Assembly (NCBI GenBank): GCA_951813565.1
Contig: OX638351.1
Span: forward strand, 1,152,001 to 1,216,000
DNA length: 64,000 nt
Reading direction: 5' to 3'
Source of the DNA: an uncultured Poribacteria bacterium
Lineage (GTDB): Bacteria; Poribacteria; WGA-4E; WGA-3G
Part shown: positions 1 through 64,000 of the stretch, one piece after another
Layout: each line of letters opens with the position of its first letter
How positions within the stretch are numbered: the first letter of the stretch is position 1
Translations under genes and position numbers: made by a program
The notes under the pieces: generated by a model
The model's database searches: none
The model's input: only the letters and a program-made list of their open reading frames with translations
Told to the model about the DNA's origin: nothing

Positions 1-972
1 TTCTCCTAATTTTTCTCGCAGATAGGGGAGTGATTTTTCTCTAACATCGGGATTTTCCAGATTTGCTAACATTTCATCAGGTGTACCTGTCTGATATTCC
101 ATTGGGAGCATCATTGCAAGGTGTGTCATCCCTGCTGGATAGAGATAAGATTCAAATGTCAAATCTATGCCTTCACGTTCAACTCGCTCAAGCACGTCCG
201 CCGATTCATCATCAACGCGTTCATGTGAAATATGGACTGGAATCTCTGCCTGTTGCGCAATTTCAATTGTTTCCTCCCAAGCAGGTTTTCTACCAATAAG
301 TTGGTAACGGATGTGTGCAGCGTAGATGGCATCGTAACTTGCTGCTACCTTTGAAAGATAGACTAACTCGTTCAAGTCAGCATTTGCAGAGGGTTGATAA
401 TCCAGACCTAAACAGAGACAACATGCCCCCGCTTCAAGCCATTCGCGTGTGGTTTGCTCCATCGCTTTCAGTTCATCGGTGGTAGCAGGACGTGCATCCC
501 ATCCCATCGCACCGAGACGGACAGCGCAATGCGGCACTTGCGGGTAGAGGTTTGCAGGAATTTGCCCATCGAACATACTGAGATATTCGTCTGGTGTTTG
601 CCAATTTAGCGGAACTTTGTCATCTCCATACGCAAATTGCGTATAGTGCCATAGTTCTTGTGCGAGTTTTGAGGGCAAAGGTGCCCATCCAAAACCGTCT
701 GGTGCCGCTAAATGAGTGGTTACACCCTGCATTACAGCAGCAAACTGGTCACGCCCACCCAGTAGTGAGATTTCAGAATGAACGTGAACATCAACGAAGC
801 CGGGACACACAACCAATCCATCTGCTGATATTCGCCGTGAGGCTTCCGCTTTTTGTAAATTGCCTATTTCTGTGATCTGACCGCCATGAATACCGATATC
901 TGCAACATAAGGTTCCCGTTTTCCTGTGCCATCAACGATGTTTCCACCGGCAATAATAATATCAAATGCCAC
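1..972 (-). CDS. N-acyl-D-amino-acid deacylase / amidohydrolase family protein (3' end beyond window)
   Basis: Not in the ORF track. Manual translation from GTG at 972 (GGAGG SD upstream) gives MAFDIIIAGGNIVDGTG...ADIGI...VCPGFVDVHVHSE, the typical amidohydrolase N-terminus with HxH metal motif. Confidence 0.85.
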   Translation of the reverse strand, partial: MAFDIIIAGGNIVDGTGKREPYVADIGIHGGQITEIGNLQKAEASRRISADGLVVCPGFVDVHVHSEISLLGGRDQFAAVMQGVTTHLAAPDGFGWAPLPSKLAQELWHYTQFAYGDDKVPLNWQTPDEYLSMFDGQIPANLYPQVPHCAVRLGAMGWDARPATTDELKAMEQTTREWLEAGACCLCLGLDYQPSANADLNELVYLSKVAASYDAIYAAHIRYQLIGRKPAWEETIEIAQQAEIPVHISHERVDDESADVLERVEREGIDLTFESYLYPAGMTHLAMMLPMEYQTGTPDEMLANLENPDVREKSLPYLREKLGE

Positions 973-988
973 CAATCCCTCCTATAAT

Positions 989-1192
989 AACTCAAGTTGC
1001 TACCTATTTCGCAAATTCTCTTGTAGGAGGGGTTTCTAACCCCGATTTAGAACAAAAAACATAAGAATCAGCGAAAAAGCCTTGTTTTTTCAGTAAAAAG
1101 CAGTGTTTGCTAACTTGAAATCTTGTCCGTAGCAACTTAGGTTAAAATACAATGGCTGCCGGCTCAAAATCTTATAGGTAGCAACTTAGATT
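989..1192. mobile_element. MITE-like element, family A (TIR ACYYAAGTTGCTAC), carrying a REP-like hairpin
   Basis: Starts aactcaagttgctac; has two right ends gtagcaactta (ending about 1143 and 1192); ATAAT flanks both sides. 989-1143 is a diverged inverted copy of 44528-44679. Confidence 0.7.
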
Positions 1193-1311
1193 ATAATAGT
1201 ACTATTCTTCAATCCGAAAAGTGTAGAAGAAATACGTTTTGACCTGTCTTTGAATAATGGTTGAATTATAACATATTCCAGTGATCCATTCAATACTGTC
1301 TATATTCAGTT

Positions 1312-1433
1312 CAGGGTTATTTAGTTTTAGGGTTTTTGCCCATTTTCGTCAAAAAGTCGCGAGCTGGAGCTCGCTCCTACAGCAAGAGGGGCATTCAAGA
1401 ATAACCGAAAATATGGAGAACTGAATAACCCTG
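1312..1433. mobile_element. 122-bp MITE (CAG...CTG ends, about 10-bp TSD, ISAs1-like)
   Basis: TIR cagggttatttag / ctgaataaccctg; flanks atattcagtt / gtattcagtt; internal REP gtcgcgagctggagctcgctcctaca. Confidence 0.7.
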
Positions 1434-1570
1434 GTATTCAGTTGCTTATTTCACTTGCTTCTGTTATACTTGCATGACATAAACAGATAGATTAGATATG
1501 TTAATTTTCTTTACAAACTTCTGAATGATGTGTTAAAATTAAGGAAAGGTTTTATAGATAGTAGTTGTAA

Positions 1571-2443
1571 TTGTCAGCAAATATTGACGCATGCAATTTG
1601 GTGAAAACGTTGATTGATAAGAAACTGTTTCGAGAGAAATTCTTTCTCCATCTTATTAGTAACCCTTACGTCATTTACCCATTTGCGGCGGGTGTGCTTG
1701 GCGTTTTCGCGTCATGGGTGTTTAATTTAGAACCGAAGATTCTCTACTTATTCGCAAGTACTGTCATCGGTATCGGTCTTCCTATTGGTGCGCTGATAAC
1801 AAAGTGGACAACTGGCACGGACGACATCGCAAAACGCGTTCATGAAGAGATACTCCACGAAGCACAGCAAAGACAGGAACAGGAACTGAATGCGTTACAT
1901 GAACAGTTAGAAAAGGATGGAGACAAAAGAACAGAACAGATGCTGGAGGAACTTCGTGCCTTACACCAATCTTTTCAGGAGGAAGCACGGGACGCTGGTT
2001 GGATGGCAACCCTTCCTATTACGGTAAGTGCAGAAATTACCGGTAAGGTCACTGAACTTTTTACGCAAGCCGTTCAGTGTTTGAAAGATACGTTGAAAAT
2101 GCATGAGAAATCAAAAGATTCGCAATTAGCAACTGTCAAGCAAGTTCTGCAACAACACCGAGAACAGCAGATAGCAGACGTTCAGCAAACAATTGTTCAA
2201 CTTTCACATCTCTATGCACGTGTGCTTACGCTTAGTCCTGAAAGTAATGAGACAGAACTCTCACGACTACGCACGGAACTTGACGAAAGCCTCGCTTTTG
2301 CGAAGAAGGTTGATGAACAGATACGGGAGTTTACGCCAAATATTGATAAAGAGATACGTCAAACGAGTCATTCATTAGAAGACGCCCATACTGTGACTGT
2401 GCACCCGAAAGTAGAATCTACGGAAGAAAGCAAGTTTCAATAA
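1571..2443 (+). CDS. Membrane-anchored coiled-coil protein (2 N-terminal TM helices)
   Basis: Two hydrophobic segments followed by a long Q/E/L-rich helical region; first gene of the PspA-like cluster. Start uncertain. Confidence 0.7.
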   Translation: MSANIDACNLVKTLIDKKLFREKFFLHLISNPYVIYPFAAGVLGVFASWVFNLEPKILYLFASTVIGIGLPIGALITKWTTGTDDIAKRVHEEILHEAQQRQEQELNALHEQLEKDGDKRTEQMLEELRALHQSFQEEARDAGWMATLPITVSAEITGKVTELFTQAVQCLKDTLKMHEKSKDSQLATVKQVLQQHREQQIADVQQTIVQLSHLYARVLTLSPESNETELSRLRTELDESLAFAKKVDEQIREFTPNIDKEIRQTSHSLEDAHTVTVHPKVESTEESKFQ

Positions 2444-2490
2444 GTTGTTAATTGTAGGCGAACTTAATCTCATAATAAGGAAGAATTCCA

Positions 2491-3166
2491 ATGTTAAACG
2501 GCATTACCCGTTATTTCAAAGGAATCTGGTATGCGCTTATTGGTCAGGCACAGAGGCAGAGCAATAGACACACGCATAATCTAAAAGCAGTACGAGCTGC
2601 CTATGAAGTCCTAATCCGTGTTAAGCAGGAGGATGTCCAGAATTACAAACAGGTGATTGGGCAAACAATCGCGCTGATTGAACAAAAGAAAAATGCCCTT
2701 ACGGGTGTTACAAACGACATTGACAAGCTCGAACAGATGAAGACAGGCGCAATTGATAAGGCAAAAAACACTGCCGCTGAACTACAAAAAACGGGTTTAT
2801 CAGCAGAGGAAATAGAACAGCATCCAGACTATGTCCGACATATTACTTCTTATAATGATTATCACTCCACATTGGAGGAGAAAAACGCGCGCATTGATGA
2901 ACTTAAGCAGGATATTGGACGCGCGCAGGAAGACATTGAAACGCATAAACTTCAGATAACCAGTCTCCATCGTGATCTGAATAAGCTTAAGACACAACAA
3001 TCTGACGCTGCACGTGAACCAAAGGGAAATCAGTGATATGTTATCAGGTATTAGTATGAATGATATTTCAGCGGATTTGATAAAGATACAGGAAGAAATT
3101 CGGCAGAAAGAGGCTGAAGGTGTTAATGAACAATCAGAAACGGATGGAGACAAAAAACCGAAGTAG
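2491..3166 (+). pseudogene. Frameshifted paralog of the PspA-like gene at 4066
   Basis: High similarity to 4066..4902 (TSYNDYHSTLEEKNARIDEL...HKLQITSLHRDL). An 18-nt deletion and a +1 insertion near 3019 give a stop at 3036; the shifted frame continues EISDMLSGIS (cf. EVADMLSGIS) to TAG at 3166. Confidence 0.75.
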
Positions 3167-3296
3167 TTGCAGTAAGAATTCGTACCCTGAGTCAATCTAT
3201 AACAGCAATAAAATAAATGTCTGCGGAAGAAGGAAAACTCCAATAATGTGTTGCTTCAAATAATGGCAAGCGACAGCAAGACAATCAGGAAAATAA

Positions 3297-3824
3297 ATGC
3301 TTGAAACGTTTGAACCTGACATCTTCAAAAAGACCTACATGTCCTATTATCGAAAATGGTGCGTTGCATGGGGTGTTATAATGGTTTTACTTGTTGCATT
3401 GATTGTAACATCATATACCATAAACTCCGAGTCTCAAATTATTGCAACAGGTCTTTTCGTGATTGACCGTATCGCCCTAGGGATCCTAACGGGTTATGGT
3501 TTGATCGGTATTGCTGTTGTATATGCTTTTGCGATTCTTGCTATGAGTCCTGGCCAAGCATTAGGAATTATAGCAATCGGTGGTATAAATGCATGCGGTA
3601 TTATCGCAATTGGGGTTAATGCTGGTGGTATTATAGCGCTCGGTATAAATGCTTATGGAGTTATTGCTATCGGTCCACATGCTTGGGGGATTTATACATT
3701 ATCTAATTCTGAATTTGGCAAAGGCAGATATAGATTTTCACCTAACCATCAAGATGAACAAGCAGTCAAATTCTTTACACATTTTATGCCAAAATTGAAC
3801 ACAGCATTTTCACCTAACTCTTGA
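3297..3824 (+). CDS. Membrane protein with tandem GIIAIG-type glycine repeats
   Basis: TM helices plus 4 repeats (GIIAIGGINAC/GIIAIGVNAG/GIIALGINAY/GVIAIGPHAW). Confidence 0.7.
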   Translation: MLETFEPDIFKKTYMSYYRKWCVAWGVIMVLLVALIVTSYTINSESQIIATGLFVIDRIALGILTGYGLIGIAVVYAFAILAMSPGQALGIIAIGGINACGIIAIGVNAGGIIALGINAYGVIAIGPHAWGIYTLSNSEFGKGRYRFSPNHQDEQAVKFFTHFMPKLNTAFSPNS

Positions 3825-3843
3825 CGTATAAAATATGGATAAA

Positions 3844-3965
3844 CAGTGGTATTCAATTGTCGACTTATTACCTGTTTTAATCTAAAAGGTCGCGAGCTGG
3901 AGTTCGCTCCTACAGGAAGAGGCTTTTTTAAAGAAGGAAATTTATTGGAAAATTGAATGGCTCTG
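3844..3965. mobile_element. 122-bp MITE with perfect 10-bp TSD
   Basis: TSD tatggataaa at 3834-3843 and 3966-3975; imperfect TIR cagtggtattcaatt / aattgaatggctctg; internal REP gtcgcgagctggagttcgctcctaca. Confidence 0.8.
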
Positions 3966-4065
3966 TATGGATAAACACCATAACTTGTTTTAAGGTTGTA
4001 ATTATTGTAAAATTCAGGAATAGATTTCAAATCAAATTTAATCTCACACTCAGGAGGATTTACTA

Positions 4066-4902
4066 ATGGCAAACGGTTTTACTCGTTTTTTCAAAGCAAT
4101 CTGGTATTCACTAACTGGTCGTGCACACGAGCAGGCTGATAAGCTTATGGAAAACCCCGAAGCAGTGCGCGGTGCTTATGAAGATATTATCCGTGACAAA
4201 CAGGGGAATATCCAACGCTACAAAAATGCGATTGGGCAACTGATTGCACTTGTTGAACAGAAAAAGAATTCACTCAAGGGTCTCACAGATGACATAGACA
4301 AACTTGAACAGATGAAGGCGGGGGCAATCGCTAAGGCGAAAAGCACAGCCGCAGAACTAAAAAATTCAGGAACACCGGACGAGGAGATCAAACAGGATCC
4401 AGACTACGTCCGATGTGTTACCTCTTACAACGATTTTCACTCCACTTTGGAGGAGAAAAACGCTCGTATTGATGAACTTGAGCAGGATATTGAACGCGCC
4501 CAAGAAGACATTGAATCCCATAAACTTCAGATTACCGGCCTCCATCGTGATCTGGAAAAAATTAAGACAGAGCAATCTGAAGCGGTTGCCGATCTTATTA
4601 CTGCACGTGAGCAAGAGGAAGTCGCGGATATGCTATCAGGTATTAGTACGGATGGCACTTCAGCAGAATTGACACGGATGCGAGAAATTCGGGAAAAAGC
4701 AAAGGGACGTTCCAAAGTCGCACAAGAACTCGCTGGTACTGATTCGCGCGCTGAAGAAGAAGAATTTCTTGCCGCGGCACGTTCTACTTCTGCTACTGAT
4801 GAATTTGATTCCTTAATCTTCGGAGCGCAACAAACGGATACCGAGAAGAAAACTGATGATTCCGAAGAAGAAAAAGAAAGTAATTCTGAACTGCCTTTAT
4901 AA
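4066..4902 (+). CDS. PspA/IM30 (ESCRT-III-like) coiled-coil protein
   Basis: AGGAGG SD; amphipathic N-helix (FTRFFKAIW), 'DKLMENPE' turn, long helical hairpin, acidic tail. This is PspA/Vipp1-like architecture. Confidence 0.7.
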   Translation: MANGFTRFFKAIWYSLTGRAHEQADKLMENPEAVRGAYEDIIRDKQGNIQRYKNAIGQLIALVEQKKNSLKGLTDDIDKLEQMKAGAIAKAKSTAAELKNSGTPDEEIKQDPDYVRCVTSYNDFHSTLEEKNARIDELEQDIERAQEDIESHKLQITGLHRDLEKIKTEQSEAVADLITAREQEEVADMLSGISTDGTSAELTRMREIREKAKGRSKVAQELAGTDSRAEEEEFLAAARSTSATDEFDSLIFGAQQTDTEKKTDDSEEEKESNSELPL

Positions 4903-5113
4903 AAGTACTCATCGTGGATTGGCGAAGATTCGCGGACTTTGTGCCTCTTGTTAACTTAATTATTGTAAATTTTTCAAATAACGATACACCGTTGGTCGGC
5001 GCGTTTTTGTAAGCACGCCGACCAATAGGTGTTATATATTTTTGTATTTCACCGTGAATGTGAAGTATAGATGTCCGCGTCCTACGGAGGGAAGTGGGAA
5101 AAAGGAGGGTGAT

Positions 5114-6916
5114 GTGAACGTTAACACGTGGCATCAGGAAAATACACCGAATAGTTGGGAAGTTATCTTGGAAGGTTTAAAGGATTTTGAATCCCATGTA
5201 ACAGAAATTAATGAGAAAAAAAAGAGCGCTCCGATTCCAACTGAAACGCTTAAAAAGTTTTTTGATCTCCATAATACGTTAGTAGTGGAAACAGACAAAG
5301 TATCCCATTCATCTGAACAAAACGCCTCAATAGATATTTCATCCGGTGTCTTGGACAATATTTTTATCGAAGCGATTTGGTTATCCCTTGACCAGTATCC
5401 TGCAATTGTCAACCATTCCAATATTGAAAATATTGACACGGCTGGTTCTAAAATCTTCACCCTCTTTACAGCAGATGCCCCAACACAAAAATCAGAACAG
5501 GAAGACCTGAAGGCGCTGCTCCAAGATATATTCCATATAGATTCTAAAGCATTAGACAAACTGACGAAAAACCTCGCCATTCGAACTGCCCCTCTCATGC
5601 ATCGACATCAAATTATGCGATGTTTACAGAATCGCTTTAATTTAGTGTCCGATAACCCCCAACTTGATGCCGACATCCTTCGTCTCTTTCAGTGTTTATA
5701 TCCAGGCGCGCCTTTTGAAGTTGGCGAAGTCCGATTGATAAAAACCTGTTCTGCACTCTATTTTTGCCTACCTTCTGAAATAAAGGAAGATCCTGCCAAT
5801 ACGCTCAATGAACAAATACCCATTACAACAGATAGAACTCTTAAAAAACAATCTGGTAAAAATTTTAGTTACGCACAATTTCTACGAAGAATTTGGCAAG
5901 TTGAACCGTTTGCACATTTTCCTGTTTTTGGCACTTTTAATGCAGAAGGCTTAGATTTAAAGCTCCGAGAAGAAATTGCCAAAGATGCTGCACTGTCTGT
6001 TGAATTGGTTACGACTACGCTCACACGAATGGTCGGTGTTCTCCCATTGGAAGAACTTGATAAATATCTCATTCATGATACATGGGGACACCAGTGGCAA
6101 GAGAGTTTACTCGATTTTGAGGACCTTTATACCGAATTATCCCTCTTTAATCGGCCGTTATCCTTGACTGAATCTGCCTCAGTTTTAGGTGAACAGACTA
6201 CATTCGCTGAAGCATTCGTTAAAACGACTTCTGGAGAAATTCACCTTGATACTGAAAAAATTACGAAATTCATTGATGCCGAACTTTATGAACGTTCAAT
6301 CATAGCCTTTACACCTATTCTGGCAGAGATGTTAGCAGATGTCGTGGAATATAAATTCTTGCAACTACATCCTGAGCAAGCACATCTTTTGCCGAGTTCT
6401 TCTTTGCTTAAGGCTTTTCCGAGCAAACTTGACTTGACACTTGCAGACCTTCGCAATTGTTTTGAACGAGCCTCTGAAGCATTTCAAACGTGGGTGGATT
6501 CTGATGAAGCAAAACACCGAATACATGCTGAGGTTTGTGAACAACTCGATATTCCAGATAAAGAGATGAATCGCCAAGAATTAGATGATGTCCTTGAAAA
6601 AGCGGTGCAGCTTTGTAAAGAACGGCTTGACCTTTTTTATAAACCGGAATGGTTTTGGGAGAAAACAGCAGATGATTGCCTAAAACTCAACGCGTTTAGT
6701 TTTGCCGCGCTAAATTTTCTCCGAATTCATACTGCATTTCTCCAAACTTATGAAACACTTTCACAAATTGAGACAAAATATAGTTTCAAAGACACGCTTG
6801 TTTTAGCAATGGGAACATTTTTTGAAGTGGAACCACAAAGGAATATATGGCATCTCGAACAGTTTTTAACTGAAGGTTTTCTGCCACGATGGAAAAAGTT
6901 GGCTGAAGCAGGTTAA
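5114..6916 (+). CDS. Hypothetical protein with HDxxGH putative metal-binding motif
   Basis: About 600-aa ORF; GTG at 5114 follows an AAGGAGG SD; motif LIHDTWGHQWQE and downstream AEMLAD. Confidence 0.75.
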   Translation: MNVNTWHQENTPNSWEVILEGLKDFESHVTEINEKKKSAPIPTETLKKFFDLHNTLVVETDKVSHSSEQNASIDISSGVLDNIFIEAIWLSLDQYPAIVNHSNIENIDTAGSKIFTLFTADAPTQKSEQEDLKALLQDIFHIDSKALDKLTKNLAIRTAPLMHRHQIMRCLQNRFNLVSDNPQLDADILRLFQCLYPGAPFEVGEVRLIKTCSALYFCLPSEIKEDPANTLNEQIPITTDRTLKKQSGKNFSYAQFLRRIWQVEPFAHFPVFGTFNAEGLDLKLREEIAKDAALSVELVTTTLTRMVGVLPLEELDKYLIHDTWGHQWQESLLDFEDLYTELSLFNRPLSLTESASVLGEQTTFAEAFVKTTSGEIHLDTEKITKFIDAELYERSIIAFTPILAEMLADVVEYKFLQLHPEQAHLLPSSSLLKAFPSKLDLTLADLRNCFERASEAFQTWVDSDEAKHRIHAEVCEQLDIPDKEMNRQELDDVLEKAVQLCKERLDLFYKPEWFWEKTADDCLKLNAFSFAALNFLRIHTAFLQTYETLSQIETKYSFKDTLVLAMGTFFEVEPQRNIWHLEQFLTEGFLPRWKKLAEAG

Positions 6917-6919
6917 TGT

Positions 6920-8812
6920 TTGCAAACATGCAACCTTAGAAGAACGGAGGGAAGAACCATAGCCGTTAAAGATCCAACTTACAAATTCCGCACAGAAGCT
7001 GGAATGCTTATTAATTCTGGCACGTCGCGAAGCATTGTGCTTCACGGGAATATCCACGATCTCTTTTTCGTTGAAGAATCAGGAGAGGAGGATTACATAC
7101 CGCTTGTTCCGTTCCTTACACGGAGTTGGGATATTTCGGGTTTTATCCTCATAGTATATGAACTCAATGGACCGCTCCGTTTTCTGCATGCAAGCGACCG
7201 AGAAAAGGTGAAAAACGCTTTCAACTTATGGCGAGGGGATAGCGAACCTTCACAGAAAAAAACGACCAGTATTTTCGCGCTTCCCAGTAGGGAGGAAGAC
7301 CCCAACAATAAACCAAATAAATCCTTAGATGCGTCTGATGGCTTATTTGAGCAGTATCTGAACGATGCAATCGGTAGTCCGACATTAGCACATGAACTGC
7401 TACGACAATTCTGTCTGATTTCGCGATCTACTAATGCTCGCGGAGAAAAGTTTTTACAGGAAAAGTTACTCATCTTTATAGAAGCAACAGATATGTTACT
7501 CCCTGAAGGGGAAATCCGCAGTTTGAGTTTAGCTGACAGACAAAGGGTTAGCATCGTGCAGGATTGGATTTCTGATTCCGATTTCATGAAGGCTACTGAT
7601 ACGGTTGTCTTCATTGCTGAATCAAAAAGCCTGATAAACTCACGTATTATGCGCTTGCCGCAAGTTGTTGATGTAGAAATTCAATCCCCACAAGTAGAAG
7701 AGCGAAGACATTTTATTTCATGGTTTAATAGAACCCAAAAACCTGCCAAAAAGGAGTTAAATTTATGGGGTAGCCAATCTCAGCTTGCGGTGTTAACGGC
7801 AGGATTATCCATTCAAGCTTTGCGCCAATTGCTTGTTTCAGCCTGTTATTCAGGAGAAAAACTGCGTCCAGACAACGTAATAGAAAAAGTATCTGAATTT
7901 ATCCAAGCGCAGTTGGGAGAGGATGTCGTAGAATTCAAAAAACCTGCACATTCCCTCAAAGATATTATAGGCAACCAGAAATTGATTGAGTTCTTGAGGA
8001 CACAGATAATTCCGCGTATCACATCTACTGGAAAAGATTCTATCTCAGGACTGAGCGTTTGCGGACCTATCGGCAGCGGAAAAACTTTTATCTTTGAAGG
8101 ACTCGCAGGAGAACTTGACATCCCTGTGCTTGTGCTTAAGAACATTCGGAGCATGTGGTTTGGACAGACGGATGTCATCTTTGAACGTCTCAGACGTTTA
8201 CTGATGGCACTCGTGAATGTGCTAATTTTTGTTGATGAAGCGGATACGCAGTTCGGGGATGTCGGAAGGGACGCACACGCAACTGAACGTAGACTTACAG
8301 GAAAAATACAAGCGATGATGTCTGACCCACAGTTACGCGGCAATATCACATGGCTGCTGATGACAGCACGCATCTATAATCTTTCCCCTGACTTACGCAG
8401 GGAGGGTAGGGTTGGAGACATCGTAATTCCAGTCCTCGACCCAACAGGTGAAGACCGTGAGACATTTTTACGTTGGACATTGAGCAACGTTTTCAGTGGC
8501 GATATTCCAGATGAGGCGTTTAAACTCCTTCTATCGCTGACTGAAGGCTATTCAGCAGCGAGTTTCGCATCTCTCCGTGCTGACCTTGAAGCTGCCAAAA
8601 ACCGCGAAGGAAAGTTATCTGTAGACGAAATAATTGATGTAATCTCGGATAGGATTCTGCCCAATATCGGTCCAATTCGGCGCTATCAAACCTTACAAGC
8701 TTTTCTGAATTGTACCCGCAAATCCTTACTTCCGGTGGACTACTCCCCAGAAACACGTGAATCGTGGTTAGAACAAATAGCGCAGTTAGAAGCTATGGGA
8801 ATTAGAGGCTGA
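6920..8812 (+). CDS. AAA+ ATPase (degenerate N-terminal plus active C-terminal AAA module; Ycf46/Vps4-like group)
   Basis: Walker A GPIGSGKT, pore loop SMWFGQT, Walker B IFVDEAD, SRH SPDLRREGR. The best SD (GGAGG at 6946) precedes an in-frame ATA at 6959, so the start is uncertain. Confidence 0.85.
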   Translation: MQTCNLRRTEGRTIAVKDPTYKFRTEAGMLINSGTSRSIVLHGNIHDLFFVEESGEEDYIPLVPFLTRSWDISGFILIVYELNGPLRFLHASDREKVKNAFNLWRGDSEPSQKKTTSIFALPSREEDPNNKPNKSLDASDGLFEQYLNDAIGSPTLAHELLRQFCLISRSTNARGEKFLQEKLLIFIEATDMLLPEGEIRSLSLADRQRVSIVQDWISDSDFMKATDTVVFIAESKSLINSRIMRLPQVVDVEIQSPQVEERRHFISWFNRTQKPAKKELNLWGSQSQLAVLTAGLSIQALRQLLVSACYSGEKLRPDNVIEKVSEFIQAQLGEDVVEFKKPAHSLKDIIGNQKLIEFLRTQIIPRITSTGKDSISGLSVCGPIGSGKTFIFEGLAGELDIPVLVLKNIRSMWFGQTDVIFERLRRLLMALVNVLIFVDEADTQFGDVGRDAHATERRLTGKIQAMMSDPQLRGNITWLLMTARIYNLSPDLRREGRVGDIVIPVLDPTGEDRETFLRWTLSNVFSGDIPDEAFKLLLSLTEGYSAASFASLRADLEAAKNREGKLSVDEIIDVISDRILPNIGPIRRYQTLQAFLNCTRKSLLPVDYSPETRESWLEQIAQLEAMGIRG

Positions 8813-8851
8813 CAGGAATACAGCCAATACAAAATACACAGACAGTCTCCA

Positions 8852-10000
8852 TTAACTTATACTGATAACCTTCCCACTTGCAGCAGAACGGTATCCAGCA
8901 CAAATAATTTCAACGGAATGTGCAGCAAATTCAGCGTTCATCTCACTCTCAACTCCATTTTCAATACAATCTATAAACGCGCTAAATTCACTTGGTCCAT
9001 CATTTCCACTGCCGACATCAATCCAGTGCTGCTTTGGTTGCATTTTAATTTCTGCCTGTGTGCTACTCCACATACCCATCGGGTCAAGCGGGTGCGGTGT
9101 CGGCGGCTCAAATGCTGGTTCTGCGGCAAACACTTCTAACCTATTCACCGAAGCGTCAAATGTCAGTGTAGCCTCAGTGCCGACGAGGTGAACCTTTCGT
9201 AAGCCTCCTTGCGCATGGCTTTGCCAACCGTAACGGCCCGCAGCTACCGTTGCGGTAATATCATTTTCTAATGTTAAGACCAACGCGCCGAAATCCTCTA
9301 AGTCACAGCCGTGATGTTCTTTAAAAAAGTAATTTGCCGTTCCACCAAACACGCGCTGCACTCGTTTCTGTGTCAACCAATTCACCATTGACACAGCATA
9401 AACACCAATATCAAACATTTCTGGTTTTGCTTCCACAAAACTATACTGTTCCAAATTCGGTTTCTGTATCCGTTTTTTACCGACAGGTGCAGTTCCTGGA
9501 TGTCCTTTCGCAAACATGACATCGCAATGAATCGCTTGTAGTTTACCGATGTGTCCACTGTCTAATCCTTGTTTGACCGTCCGTGCCCATGTGCTATGTA
9601 TGTTACTGAACATCTGTGTGCGAACACCGCTTTTTGTAACAGCATCAACAATCTGTTGTGCCTGTTCAGCGTTGAGTGCCATTGGTTTATCAAGGTAGAC
9701 GTGCTTTCCTGCTTCTGCACATTTCGTTCCAACACGACCACGCCTTTCAACTTCTGTGCAGAGACTTACAATATGCACATCATCACGCGCTAACGCCTCA
9801 TCAAGGTCAGGAATGAAGGGCAAGTTTAATTCTTCTGCGAGGGAACGTGCCAATGCAACCCGTTCCGCAGGCGCATCTTGCTCATCAGCAAAGGCAATAA
9901 GTTGACATCGGGAATCATTCGCAAAAAGTTGTGCATAATTTTCTTGATGTGTGCGATGTCCACCGAGCAGTAGGACACCGTATTTTCCGTTTTTTTCCAT
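8852..10000 (-). CDS. Gfo/Idh/MocA family oxidoreductase
   Basis: Rossmann-like N-terminus; AGKHVYLDKPMA motif. Confidence 0.9.
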   Translation of the reverse strand: MEKNGKYGVLLLGGHRTHQENYAQLFANDSRCQLIAFADEQDAPAERVALARSLAEELNLPFIPDLDEALARDDVHIVSLCTEVERRGRVGTKCAEAGKHVYLDKPMALNAEQAQQIVDAVTKSGVRTQMFSNIHSTWARTVKQGLDSGHIGKLQAIHCDVMFAKGHPGTAPVGKKRIQKPNLEQYSFVEAKPEMFDIGVYAVSMVNWLTQKRVQRVFGGTANYFFKEHHGCDLEDFGALVLTLENDITATVAAGRYGWQSHAQGGLRKVHLVGTEATLTFDASVNRLEVFAAEPAFEPPTPHPLDPMGMWSSTQAEIKMQPKQHWIDVGSGNDGPSEFSAFIDCIENGVESEMNAEFAAHSVEIICAGYRSAASGKVISIS

Positions 10001-10002
10001 GT

Positions 10003-10446
10003 TTATCCCTCCACCACTATAGGCTGACCAGTTGCAAGTGCGTTAGAGATAGTCTCAGTAAGTTCTCCTGTACTACCGAGTCGAGGCGGGGTAGCACTCA
10101 GATGATGCCTGCCAATTGGCGTTTCATGGTAAATAACGCCTTTATTTCCAACCAACATAATGTCAATGGCAGTTTCAGTATCAACTCGATTGATACTCAG
10201 CACTGCCATCTGACCATCTACATATTCCACCATTACCGTGACCTGTATTGCGTCAGTATCCCCTTGGGCATAGACGCGCTGCGGTTGGGATGGTATCCAT
10301 CCGTTTGATAGCGCAACCATTTCTGCAGTAGGCTGCAGTAGGCTGCTTGTTTCACTTGCAATATTAAGTACACATCTTAAAAACACTGGACTCCCAATCC
10401 GATTCTGCTTGATTACAGAATCAATTGATTTTTTAAGCGATTCCAT
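10003..10446 (-). CDS. Small protein resembling a Gfo/Idh/MocA C-terminal fragment
   Basis: AAGGAG SD; IGSPVFLR...LVGNKGVI pattern; co-transcribed with the oxidoreductase. Confidence 0.6.
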   Translation of the reverse strand: MESLKKSIDSVIKQNRIGSPVFLRCVLNIASETSSLLQPTAEMVALSNGWIPSQPQRVYAQGDTDAIQVTVMVEYVDGQMAVLSINRVDTETAIDIMLVGNKGVIYHETPIGRHHLSATPPRLGSTGELTETISNALATGQPIVVEG

Positions 10447-10480
10447 TTATTCTCCTTCTAAATTTGATAATAGAAAAAAT

Positions 10481-10509
10481 TTGACGGTTCTGGCACTTTA
10501 TGATATATT
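10481..10509 (+). promoter_or_regulatory. Sigma70-type promoter for the rhodanese gene
   Basis: TTGACG-N17-TATATT with extended -10 TG. Confidence 0.55.
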
Positions 10510-10585
10510 TTTACATATTGACTGGTTTACAAACTACGCCAAATTTCCTTAAGTCAATAGACTCTTAACTCTTTGGAGGACAACT

Positions 10586-10951
10586 ATGCCATTAAAAACC
10601 CTAAAAGAACTTGTCGCTGAAGCAAAAGCGAATGTTGGACATATTTCACCTGATGAGCTTACAGAAGCAGGTGATTCTGTCATCTTATTAGATGTTCGTG
10701 ACGAACCGGACTATGACGAAGAACACTTACCAAATGCAGTTTCACTCCCTCGCGGTTACCTTGAACTTGATATAGACGAGGTCGCTCCTGATGGAGATAC
10801 ACACATCGTAACGTACTGCGGCGGTGGAACCCGTGCAACGCTTTCGGCACAGACCTTAAAAAATATGGGTTATGAGAATGTTTCAGTCTTAACAGGTGGT
10901 TTCCGCGGTTGGAAAGCAGCAGGTCTGACGACTGAAAAATCCGATCAGTAA
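10586..10951 (+). CDS. Rhodanese-like sulfurtransferase
   Basis: LLDVRDEPDYDEEHLPNA; active-site loop YCGGGTRA. Confidence 0.9.
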   Translation: MPLKTLKELVAEAKANVGHISPDELTEAGDSVILLDVRDEPDYDEEHLPNAVSLPRGYLELDIDEVAPDGDTHIVTYCGGGTRATLSAQTLKNMGYENVSVLTGGFRGWKAAGLTTEKSDQ

Positions 10952-11076
10952 ACCATCACATATTAAGTTAGCATAATTAGGATACCTTGTCAATTTCTGA
11001 GTTTCTTGTAGTTAAGGCGATTCGTTTCGCAACGTATTCGCCTTCAACACAAAAACAGATACGAATGGAGAAAAGG

Positions 11077-12147
11077 ATGCTACATGTCTCTATGAATCGT
11101 TTCAGCTTGTTGAATGTGTTAAAGAAATATATCCCATTGGGGTTTTTCATTCTCGCTTTCTTTATTTGTGGTTGTGATGGGATGAAAAAGCAGCAGCTAA
11201 ACATCTTTACTTGGTCAGGGTACGTCAGTGAAGAGATACGTTCAGGATTTGAGGATGAGTTCGGTGTGAATGTCATTGTAGATACTTTTGGTGCCAATGA
11301 AGATCTACTTGCTAAGTTATCTGCTGGTGCAACAGGTTATGACATTATTATGCCATCAGATTATATGGTTTCTATCATGATAAAGGAAAACTTATTAGCA
11401 GAGTTGAATCGCGAGAACATTCCTAACTTTCAGAACATCAGTCCACTTTTTCTTGGTAAGTACTACGATCCAGAAAACCGCTATTCTGTGCCATATACCT
11501 TCGGCACTGCAGGTATCGCCTACGATTCATCTAAGGTTTCATCTGATCCTGAAAGTTGGTCGGTACTTTGGGATGAAAAATATAAGAATCAATTCAGTAT
11601 GCTTGATGACCAACGTGAGACACTTGGTGTCGCCTTTAAACTTCTCGGATATAGCATCAATACAACCGATCCTGAACAACTTAGACAAGCAAAAGAGAAA
11701 TTAATTGAACAGAGACCGATCGTTAAACAGTACAAGAGCGAAGCTGAAGAGCTGCTTATTGCGGGCGATGTCATTATGGCGCATTGCTGGAGTGGCGACG
11801 CGTTTCGCGCTGCAGCGGAGCGTCCTTCCATCCGCTATGTGATTCCAAAAGAAGGGTCAAGCCAATTTATTGACACCGTCTGTATTCCAAAATCCGCCCC
11901 ACATAAAGATCTTGCCGAAAAGTTTATTAATTATCTCCTCCGTCCAGAGGTCAATGCCAAAATTACTGCTTTTACCAAATATGGTACTTGTGTCACAGCT
12001 GCCAAAGAACACTTGCCAGAAGATCTGCAGAAACATAAATTTATCTATCCGCCAGCAGAAGTTATGGAGTCCCTTGAATGGTTGAAAGACCAAGGTGAGT
12101 TTACACAACAATACAGCCGCGCATGGGACGAAATTAAGGCAAGATAA
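11077..12147 (+). CDS. potD: Spermidine/putrescine ABC transporter substrate-binding lipoprotein
   Basis: LNIFTWSGY, GYDIIMPSDY, YDPENRYSVPY and PKEGS motifs; lipobox-like ICGC. Start uncertain (10987-11092). Confidence 0.85.
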   Translation: MLHVSMNRFSLLNVLKKYIPLGFFILAFFICGCDGMKKQQLNIFTWSGYVSEEIRSGFEDEFGVNVIVDTFGANEDLLAKLSAGATGYDIIMPSDYMVSIMIKENLLAELNRENIPNFQNISPLFLGKYYDPENRYSVPYTFGTAGIAYDSSKVSSDPESWSVLWDEKYKNQFSMLDDQRETLGVAFKLLGYSINTTDPEQLRQAKEKLIEQRPIVKQYKSEAEELLIAGDVIMAHCWSGDAFRAAAERPSIRYVIPKEGSSQFIDTVCIPKSAPHKDLAEKFINYLLRPEVNAKITAFTKYGTCVTAAKEHLPEDLQKHKFIYPPAEVMESLEWLKDQGEFTQQYSRAWDEIKAR

Positions 12148-12511
12148 ATTAGAATTCGCCCCACAAATATTTGTGGAATGCGTTATTAAGTGTGACTCTT
12201 TTTACGTCCTCCCGATCTTTTTGTAGCTACCTATTTTATTACATCCACTTTTCCTGAAGAAAACTCATTCTATATACAACTATAAAATAGGAAAGTTACA
12301 AACTTTAACCTCATAAAGAAAAGTACTATGCGGAAAAGTAGAATGTATCTCATAATATTGTAGGGCGAGGTCTCTGTGTCTCGCCGTATCTTGGCAAGAA
12401 AACAACGGGCGGGCACAGAGACCCGTCCTTACAATTTAAGATTTGAATTTCTGAAAGAAATCAGATATACAATCTATGAGATAGATTGTAGTTTGATAAA
12501 GAGGAAATGTC

Positions 12512-14093
12512 GTGAAATTCCGAAAAACGTTGAAATTCATGGTTCAAAATCCGTCCACATTTTTCCTATGTTATTTATAGTAAAATTCACAATTACCTTT
12601 ACATTGGCGAGGTTAGGAAACCTCGCCAGCGCATGCGTGTGGGAATTGCTGTTCATTGAAATGTGAACATATTATTGGATTTTACTATAATATGCTGGAT
12701 TTTCTTTTCTGCTTTACACACCTTAACAGACGACCCTTTCATATATGGGACCTTACCTGATGTAGATGAGGAGGTAAAGAATTCCACAAACCACTTACCT
12801 TGGTCGCTATGGAAACTACTTTCTGCACTATCTCTTATCATTGAGGAAATCGTAAGTGATTTGTCACCTATTGAAAGAAGTTGGATTGCCTTAGTTCCTG
12901 CTCTAATCTTGGTTTACATAGAAGCAAGGGGAAATGTAAACGGTATAGCCAACGAAAGAAAGGAGTGGATGAATTGGTACGGTCAGCAACAAAAAGCAAA
13001 GGAATTAGGGAACAGTTATGAAGTGCCACCCGTAATGAATAACGATCAGGATGAATCCTATTTCATTAAAGCCCATAAAGTAATTCTATTTAGACTTCGT
13101 TCCCCCAAACGTCTATTTGTCCATTTTGGATACTGGGCTGCTTTTTTGCTTTTCGTAGCCGTCATTCTGTTTATCAACGATGGAATTGTAGTGACCGTTC
13201 AATACATTATAAAGGACCTTCATGTATTGGTTATACTTGCGGCAATACTTGCGCCCATCTCATGTTACTTTGAGACAAGGGGATTTTTGAAAGGGATTGC
13301 TGCTGAAAGCCGAATGTGGATTGAGTGGTATAATCGACAGTGGGCTGCTATAAAACTTGGTGCTGATTTTGAGGAACCACCATCATCCCCAAAAATGAGG
13401 GTTGAATCATATTCCAAGACGTTAGCAGAAACAGTCGTATTCATGCTACGAAACCCGAGATCGTTTTTCATACATTTTATGTCTTGGGTCTTTGCCGTGC
13501 CTATGTTATTCATTTTCTTTGCAATCATTTTTAATTTTTACGAAAATTTGACTATTCCATCACTGCAGGAAGTTGTGGAAATTTATTTCGAATTTTGTAT
13601 ACCTCTTACAATTTTTGCTGTTATCATCAGTTATCAAGAGGCGAAAGGAAATTTAAAAGGCGTTGTGTCTGAACAGCAGGTGTGGAATAGGTGGTATACA
13701 CGGCAACAAGCAGTTCCGCAGGATAATCCTTTTGAAGAATTGTCTTCATTTGCAAACAAGCAGCCTGATACATATTTTTTGACTGCTGAAAGGACATTGC
13801 TATCTATGCTCCGCAAACCACAGCAATTTATCCTTCACTTAATTTGTTGGATATCCGGTTTTGTGGTAGTATATGGAATCACAGACCTGTTCGTTATTGA
13901 AGAAATGCCTGATACTGTGCAGATTCTGCTTGTCATAACACTTGCATTCATCTCATGCTACCAAAGGATAAAAGGCAATATGAATGGAACTAATTCACAG
14001 CGGCGGGCATGGATGGACTGGTATAACCGACAGCAGCAAGCAGAAGACGGTTTACAACCTACTGAGTCTCCGCCAATGTTAGGGGTTTTTTAA
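12512..14093 (+). pseudogene. Three-repeat membrane protein interrupted near its N-terminus by a MITE (residual ORF 12663..14093)
   Basis: GTG at 12512 after GAGGA reads MKFRKTLKFMVQNPSTFFLCYL, then stops inside the MITE. Removing the MITE restores ...CYLICWIFF in frame, matching repeat 3 (FILHLICWISG). Three about 155-aa units each end in WxxWYxxQ. Confidence 0.75.
12578..12687. mobile_element. 110-bp MITE, TA target duplication (IS630/Tc1-like)
   Basis: TA|tagtaaaatt ... gattttacta|TA; internal hairpin ggcgaggttaggaaacctcgcc. Confidence 0.75.
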
Positions 14094-14139
14094 CACCCGC
14101 GACAATAGACATAATGATATATAATATTCTTGTTTGTTT

Positions 14140-14174
14140 ACGCACCAGAATAAAAACTGGTGCGTTTTGTTTTT
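14140..14174 (+). terminator. Rho-independent terminator
   Basis: acgcaccag-loop-ctggtgcgt followed by a T-rich tract after the stop at 14093. Confidence 0.7.
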
Positions 14175-14241
14175 GAACTAAAGCTAAAAATGATTGACTA
14201 CAAAATCGAAAATAGGTAATATATGAATGTTATAACTAATT

Positions 14242-14586
14242 GAGGGGTGTGCATAAATAATTCCGATGTTAAATATGCGCTTAAAGGTAGTCCGCACACG
14301 CCGTGGGTTTCCGTCCACAAGTTCAAAGAGGCGCAGCATGCCACACGGGGAATGCCATAAGGCATTCGGACCCGGTGAATGACTAAAGACGAATGCGCTT
14401 GGTAGAATACGCTTTTGGTATTCTACATGATTCGCCATGATTCATACCGTTGATTTCTTGATTTGGCGCATGCTGCGTTGATTTGGCAATGAATTGCGCG
14501 ACTACAAACGCATTTCTATAAATCAAGCGGCACTTGGCGTCTGTCCCTGTCTGTGTTGATGCGCCAAATATTTATGCACACCCCTC
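14242..14586. mobile_element. 345-bp non-autonomous element (IS256-like ends)
   Basis: Perfect 18-bp TIR gaggggtgtgcataaata / tatttatgcacacccctc; perfect 8-bp TSD aactaatt; no transposase. Confidence 0.85.
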
Positions 14587-14610
14587 AACTAATTCTGAGG
14601 AAGCAAACCC

Positions 14611-14985
14611 ATGAAAAAAACACTGCTTTTTATGATGCACAACATTTCAGTGAAGGATATTATTTTTGGTGTTACAGTATGGATTTCCGGTGCACTAATT
14701 GTAACCATTCTATCTGAACTTATAGAGGGTTGGTCAGGTATTTCTAACATGATTTTTGCACTTAGCAAGAGTCTTACTATTATTGGTTTAGTTGCTTTCT
14801 TTTGCACCTACTCAAAGGCAAAAGGCAAAATGCAGGGCATTTTAGATGGCATTGCCACGGAGCGGAAGACGTGGAGAGATTGGTATAAACAACATCAAGA
14901 AGAAGTAAAATCACATGGAATTACATTTGAGACACCATCGTCATCAATGTTGCAGTGCCCTCATTGTGGAGGGAACCACGATTAA
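14611..14985 (+). CDS. Single-unit paralog of the repeat membrane protein
   Basis: KTLLFM..., 2 TM, AKGKMQG...ERKTWRDWYKQHQ matches the repeat unit; ends in CPHC. Confidence 0.75.
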   Translation: MKKTLLFMMHNISVKDIIFGVTVWISGALIVTILSELIEGWSGISNMIFALSKSLTIIGLVAFFCTYSKAKGKMQGILDGIATERKTWRDWYKQHQEEVKSHGITFETPSSSMLQCPHCGGNHD

Positions 14986-15012
14986 TTCTCGGTAAATCTA
15001 AAGGAGGAACAA

Positions 15013-16410
15013 TTGAGTAGACCGAATATACTATTTGTAATGTCAGACGACCATGCATCTCACGCGATGAGTTGCTACGGGAGTCGTATTAACAAAACCC
15101 CACACCTTGACCGAATTGCAGATGGCGGTATGATTTTCCAAAACTGTTTCTGCGTAAACTCGATCTGTACACCGAGTCGTGCAAACATCTTGACTGGTTT
15201 GCATAGTCATCTCAACGGTGTCAAGACATTAGGTGACCCACTTGATGGTAGAAAACCGAATGTGGCGAAGATGCTTCAAGCGAGCGGTTATCAAACGGCT
15301 ATGGTCGGGAAATGGCATCTCGGTCATGGTGGCAATGCTGATCCAACTGGATTTGACTATTGGAACGTCCTTCCCGGACAAGGGAGTTATTATGATCCAG
15401 TGATGATAGAAGAGGATGGTAGAAAACAGCATGAAGGGTATGCTACCGACATCATCACAGATTTCTCATTGGAATGGCTGCAGAATCGGGATAAAGATCA
15501 GCCGTTTTTCCTGATGTGTCATCACAAAGCACCACACCGTCCGTGGGATTCAGACGAAAAACATGCACACATGTTTGAAGATGGTGATGTTCCGATGCCA
15601 GATAACTTCTTTGACGATTATGCTAATCGTTCAAACGCCGCAAAGGAAGCGAAAATGCGGGTTTTCGGTCACATGAATGACAGAGATCTGAAGATTGAAA
15701 AACTGGGGCCGCCGCCCGAAGGCTTATCTGATGAAGAGTTAGCAAACTGGCAGTATCAACGTTACATCAAGGAATATTTGCGATGTGTAGCGTCAATTGA
15801 TGACAATGTTGGAAGGTTGCTTGATTATCTTGATGCAGATGGCGTTGCTGACGATACAATGGTCATTTATACGTCCGACCAAGGTTTCTTCTTAGGCGAC
15901 CACGGTTGGTACGACAAACGATTTATGTATGAAGAATCGCTACGTATGCCGTTTATTGTCCGTTATCCGCGTGCCGTTGGTGCTGGTAGTTCCACACATG
16001 CGATGGCTCTGAATATTGATTTTGCTGAAACATGGCTTGATTATGCAGGATTGCAAATTCCTGATGATATGCAGGGAAGTAGTCTGCGTCCAATATTTGA
16101 GGGTGAAACGCCGGACGATTGGCGAGAGTCTATGTATTATCGTTACTGGATGCACCTCTCTCATCACCATGTTCCCGCTCACTACGGTATTCGGACACAT
16201 CGTTACAAACTGATCTATTATTACGGAGAAGCTCTCGGTACATCCGGCTCCGTTAACCAGTCGACAGAACCAGAATGGGAACTTTTTGACCTTGAAAAAG
16301 ACCCTAACGAAATGTGCAGTGTTTATGACGATCCTGCTTATGCTGATGTCGTCAAGGAATTGACTGCGGAGTTATACCGCCTTAAAGAAGAGGCTATGGA
16401 CGACGAGTAG
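15013..16410 (+). CDS. Sulfatase (formylglycine-dependent)
   Basis: PNILFVMSDDH, CTPSRA, GKWHLG and YTSDQG motifs. Confidence 0.95.
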   Translation: MSRPNILFVMSDDHASHAMSCYGSRINKTPHLDRIADGGMIFQNCFCVNSICTPSRANILTGLHSHLNGVKTLGDPLDGRKPNVAKMLQASGYQTAMVGKWHLGHGGNADPTGFDYWNVLPGQGSYYDPVMIEEDGRKQHEGYATDIITDFSLEWLQNRDKDQPFFLMCHHKAPHRPWDSDEKHAHMFEDGDVPMPDNFFDDYANRSNAAKEAKMRVFGHMNDRDLKIEKLGPPPEGLSDEELANWQYQRYIKEYLRCVASIDDNVGRLLDYLDADGVADDTMVIYTSDQGFFLGDHGWYDKRFMYEESLRMPFIVRYPRAVGAGSSTHAMALNIDFAETWLDYAGLQIPDDMQGSSLRPIFEGETPDDWRESMYYRYWMHLSHHHVPAHYGIRTHRYKLIYYYGEALGTSGSVNQSTEPEWELFDLEKDPNEMCSVYDDPAYADVVKELTAELYRLKEEAMDDE

Positions 16411-16458
16411 GTAATTGTTTTCTTGTGTCTGTTAAAAGATTACAAAAGGAGGCATAAA

Positions 16459-17478
16459 ATGAAAAATGGCAATCCACTGAAAAATATTGAACCCGGAATG
16501 AAAGTTACGGCACAGATGTCCCCTGAACCGAGCGAAGCAGACTTACAGTTCGCAAAACAGATGGATGTGGAGTATGTTGTTCTCTGGACGAACGGTGCAA
16601 ATGCCAATTACGATTACTTCATGAGCCGCCGTGAAATTTTTGAGAATGCGGGCTTAAAGATTTATGGTTTTGGCAATAGCGATGTCCATAATCAGGATGG
16701 GATTGTGCTAAACTTAGAAAATCGTGATGCTAAGATTGAACAGTATAAAAAGTACATCCGTGATTTGGGTAGAGCAGGGATTCCGTATACAACGTATGCT
16801 CACATGGGCAACGGTATCTGGAGTACTGAACGCGAGACAACCCGTGGTGGTGCAAGCGCACGCGCATTCAATCTTAAGACTGCACAGGAAGGACATTGGG
16901 GTGGTCAAAAATTTGGGATGCCGCTTTCGCACGGACGTGAATATAGTGAGGAGGAAATTTGGGATAACTATACCTACTTCATCAAACAGGCTGCGCCGGT
17001 TGCTGAAGAAGCAGGTGTGATGATCGGTATCCATCCTGATGACCCGCCCGCTCTACATCTTGCTGGAATTCCCAGATGCATCTTCAGTAGTTTTGAGGGC
17101 TACAAACGTGCGCTTGAAATTGCTGACAGCCCGAATGTTGGAATGTGTTTCTGTGTAGGATGTTGGCTTGAAGGTGGCGACTTGATGGGTAAAGATGTAC
17201 TTGAATCTATCCGCTACTTTGGGGAACGTAGCAAGATTTTCAAAGTCCATTTCCGAAACGTTGATCAACCGCTACCGCATTTTGTTGAGACATTTGTGGA
17301 TAATGGGTATCAAGATATGTATCACGTGGCAAAAGTGCTCCGCGAGGTTGACTTCAATGGTGTCCTAATTCCAGACCATATTCCGAGCATGGCAGGCGAC
17401 CATCGTGTTGGCACAGCATATACCATTGCATACATGAACGCCCTTGTAAAACGTGCGAATGAAGAAGTTGCGGCATAG
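16459..17478 (+). CDS. uxuA: Mannonate dehydratase family protein
   Basis: IHPDDPP, VHFRNV, F.ETF.DNG and PDHIP motifs; AGGAGG SD before ATG at 16459. Confidence 0.85.
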   Translation: MKNGNPLKNIEPGMKVTAQMSPEPSEADLQFAKQMDVEYVVLWTNGANANYDYFMSRREIFENAGLKIYGFGNSDVHNQDGIVLNLENRDAKIEQYKKYIRDLGRAGIPYTTYAHMGNGIWSTERETTRGGASARAFNLKTAQEGHWGGQKFGMPLSHGREYSEEEIWDNYTYFIKQAAPVAEEAGVMIGIHPDDPPALHLAGIPRCIFSSFEGYKRALEIADSPNVGMCFCVGCWLEGGDLMGKDVLESIRYFGERSKIFKVHFRNVDQPLPHFVETFVDNGYQDMYHVAKVLREVDFNGVLIPDHIPSMAGDHRVGTAYTIAYMNALVKRANEEVAA

Positions 17479-17537
17479 TAGCATAGTAGCAAAGTTTATT
17501 CATCAAATTCTATTTTTTCAGATAGGGGAGTTTAATT

Positions 17538-18101
17538 GTGAAAAAGAGTTTCGTTGCATTTCGTATGACAACTTGTTTTCTAATTTGTGGTTTAATTGCT
17601 TTGATCGGTTGTGAAAAAGTCCAAAAAACATTAACTACTCCGACTCCATCGAAGCAGGCGATTGCGATAATTAATCCAACAAGTGGAAGTACAGTAACCG
17701 GCATGGCAGTTTTTACCCTGACTGGTACGACAATCATGCTAAGTATTGAGATTAAGAATACACCTCCTGGTGTCCACGCAGTTCATATCCACGAAAACGG
17801 GGATTGCAGTTCTCCAGACGGGAAATCTGCTGGCGGGCATTGGAATCCTACTGAAGTCGCACATGGAAAGTGGGGCGAAGGTGAATTCCACTTGGGGGAC
17901 ATAGGAAATATAACTGTTGGCGATGACGGTACAGGTTCTATTGAATTGTCAACAGAACTTTGGGAAATTGGCATGGGTTCTATTCAAGATGTTGTTGGGA
18001 AAGGCATCATCGTTCATGCAGGTGCTGACGATTTTATGTCTCAACCTTCGGGAAACGCAGGTGCAAGAATTGGGTGCGGCGTGATTGAGTTGGCAGAATA
18101 A
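17538..18101 (+). CDS. sodC: Cu/Zn superoxide dismutase (lipoprotein)
   Basis: HAVHIHE, SAGGHWNP, HLGDIGNI and GNAGARIGCGVI. Confidence 0.95.
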   Translation: MKKSFVAFRMTTCFLICGLIALIGCEKVQKTLTTPTPSKQAIAIINPTSGSTVTGMAVFTLTGTTIMLSIEIKNTPPGVHAVHIHENGDCSSPDGKSAGGHWNPTEVAHGKWGEGEFHLGDIGNITVGDDGTGSIELSTELWEIGMGSIQDVVGKGIIVHAGADDFMSQPSGNAGARIGCGVIELAE

Positions 18102-18136
18102 ACCTGATAATTATTGTATGACAATTTACATTTTTC

Positions 18137-18165
18137 TTGCATTTTGAATTCAAAAATGCTATAAT
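18137..18165 (+). promoter_or_regulatory. Sigma70 promoter with overlapping palindromic operator
   Basis: TTGCAT-N17-TATAAT with TG; near-palindrome gcattttgaattcaaaaatgc spans the spacer. Confidence 0.6.
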
Positions 18166-18362
18166 TTCTGTAATTAGTTAATTGTGTGATTTGCATGTAT
18201 TTTTGCTATCACAATAATAAAGTATAATTTCGGCACAGCTAGCAAGCCGAATTAATAAATAATAGTTTTATTTTTATGTTGCTCAATTTGTGATTTGGGA
18301 AGCGCGCTTCTTACTCGAAAATATTCAAATTTGGGCATACTGAATAAGGAGATTTCATAGCT

Positions 18363-19091
18363 ATGAAAAAAATGACAATTTTTCTTACAATTGCTTTTGC
18401 GTGTATCGTCGTTGTACCAACGGCATTTGCGCAAAACTGGCAACCGGCTGGTGACCAATGGATTGAAAAATGGTGGGCTCTTGATTTAGTGATGAACACC
18501 GGTGGCTTTGGTCCATCTGCTGAGCGCGACTATCTCGCTGATGGGACCAATGGTGACATTACAAATGTGAATGCTTCAACTCGCTACGGTGCTGGACAGA
18601 CTGGCAGACGTGCTGTACACCTGCCCCCTGAGAACGGAGGCGTTCTTGCATGGGGAGTAGTGTCAATTGACATTGAAAGCCAAAACAATATGTCAACGAG
18701 TCGTGGCATTAATGATCTCAATAATATCACTTGGCATGGTATTATCCTCGTCTTGTCTCCGGATGACAGGACAACGACTATGTACCCTGCTCACGATGAT
18801 CATGCGGAAATTTGGCTCAATGGAGAAAAGGTTTATAACAACCCGGACTGGACTGGTGGTGCTCAAGTAGCGTCCCAACCCACAGAAATTGAACTCATTA
18901 AAGGTGAAAACTTCCTGCACTTCAAGTGCGGCGAAGGCGGTGGTGGGGATTACGTCAATCTTCGTTTTGATGAATCCGACGACGATCTTAAGATTGCACC
19001 AACACTGGATGGCCAATTCCTTGATGTTCTGACTCCTGTTGAACCAAGAGGCAAAGTGACAACAACTTGGGCAGATCTCAAGCGAAAATAA
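18363..19091 (+). CDS. Secreted beta-sandwich protein with Poribacteria-type C-terminal tail
   Basis: Signal peptide (AFA|Q), HDDHAEIWLNGEKV galactose-binding-like motif, tail PVEPRGKVTTTWADLKRK. Confidence 0.75.
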   Translation: MKKMTIFLTIAFACIVVVPTAFAQNWQPAGDQWIEKWWALDLVMNTGGFGPSAERDYLADGTNGDITNVNASTRYGAGQTGRRAVHLPPENGGVLAWGVVSIDIESQNNMSTSRGINDLNNITWHGIILVLSPDDRTTTMYPAHDDHAEIWLNGEKVYNNPDWTGGAQVASQPTEIELIKGENFLHFKCGEGGGGDYVNLRFDESDDDLKIAPTLDGQFLDVLTPVEPRGKVTTTWADLKRK

Positions 19092-19110
19092 TTGATAATA
19101 TTTTTTGAAT

Positions 19111-19151
19111 AACAAAAAACCCGTATCCGGAGAGGATACGGGTTTTTTGTT
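19111..19151 (+). terminator. Rho-independent (bidirectional) terminator
   Basis: aacaaaaaacccgtatcc-ggaga-ggatacgggttttttgtt. Confidence 0.85.
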
Positions 19152-19364
19152 TAATAATCCAAGTTAATACCTATAAGATTTTAGACACAAAGACGTCATT
19201 TCTAATAGAAAACAGTTCGTTATTGGTGAATATTGTAGCGCAAACTTTCAGTTTGCGTCCTAATACCAATTCTATAAATGAATTTCCCTTTTAAATTAGA
19301 ATATAAGAGGCGCAATAAATTGCGCGACTACGAACCAGCTATTTCTTAAAGGGATGTTATTTTA

Positions 19365-20823
19365 CAATACCTTCGCCAAAAATAATTGAATAAATAGGGC
19401 GTCTGTCCTAAAGTTATAACAGTTAACCATAACTTAGAAAGGACAATCGCCCATGTCAGAAATTATAGCACTGTTTACTGTTCTTAATCCATGTTTATCC
19501 GCAACGATGACGCGGCAGTTATGCCGAGTTGTATTCGCACTACTTGCGATGAGTGGTCGGGTAGCCATGTTAAATATCTCTCGTTGGACAACCCAAGGCG
19601 GTAGCTACCGCACCATACAACGCTTTTTCAACACTGTTATGCCTTGGACGACGATGTGTTGGATGTTTTTTCGCACGCATCTGTTTGATCGTGAAAGTGA
19701 CTACATCCTCACAGGAGACGAAGTGGTTGTGCCAAAAGCAGGAAAATCTACTTATGGTTTATCTCGTTTCTTTTCTTCATTGTATGGCAAAGCGGTCCCC
19801 GGTTTGTCGTTTTTAGCCGTGTCCTTAGTGAGTGTCAACCGAAGGCGTTCATACCCGATGGTTATGGAGCAAATCGTGCGTGGCACCTCATCGTCAAATC
19901 AAGGAGTTTGTGCTTCCGAACATCAGGACAACACCGAGACAGCAACACCAAGACATAAATGCGGGCGTCCAAAGGGAAGCCGAAACCGAAACAAAGACGA
20001 TGTCATGCTCAGCGATGTGTTGAAGCAACTTCAAACGATGGTCAAGGCGTTGCTAAAACTGGTTGGCAACTTGATCCCACTCCGTTATCTTGTGCTTGAT
20101 GGATACTTCGGACATAATAATGCGCTACAAATGACAAAGCAATGTGGACTACATCTCATTTCAAAACTACGCATAGATGCTGCGTTGTATCTGCCACCGA
20201 CGACACCTTACGCCGGACAAGGGCGCCCACGCATCTACGGAGAGCGTTTCACCCCACGACAGATTGACCCTAAGTATTGTGTTTCTGCCGACACACAGGG
20301 AAACCTGAGAACCGAAGTGTATCAAATGAACTTACGCCACAAAAAGTTCACAGACTTCCTAAATGTAGTTTGCGTTCTCAAAACGAACTTGACGACGAAA
20401 CAACAAGCACACGTTTTACTGTTCAGTTCTGATTTAGCGTTAGACGCTGAAAAACTGATTGATTATTATTCCCTCCGTTTTCAAATCGAGTTCAACTTCC
20501 GCGACGCAAAGCAATATTGGGGATTACAAGATTTTATGAATGTCAACAAGATACCAGTAAACAATGCAGCGAACCTCTCAATGTTTATGGTGAATGTGAG
20601 TGCTAAACTCATAGATACGCTCCGTTGTAAAAATACTGCGTCCAGTGTTTTAGACCTAAAAGCACGCTACCGAGGTTTGAAGTATTTACACGAAACATTA
20701 AAAATACTTCCGCAAAAACCTGAACCTATTGTTATTCAACAAATCGCACAACATTTGGGAACAATCGGTGCTATTCATCACACACAACCAAAACTGAACC
20801 CCGGATAATTGGCGAAGGTATTG
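19365..20823 (+). mobile_element. Intact insertion sequence (IS701/IS4-like), 1459 bp
   Basis: Perfect 15-bp TIR caataccttcgccaa / ttggcgaaggtattg; 6-bp TSD atttta on both sides; single transposase ORF. Confidence 0.92.
19453..20808 (+). CDS. DDE transposase
   Basis: GDEVV, VLDGYFG and YSLRFQIEFNFRDAKQ (YREK-like) motifs. Confidence 0.92.
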   Translation: MSEIIALFTVLNPCLSATMTRQLCRVVFALLAMSGRVAMLNISRWTTQGGSYRTIQRFFNTVMPWTTMCWMFFRTHLFDRESDYILTGDEVVVPKAGKSTYGLSRFFSSLYGKAVPGLSFLAVSLVSVNRRRSYPMVMEQIVRGTSSSNQGVCASEHQDNTETATPRHKCGRPKGSRNRNKDDVMLSDVLKQLQTMVKALLKLVGNLIPLRYLVLDGYFGHNNALQMTKQCGLHLISKLRIDAALYLPPTTPYAGQGRPRIYGERFTPRQIDPKYCVSADTQGNLRTEVYQMNLRHKKFTDFLNVVCVLKTNLTTKQQAHVLLFSSDLALDAEKLIDYYSLRFQIEFNFRDAKQYWGLQDFMNVNKIPVNNAANLSMFMVNVSAKLIDTLRCKNTASSVLDLKARYRGLKYLHETLKILPQKPEPIVIQQIAQHLGTIGAIHHTQPKLNPG

Positions 20824-20913
20824 ATTTTATAGAAATGGTATAATATGCACAAACTAAAAGTTTGTGCTACATAGATGACAACTTAGGTTTATAATAGATG
20901 TCAAAATAAACAG

Positions 20914-22644
20914 TTATTCCGATTCTGAAATCGTTATTGTTTGATTGATAGGTATATTCTCTAATTTTTGTACTGTCCCACTTGGCCACTCAATAACAAT
21001 ACTATTTACTTCCTCGGCCATATTCAAACCAAACAGCAACCGCAAATCGCTTCCCGAAGCATAACTTGAACCGCTTTTTACTTCAGATACCTGTGTGATG
21101 TTACCTGATATGAGTTTCACCTTTGCACCAATACCATCACGATTGCTCTGCGTTCCAACAAGTTTAACACCGAGCCAGTTTTTCCGATTTCCGCCTTCGT
21201 TTTTGAGCAGGACAGCACGTTGATTTGAATTCATTACGACTATATCAATGTCACCATCGTTGTCGTAGTCTGCTGAAGCGGCTGCCCTACCGACGAGTTT
21301 CTCTAAAAAATAAGCACCAGAAGTTTGTGATACATCTGTATAGGTGCCGTCACCGTTGTTGTGAAACAGCTGATCGCGTTGTGCGAAAGTTTCATAGTCC
21401 GTTAGTTGTTCAATTACCTCTTGTGGGTGTCCATTTGCACAGAATATATCCAAGTGTCCATCGTTATCGTAATCCAAGAAAAGTGGGCTAAAACCAACAA
21501 ATGGCAAGGTTGGTTTTTGTAATAAACTCTCCACAGTAGCCTCCTCAAAGAAAAAATCACCATCACCAAGATTTTGTAGTTTATAGAGTGTCGCTTTCTC
21601 GGAATTCGCAACGATGATGTCAAACCAACCGTCACGATTATAATCTCCAACGTCTACTCCCATAGAACCTTCTGCAACCCCATTTTCATCATATCCTACG
21701 CCGAGGAATAAGCTTTCATCCGTAAAAGTGCCATCTCTGTTATTATGATATAAGAAATTACGCCCTGTGTCATTCGCAACGTAGATGTCTGGAAACCGAT
21801 CATTGTCGTAATCACAAACAACTGCCGCCATGCCCCGCCCTTCACTCGGATTTACTAAACCGGCTATGTCGGCAACGTTTGTAAAGGTGCCATCACCATT
21901 GTTTCTATAGAGGACATCTGCTGTTCCCTCATAACTTCGCGGGTGTCCATAACCGACTATCCCCTTATAAGTCGTTACGGGCATTGACAATTGATAAATG
22001 AGATAGTTGACAACAAAAATATCCAAATCACCGTCCAAATCATAATCGAGAAAAACCGCTGCAATACCCCAGAGCGAATTATCAATACCTGCTGCCTTTG
22101 TTATATCCGTAAAAGTGCCATCACCATTGTTTTGGTAGAGGGTATCCTGACCAAAGTTACAAACATAGAGATCGAGGTCACCGTCGTTATCAATGTCTCC
22201 TGCGGATGCAGCCATGCCGTAGCCTGTGTCTCCTGTTCCAGAAGGATCGGTAACATCTGTGAAGCGTCCGTTTCCTTCGTTCTGAAAGAGCGCGTTTCTG
22301 GCAGCTTGGAATTCGCTCTTAGGAACGTTTTTCTCTGGGACCGGCCCACTGTTCACGAAATAGAGGTCAGCATCACCGTCCATGTCATAGTCAAAAAAGA
22401 CTGCACCTGAACCCATTGTTTCTATGATGTGCTTATGTTCGGTTTTACCGTTGTTATGTTTGAAATCTATTCCAACTTCTTTGGTAACATCCACGAAGAC
22501 AGGTAGTTGTTCAGCAGAACTGCAAATTACAAATATAATGGGAGCAAACAAGGGGATTAAAATAGATTTTAACATTAGGGAACTCGTTGAAGGGAGAGAC
22601 CTATTTTTGGGTTTTTTCTGCTGTTTTTGCCACCCGAAAACCAA
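20914..22644 (-). CDS. CRTAC1-family FG-GAP repeat / ASPIC-UnbV protein
   Basis: Many DYDxDGDxD repeats; SNRDGIGAKV...LLFGL C-terminal domain. Real start probably near 22575. Confidence 0.9.
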   Translation of the reverse strand: MVFGWQKQQKKPKNRSLPSTSSLMLKSILIPLFAPIIFVICSSAEQLPVFVDVTKEVGIDFKHNNGKTEHKHIIETMGSGAVFFDYDMDGDADLYFVNSGPVPEKNVPKSEFQAARNALFQNEGNGRFTDVTDPSGTGDTGYGMAASAGDIDNDGDLDLYVCNFGQDTLYQNNGDGTFTDITKAAGIDNSLWGIAAVFLDYDLDGDLDIFVVNYLIYQLSMPVTTYKGIVGYGHPRSYEGTADVLYRNNGDGTFTNVADIAGLVNPSEGRGMAAVVCDYDNDRFPDIYVANDTGRNFLYHNNRDGTFTDESLFLGVGYDENGVAEGSMGVDVGDYNRDGWFDIIVANSEKATLYKLQNLGDGDFFFEEATVESLLQKPTLPFVGFSPLFLDYDNDGHLDIFCANGHPQEVIEQLTDYETFAQRDQLFHNNGDGTYTDVSQTSGAYFLEKLVGRAAASADYDNDGDIDIVVMNSNQRAVLLKNEGGNRKNWLGVKLVGTQSNRDGIGAKVKLISGNITQVSEVKSGSSYASGSDLRLLFGLNMAEEVNSIVIEWPSGTVQKLENIPINQTITISESE

Positions 22645-23437
22645 CGGAGGATGTTTTCAAGGTAGGGTAGAAATAATATCGAAAGGTTGTACTACATCGT
22701 GGAAGTGAATCAATCCATGAACCGCCTCGAATTACACGCCAACTACCTACAGTTGGTCCTGTAGGATTCTTCTTTGGACTGTGAAAATAGTAGACGTCGC
22801 TGTACCAGTCTGCTGTCCATTCCCACACGTTACCTGCCATATCCATAACGCCATAATAACTCTTTCCCTTTGGAAAACTACCGACCGGCGCGATAAGGTT
22901 TTCATATCCATCATTTTTGTCAGCAGTATTCGCATAAGGTTTTATAGCATTGCCCCAGGGCCAGGTTCTGTCTGTATAACCACGAGCTGCCTTTTCCCAT
23001 TCTGCTTCTGTTGGGAGTCGCATGCCTTTCCATTCAGCGTAAGCCTTTGCATCATCCCACGATACACCAACAACTGGGTGATTAGGTAGTTTTGTAGCGC
23101 GTTCAGGCCAATCGCCAATATGGGGAAGATGGGTGAAATTTTCTGGTGTGTGTTGGGTTGCTTCAGGTGAAGATTCAGGATGATTGTTCTGCAAACTGCG
23201 CCAAAATTCGTAATACTCCGTGTTGGTAACCTCATATTTACTGATATAATAAGCATCAAGATATACCTTATGTACTGGTCTTTCATCTGGGGCGCGTTTG
23301 TCATTTCCCATTGTAAATGTTCCTGCGGGGACCAATATCATCTGATTTTCTTTTTTCTCCGCAGACACGCTTATAGAAAAGACAACATTCAATAGAAGAA
23401 TTAGGGCAGTTGTAGAAAATAACCTAATATTCAACAT
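22601..23437 (-). CDS. FGE-sulfatase (SUMF1-like) domain protein
   Basis: RLPTEAEWEKAARG, DMAGNVWEW, RGGSW and GFRV; signal peptide. Confidence 0.9.
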   Translation of the reverse strand: MLNIRLFSTTALILLLNVVFSISVSAEKKENQMILVPAGTFTMGNDKRAPDERPVHKVYLDAYYISKYEVTNTEYYEFWRSLQNNHPESSPEATQHTPENFTHLPHIGDWPERATKLPNHPVVGVSWDDAKAYAEWKGMRLPTEAEWEKAARGYTDRTWPWGNAIKPYANTADKNDGYENLIAPVGSFPKGKSYYGVMDMAGNVWEWTADWYSDVYYFHSPKKNPTGPTVGSWRVIRGGSWIDSLPRCSTTFRYYFYPTLKTSSVGFRVAKTAEKTQK

Positions 23438-23464
23438 ATCTGTCCGGTTTTTAGTGTGATACGG

Positions 23465-24670
23465 TTATCGATTTTTCTTCTGTTTTGACAAGAAATATTC
23501 ATACGCTTGATGATGTTCCTTGGCAAGTTGATGATTTCCGATACTTTCATACAGCTTTGAAAGGTTGAGATGATAGTAGGGTTGTTCTCCATCTAATTCA
23601 ATTGCTTTGCGAAATGCTGGGATTGCATTTCGAACATCTCCCAACCTTGCGTAAGTGCTACCAAGCGTATTATACAAAACCGCTATATTAGGGGCTAATT
23701 GAATAGCCTTGCGAACTGATTCTTGGGCATGTTTAGGATAATTTAGGTTGAGAAATGCTTGGCTGAGTCCGTGATAAAAACTTGCAATAACATCTGCAGA
23801 CATTTTTTGTTTGTTGGCAATCTCAATACATTTCTGGAAGACTGGTACCACATCATTATATTTTTTTTGTTGCATTAACACATTTGCCAAACCCCGCCAT
23901 GCTTGAAGGTTATTCGGCTCAGTACGAGTTAGGCGAGTGAAACGTTCGTATTCAGCATATTCTTTTTGTAACTGCTGATATATTTGCATCTCTTTTTTGC
24001 TTTTCTCTCTATCACCCATACGGAGATACGCTGTACCGAGTCCATAATGAGGTTCTGCGTAGCGAGACGGTCCAAACTTTATTGCTTTCGTAAAGTTTTC
24101 TATCGCTTGAGGATAATCCTTCAAACTGAGATAGGCAGTTCCAAGATCATTATAGCTTCCTGCGGCATCGGGTTTTAGCGCAATAGCGCGTGTTAAAACA
24201 TCAACAGCCTCCGAAAATTGACGCTGCTTGAGGTAGACTTTTCCAAGGAGTTCATGCCCGCGTGCATGTTGCGGAGATAGTGTTATCAGTTTTCGTAAAG
24301 GTTCAACTGCATCTGTCCACTGATTGAGTTTAAAATAGACAAGGCTTAACGAATGTAACCCTTCAATATTATCTGGCTTTAGTTCCAAAGAGCGTTGGTA
24401 AACTTCAACTGCTTTGTTCCAAAATTTTTCTTGTGCATACGCTACGCCTAAATAGTGCAGAATTTCATAGTGTTTCGGTTCAGCAGCAAGTGCTGATTCA
24501 AATGCTTCTATTGCTCCTTGATTGTTTCCTTGGAATAGAAAAACAAACCCTTGTTCCACATGCTGCACATATCTGGCATGATCGTCTTTTTCAGCGGTGA
24601 GTGCAGATAGTGGTAAACACAGATAAAGTATGACCAAGATTTTCAACTGATTTCGCATTTGATTACTCAA
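23465..24670 (-). CDS. Tetratricopeptide repeat protein
   Basis: Multiple TPR motifs (LGxAY...A...F..AI.L.P); signal peptide. Confidence 0.9.
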   Translation of the reverse strand: MSNQMRNQLKILVILYLCLPLSALTAEKDDHARYVQHVEQGFVFLFQGNNQGAIEAFESALAAEPKHYEILHYLGVAYAQEKFWNKAVEVYQRSLELKPDNIEGLHSLSLVYFKLNQWTDAVEPLRKLITLSPQHARGHELLGKVYLKQRQFSEAVDVLTRAIALKPDAAGSYNDLGTAYLSLKDYPQAIENFTKAIKFGPSRYAEPHYGLGTAYLRMGDREKSKKEMQIYQQLQKEYAEYERFTRLTRTEPNNLQAWRGLANVLMQQKKYNDVVPVFQKCIEIANKQKMSADVIASFYHGLSQAFLNLNYPKHAQESVRKAIQLAPNIAVLYNTLGSTYARLGDVRNAIPAFRKAIELDGEQPYYHLNLSKLYESIGNHQLAKEHHQAYEYFLSKQKKNR

Positions 24671-25025
24671 TTTTCCTTCAATATTCTTGTTAATAAGAAT
24701 TCAAGAGATAGATATGATGTATACTCTATAAGATATTAACGCTATTCCGAAAAAAAATCAATCTCTTTCTTCATAATCACAAAGTCGTCGATTTTCAAAT
24801 TTGATCTATATTTTAGTGAGAATAGCGACCAGGTGGTATCTCCTACAGTAAGAAGTTTGGGATAAAGATCAAACTTCTGGAGGATTGAACGGTTCTGTGA
24901 TCCACGTAAAAAAACTTGCATAAAATTCCATAATAAGGTATCCTTTTTAAAATTGGTTGTGTCTTGCAACATCCTCTACAAGATAAGAGGATTAATCATA
25001 ACCTTGATAGACTGGAGGAATCTGG

Positions 25026-25724
25026 ATGGCGCATACACTATCCATTGTGATTCCGATTTACAATGAGGCTGAGCATTTAGAGGAAATTTTACGACAAATA
25101 AATGCGGTCGAAATCGGCATGGAAAAAGAACTTATTCTGGTCGATGATTGTTCAACGGACGGGACGCGCAAGATTTTAGAAAAACTCCAAAATTCTGCTA
25201 AAAATTCTGCTAAAATATTTTATCATGAAATAAACCGGGGTAAAGGCGCGACCTTGCGGACCGGTTTTCAACATATTACAGGAGAAATTACCCTTATACA
25301 GGATGCGGATTTAGAATATGATCCACAAGATTACCCGAAATTGCTTGAACCTATTTTGACAAACAAAGCGGATGTTGTGTATGGCTCACGATTTATGGCG
25401 GGACGGCAAGAAGGTTTATTACGGAGTTACCTTGCGAACCGATTTCTTACTTCTCTGTCAAACTTTGTTAATGGCACAAAATTAACAGACATGGAAACCT
25501 GTTATAAGGTCATTAAAACTGATATTTTGAAAGATATATCGTTATGTTCAGACAGATTTGGTTTTGAACCAGAAATTACTGCGAAATTAGCGAAACGCAA
25601 ATGCAAAATTGTTGATGTCCCAATTAGTTATCGCGGTAGAGATTATCATGAAGGAAAAACTGTAAGTTGGAAAGATGGTGTTGCAGCGGTTTTTCACATT
25701 CTAAGGTTCCGTTTTTTTTCTTAA
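25026..25724 (+). CDS. GT2 glycosyltransferase (DPM1-like)
   Basis: SIVIPIYNE, VDDCSTDGT, QDADLEYDP and FGFEPEIT. Confidence 0.92.
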   Translation: MAHTLSIVIPIYNEAEHLEEILRQINAVEIGMEKELILVDDCSTDGTRKILEKLQNSAKNSAKIFYHEINRGKGATLRTGFQHITGEITLIQDADLEYDPQDYPKLLEPILTNKADVVYGSRFMAGRQEGLLRSYLANRFLTSLSNFVNGTKLTDMETCYKVIKTDILKDISLCSDRFGFEPEITAKLAKRKCKIVDVPISYRGRDYHEGKTVSWKDGVAAVFHILRFRFFS

Positions 25725-25779
25725 ATCCACCATTTACAAGGAGCATCAATTAACAGACCGTACTAAAGGTTGAGAGTCT

Positions 25780-27555
25780 ATGGGAAATTTGCAGGATTTA
25801 CTAAAAGAGGTTGACGATATCCTCAATTCATCTGATGGCTTGCAAACACAGATACCTTTAGCACAACCAGAAGAACAAGATGATGAAATTCTAAAAGCAT
25901 TGAGTCAATACTTTCAATATGATACTTTTCGACATGGGCAACGGGAAATAATTGAAGCGATTTTGAATGAGGAGAATGTTTTTGCAGTATTTCCAACTGG
26001 ACATGGAAAATCTTTGTGTTATCAGTTACCTGCATTAATGTTACCTGGAACAACAGTTGTTGTATCGCCGCTCATTTCGTTAATGAAAGACCAAGTAGAT
26101 GCGCTAAAAGAGCGGGGAATAGAGTCTGCATCGCTAATAAATAGCACACTAAGCTGGGAAGAATATCGCCTTGAATTGAATAGATTAAAACAAAATAAGA
26201 TAAAACTACTCTATATTTCTCCAGAACGTTTGCGCAGTCGTAGGTTTTTAGATATACTGAATTCTGTACTTATCTCTCTATTTGTCATTGATGAGGCACA
26301 CTGTATTTCCCAATGGGGGCACGATTTTCGTCCTGCTTATCTTTCAATCTGTGATGCCATTGACACACTTTATCCGCGTGCAATTGCCCTTTTCACAGCA
26401 ACTGCACCGCCAGACATCCGAGAAGATATTCTGGAAATTCTGAAGATCCCAGAACCGCGAGTCCTGGTGCAGGGAATTGAACGACCTAACCTGAGACTTG
26501 CTGTTCACAAAAGCGAAGACGAGGAACAGAAATATACGTTACTTGAGAAAAGTATAAGTTCGCTTAAAGGAAATGGTATTATCTATGCCGGGCGCCGAAT
26601 CGAAACTGAAGAAATTGCGAAGTTTCTCCAAGAGCAAGGATATCGTACTGAGTATTACCATGCGGGGCGCGATCTGCACGAACGCAAACAGATACAGGAA
26701 GCGTTTTTTGATGATAGCCGGAATGGGTTAGACATTGTTGTTGCTACGAATGCTTTTGGTATGGGTATTGATAAAGCGAATATTCGGTATATTATTCATT
26801 GGACAATGACCGGCACCCTGGAGGAATACTGTCAAGAGGTCGGACGTGCTGGTAGAGATGAAAAAGATTCAGATTGTCTTTTATTCTATTTTCATGAAGA
26901 CCGCGAGTTACACGAATGGTTCATCAAAGAGAGTGCTCCCGACAAACCTTCACTCCTAAAACTGCTACGAACACTGGAGAATTTGAAAGGGACAGGACAA
27001 TATCGCTTGGTAGCAATGGATGAGTTGGAGTTGGAGGTTGGCGATAAGATAGCAAAAATACAGGTTGGACTTGCCTATCTGGAAAAACTCGGTTTTCTTA
27101 AAAGATGGCATAACGTTCCGTCTCAAATCTCTGTCCGGTTGAGAACGCGACCGACAGACGGGACATCAATCCAGTCTGAACTTTATACACATCTGCGTCA
27201 GCGGCGAATGACAGATATTTTGAGTTTTTGCCGAGACCTTGAACTGAGTCCACGGCGGGTTATGGAACAACTCGCAGAACTTCAAAGTGAGGGACACCTT
27301 CAGTATTGGGGTAAGAATGATCTAATGCTGATTGAATTGCTAAAGGATAGTGAACTTTTGTCAACTCTTTCTGAAGAACAGATGGGGCTTGGGGACTATG
27401 TGAAATACAAACGTAGTAGAATTGACAGAATGGTTCGCTATGCTGCAACTGATGAGTGTAGGATAAAAGTTATTCGCGATTATTTCGGGGAGGAAGTGTC
27501 AGAGGATTATCGGTGTGGGACGTGCGATAACTGCTCAACAAATGCCGCGATATAA
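25780..27555 (+). CDS. recQ: RecQ-family ATP-dependent DNA helicase
   Basis: PTGHGKSLCYQLP, DEAHCISQWGHDFRP, QEVGRAGRD and C-terminal Zn site CGTCDNC. Confidence 0.92.
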   Translation: MGNLQDLLKEVDDILNSSDGLQTQIPLAQPEEQDDEILKALSQYFQYDTFRHGQREIIEAILNEENVFAVFPTGHGKSLCYQLPALMLPGTTVVVSPLISLMKDQVDALKERGIESASLINSTLSWEEYRLELNRLKQNKIKLLYISPERLRSRRFLDILNSVLISLFVIDEAHCISQWGHDFRPAYLSICDAIDTLYPRAIALFTATAPPDIREDILEILKIPEPRVLVQGIERPNLRLAVHKSEDEEQKYTLLEKSISSLKGNGIIYAGRRIETEEIAKFLQEQGYRTEYYHAGRDLHERKQIQEAFFDDSRNGLDIVVATNAFGMGIDKANIRYIIHWTMTGTLEEYCQEVGRAGRDEKDSDCLLFYFHEDRELHEWFIKESAPDKPSLLKLLRTLENLKGTGQYRLVAMDELELEVGDKIAKIQVGLAYLEKLGFLKRWHNVPSQISVRLRTRPTDGTSIQSELYTHLRQRRMTDILSFCRDLELSPRRVMEQLAELQSEGHLQYWGKNDLMLIELLKDSELLSTLSEEQMGLGDYVKYKRSRIDRMVRYAATDECRIKVIRDYFGEEVSEDYRCGTCDNCSTNAAI

Positions 27556-27586
27556 TCTGTTGTGCGGACATTGTTTCTGTTAACTA

Positions 27587-27736
27587 ACCCAAGTTGCTAC
27601 CTTGTAGCACGAACTTTTAGTTTGTGCCTGTGAGGACGCAAACTGAAAGTTTGCGCTACGATATTCGCGAATAATGAACTTTTCTTGATTAAAACAGCAT
27701 CTGTCTGTCTAAAATCTTGTGCGTGGCAACTTAGGT
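27587..27736. mobile_element. MITE family A with REP doublet
   Basis: acccaagttgctac ... gtggcaacttaggt; 6-bp TSD taacta; sits between convergent recQ and larC. Confidence 0.75.
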
Positions 27737-27774
27737 TAACTAACGATGAGTTATTGTGATTGGCTTGGATGGGT

Positions 27775-29043
27775 TTAAATTTTGCGAAGTGCTTCTTGAA
27801 AGACAGATTGAAGAGAAACACCATTTTGTTCGGCAAGAGATCTGCAATCCTCATACTCCGGCACTGTTTTGATTAGATCGCCGTTTAAATAGCCGCGTTT
27901 AGCTCGGACGGGACCCCATTGGGTATTGATTTCCATATAATCACGATTGAGTATGACACGGTCGGCAGCATAAAATCGAACACCGAAAGTAGTTGTTTCT
28001 GTTAGAAGAACTTTTGTCAACAGATCCCGTATGTTGGATGGGCAAAGTACGTTTATTTGGATTGCGGGTCTGCCTTTCTTCATAAGAATAGGAACGAAAA
28101 ATACATCTAATGCACCTTGCTCAAAAAGTTTGTCCATCACATAGCCGGAAATTTCGGGAGACATGTCATCCACATTCGTTTCAATGATTTGTATACTATC
28201 GCTGAAACCGAGGGCAGAGTCGTTTGAGGCCGGTGATGAGTCTTCGGTTGAAACTGAATGGTCATGTCCATGTTTAATGCTGTTCAAAGAAGATTTTTCA
28301 CCGATACAAATACGCAGGAGATTTGGTTGCATATCAAGGTCTCTGGTGCCAGCACCGTAACCGATTTGGTTGATGGTCATATTAGGCATAACCCCAAAGG
28401 CTTTAGCAAGAGTAGTGATGATGGCAGCACCTGTAGGTGTAACTAATTCTTTGGGTATGTCGGTTTGGCGGATTGGTACTCCGTGTAAAAGTTCCATTGT
28501 GCCCGGCACAGGCACAGGCATCATACCGTGGGCACATTTAACAAAACCACGCCCAAGCGAAAGAGGTGAAGCGTAAACATCTTCAACGCCAAGTTCTGCT
28601 AAACCGATGACAGCACCAACAATGTCCACGATAGAATCAATCCCGCTGACTTCGTGGAGATGTACTTTGGCTTTATCAGTGTTATGTACTTTGGCTTCGG
28701 CTTCAGCAAGTCTGTCAAATATGTGTTTAGCAGTATCACGAATGTTCGTTTTGAGGTCACTTGCATCAAGTAGGGCAAAAATCTCAGAGAGGTGTCTGCT
28801 GGGGCCGTGGGTGTGTTTATGATTATGTCCTTCGTGTGAATTCTCGGAAGTTTCAACTACTACTTGCGTTCCAGTGATACCGTGTTTCGTTGCTTTTTGG
28901 AAATGGAGACTGAATTCAGCATCTACATTTAGTTTCGCGAGTTCGGTTGTTAGTACCTCTGGGTCAACTCCCGCATCAATGACAGCACCGAGAACCATGT
29001 CACCACTAATACCTGAGAAGCAGTCAAAATATACGATTTTCAA
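27775..29043 (-). CDS. larC: Nickel pincer cofactor biosynthesis protein LarC
   Basis: YFDCFSGISGDM, His-rich insert, VHLHEV, ELVTPTGAA, ETNVDD and PEYEDC; TTG start after AAAGGA. Confidence 0.92.
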   Translation of the reverse strand: MKIVYFDCFSGISGDMVLGAVIDAGVDPEVLTTELAKLNVDAEFSLHFQKATKHGITGTQVVVETSENSHEGHNHKHTHGPSRHLSEIFALLDASDLKTNIRDTAKHIFDRLAEAEAKVHNTDKAKVHLHEVSGIDSIVDIVGAVIGLAELGVEDVYASPLSLGRGFVKCAHGMMPVPVPGTMELLHGVPIRQTDIPKELVTPTGAAIITTLAKAFGVMPNMTINQIGYGAGTRDLDMQPNLLRICIGEKSSLNSIKHGHDHSVSTEDSSPASNDSALGFSDSIQIIETNVDDMSPEISGYVMDKLFEQGALDVFFVPILMKKGRPAIQINVLCPSNIRDLLTKVLLTETTTFGVRFYAADRVILNRDYMEINTQWGPVRAKRGYLNGDLIKTVPEYEDCRSLAEQNGVSLQSVFQEALRKI

Positions 29044-29163
29044 TCGGGATTCCTTTAGTTGAGCGGTTGGAATTGAGGTGATGTGTCTATAAGTTGTTGC
29101 AGAACTTGCTAAGTCCTGCAACATGCTTGGTTTGTTTTTTAGATGTTAATGATGGGGCAAATT

Positions 29164-30840
29164 TTAATATTTTTGAAACAATTCTTTCAATAACTCTTTC
29201 GGTTCGTGCCGCCTAAGTTTATTGAGCGCCTCAACTTCGATTTGCCTAACCCGTTCACGACTAATTTCGAGTTTTGTACCGATATCAGCAAGCGTATATT
29301 CGGTTCCATCAATTAATCCGTAGCGCAGGACAATAACGTGAGTTTCGCGTGGGTTGAGCGTCCTGTTGAGGACTTCTTCTAACGCTTCAATTTTGGAGAA
29401 GTTAACTAATTCTGTTTCAGGTGTGATTTGAGAATCATCTGGAATTATGTCCCGGATTGGCACTTCTGGTGCTGTCTCATTAATCGGTGCATCCAACGAA
29501 ATAGGGTCTTTCGTCGCTTGCAGGATTTCATCAACCTTTTTCTCAGGGAGTTTAACCTCTTGTGCGACCTCTTTAGTTGTCGGTTCACGACCAAGTTTTG
29601 CAGTAAGATTGGACTGCACCTGTTTAATCAGCCTGCGTGTTTCACCGATATAACACGGCACACGAATGATCTGTCCTTGCTGGTCTAATGCACGTTTAAT
29701 CGATTGCATTACCCACCAAGTGGCATAAGTGCTGAAGCGGTATCGGAGTGTGTGGTCGAATTTCTCAACCGCCTTCATGAGTCCAATGCTTCCTTCCTGC
29801 ATAAGATCAAGGAAGGTCAAAGCTGTTTTGTTGAAATGGTGTTGTTTAGCAATACTCGCGACTAATCGTAGGTTTGCCTCAACAATTTTCATTTTTGTGC
29901 CGTGGGCAAGTTTGTCCGCTTCTGTAAGTTTTGATAACAAAACTTTTAGAAATTCCAATTCAGTTTGAAGTTTTTCCAAAAACGGATTTAGTGTGCCCGT
30001 AGTCCACTGTAATTCTAAGGTTTGACCGATCTTTGTATATGCCATTTCATCTAACAAATTTGGGGGCAGTTTGTTCAAAAGTTGCGCTATTTCATATTGT
30101 GTCACAGAAAAAATTTCAAGCAAACGTAATTCTTCTTCCTTTTCAAGCGGCATTGCTTCGGAAAGAGAATTACATTCTATGCTATGAGAAAACGGATTTT
30201 GTTCTTGTTCTGTGGTTGACAACCCAATTTTTTCAGGATTTTTGTACGCTGTTTCAATACTGGCGCGGATTAAACCTCGTGCGTATGCTCGGAACTTTTG
30301 ACCGCGTTCAGGTATCCAACTTTCTATTGCTTTTATAAGACTGAGGTATCCTACCTGCATTAATTCTGGAGACACGGCAACAGCGAATTCTGGATCATTT
30401 ACATATTTTTTTAGGAGATGCAGATTACCCAAAAGAATTTTCGACTTCACATTTTCTAACTTTTTTTGTTTCTTGTTCAGTTTTTTCAGTATGTCTTCTA
30501 TTGGTAGAATATATGTCGAAATTTGATCAATAATTAGTTTATGATCTGTTTGAACCGGTTTTAGATTTTGTTCAGGAATGCTGCGGGTTTTTATTGGAAT
30601 ATCTAACGTATTTATTACCCACTTGGGAAGTTTTTTGAAGTTTGACGCAAAATTTACTATGCCCTCTTGGTATATCTCAAAGAGCGTTTTTTCTTGTTCC
30701 GCATCCAATAACGGGGTCTTAGCAATAGTCTGGAGATAAGCGAAGGTTTCATCCTTTACGGGAGTAGTGTTCACCTCTTTTTTCTCCTCAATAGGAAACA
30801 GGTCAAAATCGACTGAATCTGTAGGGTAAAAGTTTTTCAT
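29164..30840 (-). CDS. Sigma70-family (RpoD-like) factor with duplicated region 1.2/2
   Basis: [38 protein letters not shown] and SRERVRQIE; an extra degenerate region 2 lies upstream. Confidence 0.9.
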
Positions 30841-31089
30841 TTTAGTATTTTCCTCATATCTATGCAGAATTTGTCTACTTTGCATATACACTAATTAACC
30901 TTTTGTATTCCAATCATTTCGTAAGGATAACCGATAATAGAATATTTGTCGCCGAATTCCGTAATAATATTTTAAAAATTTAAACTTACGTTCAAAAAAC
31001 GTCTAACGTTACTGTTTGTTTCAAAAGTTTTCGATGGTATCTATTGCCTGAGGAACTTATTGAAAAACGAAACAAAATGGAGGCAATTT

Positions 31090-31665
31090 ATGCATGAAAA
31101 ACCGCAAAAAGATGTAGTTCAACGTTTATTAGCAGGCGAATCTTTCGCTAACGAAGACCTAACCAATATAGACCTGGCAAACCAATCGCTTGTCAGTGCT
31201 GATTTTTCAGCAGCAAATTTAAGCAGTGCGAACCTTAAAAATGCTGACTTGACGGACGCGAATCTAAATGACGCAAACCTCACTGGAGCAGACCTATCCG
31301 GTGCAATTCTACTACGAACCTATTTAGTAGGAGCAAACCTAACAGAGACAACATTGGAGAATGCTAACCTATTTGGAGCGTTTTTGAGTGGAAGTCTCCT
31401 GTCTGGCACAAATTTTCGCGGTGCTGATCTACGCCGAGCTACGCTTGGATGTCCCCACTGCGTTCCTACTGCTCCCTTCGGCAATCTTACGACTTTTGAA
31501 AACGCTAACCTGGAAGAAGCGATTTTTGGTGAAATCAAATTAGACGGTATCGTCTTACTCGGTGCGAATTTCAAAGGTGCTTATCTTTACGAGGTAGATT
31601 TATCTGAAGCGATCTACCGTGAATCCGATCTGGAGGGTGCTATCACTAAACAAGGACGAAATTAA
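31090..31665 (+). CDS. Pentapeptide repeat protein
   Basis: A(D/N)Lxx repeats; GGAGG SD before ATG at 31090. Confidence 0.9.
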   Translation: MHEKPQKDVVQRLLAGESFANEDLTNIDLANQSLVSADFSAANLSSANLKNADLTDANLNDANLTGADLSGAILLRTYLVGANLTETTLENANLFGAFLSGSLLSGTNFRGADLRRATLGCPHCVPTAPFGNLTTFENANLEEAIFGEIKLDGIVLLGANFKGAYLYEVDLSEAIYRESDLEGAITKQGRN

Positions 31666-32013
31666 GGTATAATTCTGTTGCTGCCATAGTCATAGCGGAA
31701 TTTTGCGTTTAGATCGTTATAATATAATTAACTTTAGAACAAGGTTTTAACATAAGTCGTTCACAACAGCCCTGATCTGCCAAAGGTCGGGGCTTGTGTT
31801 TCTTCGTATGAAAATTCTCTTCAGAATAGGACCAGTTATACTGTAAAAGAATAAAGCCGATATAAATTTGTTGAAACGTTAATTTAGCCTGCATAGTATT
31901 GAGACGTTTTTAAATCCAATTAGTTTACAAGTGCCTAAATTTTTTACATTTTTATGTTGGTCCTGAACCGTAGCAGTCGTTTGCTTTACAAACTGTCTAA
32001 ATTCTTCCACAAA

Positions 32014-33873
32014 TTATCCGAAAATCTGCTGTTGGCACAACTTATGGTAAAGTCCGCCTTTTTCCAATAACTTTGTATGGTTACCGCTTTCTACTATTTC
32101 ACCATCGTTAATAACCAAAATATTGTCGGCACGCATTACCGTGGAAAGTCGATGGGCGATAATAAAACTGGTTCTGCCTTCCATGAGATTCGTTAACGAC
32201 TTTTGGATAATTGCTTCTGATTGTGTATCAAGGGCTGAAGTGGCTTCATCAAGGATAAGAATTGGTGCATCCTTCAGAATCGCGCGAGCAATAGAAATAC
32301 GTTGTTGTTCTCCTCCTGAGAGGTTACCTCCTGCTTCTCCTATTGGAGTATCGTAGCCATTAGGCATTTCAGAAATAAAACCGTGGGCGTTCGCCTTTTC
32401 TGCTGCTGCAATGATTGATTCTCTTGTTGCTCCCGGGGAACCGTATCCGATATTTTCTAAAACGGTGCCGTCAAAAAGAAATGTATCTTGTGGAACAAGA
32501 GCAATATTTTGCCTTAACGATGGTAAAGTGACTTCATCAACAGAAAAATCGTCAATTAAAATTGTTCCACTATCAACTATATAGAACCGTAGCAGTAGAT
32601 TGAGAAGTGTGGTTTTTCCGCTGCCGCTTGGACCGACAAGCGCGATTATCTCTCCCGGCTCTGCTGTAAAACTAACATTTTTAATCACAGGACGTTGTTG
32701 ATATGCAAACGAAACGTGTTGAAATTGGACAGTTCCTCTTACGTTGGGAAGTACACCTTTTTCCTCTGATTTAGTACCCGACTCTCTTTCTAAATCAAGT
32801 AGTGGAAAAATGCGTTCTGCGGAAGCAAGGCTTTGCTGTAATACATTATTGACGCTACCTATCGTCTTAATCGGTTTGTACATCAGTGCAACCATAAGAA
32901 TATAACCTGCGAACCAGCCGATAGTCAGCTTGCCTTCTATGACGTTCCAACACCCAAGTCCCAAAACGGTTGCGGTTCCGATAGCCGCCATCCATTCAAT
33001 AAGTGGTGGGAGGAGTGAAGCAAATCGTGCGCGACGAATTGCGGAGTTGTATTGGCCAGATGTGATCAATTGAAATCTTTTCATCTCAATTTTTTCAGCG
33101 GTAAAACTTTTTATTATGTTGATTCCGGAAAGAGTCTCCTTGAGTTGTGAATAGATGTCCGAACTACGTTGTTGGATTTCCGTGCTTGCTCTACGGACAC
33201 GTGTTCCTATGCGTGAGATGGAATACGCAATCATTGGAAGAACCAACATGGAGAAGATTGTCATTTGGATATTCTGGTAGAACATCACGGCGAGAAAAAA
33301 AGTGACCTTGATAATAGCACGCATTATTGATGCTGTTGCGGCGACAGCTTGCTGCAACATTCGCACATCATCGGTAACGCGTGTCATTACGTCGCCAGTG
33401 TGGTGTTCTGAGAGGGTACCCAGTGGGGCTGAAACAATTTTTTCATATAGGTCATTTCGTATGCGAAAACTCAATTTATTTCCGACACATTCCATTATAA
33501 AATCGCTGCCATAAACAAAAAATCCTTTTACAAAAACCAGACCGAGTAATCCTACTAAAAGCCAAAAAAAGAAGCGGAACGCGTCCGCCGCATCTGTCAA
33601 TGTAATTTCGAAACCTTCAAAGATGTTTTTTATGTTAAAAAACCGGATAGTAACAGGTTCGATAGATTGACTGAAGCCCTCTAATAGTTTTAGCGAATCA
33701 AGCGTATCTGCTAAAATCTGAATTGGCCCATAATCACAAACAGAAACAACTAAAGCACACCCCATCGCCAATATAATAGAGCCTTTGTAGGGAGTGAGAT
33801 AACGTAAAAACCGAAAAAGGTGATTTTTTTGTTGCAAGGTGTCATCACTTTGACCAGAAGGCTCAATCTTCAT
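32014..33873 (-). CDS. ABC transporter permease/ATPase (MsbA-like)
   Basis: TM domain plus GPSGSGKT, LSGGEQQR and ILDEATSALD. Confidence 0.92.
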   Translation of the reverse strand: MKIEPSGQSDDTLQQKNHLFRFLRYLTPYKGSIILAMGCALVVSVCDYGPIQILADTLDSLKLLEGFSQSIEPVTIRFFNIKNIFEGFEITLTDAADAFRFFFWLLVGLLGLVFVKGFFVYGSDFIMECVGNKLSFRIRNDLYEKIVSAPLGTLSEHHTGDVMTRVTDDVRMLQQAVAATASIMRAIIKVTFFLAVMFYQNIQMTIFSMLVLPMIAYSISRIGTRVRRASTEIQQRSSDIYSQLKETLSGINIIKSFTAEKIEMKRFQLITSGQYNSAIRRARFASLLPPLIEWMAAIGTATVLGLGCWNVIEGKLTIGWFAGYILMVALMYKPIKTIGSVNNVLQQSLASAERIFPLLDLERESGTKSEEKGVLPNVRGTVQFQHVSFAYQQRPVIKNVSFTAEPGEIIALVGPSGSGKTTLLNLLLRFYIVDSGTILIDDFSVDEVTLPSLRQNIALVPQDTFLFDGTVLENIGYGSPGATRESIIAAAEKANAHGFISEMPNGYDTPIGEAGGNLSGGEQQRISIARAILKDAPILILDEATSALDTQSEAIIQKSLTNLMEGRTSFIIAHRLSTVMRADNILVINDGEIVESGNHTKLLEKGGLYHKLCQQQIFG

Positions 33874-33911
33874 ATTTATATTTTGTTCTGAGACAACGAT
33901 AGAAAATAGTA

Positions 33912-35069
33912 TTACTGTTTACCGGTAAACTTATAATCTCCAAACTGAAGCACCTTAATTTTTGCAGCAATTCCGGGTTCACAGCGGATATTAAGGTTTT
34001 GATTTTGGAAGTCCATCTTTTCAATAATTCCGATTGCTAAAGTTTCACCTTCCTCGTTTACCATTCCCACAAGACGTTGTTTAAAGTAAGCAGGTGTTTC
34101 TACTGCGGTAAACGATAAACTCAGATAGTTTTTTAGATTTTTAGTTGCAGATTGAGGCAGGTTTCTTCGCGCAATTAGACTTAAAGTGCGTTGTCTCCAC
34201 TCAGCATATATTATCTCTTCTTCGGTAAGGCGGGTAAGAATTTCAATTTCTTTCTGATTTGCGATTCTGCCGTTGAAAAATGAGGTGCGTGCACCTCTAA
34301 TTTGTTCATACGAAATTGTTTGAAGTTCACTCTCTGAAAAATATGCTTCAAACTTCGCTTTGCGATTGCGCTTACGCGCTTCACTGCTTTTTGTGCGTAC
34401 CAACTTATGTGGGAGTAGATAGTGAATTGTTGGATGATTTAAATCGCTGTAGCACGCAACAATCCTTTCCAAGTCTCTTGAACGCCCAATGCAGACCAAG
34501 TGATGTGGACGAATGAGATCAATTTTTTGCTGCTTTAGCGTTATAGCTGCGCCGTCGTGAACATATCCTGTTGTATCAATTACAGTGAAGTCTGCACCGG
34601 CATTCAATCCAGCGTCTACCATCAATCGGGTTCCAGTTAAAATCGGAAGTAGATTGCGCTGTGGTGATACTGCTCCGACAAAGTAAAGCGCATCTGCTTT
34701 GTGGTATAATTCACTACTTCGGTTTTTCTTTCTGTCCTCAATTTGTTCGGTTTTCGTATCAGAATTTTTCTGATTGGTAGCAGTGCCATTTTCGTGACCA
34801 CCAAAAGGTAAATGCGGTGCAGCACCGTCCGGTCCGGGATCAAAAAGTTTCATACCAATAGTAGTTGGGGGACCGATTTGAGATTGTCCAACATCAGCGT
34901 CAACAAGTGCAACTTTCAACGACGCTGCGCAAGCGTAATCAATCAGATAACGACAGAATGTTGATTTGCCTGCATCTGAAGGACCAAGGACGAGTACACG
35001 TTGGTTCGGCATTACAATGCGGCTTGCAAGCCGTTTCCAATCGAGATTAATTCGGTATTTGTGATTCAT
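33912..35069 (-). CDS. Clp1/Grc3/Nol9-family polynucleotide 5'-kinase
   Basis: GPSDAGKST, DADVGQSQIGPP, IDTTGY and R..NR...F..YF. Confidence 0.85.
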   Translation of the reverse strand: MNHKYRINLDWKRLASRIVMPNQRVLVLGPSDAGKSTFCRYLIDYACAASLKVALVDADVGQSQIGPPTTIGMKLFDPGPDGAAPHLPFGGHENGTATNQKNSDTKTEQIEDRKKNRSSELYHKADALYFVGAVSPQRNLLPILTGTRLMVDAGLNAGADFTVIDTTGYVHDGAAITLKQQKIDLIRPHHLVCIGRSRDLERIVACYSDLNHPTIHYLLPHKLVRTKSSEARKRNRKAKFEAYFSESELQTISYEQIRGARTSFFNGRIANQKEIEILTRLTEEEIIYAEWRQRTLSLIARRNLPQSATKNLKNYLSLSFTAVETPAYFKQRLVGMVNEEGETLAIGIIEKMDFQNQNLNIRCEPGIAAKIKVLQFGDYKFTGKQ

Positions 35070-35081
35070 GACAGATAGCCT

Positions 35082-35951
35082 CTAATTTCCAAGGCTAAGT
35101 TCATATCGAAATGTAACACCAGGGAAGTTAAGGATGTCGTCTAATTGAGGATTGTGTTTTATACCGATGAGTTGTTCAAGTAAGGATGATTTTCTTTGTT
35201 TTCGGACGACTTTAGGAGTGCCTTCAATGTTACCGAGCTCCCCAGCAATTTGGATAGCATCTTGCAGGTTACCTAATTTATCAACTAATTTGTGTGTGAG
35301 TGCTTGTTTTCCAGAAAAGATTCGCCCATCAGCGAGTTGAACGATTTCGTCTCGAGTTAGGTGTTCTTCACGTGATTTAAAGATTGCATCTACAAATTGA
35401 TTGTAAACATCGTCAACAGTTCCTTGCAGAACGTCTTTTTCCTCTTCGGTGAGATCGCGGAAAATTGATCCTGTGTCCTTGAATTGACCGCTTTTAATGA
35501 CTTGTTGCTCTAACCCGATTTTTTCGTATAAACCCTTCATCTTAGTGAACTGCATGATTACACCGATACTGCCGGTCAAAGTTCCTGGGTTGGCGACAAT
35601 AGTATCTGCTGCAGATGCAATATAATAACCACCAGAAGCGGCTGTTCCGCCCATTGATGCAACTATAGGTTTGTCCAACTTTGTTAATTCACGATGAATC
35701 TCTTGAACAGGAGCTACGCTCCCACCCGGTGTATTTATGCGGAGTACGAGTGCCTTCACGTTTGGATCATCTCGATAGGCGTGGATCAGTTTTATGGGAG
35801 CATCTGATTTGGATATGATGCCAGAAATATCAAGCACAGCGACTTTTTGACCGATGGGTGATGTCCCGACCATCATAATACGGACAATGACAGATAATAA
35901 AAAAAGAACAACAATAGCGAATATGATTATCAAGACACGTTTCTGTTTCAT
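35082..35951 (-). CDS. sppA: Signal peptide peptidase SppA
   Basis: RINTPGGS, AASGGYYIA, TGSIGV and DGRIFSG. Confidence 0.92.
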   Translation of the reverse strand: MKQKRVLIIIFAIVVLFLLSVIVRIMMVGTSPIGQKVAVLDISGIISKSDAPIKLIHAYRDDPNVKALVLRINTPGGSVAPVQEIHRELTKLDKPIVASMGGTAASGGYYIASAADTIVANPGTLTGSIGVIMQFTKMKGLYEKIGLEQQVIKSGQFKDTGSIFRDLTEEEKDVLQGTVDDVYNQFVDAIFKSREEHLTRDEIVQLADGRIFSGKQALTHKLVDKLGNLQDAIQIAGELGNIEGTPKVVRKQRKSSLLEQLIGIKHNPQLDDILNFPGVTFRYELSLGN

Positions 35952-35995
35952 TTTTGTGTAGTTTGACGGTTGTGATATACATCCAAAAAGTAGTT

Positions 35996-36736
35996 CTAAA
36001 TGTTGGGTAGGTTGCCCGATTCATTGATATGTTTCTTTTTCTTAAGCGGAAAAACAACTACCCAAACGGTTTTGAGCAGCCAACCTATATCGGAAATGAA
36101 GCCCTGCGTTGCCACGTAGCGAAGGTCAAGTTCTAACTTTTTCGGCATTAATTCTGTAATGTAATAATGTTCTGGATCGGTCTGTGCAGCTAATTTTTTT
36201 TCTTCATTTCGGTTAGCAATTTGAGAAGGTCCGGTAATACCGGGTTTCACAAGCAGTACTTGCCTTTGTGTTTCAGTATAATATTTGACGTAATTCGGAG
36301 CTTCAGGACGAGGTCCAATTAGACTCATCTCTCCCTTGATAACATTGATTAGGTTCGGCAGTTCGTCTAATTTTGTTACCCGTAAAAAACGACCAATCGG
36401 TGTTACACGTGAATCCCTATGCATTGTAAGACCGATTCCAATTTTATCAGCATTGATAACCATTGTTCTAAATTTATACATTTCAAAAATCGTTTTACCT
36501 TTACCTACGCGCTTCGCTTTATAAAACACAGGGCCGGTGGATTGAACTTTGGCAAGTAGGCATCCAAGTAAGAATAAGGGAGAAAAAAGCAATAAGGTAG
36601 TGACTGTGAAGAGAATGTCAAAACAACGTTTCGCCCAATTTGAACGAATACGTAGACCTTCACGGACAGATGAACTATCCATGGTCAAGGCTGTGTTTGC
36701 ATTTTGAGAAGGTTTATCAGGCGATGGATTTTGCAT
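35996..36736 (-). CDS. Bacterial sugar transferase (phosphoglycosyl transferase)
   Basis: KRCFD, YKFRTM, LDELP and GEMSLIGPRPE. Confidence 0.92.
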   Translation of the reverse strand: MQNPSPDKPSQNANTALTMDSSSVREGLRIRSNWAKRCFDILFTVTTLLLFSPLFLLGCLLAKVQSTGPVFYKAKRVGKGKTIFEMYKFRTMVINADKIGIGLTMHRDSRVTPIGRFLRVTKLDELPNLINVIKGEMSLIGPRPEAPNYVKYYTETQRQVLLVKPGITGPSQIANRNEEKKLAAQTDPEHYYITELMPKKLELDLRYVATQGFISDIGWLLKTVWVVVFPLKKKKHINESGNLPNI

Positions 36737-36829
36737 TTTACAGTAGATTTACGATTAACGAATCAACGTTGAACAGCGGGTTTTGAAAGCGTGTCAACAG
36801 GCCAAAATTCACCTTAATATTTTTATTGG

Positions 36830-38806
36830 CTATACACTCCTATCTGTTGTTTTAGGTTCGGATGTTTCAGCGTCTTTGGGAGAATTGATAAGATGGCTTC
36901 TGATATCGGATTGATTATCTCTATTCCTATTTGTTATGAATGCGCGATTTGGTTCATAAGTAGGTACTAATTCTTGGAATTTTGCTATAATTCCATCTGT
37001 ATCAAGCGCATCAGCCAATTCGGAAAGTTCCTCAATTTGAAATAGTAGTTGTTCTTCCGCAATGTTTTCCATTTGCGCGACGAAGATACGTTGATGTTTG
37101 GTTGCTGTGACACCTTCTTGGGGTGTAAGAAGTTCTTCATAGAGTTTTTCCCCTGGTTCCAAGCCAGTAAAGTCAATCTTAATGTCCTTGTCAAGTTCTA
37201 AGCCAGAAAGTCTAATCAGGTCACGAGCAAGGTCAAGTATTTTGATAGGTTCTCCCATATCCAACATCAAAATTTCGCCACCATTTCCCATAGCCCCTGC
37301 TTGAATTAAGAGTTGGACTGCTTCAGGAATCGTCATGAAATAACGAGTTGCTTCACGATGTGTAACAGTGACAGGACCCCCTTTTGCAATTTGTCGTATG
37401 AAATTTGGTAAAACGCTTGCACGGCTACCGATGACATTGCCGAATCGTACTGCAATAAATTTCGTTCCATTTCGATTCGCTTTACATTGGATGAGTTTTT
37501 CTGTTACCCGTTTAGAAGCACCGTAGACACTCGTTGGATTGACTGATTTGTCCGAAGACACGAGGATAAATGCTTCAACTTGATGTTTTATCGCAGCATC
37601 AATTAGATTTTGGGTGCCAAGTATGTTATTCTTTACCGCCTCATCCGGATGAATCTCCATGAATTTGACATGTTTATGCGCAGCGGCATGGAAAATGATA
37701 TGCGGACGGTACCGTTTTGTAATCTGAAAAACTTTGGAATTATCTCGAATATCACCAATAATTAATTCACGATTAAGTTGTGGGTCAGATTCACGTAGTT
37801 CCATATCAATATGATACAAACTATTTTCGCCTCTTCCGAAGAGAATTAGCAACTCAGGATCAAGTTTTGCTACTTGTCTACAGAGTTCAGAACCGATAGA
37901 ACCTCCCGCACCTGTTACCATGACCCGTTTTCCAGAAAGATATTTTGAGATTTCCGCTAAATCAACTGGCGTAGTAGGACGGTTAAGCAGGTCTTCAAAT
38001 TTTACTTCACGGATGTGATTGATACTAACCCGCCCTTCAAGTATAGCGTATATATTTGGGACGATCTTGAATTGACATTTTCGGTATTCACACTGTCGGA
38101 TTATATCCCGAATTTTTCCGCCTGGTGCTGATGGCATTGCGATGATAACTTCATCAATTTCACGCTTACGGGCAATGTAGGTAAGGTCACGCGTAGTGCC
38201 TAATACTTCAAGCCCAGCAATACTTTTACCGACTTTTCGTAAATTATCATCAATGAATCCAAGAGGTATATATCCTTTTTCAGGATGGTTCCGTAATTCT
38301 CTTAAGACTCCAATTCCAGCGATTCCCGCGCCAACAATTAGGATTTTAGTTCGTGGTGATGCGACGTCTTTTTGCCTACCTTCTTGAAAAATACGGTAGG
38401 AAAATTTTGCGAAACCGATTAAGGACGCGTTAAATAATCCATCAATTAAAAAGAAAATCCAAGTATCAATCTGCTTCAGAAATACCGATAGACAGATAAG
38501 GACAAAACTTGAGATTCCAATAGCAGTTATTAAGGTGCGAAATTCTTTTACACCTGCATATTGCCAAATAGGCTTATAAATTCGGAAGCATAAGAAGGTA
38601 ATGATTCGTACTGATGTTACAACGGCAGCAATACAAAATAAGAGTTGAGAAGACGAAATCTCAGAAAGAATTGATATTTGCTGGAACTCTGTTAATATAT
38701 TAAATTTGAGTTGTCTGCAAATAAAATAGGTTAATAGGAATGCAAAATTAACAAGCAATATGTCAATAACAATTGAAGAACTCCATTTTATTTTGGATTT
38801 TTCCAT
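36830..38806 (-). CDS. Nucleoside-diphosphate sugar dehydratase, CapD/PglF family
   Basis: 4 TM, GAGGSIGSEL, HAAAHKHV, VRFGNVIGS and GEKLYEEL. Confidence 0.92.
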   Translation of the reverse strand: MEKSKIKWSSSIVIDILLVNFAFLLTYFICRQLKFNILTEFQQISILSEISSSQLLFCIAAVVTSVRIITFLCFRIYKPIWQYAGVKEFRTLITAIGISSFVLICLSVFLKQIDTWIFFLIDGLFNASLIGFAKFSYRIFQEGRQKDVASPRTKILIVGAGIAGIGVLRELRNHPEKGYIPLGFIDDNLRKVGKSIAGLEVLGTTRDLTYIARKREIDEVIIAMPSAPGGKIRDIIRQCEYRKCQFKIVPNIYAILEGRVSINHIREVKFEDLLNRPTTPVDLAEISKYLSGKRVMVTGAGGSIGSELCRQVAKLDPELLILFGRGENSLYHIDMELRESDPQLNRELIIGDIRDNSKVFQITKRYRPHIIFHAAAHKHVKFMEIHPDEAVKNNILGTQNLIDAAIKHQVEAFILVSSDKSVNPTSVYGASKRVTEKLIQCKANRNGTKFIAVRFGNVIGSRASVLPNFIRQIAKGGPVTVTHREATRYFMTIPEAVQLLIQAGAMGNGGEILMLDMGEPIKILDLARDLIRLSGLELDKDIKIDFTGLEPGEKLYEELLTPQEGVTATKHQRIFVAQMENIAEEQLLFQIEELSELADALDTDGIIAKFQELVPTYEPNRAFITNRNRDNQSDIRSHLINSPKDAETSEPKTTDRSV

Positions 38807-38837
38807 ATTACCTCCTCTAATTGGGTGATTTTAATTA

Positions 38838-38939
38838 TGGTGGATCTTAGAATTAATGAGGCACTTTGCACCAGCACGGTTAGGAAACCGTGCCTGCCGC
38901 GGGAGGGCGAAAGGGTGTACTTATTTCTAAGATTTACTA
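38838..38939. mobile_element. About 100-bp TA-flanked MITE with REP hairpin
   Basis: TA|tggtggatcttagaa ... ttctaagatttacta|TA; internal gcacggttaggaaaccgtgc. Confidence 0.6.
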
Positions 38940-39129
38940 TAATCAACGTATAAATTTATATGTATAATACCTTTAGCGAATACATTGTATGAGAAACTCA
39001 CTTTGACCTGTGAATCAACGCTACGATTCGAGATAGGGATTTCATTGTGTATTCCCTCGCGTATAGTAAATCATATTTGCACTCTGTTGTCAATAAAAAT
39101 GCGGTGTCTGTTTTCGCGTCTATAACAAC

Positions 39130-39351
39130 GCCCTTTCCCAAAAGGTAATTTCGGTAAATTATCATTAAAATAATCCTGAAGCTCATAAATCTGCCCCGCG
39201 TCTTGCATTAGATCTGAATCCAAGCACGTGGGTAATAACCCAATCTTCAAAACCATGTGGGTCGGTGGCGATGAGGTCGATGTAGGGCGTCTGGGAAGTT
39301 TCGCATCTCGGTGAGGTTATCGTCGCGGATAAGGGTTCGGTTTTCGTGCAT
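39130..39351 (-). pseudogene. Collapsed remnant of a DNA methyltransferase/Mrr-like fusion gene
   Basis: MHENRTLIRDDNLTEMRNFPDA [frameshift] YIDLIATDP|HGFEDWVITHVLGFRSNARRGAD, then in another frame QIYELQDYFNDNLPKLP. Confidence 0.55.
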
Positions 39352-39380
39352 GGGGAACTGTTCTCGTAATCAAGTTTTTA

Positions 39381-39674
39381 CTAATCTTTAACCGAAATAA
39401 CTGTTTGAATTTTAAGCCATGAATCCCATTCATACATTTGGGCTCCGGCTAAAACAAGTTCTTTAATGTCTGTTTCAAGTTTATTGATAAGTTCTTCGGG
39501 GGCACGCCGATCATGCTTGATGTTTATTATGATACTTTTTCCATCTTTCGCTGCTAAACAATATGCATGGAATTTTTCATCGTTCACGCGTGGTAAAACA
39601 GAGTTTACCATAACAGCTAACCATTCCAAACGGGTTGGATTATATTCCTTTGCTCCTAATTCTTTCTTTGCCAT
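39381..39674 (-). CDS. Hypothetical protein
   Basis: 97-aa ORF with GGAGA SD. Confidence 0.6.
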   Translation of the reverse strand: MAKKELGAKEYNPTRLEWLAVMVNSVLPRVNDEKFHAYCLAAKDGKSIIINIKHDRRAPEELINKLETDIKELVLAGAQMYEWDSWLKIQTVISVKD

Positions 39675-39686
39675 CGTTTCTCTCCA

Positions 39687-40187
39687 CTACTTGACGAATA
39701 AGGTGATTAGGGTTACAACTACACCGATAACAGCAACACCAGCAGTGATAAAGATCCCAATAAACCACTTCAAACTCGATTGCTGCTCTTTCATGTCACT
39801 CTTAAGGTCGCTTCTAACGTTCTGGATTTCACTCTTGAGGTCGCTTCTAACGTTCTGGATTTCACTCTTGAGGTCGCTTCTAACGTTCTGGATTTCACTC
39901 TTGAGGTCGCTTTCTACTTTTTGGATGTCGTTTGTTAGATCATCTTTGACCTCCCTGATGTAATCTGTTAGATCGTCCTTAACCACATTTATGTAGTCTG
40001 TTAGATCGTCCTTAACCACATTGATGTCGTGCTTTACATCCTTGATCTGATTAGTTAAACGCCATTCAACAGGATCAACCTCTTTATCAACTTCCGTCAC
40101 TTGCGTATTGAATCCCTTCAGATCTGTTTGAATTATACTAATTTTTTCTTTGTAGTTTTCTGTGTTTTGATCTATAGATTCTGACAT
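39687..40187 (-). CDS. Coiled-coil 11-aa repeat protein with C-terminal TM anchor (DUF1640/Bdr-like)
   Basis: SDLKSEIQNVR x3-4 and VKDDLTDYINV x2 from 33-bp tandem repeats; hydrophobic C-terminus. Confidence 0.75.
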   Translation of the reverse strand: MSESIDQNTENYKEKISIIQTDLKGFNTQVTEVDKEVDPVEWRLTNQIKDVKHDINVVKDDLTDYINVVKDDLTDYIREVKDDLTNDIQKVESDLKSEIQNVRSDLKSEIQNVRSDLKSEIQNVRSDLKSDMKEQQSSLKWFIGIFITAGVAVIGVVVTLITLFVK

Positions 40188-40237
40188 AACACGCTCCTGC
40201 TACAAATTCCGCTCAATCTCAAAATCAGTTCCGCAAG

Positions 40238-41461
40238 TTAGATTTGGGCGTAAACTTGCTCTAAACGTTCAACGAGTACAGGCCAATCATAGCTTGCTTC
40301 AACTCGCTTTCTGCCTGCGTCAGCAAGGTTTTGCCGAATATCGGGGTTTTCAATTAAGTGAATGACACGTTCAGCAAAAATTTCAGGAGTATCGGCGATA
40401 AGAAGTTCTTTGTCAATTTCCGCCTCCATCCCCATAGCACCAATTGAAGTCGTAACAATGGGGGCCCCCATTGCCATTGCCTCTAAGTTTTTTGTTTGAA
40501 TCCCCGAACCAGCACGTAGCGGGGCAACAAAGATGGATGCCTTGTCAAAATAGGGACGAACATCAGGAACATAGCCTGTAACAACGACCCCTTTCCGTGC
40601 AGCAAGCCTGCGCACCTGCTCAGTCGGATGGTTACCAACAATAAAAAAAGTAGTATCTGGGTGCCGTTTCTGTATCAATGGAAAAATACTATTGCAGAAG
40701 TAGATGACTGCATCTGCATTCGGAAAATAGTTCATAGTTCCAGTAAACAGCAAGTTTATTGCTTGATCCTCTGCGACAGTAGGTGTCAATTGGTCTATAT
40801 CAACACTTTTTTTCCCGTTGACTTGATGCGGATGGAAATATTTGAGATCAACTCCCATAGGAACAACGGATAAATTTAGCGTCTCATCCTGATTCAGCAA
40901 GTAATCACGATCAAAGTTTGCGACAACGGTGCCACGGTCAAAAGCTTTCATAATATCAATTTCATAACGGCGGACCCGTTTTTCTTCCAATTTTACCAAA
41001 AAACGTTTTGGGGTGCGATCTAAATCTGCACGACGTCTCAAGTTTAATGCTAATGAATCACACAAATCCAAAACTTTTGCAGTTCCTTTAGTATGTGCTA
41101 CATATTGTCCCATCCGAAAAAGTTGTGCGTGAATTAGTTCAAAATTTTCCGCTGCCAGAAGTTGGTTAATTTTACGTTGCATTTGTGGTGAATACCAATA
41201 GTGTACTTGCAAAGGCAGCCGTGAAAGGCAGTGTATTGCGGTATTCATTGATGCGAACGCGGGACGAAACCGAACCCATTCCACCCGCTCACAGAAAGTG
41301 CTTAGATGTTCTACTCCTTCAATGTCAGTGTCTGACTCGGCAAAGAAAACGAGGGTGACATCGTGCCGTTTGGATAGTTGTTTGATAAAATGGTATGATC
41401 GAATGCGGTCACCTCGCTGTGGTGGATAAGGGGATCGCAAACTCAAAAATAAGATTCGCAT
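40238..41461 (-). CDS. GT4 glycosyltransferase
   Basis: PYPPQRGDRIR, FTGTMNYFPN and GIQTKNLEAMA. Confidence 0.9.
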   Translation of the reverse strand: MRILFLSLRSPYPPQRGDRIRSYHFIKQLSKRHDVTLVFFAESDTDIEGVEHLSTFCERVEWVRFRPAFASMNTAIHCLSRLPLQVHYWYSPQMQRKINQLLAAENFELIHAQLFRMGQYVAHTKGTAKVLDLCDSLALNLRRRADLDRTPKRFLVKLEEKRVRRYEIDIMKAFDRGTVVANFDRDYLLNQDETLNLSVVPMGVDLKYFHPHQVNGKKSVDIDQLTPTVAEDQAINLLFTGTMNYFPNADAVIYFCNSIFPLIQKRHPDTTFFIVGNHPTEQVRRLAARKGVVVTGYVPDVRPYFDKASIFVAPLRAGSGIQTKNLEAMAMGAPIVTTSIGAMGMEAEIDKELLIADTPEIFAERVIHLIENPDIRQNLADAGRKRVEASYDWPVLVERLEQVYAQI

Positions 41462-41501
41462 TTCGTATAACGACTCATATCAAGCGTCGGTTTTGCCAAT
41501 T

Positions 41502-41696
41502 TTATGTAGAAGGCGATTCTGCTTCATCAATCAACATGACCGGAATTCCATCGCGAATCGGATAACGCCTTTTACATTCACCTTGACATACTAATTTTTG
41601 CTCTTTTTCTACGTGTTCTATTTTACCTTTACATGCAGGACACGCCAGAATATCAAGTAAGGTTTGCGATAATGTATAGGGTTTTTCAGTATTCAA
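41502..41696 (-). CDS. Trm112/YcaR-family protein
   Basis: LLDILACPACKG...YPIRDGIPVMLIDEA. Confidence 0.9.
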   Translation of the reverse strand: MNTEKPYTLSQTLLDILACPACKGKIEHVEKEQKLVCQGECKRRYPIRDGIPVMLIDEAESPST

Positions 41697-41759
41697 AACA
41701 GTTCTCCAAAAAAGTTAACGGATTGAGTAGAGATCGTGTGTAATAGATATTTAATACCC

Positions 41760-44465
41760 TTAGCGTCCATGGCATTTTTTATATTTTTTTCCACTGCCGC
41801 ATGGACACGGTGCATTTCGTCCAACTTTTGGCATAGTTCCCATTGCCTGCTGTGAAGCAAATTCTGCTGAAGTTTGAGAGCTATCATTGGCAGCGCGGCG
41901 CGGCGGCGTTCGGCGGGAGCTGCTTGCCTTTCTGTTAGGCACTCGGCGGGGTGCTTCAGTATTAATACGCGATTTGAAGATAAACTCGCTTACTTCTTTC
42001 TCTACGTTTTGATACATGGATTCAAAGACACCGAGTGCCTCGCTTTTAAAAACAACAATTGGGTCTTTGCCGCCATAGCCTGCTCCGAACCTGATACCTT
42101 CTTCAATAAAATCAATATTATAAAGGTGGTCTTTCCAATGGTTGTCAATTCTATCTAACACAAGGAGTCGTTCAAGGAGACGCATGGTCTCCGATCCCAT
42201 TTCAGTTTCCCGTTGTTGATATGCAGTTTTAAGTTCTGCAATGATCTGTGCGTGCAGATCATCTGCGGATATTTCGGTTAGCGGGGTTTTCCAAGTGGGG
42301 TTAATCGGAAAAGTAGTTGTCAACCATTTTGTAAACTGTTCCAGGTCTTCTGTTTCACGCGGGCCTTTTTCAGGAATGATCATATCAATTTCATCATCGA
42401 CGACGTTCTCGATCATCTCCCACACAGTTTCTTTGGAGTCTTCATCTGAGAGAATAGTATCTCTTAATGTGTAAACGGTATCGCGTTGCGCTTCCATCAC
42501 ATCGTCAAATTTGAGTATATTTTTGCGGATATCAAAATTTATCTGTTCAACGCGTGTTTGTGACTTTTCTATTGCTTTTGAGACCCGCGGGTCTGCAAGT
42601 GGAATAGGTTCGTCCGTTGCAGCTCGGATCATAATCCCTTTTAGGCCTTCGATCAGACGTTCAGGTCCAAATTTTTTCATAAGGTCATCTTCAAGTGAGA
42701 GATAGAATGTTGATGAACCAGGGTCTCCTTGTCTTCCAGCGCGACCACGCAATTGGTTATCAATCCGGCGGGAATCGTGTCTTTCTGTTCCAACAATATG
42801 CAATCCGCCAGCGTTCAACACATGTTCTCGATTCTTTTCACAAATTTCTTCTGCTTCGGCGAGTGCCGTTTCTCGTTCCTCAGAATCCGGAGATAAAGCA
42901 TTTAAATTGATTTTCTTTTTTCGCAGCGTATCTTTTGCTAAACCTTCGGGATTACCACCAAGCAAGATATCAACACCTCTTCCTGCCATGTTGGTAGCAA
43001 TTGTTACGGCACCCGGCATTCCCGCTTGGGCGATGATGTCTGCCTCACGAGTATGCTCCTTAGCATTCAATACTTGGTGCTTAATATTCCGCTGTCTGGC
43101 TCTAAGCAGTTTACTTAATTTTTCCGAATTTTCGATGGAAATTGTTCCCACAAGGACAGGGCGACCTTTTTCGTGCTGCTCTGCAATGTCGTTCAGGACA
43201 GCATCATATTTTGCTTCTTCGGTTGCATAGATTTGGTCGGGATTATCAATCCGAATCATCGGTTCATTTGTAGGCACAACAACGACATCCAGTCCATAGA
43301 TATGCGCGAATTCGTTTGCTTCTGTTGCAGCTGTACCAGTCATCCCAGCGAGTTTCTCATACATCCGGAAATAGTTTTGGTATGTAATTTTTGCAAAGGT
43401 TTCGTTTTCTTGCGCGATTTTTACGCGTTCCTTTGCCTCAATGGCTTGGTGGAGCCCTTCACTCAACCGTCGCCCTATTTGTTTTCTGCCAGTGAATTCG
43501 TCAATAAGTATAACTTCGCCGTTTTCTACCAAATAGTGTATATCGCGATTGTAGAGGTGATGCGCGGTCAATGCTTGTTTGACATGGTGAACCAACATGA
43601 TGTTATTTTGTTCATACAAATTTTCTATTCCCAGACGACGTTGGACCTCTTCTATCCCATCATCTGTAAGCGTAACACTTCCGCGGGATTTGCCTTTCTT
43701 GTCAATTTCGTAATGTTCCTCGTTACGGAGCTGCGTAACAACACTATTAATTCTCCGGTAAAGTTCAGCGGGTTTGTCGGATGGGTCCGAAATAATGAGG
43801 GGTGTGCGTGCTTCATCAATGAGGATACTATCAACTTCGTCAAGGATGGCATAAGGATGCCCACGCTGTACTTTCATATCAATGGTAAGTGCTCGGTTAT
43901 CATTCAGATAGTCAAACCCAAACTCACTGTGGACTCCGTAGGTGATATCATTTTTATATGCGAGTTTTTTCTGTTCGTGTGGCATCTGGCTCAGTGTCAA
44001 TCCGACAGACAATCCGAGGAAATTGTATATTTTTCCCATCCATTCGGCATCCCGGCGTGCAAGATAATCATTGACTGTTGCGAGATGAACGCCATTTCCG
44101 GTGAGTGCGTTCAAATAGACAGCGAGGGTTGAAGTTAACGTTTTGCCTTCCCCCGTTCTCATTTCAGCGATTCCACCCTGATGGAGTGCTGCACCACCGA
44201 TTATTTGAACATCGTAGTGCCGCTGTTTTAATGTTCGCACTGCTGTTTCTCGAACAACGGCAAAAGCTTCTGGTAACAACTCTTCAAGAGATGCACCAGC
44301 ATCTAATTGCTTTCGGAACCACGGGGTTTTGGCTTGGAGTTGTGAGTCAGTGAGTCTTTTGATTTCCGACTCGCGTTGGTTGACAGCTTCAACAACTTCG
44401 CGAAAGCGTTTGACATCACGGTCTTCCTTTGTACCAAAGACTTTGTTCATTACTTTTTCAAACAT
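41760..44465 (-). CDS. secA: Protein translocase subunit SecA
   Basis: [42 protein letters not shown] and [17 protein letters not shown]. Confidence 0.98.
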
Positions 44466-44527
44466 AATTTTCCTCAAACTGCATCAAACTTTTGCATTAC
44501 CAATAGGGCCCTGCTTTTGATTATTTT

Positions 44528-44679
44528 ACCTAAGTTGCTACGGACAAGATTTCAAGCTTGTAGACCTTGCTTTTTACTGAAAAACAAGGATTTCCAGCTA
44601 ATTCTTATGCTTTCTTTTTTAAATCGGGGTTAGAAACCCCTCCTACAAGAGCATTCGCGATATAGGTAGCAACTTGGGT
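44528..44679. mobile_element. MITE family A (inverted copy of 989-1143)
   Basis: acctaagttgctac ... gtagcaacttgggt; TSD tatttt; internal REP atcggggttagaaacccctcctaca. Confidence 0.75.
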
Positions 44680-44730
44680 TATTTTGCATAAATAGAGTTT
44701 TACTTATCAGCAGGTTGCCGTAGTTTTATA

Positions 44731-45915
44731 TTATTTGTCTCCTATAGGCAGTGGGGCGGGTTCTGTTTGCCCAACCGTTCCGATTGTATCTAATAGATTT
44801 TGTCCATCAATATGTTTTCGTAGAATCGTGTAAATTAGTGTTGTGCCAACAGATGCAAGTGAAAAGAGATAGGCTACCACACCGCCTGCAATACATATTA
44901 ACGTTAACGTTATGAAAATGGCACAGATCGTAGTTGAAAAAGTTGTGGCAGAAAGTTGGGATGGGTTGATGCCAAAGATAATAGTGTTATCTTGAAAAAA
45001 CAGGCTTGCAAATTTCTGGAGTGTTCCGCCTAACCATTCATTAGCAAATCCCAGGGATTCTTGCATGTATGTTTTATGTAGATAGGACGTTGGTAATAGG
45101 ATTATTGCAAACCCAGCGAGGCAGAAGATTGCCCAAATCGGCACAAAGATTAGTTTTAGAACCAGTAAGAAGATACCATAACCTACAATACGCCAAGGTT
45201 GATTCCATACAATCGCAAAAAGTTGATATATAGTTTCAAACGCATCCGTATTGGTCGTAGAAACAATAGCAGGCACAAAAAATAGGCCTGAAATAAAAAC
45301 AGTAATTATAAATGCGATGAGCAAACCGAGTAAAAAAGCGATAGGTGTAAAAAGTGAAGCTAATATGAGGATAGGTTTGCCAAGAAATGGGATTTTGCCG
45401 AGCAACGCAACGCTACCATGTATTAAGAATAAGAAAAATATGATAAAAACTAATCCGAAAAATGAACCAAAAACTGTTTTCCAATTCTGTTTTACGAAAC
45501 TTAAAGCGTTTCCAACTGAAAAGAAATCATCACCGCGTAATTGTTCAATGGTAATCTTGGAAACCATTGTACTGACAAGGAAAAAGATAGCTGCAAAAAC
45601 AACTACACCCACCCACATTGCTCCAGTTGTAAGAGGGTTTAAATTGGTAGCAGCGAATGGCAGAACCGGTATGAGTCCAAAGTTTTCCCAAAACGTTTGT
45701 GCTTTTGTCCCATCCGTAATGAAGATACTGAGATAAACCAATATTTCATAAATTAGGTAGCCGATCAGTATTCCCACCAGGTGAATTCCTATCCTTCGAC
45801 CACTGAATCCATACCGGTTAATTCTGGAGATATCCTTATAGTTGAAGTGGAACTGTTCCATGTTTTCGTCAGATTTACTGATGTGTGTTACGTCAGAATT
45901 ATTATGTGGTGACAA
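44731..45915 (-). CDS. Polytopic membrane protein of unknown function
   Basis: About 7 hydrophobic segments. Confidence 0.7.
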   Translation of the reverse strand: MSPHNNSDVTHISKSDENMEQFHFNYKDISRINRYGFSGRRIGIHLVGILIGYLIYEILVYLSIFITDGTKAQTFWENFGLIPVLPFAATNLNPLTTGAMWVGVVVFAAIFFLVSTMVSKITIEQLRGDDFFSVGNALSFVKQNWKTVFGSFFGLVFIIFFLFLIHGSVALLGKIPFLGKPILILASLFTPIAFLLGLLIAFIITVFISGLFFVPAIVSTTNTDAFETIYQLFAIVWNQPWRIVGYGIFLLVLKLIFVPIWAIFCLAGFAIILLPTSYLHKTYMQESLGFANEWLGGTLQKFASLFFQDNTIIFGINPSQLSATTFSTTICAIFITLTLICIAGGVVAYLFSLASVGTTLIYTILRKHIDGQNLLDTIGTVGQTEPAPLPIGDK

Positions 45916-46127
45916 CGCGCATTCACTCTATTATGATACTATAATTTACCCAATTGTGTCAAGTATTTATTTGGGTCATTTTAGTTTTCGGTTGCTGTTT
46001 TGTCGGGAGGGAACCACTGGTAGGTTGTTCCTACAGTGGAGTTCGGGGTTGACGCTGGTTGGCACTCTTACAAAGAAGAACTAAATTGGAAGATTAAGAG
46101 TATCATGGAATTAGCGTGCTGGGTTGA

Positions 46128-49100
46128 GTTTCTATTCCACATTGGTGCGATTAAAAGTGGTTCTCTGGCTTCAGCATGACAGACAGAACAAGCCGTTTCT
46201 ATTCCACATTGGTGCGATTAAAAGTTGTGGGTCGCCGTTGGCAATGCTATTGGTGTACCCGTGTTTCTATTCCACATTGGTGCGATTAAAAGGATTGGCC
46301 CCCTGTGACTTGTTCGGCGCCCCTGATCATGTTTCTATTCCACATTGGTGCGATTAAAAGTTTTCTGTTTTATCCCAAGGTGCTGCCAGTTGTTGATCTG
46401 TTTCTATTCCACATTGGTGCGATTAAAAGGCACGTGGGGTTGCTACACCAGAAATCAATTATGTCGTTTCTATTCCACATTGGTGCGATTAAAAGGTTGA
46501 AACTGCTGGCATAGTCAGATTACGTAACAAGAGTTTCTATTCCACATTGGTGCGATTAAAAGAATGCCAATTATGTCCAGTTCGGACTCTGGGTGGCAAT
46601 GTTTCTATTCCACATTGGTGCGATTAAAAGGAGTGCAAGAGGACTAACCAGACAGAACACATATTACTTGTTTCTATTCCACATTGGTGCGATTAAAAGA
46701 AGCCTCCACAGGTTCGGGGGTTATAGGGTTTTCAACGTTTCTATTCCACATTGGTGCGATTAAAAGAAGCCTCCACAGGTTCGGGGGTTATAGGGTTTTC
46801 AACGTTTCTATTCCACATTGGTGCGATTAAAAGTTTGCAGCAACAAGTACCTTATAAGAGTTGAAAGCGACGTTTCTATTCCACATTGGTGCGATTAAAA
46901 GATAAGTGGATGGTTGATCCTACATCTTCGGATCCCGTGTTTCTATTCCACATTGGTGCGATTAAAAGTAAGAAATTCTCCAAACCTACGAGTCAGGAAA
47001 CCCCGTTTCTATTCCACATTGGTGCGATTAAAAGGTTTCAGCACCACTCACATTAAAATAACCAGTAAGGGGTTTCTATTCCACATTGGTGCGATTAAAA
47101 GCGCGTTTGCACAAGAAAGAATTGTTCAGGATACATTAGAGAGTTTCTATTCCACATTGGTGCGATTAAAAGGTAATTAGAAAAACCCGAGCTGATTATT
47201 CCCCGAACAGTTTCTATTCCACATTGGTGCGATTAAAAGGTCTTGATATTGTCAAGCAAGTTGCAAGATATTCTCAGTTTCTATTCCACATTGGTGCGAT
47301 TAAAAGTTTAAAAAACCTGCCTATAGGGTATCGTGAAAATAGTTTCTATTCCACATTGGTGCGATTAAAAGTAGGTGTATTACACACTTTCTACGTTGCT
47401 TGGGGGTTTCTATTCCACATTGGTGCGATTAAAAGTATGTTTAGTTCTTGTTTATAATACTTTTATTTCACACGTTTCTATTCCACATTGGTGCGATTAA
47501 AAGTGGTGAAGATGTAATTATGCCTATCTATACAGATGATGTTTCTATTCCACATTGGTGCGATTAAAAGATTGAACAAGATTTTACAAGGTATACAAAA
47601 GTTGCCAGCGTTTCTATTCCACATTGGTGCGATTAAAAGAAAAAGCCGACAGTCTGTTAACCGTAAACTCAACAACCGTTTCTATTCCACATTGGTGCGA
47701 TTAAAAGTTGGTCTTTACAGGACATAGAAACTGTCTTTGAGTATGTTTCTATTCCACATTGGTGCGATTAAAAGGTTTATGAGAGGGGGAACATGTCCCC
47801 TTCAGACGCAGTTTCTATTCCACATTGGTGCGATTAAAAGAATATGACCCCGAAAAATTCACTTATATTGTTAGTAGTTTCTATTCCACATTGGTGCGAT
47901 TAAAAGGAGTTCCATTCTGGTGCATCACTCCGAATGAATTATAGTTTCTATTCCACATTGGTGCGATTAAAAGACAAACCTCTGCCCTAACATCCTTATA
48001 CGAGATCATCTCGTTTCTATTCCACATTGGTGCGATTAAAAGTCTACGTCTTATCTTGAACAAGTTATCCGTGCTAACTATGTTTCTATTCCACATTGGT
48101 GCGATTAAAAGAACCGATTGTAATTCCGATAGCACATTGTCCAAGCGGTTTCTATTCCACATTGGTGCGATTAAAAGTTATCGCGGCTCTCCCAGTCCGT
48201 ATTGGAGAGACTCTGGCGTTTCTATTCCACATTGGTGCGATTAAAAGTTTAGGCTTGAAAATCCGTGAGCGTGTTTGTAAGAGAGTTTCTATTCCACATT
48301 GGTGCGATTAAAAGGATCGTCTGTGATCCTTGTAGTCAACCTGATATTTGTTTCTATTCCACATTGGTGCGATTAAAAGGTCCAGTTCGGACTCTGGGTG
48401 GCGGTTGGAAATGCCATGTTTCTATTCCACATTGGTGCGATTAAAAGCCGAAAAGGATGACTTTGAATTTGCTAATCAACGAAGAGTTTCTATTCCACAT
48501 TGGTGCGATTAAAAGTTACTAAAGCAAAACTTAGAGTTTATATCTCCCAAGTTTCTATTCCACATTGGTGCGATTAAAAGTATATTCGCATCACAAAAGC
48601 AAAATGGAGCGTTAAGTTTCTATTCCACATTGGTGCGATTAAAAGTGCGGAGGGCCTCAAACTTTTATTTTTGGGTGAATGCTGTTTCTATTCCACATTG
48701 GTGCGATTAAAAGTGAGCGTCCCTGGATTCAACAACAAGGAGATATAAAAAGTTTCTATTCCACATTGGTGCGATTAAAAGGAAAAGTACATGAAGGAGG
48801 TGAAGAGGAAATGGCTGTTTCTATTCCACATTGGTGCGATTAAAAGGTGATGATCTTCGTCGTCATCAGGTAGGGCATGTTGCGTTTCTATTCCACATTG
48901 GTGCGATTAAAAGTGAAAAGAAAGTCCTCGCTGGTGGTTATGACTATACGTTTCTATTCCACATTGGTGCGATTAAAAGTGTTTAATCTTCATTACTCCA
49001 ATGAAGACTATTATATGTTTCTATTCCACATTGGTGCGATTAAAAGTCTGGCCGCTCAGGGCGCTGTTCTGATGCATGTGATGTTTCTATTCCACATTGG

Positions 49101-49310
49101 TGCGATTAAAAGACCAAACATCAACTATGTCCGCTTCGGCTTGTATGGTTTCTATTCCACATTGGTGCGATTAAAAGTGTTTAATCTTCATTACTCCAAT
49201 GAAGACTATTATATGTTTCTATTCCACATTGGTGCGATTAAAAGGGCTTTCCCGGACAGACAGCCAATCGGTCGCCATCAGTTTCTATTCCACATTGGTG
49301 CGATTAAAAG
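46128..49310 (-). CRISPR. CRISPR array, 48 repeats / 47 spacers (34-41 nt)
   Basis: Invariant 30-bp repeat GTTTCTATTCCACATTGGTGCGATTAAAAG on +. The transcribed strand is CTTTTAATCGCACCAATGTGGAATAGAAAC (3' GAAAC), with the leader on the cas2 side. Confidence 0.98.
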
Positions 49311-49566
49311 GCTATCCAAAAACTACATAAACATTATAATAAACCCTTACAGTTCCTGTCAAGTTAAAATTTATTTTTGTCAGATTTATGGGTGGTTGCC
49401 GTCAACCTCTAATCGTGCAAATTCTCTGGGAGGTTGACGGCAGTAGACGCATCAAGGGTTTGTCGGGGATTTTGCACGATTTTCGGTGCAGTATTGAGCC
49501 GCAAAATGAGAAAGATTTCGGAGGTCGACAGCAGAACATCAACACAGATTTACCGATGACGCCTTA
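49311..49566 (-). promoter_or_regulatory. CRISPR leader with sigma70 promoter
   Basis: Minus strand TTGACA (49362-49357)-N18-TATAAT (49338-49333); gtcaacctc/gaggttgac inverted motif. Confidence 0.75.
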
Positions 49567-49830
49567 CTACAGCAGGTTTGTCGCAGGATTCTTGTCAACA
49601 CCCATCACCTCTTTGGTCATCCATTTCGCATCGCGCAGTTGATAGATAATAACTGAGTCTTTTTCAGGATCGGTGATTTCTGCTAAACCCGATTTGACAC
49701 GAGCGAACTGTGCTTTGGTCAATTGTCCTTCAAATACAGAGTTTTGAATCCAATTGAGATGTTGACGCAGATATTTACATACCTTTGCCACCCGTTTCAC
49801 TTCTATGTCGTAAACGAGGATGATATACAT
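49567..49830 (-). CDS. cas2: Cas2
   Basis: MYIILVYDI, WIQNSVFEG and DSVIIY. Confidence 0.95.
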   Translation of the reverse strand: MYIILVYDIEVKRVAKVCKYLRQHLNWIQNSVFEGQLTKAQFARVKSGLAEITDPEKDSVIIYQLRDAKWMTKEVMGVDKNPATNLL

Positions 49831-49957
49831 TGTGATTGCCTCCGTTATATAAGATTGTCACGATTCCAAATCAACGGTATGAATGCCATTAAGGCATTCC
49901 CTGGAGATCGCTCCTACAGCGGTAAATCTGCTTTTTTCGGACGAGGAGACCTTGCCC

Positions 49958-50187
49958 CTACGATTTAGTGTGCTTCTACCACCACTGTCGCGAGCTGGAC
50001 AAGAAAATCGGGCTTAGAAAGCCCTCCCACAAGACAAAGTGCTTCTACCACCACTGTCGCGAGCTGGACAAGAAAATCGGGCTTAGAAAGCCCTCCCACA
50101 AGACAAAGTGCTTCTACCACCACTGTCGCGAGCTGGAGCTCGCTCCTACAAGAAGAGAATCTACGATTTAGTGTGTTTCTACCACCA
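49958..50187. repeat. 69-bp tandem repeats built from the cas1 3' end and REP fragments
   Basis: Units start at 49970, 50039 and 50108 (partial); each begins gtgcttctaccacca (cas1 TGGTGGTAG reversed). Confidence 0.85.
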
Positions 50188-51174
50188 TGGGCGGAGTGCT
50201 TGATACGTCTCCATCCCAACAAGATGTTTGATAAGTTTGTAACACTCTAATCTGATAAGTCGCTGATAGGAAACATGTCGATTCAGTTTACGATGCGAAA
50301 CCGTCTGCTTGAGTTGTTCGTCAAAAGCAGCAATAAAGGTTTTGCGTCCGTGTTCGTTCAGATAACACTCACCGACCTTTGTTTCAAAATGTTTTGATTC
50401 GTTGAGTTGCCCACGGTTAAACAATCGGAAGATAATCCTGTCAATGATCAGCGGTTTGAAGATTTCTGCGAGGTCAAGACTCAGTGAAAAACGACGCTCT
50501 CCCGGTTCATGCAGGAAACTGATTGTCGGGTTGAGCTGTGTGCGATAGATTTCTGTGAGACACGCTGGATACATCAATGAGTTGCCGAATGAGATAGCGG
50601 CATTAATTGGATTGTCAGGAGGACGCCGAACTCGACGTTCAAAAGGGGTTTCCAACTCCAGTATTGTGTTGAAAGCGGAGTAATAGGTGTCTCGGATTGT
50701 CCCTTCGTATCCCATCAACTCATTTGTATTTTTTGCGGATTGGCTTTCGTCAAGTAGCGTTTCTATTGTTTGAATTTGTGTGCTGCAATCTTTGCCACGA
50801 TTGGTATGATACCGCAATATTCGGAGCATATTGAATCCTGCGGATGCGACAAATTCGTGGGCAATCACCATGCGTTTGGCAGGTTTTTCGTAGTGCTGCA
50901 CCTGTTTAACGAGCAGTGAACCGGAGTTGAGATATTCTCTCGGATAATAACTTCCAGAATAGTATCCGTAATAGTTGAATACGTGGAAAGCGATTTTCTT
51001 TTGCGCGAGGAAGTTAAGCAGTTTAGTGTTGAGGTCAATTTCTCCGTAGAAGTAGAGTGCGTCGATGTCTTCTACGGGGATAGGGATACGTTTTGCGTCT
51101 TCCGGTTCAAGGTAGATTGTGTTGTCTTTTCGACGAATTCTACCGGGTTGTGTGATGTAGTAGTTGCGTGACAT
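50179..51174 (-). CDS. cas1: Cas1 (type I-B, no RT fusion)
   Basis: RRKDNTI, FNYYGYYSGS, PPDNPINAAISFGNS and LSLDLAEIFKP; GAAGGAG SD before ATG at 51174. Confidence 0.96.
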   Translation of the reverse strand: MSRNYYITQPGRIRRKDNTIYLEPEDAKRIPIPVEDIDALYFYGEIDLNTKLLNFLAQKKIAFHVFNYYGYYSGSYYPREYLNSGSLLVKQVQHYEKPAKRMVIAHEFVASAGFNMLRILRYHTNRGKDCSTQIQTIETLLDESQSAKNTNELMGYEGTIRDTYYSAFNTILELETPFERRVRRPPDNPINAAISFGNSLMYPACLTEIYRTQLNPTISFLHEPGERRFSLSLDLAEIFKPLIIDRIIFRLFNRGQLNESKHFETKVGECYLNEHGRKTFIAAFDEQLKQTVSHRKLNRHVSYQRLIRLECYKLIKHLVGMETYQALRPWW

Positions 51175-51241
51175 TGTTGGTCTCCTTCGTCGGCTATCGG
51201 GGTTGAAAACCCCTCCCACAAGAGAGGTCATACTACAAGTT

Positions 51242-51751
51242 TTAGCTCCAGCAGAGTTCTTGGTAACTACAGGATTTACATATCTTCATGTAATCGGCGT
51301 GCGGTGGTGTTGGTAGTGCGGTGATTCCTTGGACTTTTGTGATGGCGTCTTCCACCTCTTTTTCTTTTTCGGGTGTGAGTTCAACTTCGGTTGTTTGCCG
51401 TTGGCGCGGGTAGTTGATAATGCCTTTCCTATTGGATACACCTTTCTGTTTGAGCAGATAGAGGTAATAGCATATCTGCATGATGTGCGCTGTTTCCATT
51501 GATGTGCCAAATTTGATGTCGTGGAGGATGCCTTGTTTGTCTACGAAGTCAATACGAATGAGGTTGTCGATGTCCCATTCTCTGCGTTTTTCGCGTGGAT
51601 AACTCTCATCGTGTAGGTGTTTGCCGAGGTCAACTTTATCGGAGGTATGCTCCATTTCGAGATGGTGTGTGTAAAACCAGAGTTTGCGTTGGCAGATGTA
51701 GAGGTAGTTGATGGCTGTGCCGGTGATGTTTGGGTGGTGTGGGTTTTGCAT
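51242..51751 (-). CDS. cas4: Cas4
   Basis: ICQRKLW, RIDF..., QICYY and CKSCSYQELC. Confidence 0.95.
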   Translation of the reverse strand: MQNPHHPNITGTAINYLYICQRKLWFYTHHLEMEHTSDKVDLGKHLHDESYPREKRREWDIDNLIRIDFVDKQGILHDIKFGTSMETAHIMQICYYLYLLKQKGVSNRKGIINYPRQRQTTEVELTPEKEKEVEDAITKVQGITALPTPPHADYMKICKSCSYQELCWS

Positions 51752-51800
51752 TTGGGTGTTCTCCTTATATCTGTCAATTAGCGGTCAATCCCGTCACACG

Positions 51801-51878
51801 TTGTAGGGCGGGGTCTCTGTGCCCCGCCATATCTGATGTATGGAAACATTGGGCGGGCACAGAGACCCGCCCCTACAA
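51801..51878. repeat. GTAG-type REP doublet (also 12360-12433; related singlets at 1357, 3889, 51940, 56824, 59383)
   Basis: tgtagggcggggtctctgtgccccgcc ... gggcgggcacagagacccgcccctaca inverted pair. Confidence 0.75.
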
Positions 51879-51980
51879 TAAGGTAGGTGTGTTGGGTGTG
51901 CTAAATTGCGTACAAAAAAGGCATTCATAGCGTTGATTTATCGGTTTTGCAAGCTCTACCCGACCTACGAGACTAACTCA

Positions 51981-53117
51981 TTACGGATTTGCATTTACAT
52001 TGTTCCTGTGTCCATACCTACGAAGTATGAGCCTGCCGTTATCCGTTGAACAACTGACGCGGATTCCGCGGGCAACACGAAAAGTATAAACGTTAGCATG
52101 CCCTTGTAAAGCTTTAAATCGTAATCCTCCTCCTGTGAGTGCTGTTGTATCTCCGTTGTTAGCCTTAAGTTTATAGGCAACATGAGCTAATGTTTCCTGA
52201 AGTTTAATGCGTTCTTCAACATTGTTTTGATTGCTGAAGTCATCTTTGAAACTTGGCAAGTATTCCAATCGTGGGAATGGTAGAAGTTCTCCTGTCAAAA
52301 TATCTGCTTTTGTCCGATTCCAAATCAGGTTTCCCCACGCGGACAACCATGCAACAGTTTTTCCGTTATTTGCTAGAGATTCAAGCAGTGTTTCTGGAAT
52401 ACCTTCAAGTTCTTCAATAGGATAATCTGCGTCAGCCGCCATCATTGCAAATTTTGTCCGATGCTGTTGGATTACGGATGTATCAATCTTAATTGGGAGA
52501 CGTGGAATTCTAATCAGATCAGAAGATCGTTCAAAGATATATACAGTTTCATCGGCATAGAATGTGCCGAAAGTCTGCATGTAACCTTGCAGGCTTTTGA
52601 AGCCACCAACAAGATTAAATATGACACGATAACCCGCATCAGGCCGCCACGGGACGTTATCCTCCAACCACTTAATGAGCTCCTTTATACCATCGGTGAA
52701 AGAATCTGTATCTTTCGTCGATAAACCTTTAGGTGTTACAATAGATACGCTACACCCTTTATCTTGCAGAAACTCAGAAATCAGTTTACCTGTTGTTTCT
52801 CCTTGTGCGGTGTCGGTGCAGATAAGATAGTGTTGATCTTTACTGTTTTCAGGTAACCGACCTTCGTAGATACCATAAACACCATTTAATTCTGCACTTG
52901 CCATTCGGTTTGTATTTACATCATTTTCCTGGAGTTTTTTATGTGCGCGTTCAGCGAGTTTTGTAATAACATCTTGAGCCTTAGCTTCTAATTCATCATT
53001 TTTAAGATTTGCTGATTCCACAAGTATTTTTGCCCAATCTCTTGCTTCGTCCGGATCTTTTCTATTGATGGAATTTGTGAGGATACTTGTTCCAACGGTT
53101 GATACGATAAAACGCAT
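51981..53117 (-). CDS. cami1: CARF (APE2256-type)-wHTH-RelE effector, Cami1-like
   Basis: STVGTSIL, TDTxxG, NLVGGFKS and VYIFE CARF motifs; C-terminal RelE-like FKALQG..VYTFRVARGIRVS...LILRRYGH. Confidence 0.8.
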   Translation of the reverse strand: MRFIVSTVGTSILTNSINRKDPDEARDWAKILVESANLKNDELEAKAQDVITKLAERAHKKLQENDVNTNRMASAELNGVYGIYEGRLPENSKDQHYLICTDTAQGETTGKLISEFLQDKGCSVSIVTPKGLSTKDTDSFTDGIKELIKWLEDNVPWRPDAGYRVIFNLVGGFKSLQGYMQTFGTFYADETVYIFERSSDLIRIPRLPIKIDTSVIQQHRTKFAMMAADADYPIEELEGIPETLLESLANNGKTVAWLSAWGNLIWNRTKADILTGELLPFPRLEYLPSFKDDFSNQNNVEERIKLQETLAHVAYKLKANNGDTTALTGGGLRFKALQGHANVYTFRVARGIRVSCSTDNGRLILRRYGHRNNVNANP

Positions 53118-53144
53118 TCTTAGCCTCCTTTCATGCTAAAAGAA

Positions 53145-54317
53145 TCAAGAGGCGTCAATTGGTGATATTTTGACCCAACCGAGTGGTGTGACAGGGTTAT
53201 CTCTACGGTATAAAATGCGGCGGGTTTTTGGGAATTCACGAGTATCATAGGGTTGTCGTTGATTAGAACGACTCCTACCTAACCGATACCGTTCTCGTAA
53301 CTCCATCACGTCTATAGGTGCATCTTCTCCTTGCGTAAACGATGCGGTAACAGTGTTAGAAAGGTATCCTGCGCCCCACCCGATTTGCAGCATAAACGCA
53401 TCGTCAGCCAGTCTATTGTTTAAACCCATCAGTTGTTCATATAGGTTAGCGATTTCTGGATTATTGTAGTCATCATAGAACTTTCGTTCCACTTCCATAA
53501 GTATTTGCGTCTCCTCGTTACAAACTTCAGCAATTTCTTGGAGTATATTTTTTTGTGTCTTATCAAAATTGAGTTGTTTTTTCTCCCTTTCTCTAAAAAG
53601 CAGGTCATCAATCTTGATGGAAAAACTCAAAGACTTCACACCCTGAATTACCTCTACAAAGTTTTTATATTCTGTGTTGTCCTCAACCTTCTGTTCAAGT
53701 TGATTGTTTTGATTGAGTGTAACCGTCCATGCAGTCTCGATTGCAAGTGCGTCCCACTCAAGCGGTTCAGTATCGCTTACTTGTAATGCGCGAAGCAGAT
53801 CATGGGTAGGGTCTTTCCCAAACGCCAGTTTTTCTATCTGTTGGGCAGGATTTTCTTGTCTACGTCTCGGTGGCGTGCCTTTTTCAATTTCTCTGTTCAG
53901 ATGTTCCGAACTGTCGTTATAGAGTTTTTCATTTTCAGCATTGTTTATTAGATCCGATAACAACGCAGTGCGGAGTGCACCTTTGATACTGCTACCGGGA
54001 ATATAGGGACGGTTGCCTACGGATTTGATAGCTTCTCGTATGTCAGTTGTTTCTGGGCTTTGGGCGCAAAGGATATTATAAGTGGAAAGGTCCGCTGCAT
54101 CCATGTTGTGCCGTGAGAAGTAATCGCTCCAACGGAAATCGCGCTGCGACATTTCGGAGGTCAATGCGTTTATATCAGTGCTTGGATGCGCTAATACTTT
54201 GTCCAGGTCAATATGATACCACCTGCTGTTAGCATAATAGCCATCAATATGATTCAACGTTTCGCCTGTGCCGATGTGGACTGGGGTGAGTGTTTCAAGT
54301 TTGTATTTTTGTTTCAT
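53145..54317 (-). CDS. csm5: Csm5 RAMP
   Basis: TLTPVHIGTG, PYIPGSSIKGALRTA, QIGWGAG and PLGWV. Confidence 0.92.
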   Translation of the reverse strand: MKQKYKLETLTPVHIGTGETLNHIDGYYANSRWYHIDLDKVLAHPSTDINALTSEMSQRDFRWSDYFSRHNMDAADLSTYNILCAQSPETTDIREAIKSVGNRPYIPGSSIKGALRTALLSDLINNAENEKLYNDSSEHLNREIEKGTPPRRRQENPAQQIEKLAFGKDPTHDLLRALQVSDTEPLEWDALAIETAWTVTLNQNNQLEQKVEDNTEYKNFVEVIQGVKSLSFSIKIDDLLFREREKKQLNFDKTQKNILQEIAEVCNEETQILMEVERKFYDDYNNPEIANLYEQLMGLNNRLADDAFMLQIGWGAGYLSNTVTASFTQGEDAPIDVMELRERYRLGRSRSNQRQPYDTREFPKTRRILYRRDNPVTPLGWVKISPIDAS

Positions 54318-54337
54318 TATTGAGGTTTTCTCCTACA

Positions 54338-55393
54338 TTATCGGGAATCGGAGTTCCCTCCTACTTTGATGCCGACCTGCCACGCGTAGCCATAGCGATA
54401 GACGTGATGCGGGTATTCCTTCGGTGTTAAATCTACCAACCTGCCAACGAGTTTGTCAGATGAATTTAAAACTGAACCTTCTGCGAACATATTGACCTTT
54501 TTCCTCTTTTTGTGTGTGCCAGTTGCCCCCACCCATCCTGTTAATGGGTTTAGGTTGTAGGCGATATCACCTTTGAGGAGATGCTCAAGTTGCTCCGATG
54601 ATTTGGGGCATATCGGTGAAAGTGTGACAAATTGCGTGCTGTGTTCCGCTGTCGATATTTCAAGATCATGCGCTGGGCAAAACTCAAACTGCCCGTAACC
54701 TGCGTTGCGTTCACCACCGATTCCGTTGTCGCCAAGCACTCGGAGTAGCGTTTCTACTTTCTGTTTTGTTGCATCAGAGTCAAATTTCGCTGCGAACCAG
54801 AGTCCGCAGTTTGTATTGAATTGGACGGTTTGGACGTGCCATATTTCGGAGCCTGAATTTTGCGCACCGATGGTAACGCGCGGGCGTGTGGTAGTCTCCC
54901 AAATGATTGGCGTATTATCCATCACCTTATTTAGTTGATCTTTTTCATCAGCACTTATCCAAACATTTTCACCGTTGATCAGATTGTCTCTGTCAAAATC
55001 AGGCGATTGATCGGAGATAATGTTTTGAAAAATAGATTTGGAAATGAACCGGACCTTTTTGATTTTTTTCTTAGATTTGTCTGGGACATTTTCATTTCCA
55101 CGAAAAGTCAAAGGTTTCGGAAAGAGGTAGATGTTATCTGCATACGGAAACGCAGAGGTTAACATAAAAGGTAACGTCTCGCTATCTTCTTTGTATCGTT
55201 CAAGAGACTTTTTGAGACTGTCGGTGTCGTAAAAGGTTGACCACGTTTGGCAGATTGCAGAAAAGAGCGTATCTGCTGGGATGTAGGTCTCGGTTTTCTC
55301 TAAGCCGAGGCTGCCTGTTTGTGCTGCACCTGTGGCGCGCCCGAGGTGTAGTTGTGTTTTGAACCTTAAGCGATAGACGGTATAATCTTCCAT
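54338..55393 (-). CDS. csm4: Csm4 RAMP
   Basis: LHLG, ADTLFSA, GIGGERNAGYG and HHVYRYG. Confidence 0.92.
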   Translation of the reverse strand: MEDYTVYRLRFKTQLHLGRATGAAQTGSLGLEKTETYIPADTLFSAICQTWSTFYDTDSLKKSLERYKEDSETLPFMLTSAFPYADNIYLFPKPLTFRGNENVPDKSKKKIKKVRFISKSIFQNIISDQSPDFDRDNLINGENVWISADEKDQLNKVMDNTPIIWETTTRPRVTIGAQNSGSEIWHVQTVQFNTNCGLWFAAKFDSDATKQKVETLLRVLGDNGIGGERNAGYGQFEFCPAHDLEISTAEHSTQFVTLSPICPKSSEQLEHLLKGDIAYNLNPLTGWVGATGTHKKRKKVNMFAEGSVLNSSDKLVGRLVDLTPKEYPHHVYRYGYAWQVGIKVGGNSDSR

Positions 55394-55401
55394 AATCGCA
55401 C

Positions 55402-56232
55402 CTATTTCCCGTTAATTGCTTTCAAAATTGTAGTTTTATAGTCCAATTTGCGTAGGGTTGCAATATCGGTGTTTTCATCTCCGATAGGGGTAAGGGTAAC
55501 GTTTGGGTCTTCATAACATTCACGCGATTTGAAGGTCATGGTTAGGTTCTCAAATGCTATTTGCCCAGAACCGCGGGAACCGGAGCCGCCGAGGTAGTCA
55601 TCTTGAAGCAGTTCCATACCTTTTAGGACGGTGTCGAAAAGTTTGAGTTCGTCTTGAAGTTGATTGTCATGATCGCTGCCGTGCAGTGTATAGAGACTGT
55701 GGGCTACTTGAAATGGTCCGAATATTGCGCCTGCAGGGACCCGTTCCTGTTGACGTGGTGTAGCGGCAGAGGTAATTCGGTCAATTGCTACTTCTGTCTT
55801 AATTTCGGTGAAGTCGGTATCGGTGTCGACTCTGTCCAGTACCGCCAGTGATTCGTCGGTTAAAAAGGTGTCTCGGACGATCACACGTGTCGGCATTGTT
55901 TTCCCTCTTAATTGTTGTATTGGTGCAACACCGAAAACTTGACAAACTGGGCATATATTATATTCTGCTGGTGTTTTGCACTCGTGAACTTGGACATCTC
56001 TACCGACAGACTTATTCAAATCCTTCTCGAAGTGCCGGTCAAGTAAACCTCGCATCTTTCCACGTAAGGACGAACCGGGGATGTAGGGTTGTCGGTTGAA
56101 GGCGTTTCGTATGATTGGATTATCAATACCACCGATGTCTAATTCACCTGTGTTGCCACCGATGTGTAATCCTGTTAAGGCGTTGATTGCACCTTTTAGA
56201 AAAATTTTTCCGTGTAGTTGAATGCTTGGCAT
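55402..56232 (-). CDS. csm3: Csm3 RAMP
   Basis: TGLHIGG...IGGIDNPIIR, PYIPGSSLRGKMR, EIKTEVAIDR and YLGGSGSRGSG; AAGGAGG SD before ATG at 56232. Confidence 0.95.
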   Translation of the reverse strand: MPSIQLHGKIFLKGAINALTGLHIGGNTGELDIGGIDNPIIRNAFNRQPYIPGSSLRGKMRGLLDRHFEKDLNKSVGRDVQVHECKTPAEYNICPVCQVFGVAPIQQLRGKTMPTRVIVRDTFLTDESLAVLDRVDTDTDFTEIKTEVAIDRITSAATPRQQERVPAGAIFGPFQVAHSLYTLHGSDHDNQLQDELKLFDTVLKGMELLQDDYLGGSGSRGSGQIAFENLTMTFKSRECYEDPNVTLTPIGDENTDIATLRKLDYKTTILKAINGK

Positions 56233-56242
56233 GTGTTCCTCC

Positions 56243-59132
<2,890 letters not shown>

Positions 59133-59200
59133 TGGGTGTTGTCCTTGTGGTATCAGGTGTTTTTCAATGGGTTATCTTATCATAACTTCAGTCAATATGA

Positions 59201-59301
59201 TGCTCTATTCCAAATTGGTTCGATTAAAAATGTACAAGAAATACAAGTTCCTTTAAGAGGAACAACAAAAGTTTTTATTCCAAATTGGTTCGATTATAAA
59301 G
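59201..59301 (-). CRISPR. Degenerate one-spacer mini-array (divergent repeats)
   Basis: tgctctattccaaattggttcgattaaaaa, a 40-nt spacer (59231-59270), then gtttttattccaaattggttcgattataaag. Both repeats share the same two substitutions versus the main repeat. Confidence 0.85.
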
Positions 59302-59419
59302 TGTACATCCAACATTATACATTTTGTACACTATTAAGTTTGGAATGTCAAGTTAAAAGTCAGGAAATTCGGAAATATAAAGGTAGGGCGAGGCAAAGGT
59401 GCCTCGCCAATTCAGTGGG

Positions 59420-59599
59420 TTAATTGTTTGGAAAACTTTTGATGTTTTTCTTACAGTTCTTTGTAATTCTTTTTATCTCATTTTTCTCATTGTACTTGCT
59501 GGTGTCTTTCGACTCATCTCGAAAAAACGAGAAGAAAAATCCGAAATGGATTTTTACCTTCCTGTTCGGTTGTAAGCGAAATTCTGAATAGAATTTCAT
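59420..59599 (-). CDS. Putative 59-aa basic small protein
   Basis: Manual translation MKFYSEFRLQPNRKVKIHFGFFFSFFRDESKDTSKYNEKNEIKRITKNCKKNIKSFPNN; GAAAGGAGG SD; below the ORF-track cutoff. Confidence 0.4.
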   Translation of the reverse strand: MKFYSEFRLQPNRKVKIHFGFFFSFFRDESKDTSKYNEKNEIKRITKNCKKNIKSFPNN

Positions 59600-59721
59600 G
59601 ATATCTGCCTCCTTTCTTCATAAAATTTAACATTTATCTCCTTTCTTGTTTGACATGAGTCCACAGTAGAATACTTTCCTTAAACTTGTGAAACATCTTG
59701 TCGTGATTTATTCTAATGATA

Positions 59722-59738
59722 TGCAAAATCTATGCCAA
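59722..59738 (-). promoter_or_regulatory. Sigma54 (-24/-12) promoter
   Basis: Minus strand TTGGCATAGATTTTGCA is TGGCAY-N5-TTGCA with exact GG-N10-GC spacing. Confidence 0.6.
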
Positions 59739-59855
59739 TAATTTCGGTAGAAATTATATGGTTATCTCCTTTTTGCTGTGCCAAATTGACATTTTTATCG
59801 CAACTTCATAAAACAACAAGGTCAATTCGGCACATTTGGAGCGTTTAACGTTATA

Positions 59856-62189
59856 CTATAAAACGTTCGGATTATATTCGTCTAATATCAGACCAAGTGT
59901 ATTATCGTAGCGAACGTTGATGAAATACTGATTTATACGTTCATTTTCGTTGATTTGCCCATCCTTATATAGTTTTGCAAATTGGCTGTAACTAATTTGT
60001 GCGATGTATGCCCTCGCTTCATAATACTTGCGAGCATCTGTGTCGGATAAAAATTCTTGTTCGTAGCACGTTGGCACAACCTCAACGCTTTTAAAGAGTT
60101 CGTTAAACTCTTTACGTCCTTTAGCATCTTCAATGAACGGGACGATGTCTTGTAGGTGCCGTTCAAACAGTTGTTTTGCTCTATTAAACTTATCATTTTC
60201 TTTTTCATCATACCCTTCACAATAAACATTTTCTATAAGGACTTGGATTTTTGACTCCTTGAGTGTGTCATTAACTACAGATGCGAAAGCGTTTATAGTG
60301 CGTTCAACTTTCTCTGTGGAATAGATGTATTTATCGCTTTTCCCACCCTCTTTGCATATATGGACATCACAGATTCCTTTCTTGCCTTTTCTGTTGATAC
60401 GACCAAAACGTTGGATGAGTGCATCTATCGGTGCAGGTTCAGTAAAGAGACAATCAAAATCAATGTCAAGTGATACCTCAACGGCTTGTGTGCCGACAAG
60501 GAGATCGGCGTTTTCAAGTTCTCCTTCTATCCTTTCCCGATCTTTAAGGATAAATCGGCTGTGAAGGAGTTTGGCATTATCGGCTCCATGCTGCAATTCC
60601 TGAAACACATCTTGTGCCTGCTTGACAGTATTACAGACAACCATAACGCTATCTCCTTGGTTCAGTTTATCCTTTATTTTCGGAATAGCATCGGGGATAT
60701 TTCCATCAAGCAGCTTGACACGGTGCCGTGTGAATTTGTCCCTATCTTCTGGTGCCATGTCAACTGGTATGAATTCCCCGATTGCCTTGATAATCATATC
60801 TGTAAGAAACTGGGGCATTGTAGCAGTCATAATGCAGAACTTTGCATTGTAATCTTCACGGAGTTTCTTTATCATTGTCAAAATAAGCGCGGTTGTGTGC
60901 GGATCATAAGCATGGATTTCGTCAAAGATGAAAAGTCCATGAGACATCTCTGCCATCTGCATTTCAAAACCGCGTATACCGAAAAATGCTTTGAGGAGTT
61001 GAAAGGGCGTTAGCACCTTGTAAGGACGACAAATTTTTTTCGTTAGATCTCTTTCGTCTTGAGCACGTTTTTGCCTAACTAATTTTTCGGCAGATTCATG
61101 ATCACGCCCCTGATCAATGAAAGCTTGATATATGGCTTGATATTTGGCAGCATTTTGAGGTGTATAGTCTTTATCAACGAGTGCTTGATACATGAAGTAG
61201 GTAGCCTTTCCATGCAACACACCTATTTTTTCGTCTGATACGAGTTTTTTCAATCTCTTATACATTGCGTTGATGCTTGCAGTATAGGGTAACACATAAA
61301 AGACACGGTTACCTTTTGTTTTGCATTGGTTTTTGTCTGACCAAAGCAGCGCAGCTTCCGTTTTACCTGAACCTGTCGGTGCTGATAGCATGAGCTGACC
61401 GTCGGTTTTCCCAGCATCCTCTTGAAAGGACTCCCATCCGTGAAATTGTCGTCCTCTTTGCTCAATGCTTTGTACAAGGGACGCTTCAAGTTTATCAAGG
61501 GCGGTTTGGATTTCGTTTTTGGCATTGACATTAGAAGCAAGATGATCGCAGGCAATCATGCATCCGCGCATCAGCATGCCGTAGGTGCAGTGTAAGGAGT
61601 TTAATTCACCGTCTTCAAAGTCGTTCAAATATGGGGCAAGAAATTCTCGGTAACCACTAATGAGTAGATCGGTTGAGGTAACGGGTGTCCATAAGCACGT
61701 TGTTGTAGGAAACCAACTATGAAACCAATGAGGGATCTGCTCCTGTATTTCCATCAAAGCATCCCAATTCGGTTCCAGTTCTGCAACATGCTTTTGCCAC
61801 TCTTGATAACCTTCTTCGTTTTCTGGAATGCATGGATACTTTTCCCACAGCGTCTCACTATCCTTATGGTGTGTTAAAATGGCAAGTGCAATTGCCTGTT
61901 TTGCCTCATCTGATATTTGAAGTGTTACCACAAATCCAGTGGAAAGGATTTCATGACGATAGTTCCACCGATCATCTCTATCGGTAAGTTGCTTTTGGAA
62001 ACCGGTTGCTGCTTTGCCGAAATCGTGAAGTGCGACAGCGTAAAAAAGATGTTCAAAGAAATTAGGTTCTCCTGCAACATCAGCTAAAAAAGGCATCCGT
62101 TCTCGTAGACTATTGTATACTTCAAGACAATTCTGTGTATGATCATGAAGTGATTCTTGTGGATCGCTTTTTGCTAATAGTGTGGACAT
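59856..62189 (-). CDS. cas3: Cas3 HD nuclease-helicase
   Basis: LHDFGKA, RHE, APTGSGKTEA, FDEIHAY, TAT and QRFGRINR. Confidence 0.97.
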   Translation of the reverse strand: MSTLLAKSDPQESLHDHTQNCLEVYNSLRERMPFLADVAGEPNFFEHLFYAVALHDFGKAATGFQKQLTDRDDRWNYRHEILSTGFVVTLQISDEAKQAIALAILTHHKDSETLWEKYPCIPENEEGYQEWQKHVAELEPNWDALMEIQEQIPHWFHSWFPTTTCLWTPVTSTDLLISGYREFLAPYLNDFEDGELNSLHCTYGMLMRGCMIACDHLASNVNAKNEIQTALDKLEASLVQSIEQRGRQFHGWESFQEDAGKTDGQLMLSAPTGSGKTEAALLWSDKNQCKTKGNRVFYVLPYTASINAMYKRLKKLVSDEKIGVLHGKATYFMYQALVDKDYTPQNAAKYQAIYQAFIDQGRDHESAEKLVRQKRAQDERDLTKKICRPYKVLTPFQLLKAFFGIRGFEMQMAEMSHGLFIFDEIHAYDPHTTALILTMIKKLREDYNAKFCIMTATMPQFLTDMIIKAIGEFIPVDMAPEDRDKFTRHRVKLLDGNIPDAIPKIKDKLNQGDSVMVVCNTVKQAQDVFQELQHGADNAKLLHSRFILKDRERIEGELENADLLVGTQAVEVSLDIDFDCLFTEPAPIDALIQRFGRINRKGKKGICDVHICKEGGKSDKYIYSTEKVERTINAFASVVNDTLKESKIQVLIENVYCEGYDEKENDKFNRAKQLFERHLQDIVPFIEDAKGRKEFNELFKSVEVVPTCYEQEFLSDTDARKYYEARAYIAQISYSQFAKLYKDGQINENERINQYFINVRYDNTLGLILDEYNPNVL

Positions 62190-62192
62190 GTC

Positions 62193-62828
62193 TTATTCTC
62201 CATGAATGCGTTGGTGCAAATAGACACCCCATTCCTTATCGGTATCGTGTAATACATCACCCTCATATTTTATTTCCTCTGTGATAAGACAATATGCACG
62301 TGTACCACACTGCCGACGCGGAATATCTGCTGTGAAATGCGTTGGTAATGCCTGCACCTGTCCGTGAAGTTGTTGGTCAGGAAACGGGAGTATTGTATCG
62401 CAATAAGTCGTTTCCGTTTTACGTTCTAATTCAACTTCCTCTATAGATTTCACCGTTGCTAAATCTGAGGAACGCCCCAACAGCAAGGGGTAATGTGGTC
62501 GTTCTAATGCATCCTTTAACCACATATCCGGGGTATAAAGATAGAGTTCTGGTTGCACAAGGAATTCGCGTCTGTTGACGTTTGATTTTGCATCTAACTT
62601 GCCTCCAAATTCATAGACGGTTTCTAAATCAACTGCTCTGCCTTTACTCTTAAAAACAAACCCTATTGCTGCATCATGCGGTGTAACCCAGTCACCTTTT
62701 GCAGCAGTCAAAAGCCCATAAAGTGCCGAAAGTGGTGGTAAGGGTAGTGTCGGCTGGAATCCGCTAATAAATAACGGATTCCGAAATGATGAAACCCATC
62801 CCGTAATGTGAACGCGTAGAACCTTCAT
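62193..62828 (-). CDS. cas5: Cas5 (type I-B)
   Basis: SSFRNP...TLPLPPLSALYGLL, REFL and LLLGRSSDL. Confidence 0.92.
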   Translation of the reverse strand: MKVLRVHITGWVSSFRNPLFISGFQPTLPLPPLSALYGLLTAAKGDWVTPHDAAIGFVFKSKGRAVDLETVYEFGGKLDAKSNVNRREFLVQPELYLYTPDMWLKDALERPHYPLLLGRSSDLATVKSIEEVELERKTETTYCDTILPFPDQQLHGQVQALPTHFTADIPRRQCGTRAYCLITEEIKYEGDVLHDTDKEWGVYLHQRIHGE

Positions 62829-63856
62829 GGAATGTCTCCGATATGTGTTTCTAATTTTTGTGATAACATGGATATTACCTTATTTGGCGAATCGTAAACG
62901 ATTTCACATGGTAGGTTTGTGTTGTTTGCCAAACTCATTAGATCCTCATCTATTCCATCCATGAACCCGCTCCGTCTACCGATATAAATCGCATCACAAA
63001 ATCGGTCTGCGTAGTCGTCAATAACTTGGTTTAGTGCGTCTAAAGATAACTCTCCGACTTCATTTCGTTCTACCATTAAATTCATGAATGGGTGGTTTCC
63101 ACCGTCAAGGACTGTGAGAATAATCAGTTTAGGTGTAACATCGGTGAGGTGTGATGTCAATTTTGCCCCACCACTGAGTATAGGAAGTGCTTCAAGAGTT
63201 TGTTGACAACGTCTCACCCGAATCTCTTTTGGAAGCACCCACGGTGCCTTTTCGTCTTCCTGAGTGCCACCCGCATTTTGGATAGTCTCAACATAACTTG
63301 ATGAGATATTCTTATAGCCAGTCCTGTTAACATCAGAAAACGCACCCACTGCACTGAGATCTAATGAGAAAATACCTTGTAGGACACACGAATAAAATTG
63401 GTGTTCATACGGCACTGGATCACCTTCTTGCCGTGCCATCACACCGAAATCGTTTGTTGGAATTTGTGGTTCGATAGCAATAAGCGGTGAACACTTCAGT
63501 GGAGACAAGCGGGTTACCGTCAAGTTTACTCTTTTCTTACCTTGCATTTCGCTTTGAGCACGCATATAACCAAAGACATCGTCATCGTCATAAGTTACAG
63601 GGTCTGCAGCGGTAAATGCAATTTTTTTCTCTCTTTCTATAGGCGAATTTTTCCATTCATCAAATTCGTGTTTAAGGGTGGTGCGCCACCAGTTTCGCCA
63701 TGCTTGTCCGGAAACATAAGGATAGGTACTCCGTCCTTTTCTTAACGTTTTGACCTTTACTATGTTTTCTGTTCTTTCAGATGTGTCCTCACCTGCGTTG
63801 TTAAGTGCGGAATATGGTGCATCAATTAGGGTGAGTCCGATAAGGTGTTTAGACAT
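62825..63856 (-). CDS. cas7: Cas7 (Cst2/DevR, type I-B)
   Basis: SALNNAG, PYVSGQAWR, DDDVFGYMRA, RLSPL and TDVTPK. Confidence 0.93.
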   Translation of the reverse strand: MSKHLIGLTLIDAPYSALNNAGEDTSERTENIVKVKTLRKGRSTYPYVSGQAWRNWWRTTLKHEFDEWKNSPIEREKKIAFTAADPVTYDDDDVFGYMRAQSEMQGKKRVNLTVTRLSPLKCSPLIAIEPQIPTNDFGVMARQEGDPVPYEHQFYSCVLQGIFSLDLSAVGAFSDVNRTGYKNISSSYVETIQNAGGTQEDEKAPWVLPKEIRVRRCQQTLEALPILSGGAKLTSHLTDVTPKLIILTVLDGGNHPFMNLMVERNEVGELSLDALNQVIDDYADRFCDAIYIGRRSGFMDGIDEDLMSLANNTNLPCEIVYDSPNKVISMLSQKLETHIGDIP

Positions 63857-63858
63857 GA

Positions 63859-64000
63859 TTAGTCCTCCTCATTTGCTTCGGTTTCAGATGCATCGTCTGC
63901 ATCAGGTATATTATCTTCATCAAAATCAACAAAACCTTTATCCTGTAGCCAGTTGTGGAGTCGTTCATAAACCCGAAAAAGCAGTAAGTCGCGCGTCTCT
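63859..64000 (-). CDS. cas8b: C-terminus of Cas8b1/Cst1 (partial)
   Basis: Manual translation ETRDLLLFRVYERLHNWL...acidic tail, immediately upstream of cas7. Confidence 0.7.
   Translation of the reverse strand, partial: ETRDLLLFRVYERLHNWLQDKGFVDFDEDNIPDADDASETEANEED

Follow-up and report, generated by a model that had tools for sequence, protein, structure and literature searches.

Five of the 45 distinct spacers in one CRISPR array of a sponge-symbiont Poribacteria bacterium (complete genome, 5.43 Mb) overlap without gaps into a stack of 83 nt, or 27 codons, and their overlaps hold several variants of one coding segment. The array lies in the window analysed here, a stretch of 64,000 nt (C1:1.15-1.22 Mb). 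We think it fairly probable that the target is a narrow, diverse family of DNA invaders, of which a PAM-rich conserved segment was sampled by type I-B adaptation, the guides being kept for the I-B and the type III-A effectors alike. The processes behind the stack are known ones, namely PAM-directed uptake, guide sharing between I-B and III systems, and silent variation in targeted genes. What is particular is the presence of five variants in one array, seven with those of sister strains, of a target that is absent from the collections searched.

The locus comprises one array, one I-B adaptation module and two effector modules (I-B and III-A). To the right of the array all genes are on the minus strand, in the order cas2, cas1, cas4, CARF-RelE effector, csm5 to csm2, cas10, cas3, cas5b, cas7, cas8b1 and cas6. 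The features are the following:

46128..49310, minus strand: CRISPR array of 47 spacers (34-41 nt, 45 of them distinct) between 48 identical 30-nt repeats, leader on the right
49311..49569, minus strand: leader region between array and cas2, placed by position, limits approximate
49570..51751, minus strand: adaptation module of cas2, cas1 (type I-B Cas1b) and cas4, without a reverse transcriptase
51981..59132, minus strand: type III-A module of CARF-RelE effector, csm5, csm4, csm3, csm2 and cas10 (HD and GGDD motifs)
59856..63856, minus strand: type I-B module of cas3, cas5b and cas7 (Cst2), with cas8b1 and cas6 next, past the end of the window

The I-B gene set is complete (cas8b1, cas7 (Cst2/DevR), cas5b, cas3 and cas6, with cas4, cas1b and cas2), above the curated cut-offs where these are given, and the III-A set is present with cas10 (Csm1), csm2-5 and the CARF effector. 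The orientation of the array was deduced from the 3' end of the repeat on the minus strand, the position of cas2 and cas1, the PAM side, and the trailer spacers in common with the array of a sister strain, L069. The guides are reverse complements of the plus-strand spacers. Several minor features were observed in the same locus: a spacer duplicated as tandem copies (46700-46803), a small stack of 69-nt repeat units between cas2 and cas1 (49958-50187), a cold-shock domain ahead of the Csm2 domain in the csm2 frame (56243-56893), and two degenerate copies of the repeat, separated by one insert the size of a spacer, between cas10 of the III-A module and cas3 of the I-B module (59195-59300).

A preliminary description of the array had proposed that five spacers tile synonymous variants of one 27-codon protein segment. 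All five were found where it had placed them, translate as it had read them, and join without a gap:

46225..46262, minus strand: stack spacer, the oldest of the five (rank 46 of 47 counted from the leader), with an identical copy in L069
46430..46465, minus strand: stack spacer at the left end of the stack, rank 43, NGG lacking from its PAM-side flank in all four other variants spanning it
46563..46600, minus strand: stack spacer, rank 41, PAM CCA from three overlapping variants
48380..48417, minus strand: stack spacer, rank 14, PAM CCA, site also taken by L069 and by the array behind the protein record P0003
49113..49147, minus strand: stack spacer, rank 3, the variant that diverges most, present as well in the sister array behind P0004

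In the frame first proposed, which is the mRNA sense, the pairwise codon differences among six variants (one of them from the sister strain) are 26 silent against 11 replacement, the pairs not being independent, and the other five frames give 2-8 silent against 28-35 replacement differences. Since silent differences dominate in this frame alone, the frame is coding. Third codon positions account for 10 of the 17 variable columns. Spacers 48380-48417 and 46225-46262 overlap by 26 nt with six differences, all of them silent, and the most distant pair, 49113-49147 and 46563-46600, differs at 11 of 31 nt. The LWVAVGNA overlap is fully silent as described, but to call the whole stack synonymous is too strong, since five positions in its left half change the residue (E/N, I/A, Q/R, W/Y, and V versus I or M at the end of 46563-46600). 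The evidence supports an origin of the spacers from more than one variant of a single gene, a long-lasting exposure to the target family (ranks 46, 43, 41, 14 and 3, from the oldest to the newest end), and a target protein that can be partly read from spacers alone. Mutation within the array was rejected as the source of the variants; the repeats and the shared spacers are unchanged and the changes are silent. The long arms race proposed in the preliminary description may lie behind the silent variation, but purifying selection would leave such variation in any diverse family.

A metagenome scan with the repeat returned one contig, L069, which carries 66 repeats at the same locus and is 98% identical on the cas1 side. 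Its array has three spacers in common with ours unchanged, including the two oldest, and at 48380-48417 a spacer of its own, which begins and ends at the same positions and carries two silent third-position changes. These two changes, beside three spacers shared by descent without change, support what would be a separate uptake of this site by L069. Three further sister arrays were met in translated form in protein libraries, as peptides only. P0003 has the 48380-48417 site with two replacements and, to go by the reading frame, an additional base at the far end; P0004 has the 49113 spacer in common; and P0002 has, at the matching position, a variant of the spacer that is duplicated at 48980 and 49178 (48980-49214, the copies two spacers apart). 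L069 and P0003 thus bring the variants at the stack site to six and seven.

When the 107 distinct spacers of this array and L069 were pooled, 15 pairs overlapped with a score of at least 9, against a mean of 0.5 in eight shuffles. Thirteen of the pairs are same-strand and two opposite-strand, and together they form about seven clusters, the largest being the stack cluster with six spacers; about 85 of the 107 overlap nothing at the thresholds used. The other overlaps include the following spacers:

47307..47341, minus strand: overlaps an opposite-strand L069 spacer, both flanks CCN
47571..47609, minus strand: spacer of a second cluster, together with two L069 spacers, one of them on the opposite strand
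48178..48217, minus strand: 13-nt overlap with an L069 spacer, PAM CCA
49047..49082, minus strand: overlaps two L069 spacers, one at the DNA level and one mainly at the peptide level

One cluster other than the stack is also matched by a spacer of a related genome, G031, which indicates that at least part of the target family spans species. The stack itself had no match among 1807 spacers of relatives (arrays from part of the 30 repeat-bearing genomes). By eye, the spacer at 48782-48816 and spacer 24 of L069 both span a motif resembling a ribosome-binding site followed by ATG, as at the starts of target genes.

The PAM was read by two routes. In the first, the flank of one spacer was read where an overlapping neighbour extends past its end, so that every flank comes from another variant and not from the spacer's own protospacer. 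The flank on the 5' side of the guide is NGG on the plus strand (a 5'-CCN PAM) at 7 of 10 sites (p about 1e-7), against a background of 5.2% NGG among spacer triplets; the remaining three are not NGG, and three weaker pairs gave one yes and two no. A blind automatic tally found NGG at 5/6 on the PAM side and 0/6 at the distal end in this strain with L069, and at 10/24 and 2/28, respectively, in relatives. The PAM-side end alone is in common in 12 pairs and the distal end alone in none, and one opposite-strand pair carries CCN on both strands. The second route, which does without overlaps, compares the codon phase of spacer ends with simulated NGG-anchored or random ends. In relatives the phases (122/176/208 and 146/114/94) fit the NGG model (p 0.91 and 0.24) and reject the model without a PAM (p 3e-5 and 0.003); for this strain with L069 they are 15/8/16 (39 spacers), with p 0.04 against the NGG model and 0.21 against no PAM. 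As read from the spacers, the I-B PAM of this array is 5'-CCN, on both strands and in relatives too. The preliminary description had looked to database matches for a PAM, and the overlaps yielded one without them. CCN, CCA and CCT are among the I-B PAMs in Table 1 of PMC8482600, and Cas4 is described as setting PAM and orientation in P. furiosus (PMC7293040).

Because spacer ends are PAM-anchored and both strands were sampled, the source of the spacers is taken to be double-stranded DNA, acquired via Cas4-Cas1-Cas2. This speaks against the RNA-virus target that the preliminary description had left open, and against which the absence of a reverse transcriptase from the locus also counts. Matches to reverse transcriptase in the genome were found only at C1:3.99 Mb and C1:0.81 Mb, none at the cas1 of this array. 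An RNA phage or an abundant transcript could in principle have been copied by the reverse transcriptase of the genome's type III-D array, whose gene sits beside a second cas1 2.8 Mb away, and all five stack guides are antisense to the coding frame, as such an origin would have it. We regard this as very improbable: opposite-strand spacers carry the same PAM as the others, the DNA-level overlaps of the array linked to the reverse transcriptase have NGG in 0/3, and none of its spacers overlaps this array at a score of at least 11. An RNA origin of the stack spacers was therefore rejected on the PAM at their ends and the lack of an adjoining reverse transcriptase, and RT-linked spacers against RNA phages, as treated in 10.1101/2022.02.15.480533, are not the case here. 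The type III-D array, with its stand-alone reverse transcriptase next to cas1 (C1:3992477-3996456), has spacers whose overlaps cover a different peptide: one cluster of about six, another of two, and a similar pair. Its guides are antisense to the coding sequence in 37/53 and the NGG flank is absent in three overlaps, making it a candidate for RNA-derived spacers from one abundant transcript.

The strand bias of the present array extends beyond the stack. A codon model assigned guides antisense to the coding sequence to 33 of the 45 spacers (p 0.0025) and to 71 of the 107 pooled with L069; as a control, it called 241 of 300 pure-sense fragments, and spacers of relatives gave 43-59%. With a simpler amino-acid model the count was 29/45 (p 0.07). 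Selection by the III-A effector for guides that pair with mRNA would leave such a bias. A type III gene alone cannot explain its strength here, since cas10 is present in four of five relatives checked and the bias is weaker there. A bias toward guides antisense to mRNA is described for shared I-B/III arrays in PMC8482600, and the array studied here has both marks of that class, a type I PAM and a bias to mRNA-pairing guides. As in the arrays of Vink et al. 2021 (PMC8482600), one array stands beside I-B and III modules with I-B adaptation genes, and the PAM is of the CCN type; PAM and strand were obtained there from mapped targets, whereas here they come from the spacers themselves. Poribacteria are absent from the representative genera of Table 1 in that paper.

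From the density of overlaps the effective size of the target comes to 19 kb, or to 29 kb if the stack is left out; four relatives gave 59-1100 kb. These sizes are upper bounds, as diverged overlaps are missed. An effective 19-29 kb would suit small-genome elements, as supposed in the preliminary description, or the part that larger phages conserve. The chance that 5 of 45 spacers fall in one 83-nt window is 2.5e-4 for a 13 kb target and 3e-5 for 22 kb, and with a threefold PAM density it becomes 0.37 (5 kb), 0.015 (13 kb) and 0.002 (22 kb). PAM density alone is therefore insufficient to account for the stack unless the target is small. This leads to the alternative of a very small DNA genome of a few kb (a satellite, small plasmid or small virus) in which overlaps arise from near-random sampling of PAMs, with no hotspot mechanism. 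The value of 0.37 at 5 kb with local PAM density, the overlaps of pooled spacers 2-50 times denser than in the four relatives, and the strong one-strand bias speak for it. However, with about 85 of the 107 pooled spacers free of overlap, a 5-kb element would supply only part of the array, and no hallmark gene was recognised among the short pieces compared with PHROG and PDB. We consider it a rival of some standing, if an unlikely one.

The hotspot is real, and we read it best as a conserved PAM-rich segment in a narrow pool of targets, with priming possibly adding to it. In the right half of the stack NGG occurs seven times within 31 columns, and in two of the PAMs used the GG forms the first two letters of a glycine codon, so that they cannot be lost silently. 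The site taken by three lineages has such a glycine-codon PAM. The PAM of 49113-49147, which spans a codon boundary, is CCA in three variants and is removed by a silent change in a fourth. A genus-wide selection for glycine-coded PAMs was rejected, as no excess was seen. The geometry expected of priming, with later same-strand spacers on the PAM side of an older mismatched one, is borne out only partly: relative to the spacer at 46430-46465, the three later spacers lie on the PAM side, and relative to the oldest (46225-46262) all four later ones are PAM-distal. In P. furiosus, I-B priming concentrates new spacers around a mismatched target, and I-B and III effectors use common guides, as is proposed here (there also with I-A; PMC7293040). 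A more specific proposal, that of an undescribed small (below about 20 kb) and diverse family of Poribacteria DNA viruses or satellites together with a stack site offering no silent escape from its glycine-codon PAM, is put forward tentatively and with low confidence.

Under the preferred reading of a narrow invader family, Cas4-Cas1-Cas2 of the I-B system would cut pieces of 34-41 nt from invading double-stranded DNA beside a 5'-CCN PAM. The host lineage would have met, repeatedly, one narrow and internally diverse family of DNA elements, possibly viruses, whose conserved GG-rich coding segment offers several PAMs within about 50 nt. This strain and its sister strains would have sampled the segment independently and from different variants, and guides antisense to mRNA would have been retained preferentially because they serve both the I-B and the III-A effectors. 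Spacers from earlier encounters that match only in part may prime further uptake at this site.

The profile search of the consensus and the spacer searches that had been proposed at the outset found the target in none of the collections covered. With the stack and three other clusters, a viral contig collection gave no match, exact matches alone being registered, so that diverged targets are missed; metagenome contigs were scanned with one strict pattern and did not contain the target; and the sole match in a genome contig collection was the spacer in G031. By blastn against 50,697 phage records no target was found, the eleven short matches at E 1-5 being taken as chance. In 176 genomes of the phylum, profile searches (some models with only 11 positions) matched nothing outside arrays, and a one-mismatch pattern hit 12 places outside the host genome, none with a fitting context. 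Short pieces of the clusters had no match in PDB, nor did five short pieces in PHROGs, and among the best matches listed the host genome had no protospacer. One sequencing run contained the array (share 0.05), with no RNA run among those listed; its contigs covered two array spacers and lacked the target.

A HMMER search of 1.84 billion proteins returned 91 hits. Most were CRISPR arrays in translation, drawn in by a profile of which about 10 of 27 positions derive from the repeat, and when 92 proteins were re-scored with a clean profile, only three array ORFs exceeded 8.6 bits. The word search of 5.8 billion proteins gave 85 candidates of 71-2000 aa, with a single match outside arrays (P0001, E 8.5), and no candidate of up to 70 aa. 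In a simulation that ignores the word filter, its profile recovered 200, 187, 136 and 85 of 200 at 0, 10, 20 and 30% added change (E<=10). Had a near-identical protein of 71-2000 residues been present, the search would probably have shown it; a diverged one would have been missed. P0001, a repeat protein, matches the right half of the stack at seven residues of its repeats. The match is not significant, but it brings up the idea that the stack spacers are copies of an internal repeat in one long gene, such as a beta-propeller fibre protein, and that the variants are paralogous. Yet no match extends over a whole repeat of P0001: it is confined to 7-9 residues, with at most 8.5 bits per repeat and an hhalign probability of 11% over 9 columns. 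Several other clusters with unrelated peptides have the same silent variation with no need of repeats. We find the idea improbable, less so than an RNA origin.

Silent target variants (PMC2612747), spacer-tiled contigs (PMC6858448), shared I-B/III arrays (PMC8482600) and I-B priming (PMC7293040) are already known. Heidelberg et al. 2009 (PMC2612747) described CRISPR spacers from Synechococcus mats that target the lysozyme gene of a phage. There, too, the segment targeted is viral, coding and conserved, and its variants, some as low as about 70% in nucleotide identity, differ mostly by silent or conservative changes. They were virome reads compared with one spacer, whereas here five variants are overlapping spacers in one array. 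In the Sulfolobales CRISPRome (Medvedeva et al. 2019, PMC6858448), target sequence was also rebuilt from spacer overlaps, by community-wide deep sequencing; here one genome and one sister array served, for 27 codons only. No closer precedent was found in the sections of PMC6452263 and PMC5513706 consulted, nor anything on this array or a Poribacteria PAM in the literature listings searched, where coverage of subscription journals was thin.

This study provides 5'-CCN as the PAM of I-B systems in an uncultured genus of sponge symbionts for which any known target is lacking, and both routes to it (overlap flanks and codon phase) are reusable for orphan arrays. The clusters yield several short protein tags that might serve to fish the missing virus family of Poribacteria from sponge viromes, and the stack is a natural allele series for asking whether silent changes at a hotspot are escape or drift. 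Two further observations were made outside the window. In the array L035 of another genome, G009, four overlapping spacers (61, 70, 80 and 149) contain a variant of the CRISPR repeat, so that their target carries a repeat; this could be an invader-borne mini-array or a solitary repeat, and could act as an RNA anti-CRISPR. In the host genome itself, a 26-repeat array lies beside an IscB gene (C1:2830674-2832385).

Follow-up and report, generated by a model that had tools for sequence, protein, structure and literature searches.

A one-spacer CRISPR mini-array ahead of cas10 in Poribacteria and its complementary small gene: a candidate type III-guided, RNA-level toxin-antitoxin-like module

CRISPR-regulated toxin-antitoxin systems, like the autoregulation of cas genes, have so far been described for effectors that bind DNA. 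In CreTA and CrePA the guide, CreA, base-pairs next to a PAM with promoter DNA, and Cascade blocks transcription (PMC9458426, PMC12737573); for crlRNA/CreR the targets examined are PAM-flanked cas promoters (10.1101/2023.03.03.530964), and the scaRNA of Francisella acts with Cas9, by DNA-level repression over a 15-bp match (PMC9458426). Mini-arrays of type III have no conserved position and no targets according to Shmakov et al. (10.1101/2023.03.03.530964). In type III effectors, pairing of the crRNA tag with the flank of the target permits cutting by Csm3 and blocks cOA production and DNase activity (PMC9297841, PMC9368842), and in an engineered knockdown pairing at -1 to -5 gave Csm3 cutting without cOA (PMC9297841, PMC11127173). 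A 2025 review asks whether such coupling occurs in other CRISPR types (PMC12737573). The available portions of PMC12737573, PMC12948488, PMC9458426 and 10.1101/2024.10.29.618823 describe no type III case (type III and Csm go unmentioned in those of the last), and a literature search conducted mostly outside subscription journals found no natural type III guide of this kind, so that a prior description is possible.

Here we examine a composite CRISPR locus in a 64,000-nucleotide stretch of DNA (the window) from an uncultured member of the Poribacteria, whose 5.43-Mb genome we call G000. A preliminary description had proposed a hidden one-spacer mini-array upstream of cas10; it missed both the small open reading frame (ORF) upstream of that array and the target of the spacer. 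By comparing the array, the small gene and their complementarity among genomes of the phylum, we hypothesize that together they form a type III-guided, RNA-level toxin-antitoxin-like system, a proposal that we hold with slightly more than even confidence.

The locus and its mini-array

The minus strand of the locus reads cas6, cas8b, cas7, cas5, cas3, a 720-bp gap, cas10 and csm2-5, and after csm5 a CARF gene, cas4, cas1, cas2, a leader and a 48-repeat array. The type I-B part comprises cas3, cas5, cas7 and the 3' end of cas8b (59856-64000, minus strand); the remainder of cas8b, and cas6 (65330-66082 in window numbering), lie past the window edge. A near-consensus sigma-70 promoter (TTGACA-17-TATGAT) occupies 65251-65329 in the cas6/cas8b interval, and the mini-array spacer does not target it. 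The type III-A operon (cas10, csm2, csm3, csm4 and csm5; 53145-59132, minus strand) is recognized over the NCBIfam cut-off, and its cas10 (56850-59132, minus strand) has intact HD and GGDD motifs. The CARF protein (51981-53117, minus strand; APE2256 family, Pfam PF09651; PDB matches 7pq2, 3qyf and 8phb) is a possible cOA effector or ring nuclease, and we take it to be possibly Cami1-like. The main CRISPR array (46128-49310, minus strand) holds 48 repeats and 47 spacers.

Several other features of the genome were recorded. Csm2 (56243-56797) is fused to an N-terminal cold-shock (RNA-binding) domain, as it is in G001, G009, G041 and G002 and as it is not in G003, G023 and G078; a 69-bp unit in about 2.5 copies, related to a dispersed 29-bp repeat, lies between cas1 and cas2 (49958-50187). 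At G000:C1:3988991-4005807 there is a second locus rich in RAMP genes, type III-like and equipped with an array of about 54 repeats; a third array (about 26 repeats), near which no cas gene was noticed, lies at G000:C1:2830673-2832349.

The mini-array sits in the 720-bp gap between cas3 and cas10, on the minus strand, and consists of repeat 1 (59271-59300), which is the source of the 8-nt tag AUAAAAAC, a 40-nt spacer (59231-59270) and repeat 2 (59201-59230), whose 3' end is decayed. With one mismatch allowed, the repeat core motif matches the window 50 times, 48 in the main array and 2 in the mini-array, far above the shuffle mean of 0.34, and the spacer length compares with 34-41 nt (median 37) for the main-array spacers. 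The array that had been proposed is therefore real, as is the internal hairpin reported for its spacer (6 bp, spacer positions 8-24). The repeats had been called degenerate, and they do depart from the 48-copy main repeat at 5 (repeat 1) and 6 (repeat 2) of 30 positions, but their core AACCAATTTGG is the ordinary main-array core in G023 and in part of G001, which makes it a variant of the repeat and not a decayed form. Apart from the main array, the genome has just four sites that differ from the main repeat at 8 positions or fewer: the two mini-array repeats, one solo repeat and one chance-like site with 8 mismatches. The solo repeat-like sequence (G000:C1:4216797-4216826, 6 mismatches) is remote from any cas gene, has a GC hairpin before it and a strong ribosome site and short frame just after it, and is possibly another Cas6-processed element.

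The suggestion that the mini-array has its own promoter, sharing its -35 region with the main leader, is likewise borne out: a sigma-70-like TTGACA-17-TACAAA lies at 59323-59358 (minus strand), and a 13-bp motif covering the -35 is common to both, with 5 copies genome-wide of which 2 are in the CRISPR locus. A comparable layout was read by eye in G001, G003, G013 and G085; a consensus promoter scan did not call the mini-array promoter.

The small gene, its promoter and its distribution

Upstream of the mini-array the minus strand carries a small ORF of 59 aa (59420-59599), preceded by an AAGGAGG ribosome site (59608-59614) and encoding a putative toxin. A 9-bp GC-rich hairpin after the stop (59387-59408, minus strand), probably a terminator although its U-tract is weak, has a predicted energy of -17.8 kcal/mol (z = -5.8; 0 of 200 shuffles as stable), and a hairpin-like stretch was read by eye after each homologue. 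Across the whole length of the ORF pN/pS is below 1 in 21 of 21 pairs (uncorrected), and the small gene is, on sequence grounds, under purifying selection; synonymous sites in the first half of the ORF are near saturation. Homologues of the protein (8 in one search, 11 clusters in another) are all unnamed, and no Pfam, PADLOC, PDB or Atlas assignment was obtained. The AlphaFold model shows an aromatic beta-hairpin (residues 2-24) and a basic helix at low confidence (pLDDT 63), and searching for similar folds with this low-confidence model produced nothing at E 0.001 or better. Members of the family are basic (+3 to +10), with an aromatic-rich N-terminus and no clear membrane helix. A 34-aa form in G023 keeps only the hairpin and the target, so that the hairpin probably carries the function. 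Overlapping frames of 39 codons (G000) and 54 codons (G013) were rejected as candidates, neither being seen in the other modules.

The gene is preceded by TGGCAY-N5-TTGCW (59722-59737, minus strand), present in 7/7 modules, which we take from its consensus to be a sigma-54 promoter. Further upstream are palindromes TGYCA-N3-TGRCA (59779-59832, minus strand; one exact, 59779-59791, and one imperfect, 59820-59832), to which an activator or regulator may bind; with one mismatch allowed, all seven modules have at least one such site ahead of the sigma-54-type site. Because sigma-54 promoters require an activator, the module would act as a conditional fail-safe and not as a constant addiction. The combination of a palindrome with a downstream sigma-54-like site occurs three times in G000 (0.19 expected), at clpB, groES and the small gene, and rpoN is found over the cut-off in 5/5 genomes tested, G000 included. 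Sigma-54-type promoters are present at clpB (G000:C1:3194678), groES (4873909) and an Hsp20 gene (4753104), the first two with the shared palindrome, suggesting an undescribed activator-driven chaperone regulon.

To survey the phylum we combined DNA, Cas10, protein-profile and tag-plus-spacer pattern searches of 176 genomes, the pattern being derived from five of the modules. Gene, target and mini-array occur together in seven of these genomes (G000, G001, G003, G013, G023, G078 and G085), which represent two genera. Every genome with the tag-plus-spacer pattern has the small ORF, and no ORF without the spacer was seen among the 176; the profile detected six of the seven ORFs, the 34-codon form of G023 having been read by eye. 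Two Candidatus Poribacteria records carry the small protein. A protein match in G045 (E 1e-5) has three stops and neither promoter nor array, and was excluded from the seven as spurious. Cas10 is matched in 46 genomes, and the module is present at 6 of 30 cas10 loci examined, so placed that six of the seven modules lie directly before cas10 with the III-A operon adjoining. The seventh, in G013 (genome 81% complete), has no adjacent csm genes and no cas gene downstream, and a III-B operon is encoded elsewhere. An insertion sequence separates gene and array in G001, where pairing is retained, while in G009, G041 and G002 a single repeat is kept before cas10 and spacer and ORF have both been lost.

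Within the species, spacer and target are identical in a contig (L060) and in contigs of three of four runs (the three from two studies, the fourth without cover), any of which may include the window's own source, and the spacer is homologous in 6 other species. A spacer that varied between strains or matched a virus would be the mark of a relic antiviral array; it is instead constant, and its pattern had 0 matches in viral contigs. A metagenome pattern scan returned one locus, of the same species. Some neighbouring variation was observed. In L060 (4152-6440) cas3, the small ORF and csm2 are 99.7-100% identical to those of the window and Cas10 only 77%, the cas10 allele having been swapped right after the mini-array. 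In runs X2 and X3 a contig from a different organism has repeat 2 and the end of the spacer in common with the window (59206-59239) and then continues into another spacer, a hint that the module has further variants, and the cas6-cas10 interval of L074 (G054) holds nine mutually divergent repeats with no strong local target, a possible multi-guide regulatory array.

Target complementarity and tag pairing

Scored against both strands of the whole genome, the spacer finds its best match at 59437-59476 (minus strand), 136 bp upstream of repeat 1, where it is complementary at 27/40 positions to the 3' coding part of the small-ORF mRNA. The mismatches fall at positions 6, 11, 12, 18, 21-24, 30, 36 and 38-40, and thus take in all six of the every-sixth positions. 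One further genome site also reaches 27/40 and fails from position 1; when every-sixth positions are ignored the target scores 26/30 and the runner-up site 22, and 20 control spacers (those of at least 36 nt among the first 25 of the 47 in the main array) have best genome scores of 21-23/30. The five bases flanking the target equal the last five of the repeat, a flank that argues against a PAM, and in the mRNA they form an anti-tag (59432-59436, minus strand) able to pair with crRNA tag -1 to -5, with which the G-to-A change of repeat 1 at tag -5 agrees. The guide is antisense to the sense strand of the ORF in all seven modules, and invariant residues of the protein other than Met all fall in the target and its flank.

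Over spacer positions 1-36 of the seven modules, every-sixth positions match in 9/42 cases versus 180/210 elsewhere (column permutation P = 3.5e-5), counts that are not independent trials since the modules share descent. Codon drift was rejected as the source of this pattern, because phase 3, which has the same codon position as the sixths, matches in 37/42. With positions 12 and 24 omitted, as possibly fixed by the spacer hairpin, the sixths match in 9/28, and the hairpin itself may explain the mismatches at these two positions. The G013 spacer was scored ungapped, its distal part being shifted, and its codon positions were taken from the 54-codon frame, the wrong frame for the small ORF.

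The tag behaves differently at different positions: in the seven modules -2 to -5 are paired in 28/28 cases, -1 in 4/7 and -6 to -8 in 5/21, and position -1 is unpaired in Csm structures. Opposite tag -2 and -5 lie synonymous codon sites, and -5 varies together with a Phe codon (TTT goes with tag A in four modules, TTC with tag G in three); -3 and -4 face the invariant Phe codon itself, so that protein constraint may contribute to the pairing. Spacer positions 1-4 are paired in 7/7 modules, and predicted guide-mRNA duplex energies range from -27 to -45 kcal/mol. Covariation of spacer and target is modest: the G000 spacer matches 29/36 positions of the G001 target versus 26 of its own, and a spacer set against another species' target often scores as well as or better than the own pair, the exception being comparisons of the G003/G023 group with the other modules.

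Silencing through type III and competing explanations

A match in coding mRNA, pairing of the tag, covariation of -5 at a synonymous site and linkage to cas10 in six modules (with no Cas3 over the cut-off in G023 and G078, and a III-B operon elsewhere in G013) together point to type III as the effector, and we consider type III-guided silencing of the small-gene mRNA to be quite likely. The modules show what a non-activating type III crRNA and target would: a tag, a 30-40 nt guide complementary to RNA with every sixth base unpaired, and tag:flank pairing, in genomes that encode type III Cas10 and Csm/Cmr in 7/7 cases, with Cas6 in G000, G001, G023 and G078. Such silencing without cOA matters because the HD and GGDD motifs of Cas10 are intact and CARF genes are present.

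In the scheme that we propose, transcription of the mini-array would start at its own promoter, and Cas6 would cut out a crRNA-like guide; taken up by the Csm complex, whose genes follow immediately downstream, this guide would pair with the 3' coding end of the mRNA. Csm3 would then cleave that mRNA ahead of its stop codon, leaving a non-stop message, while pairing at tag -2 to -5, judging from the published behaviour of type III-A, should suppress both cOA synthesis and DNA cleavage by Cas10. Loading or cutting could be impaired by the central mismatches (11, 21-23) and by the hairpin in the spacer. The gene would be transcribed under stress from its promoter of the chaperone-regulon, sigma-54 type. 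In the last and least secure step, the basic, aromatic beta-hairpin protein would be toxic and accumulate only if Csm were lost, inhibited or swamped. Neither family, structure nor neighbours support its identity as a toxin, and we regard toxicity as an evenly balanced question. The hard-wired guide and evolved anti-tag may then form an AND gate with two inputs, stress and a disabled Csm, by which cells with inhibited type III immunity die or stall, and may be the first natural RNAi-like use of type III, which we offer tentatively as something a little short of probable.

The most serious alternative, rather unlikely in our judgement, retains the cutting of the mRNA by Csm and makes the protein a non-toxic regulator or accessory, or makes the cut a trimming of stress-induced read-through into csm, in a CreR-like autoregulation. 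G009 keeps the sigma-54 site and palindromes ahead of its single repeat and cas10, so that this promoter may serve the csm operon, and the weak U-tract of the post-ORF hairpin and the want of a toxin family match agree with the same reading. Yet that hairpin is strong and stands between target and cas10, cutting ahead of the Cas6 sites could leave the cas10 mRNA untouched, the G013 module persists with no cas gene downstream, and among the 176 genomes the ORF was never seen without its spacer.

The preliminary description favoured Cascade, guided by the mini-array to a PAM-flanked cas promoter, and a coupling of I-B and III-A. Generalized to binding of DNA by the I-B complex at the ORF promoter, or on the ORF body as a roadblock, such CreTA-, CrePA- or CreR-like repression is, we think, improbable. 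I-B genes do adjoin the module in G000 and G085 and lie near it in G003, the 6-nt pattern fits any class 1 complex (PMC11127173) and so, while indicating a class 1 backbone, fails to separate type I from type III, and G000 has a 9/10 seed match with a CCT flank over a promoter palindrome, a score reached by 10/300 shuffles. That promoter match is absent in the other six modules (at most 8/10, reached by 51-275 of 300 shuffles), and the one convincing target lies in the coding region with a flank equal to the repeat end, which type I should treat as self. Upstream of cas6 and cas8b the best sites have 7/10 seed matches, and in front of these two genes, of cas10 and of the main leader every candidate target with a PAM flank was rejected as unconvincing; at the cas10 start (59119) a 10-nt spacer match ends at position 10. 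The coupling of the two systems is hard to reconcile with G023 and G078, single-contig genomes with completeness of 92% and 94%, in which the module is intact and no Cas3 was found over the cut-off; no I-B cas5 was found in G023 or G001. What stands from that description is the broader idea of a conserved crRNA-like regulator or antitoxin candidate, given the own promoter and the spacer kept across strains and in 6 other species. A search for the I-B PAM in a phage collection found no protospacers for the spacers, and 780 pooled spacers gave just partial matches to repeated elements in their own genome; in the arrays L030 (G054) and L047 (G055), single spacers match by their 3' 22-26 bases dispersed G000 elements present in dozens of copies.

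Equally improbable, or slightly more so, is a plain antisense RNA, freed by Cas6 and silencing the mRNA without a Cas backbone in the manner of a type I antitoxin. The duplex energies and the want of an adjacent effector in the G013 module speak for it, but free pairing would not spare the sixth bases or end at tag -5, and type III Cas10 is encoded in all seven genomes. It is very improbable that the guide instead turns Csm into a stress sensor, in which the sigma-54 transcript activates Cas10 and a CARF effector and so induces dormancy: the pairing of spacer positions 1-4, the intact Cas10 motifs and the CARF genes would allow this, against which stand the invariable pairing of -2 to -5, which suppresses activation in tested systems, and a conserved reading frame that a sensor would not need. 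Least probable of all is a functionless relic array or chance local inverted repeat in this AT-rich region, as the view of Shmakov et al. that type III mini-arrays are degraded repeats (10.1101/2023.03.03.530964) might suggest, for 7 species from two genera have preserved both spacer and target despite the near-saturated synonymous sites, the pairing outlasts the G001 insertion sequence, and the mismatches are periodic.

If type III-guided silencing is correct, type III complexes regulate mRNA of their own host, and self-recognition by the tag has been repurposed as a switch that silences without alarm. The locus further draws attention to a family of small, unassigned proteins under putative stress control, and it yields a search rule for similar modules: instead of PAM-flanked promoters, one should look in coding sequence close by for antisense matches that have 6-nt gaps and a flank matching the tag.

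Among described systems, CreTA and CrePA offer the closest likeness, each with a two-repeat mini-array in a cas locus beside a small upstream gene that is partly complementary and has a strong ribosome site (PMC9458426, PMC12737573), guide and target being co-inherited. Unlike CreA, the guide here matches coding mRNA over about 27-31 nt, with a tag-pairing flank, and persists without Cas3; unlike CrePA and CreTA, the small protein is not a KilA-N protein such as CreP, and nothing resembling the short tRNA-sequestering frame of CreT was noticed. The module thus appears to resemble these systems in logic, with a repeat-spacer unit inside the cas locus, while departing from the promoter complementarity (a seed match in the ORF promoter in one of seven modules, that of G000) and the Cascade dependence that define CreTA, CrePA and CreR. 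It shares with crlRNA/CreR a conserved mini-array, a long gap next to cas3, a composite I/III locus and mismatches at sixth positions (10.1101/2023.03.03.530964), and differs from the type III mini-arrays surveyed there in that position, spacer and target are conserved and follow cas10. As Francisella scaRNA does, a repeat-derived RNA would direct a CRISPR effector at an endogenous gene (PMC9458426). Engineered type III-A knockdown similarly employs a guide to endogenous mRNA, with a 3' flank pairing to tag -1 to -5 (PMC9297841), but is artificial and fully complementary, whereas the module described here is natural, imperfect and tied to one neighbour gene; what would be new is the logic of a CRISPR-regulated toxin-antitoxin system carried out on RNA via type III.
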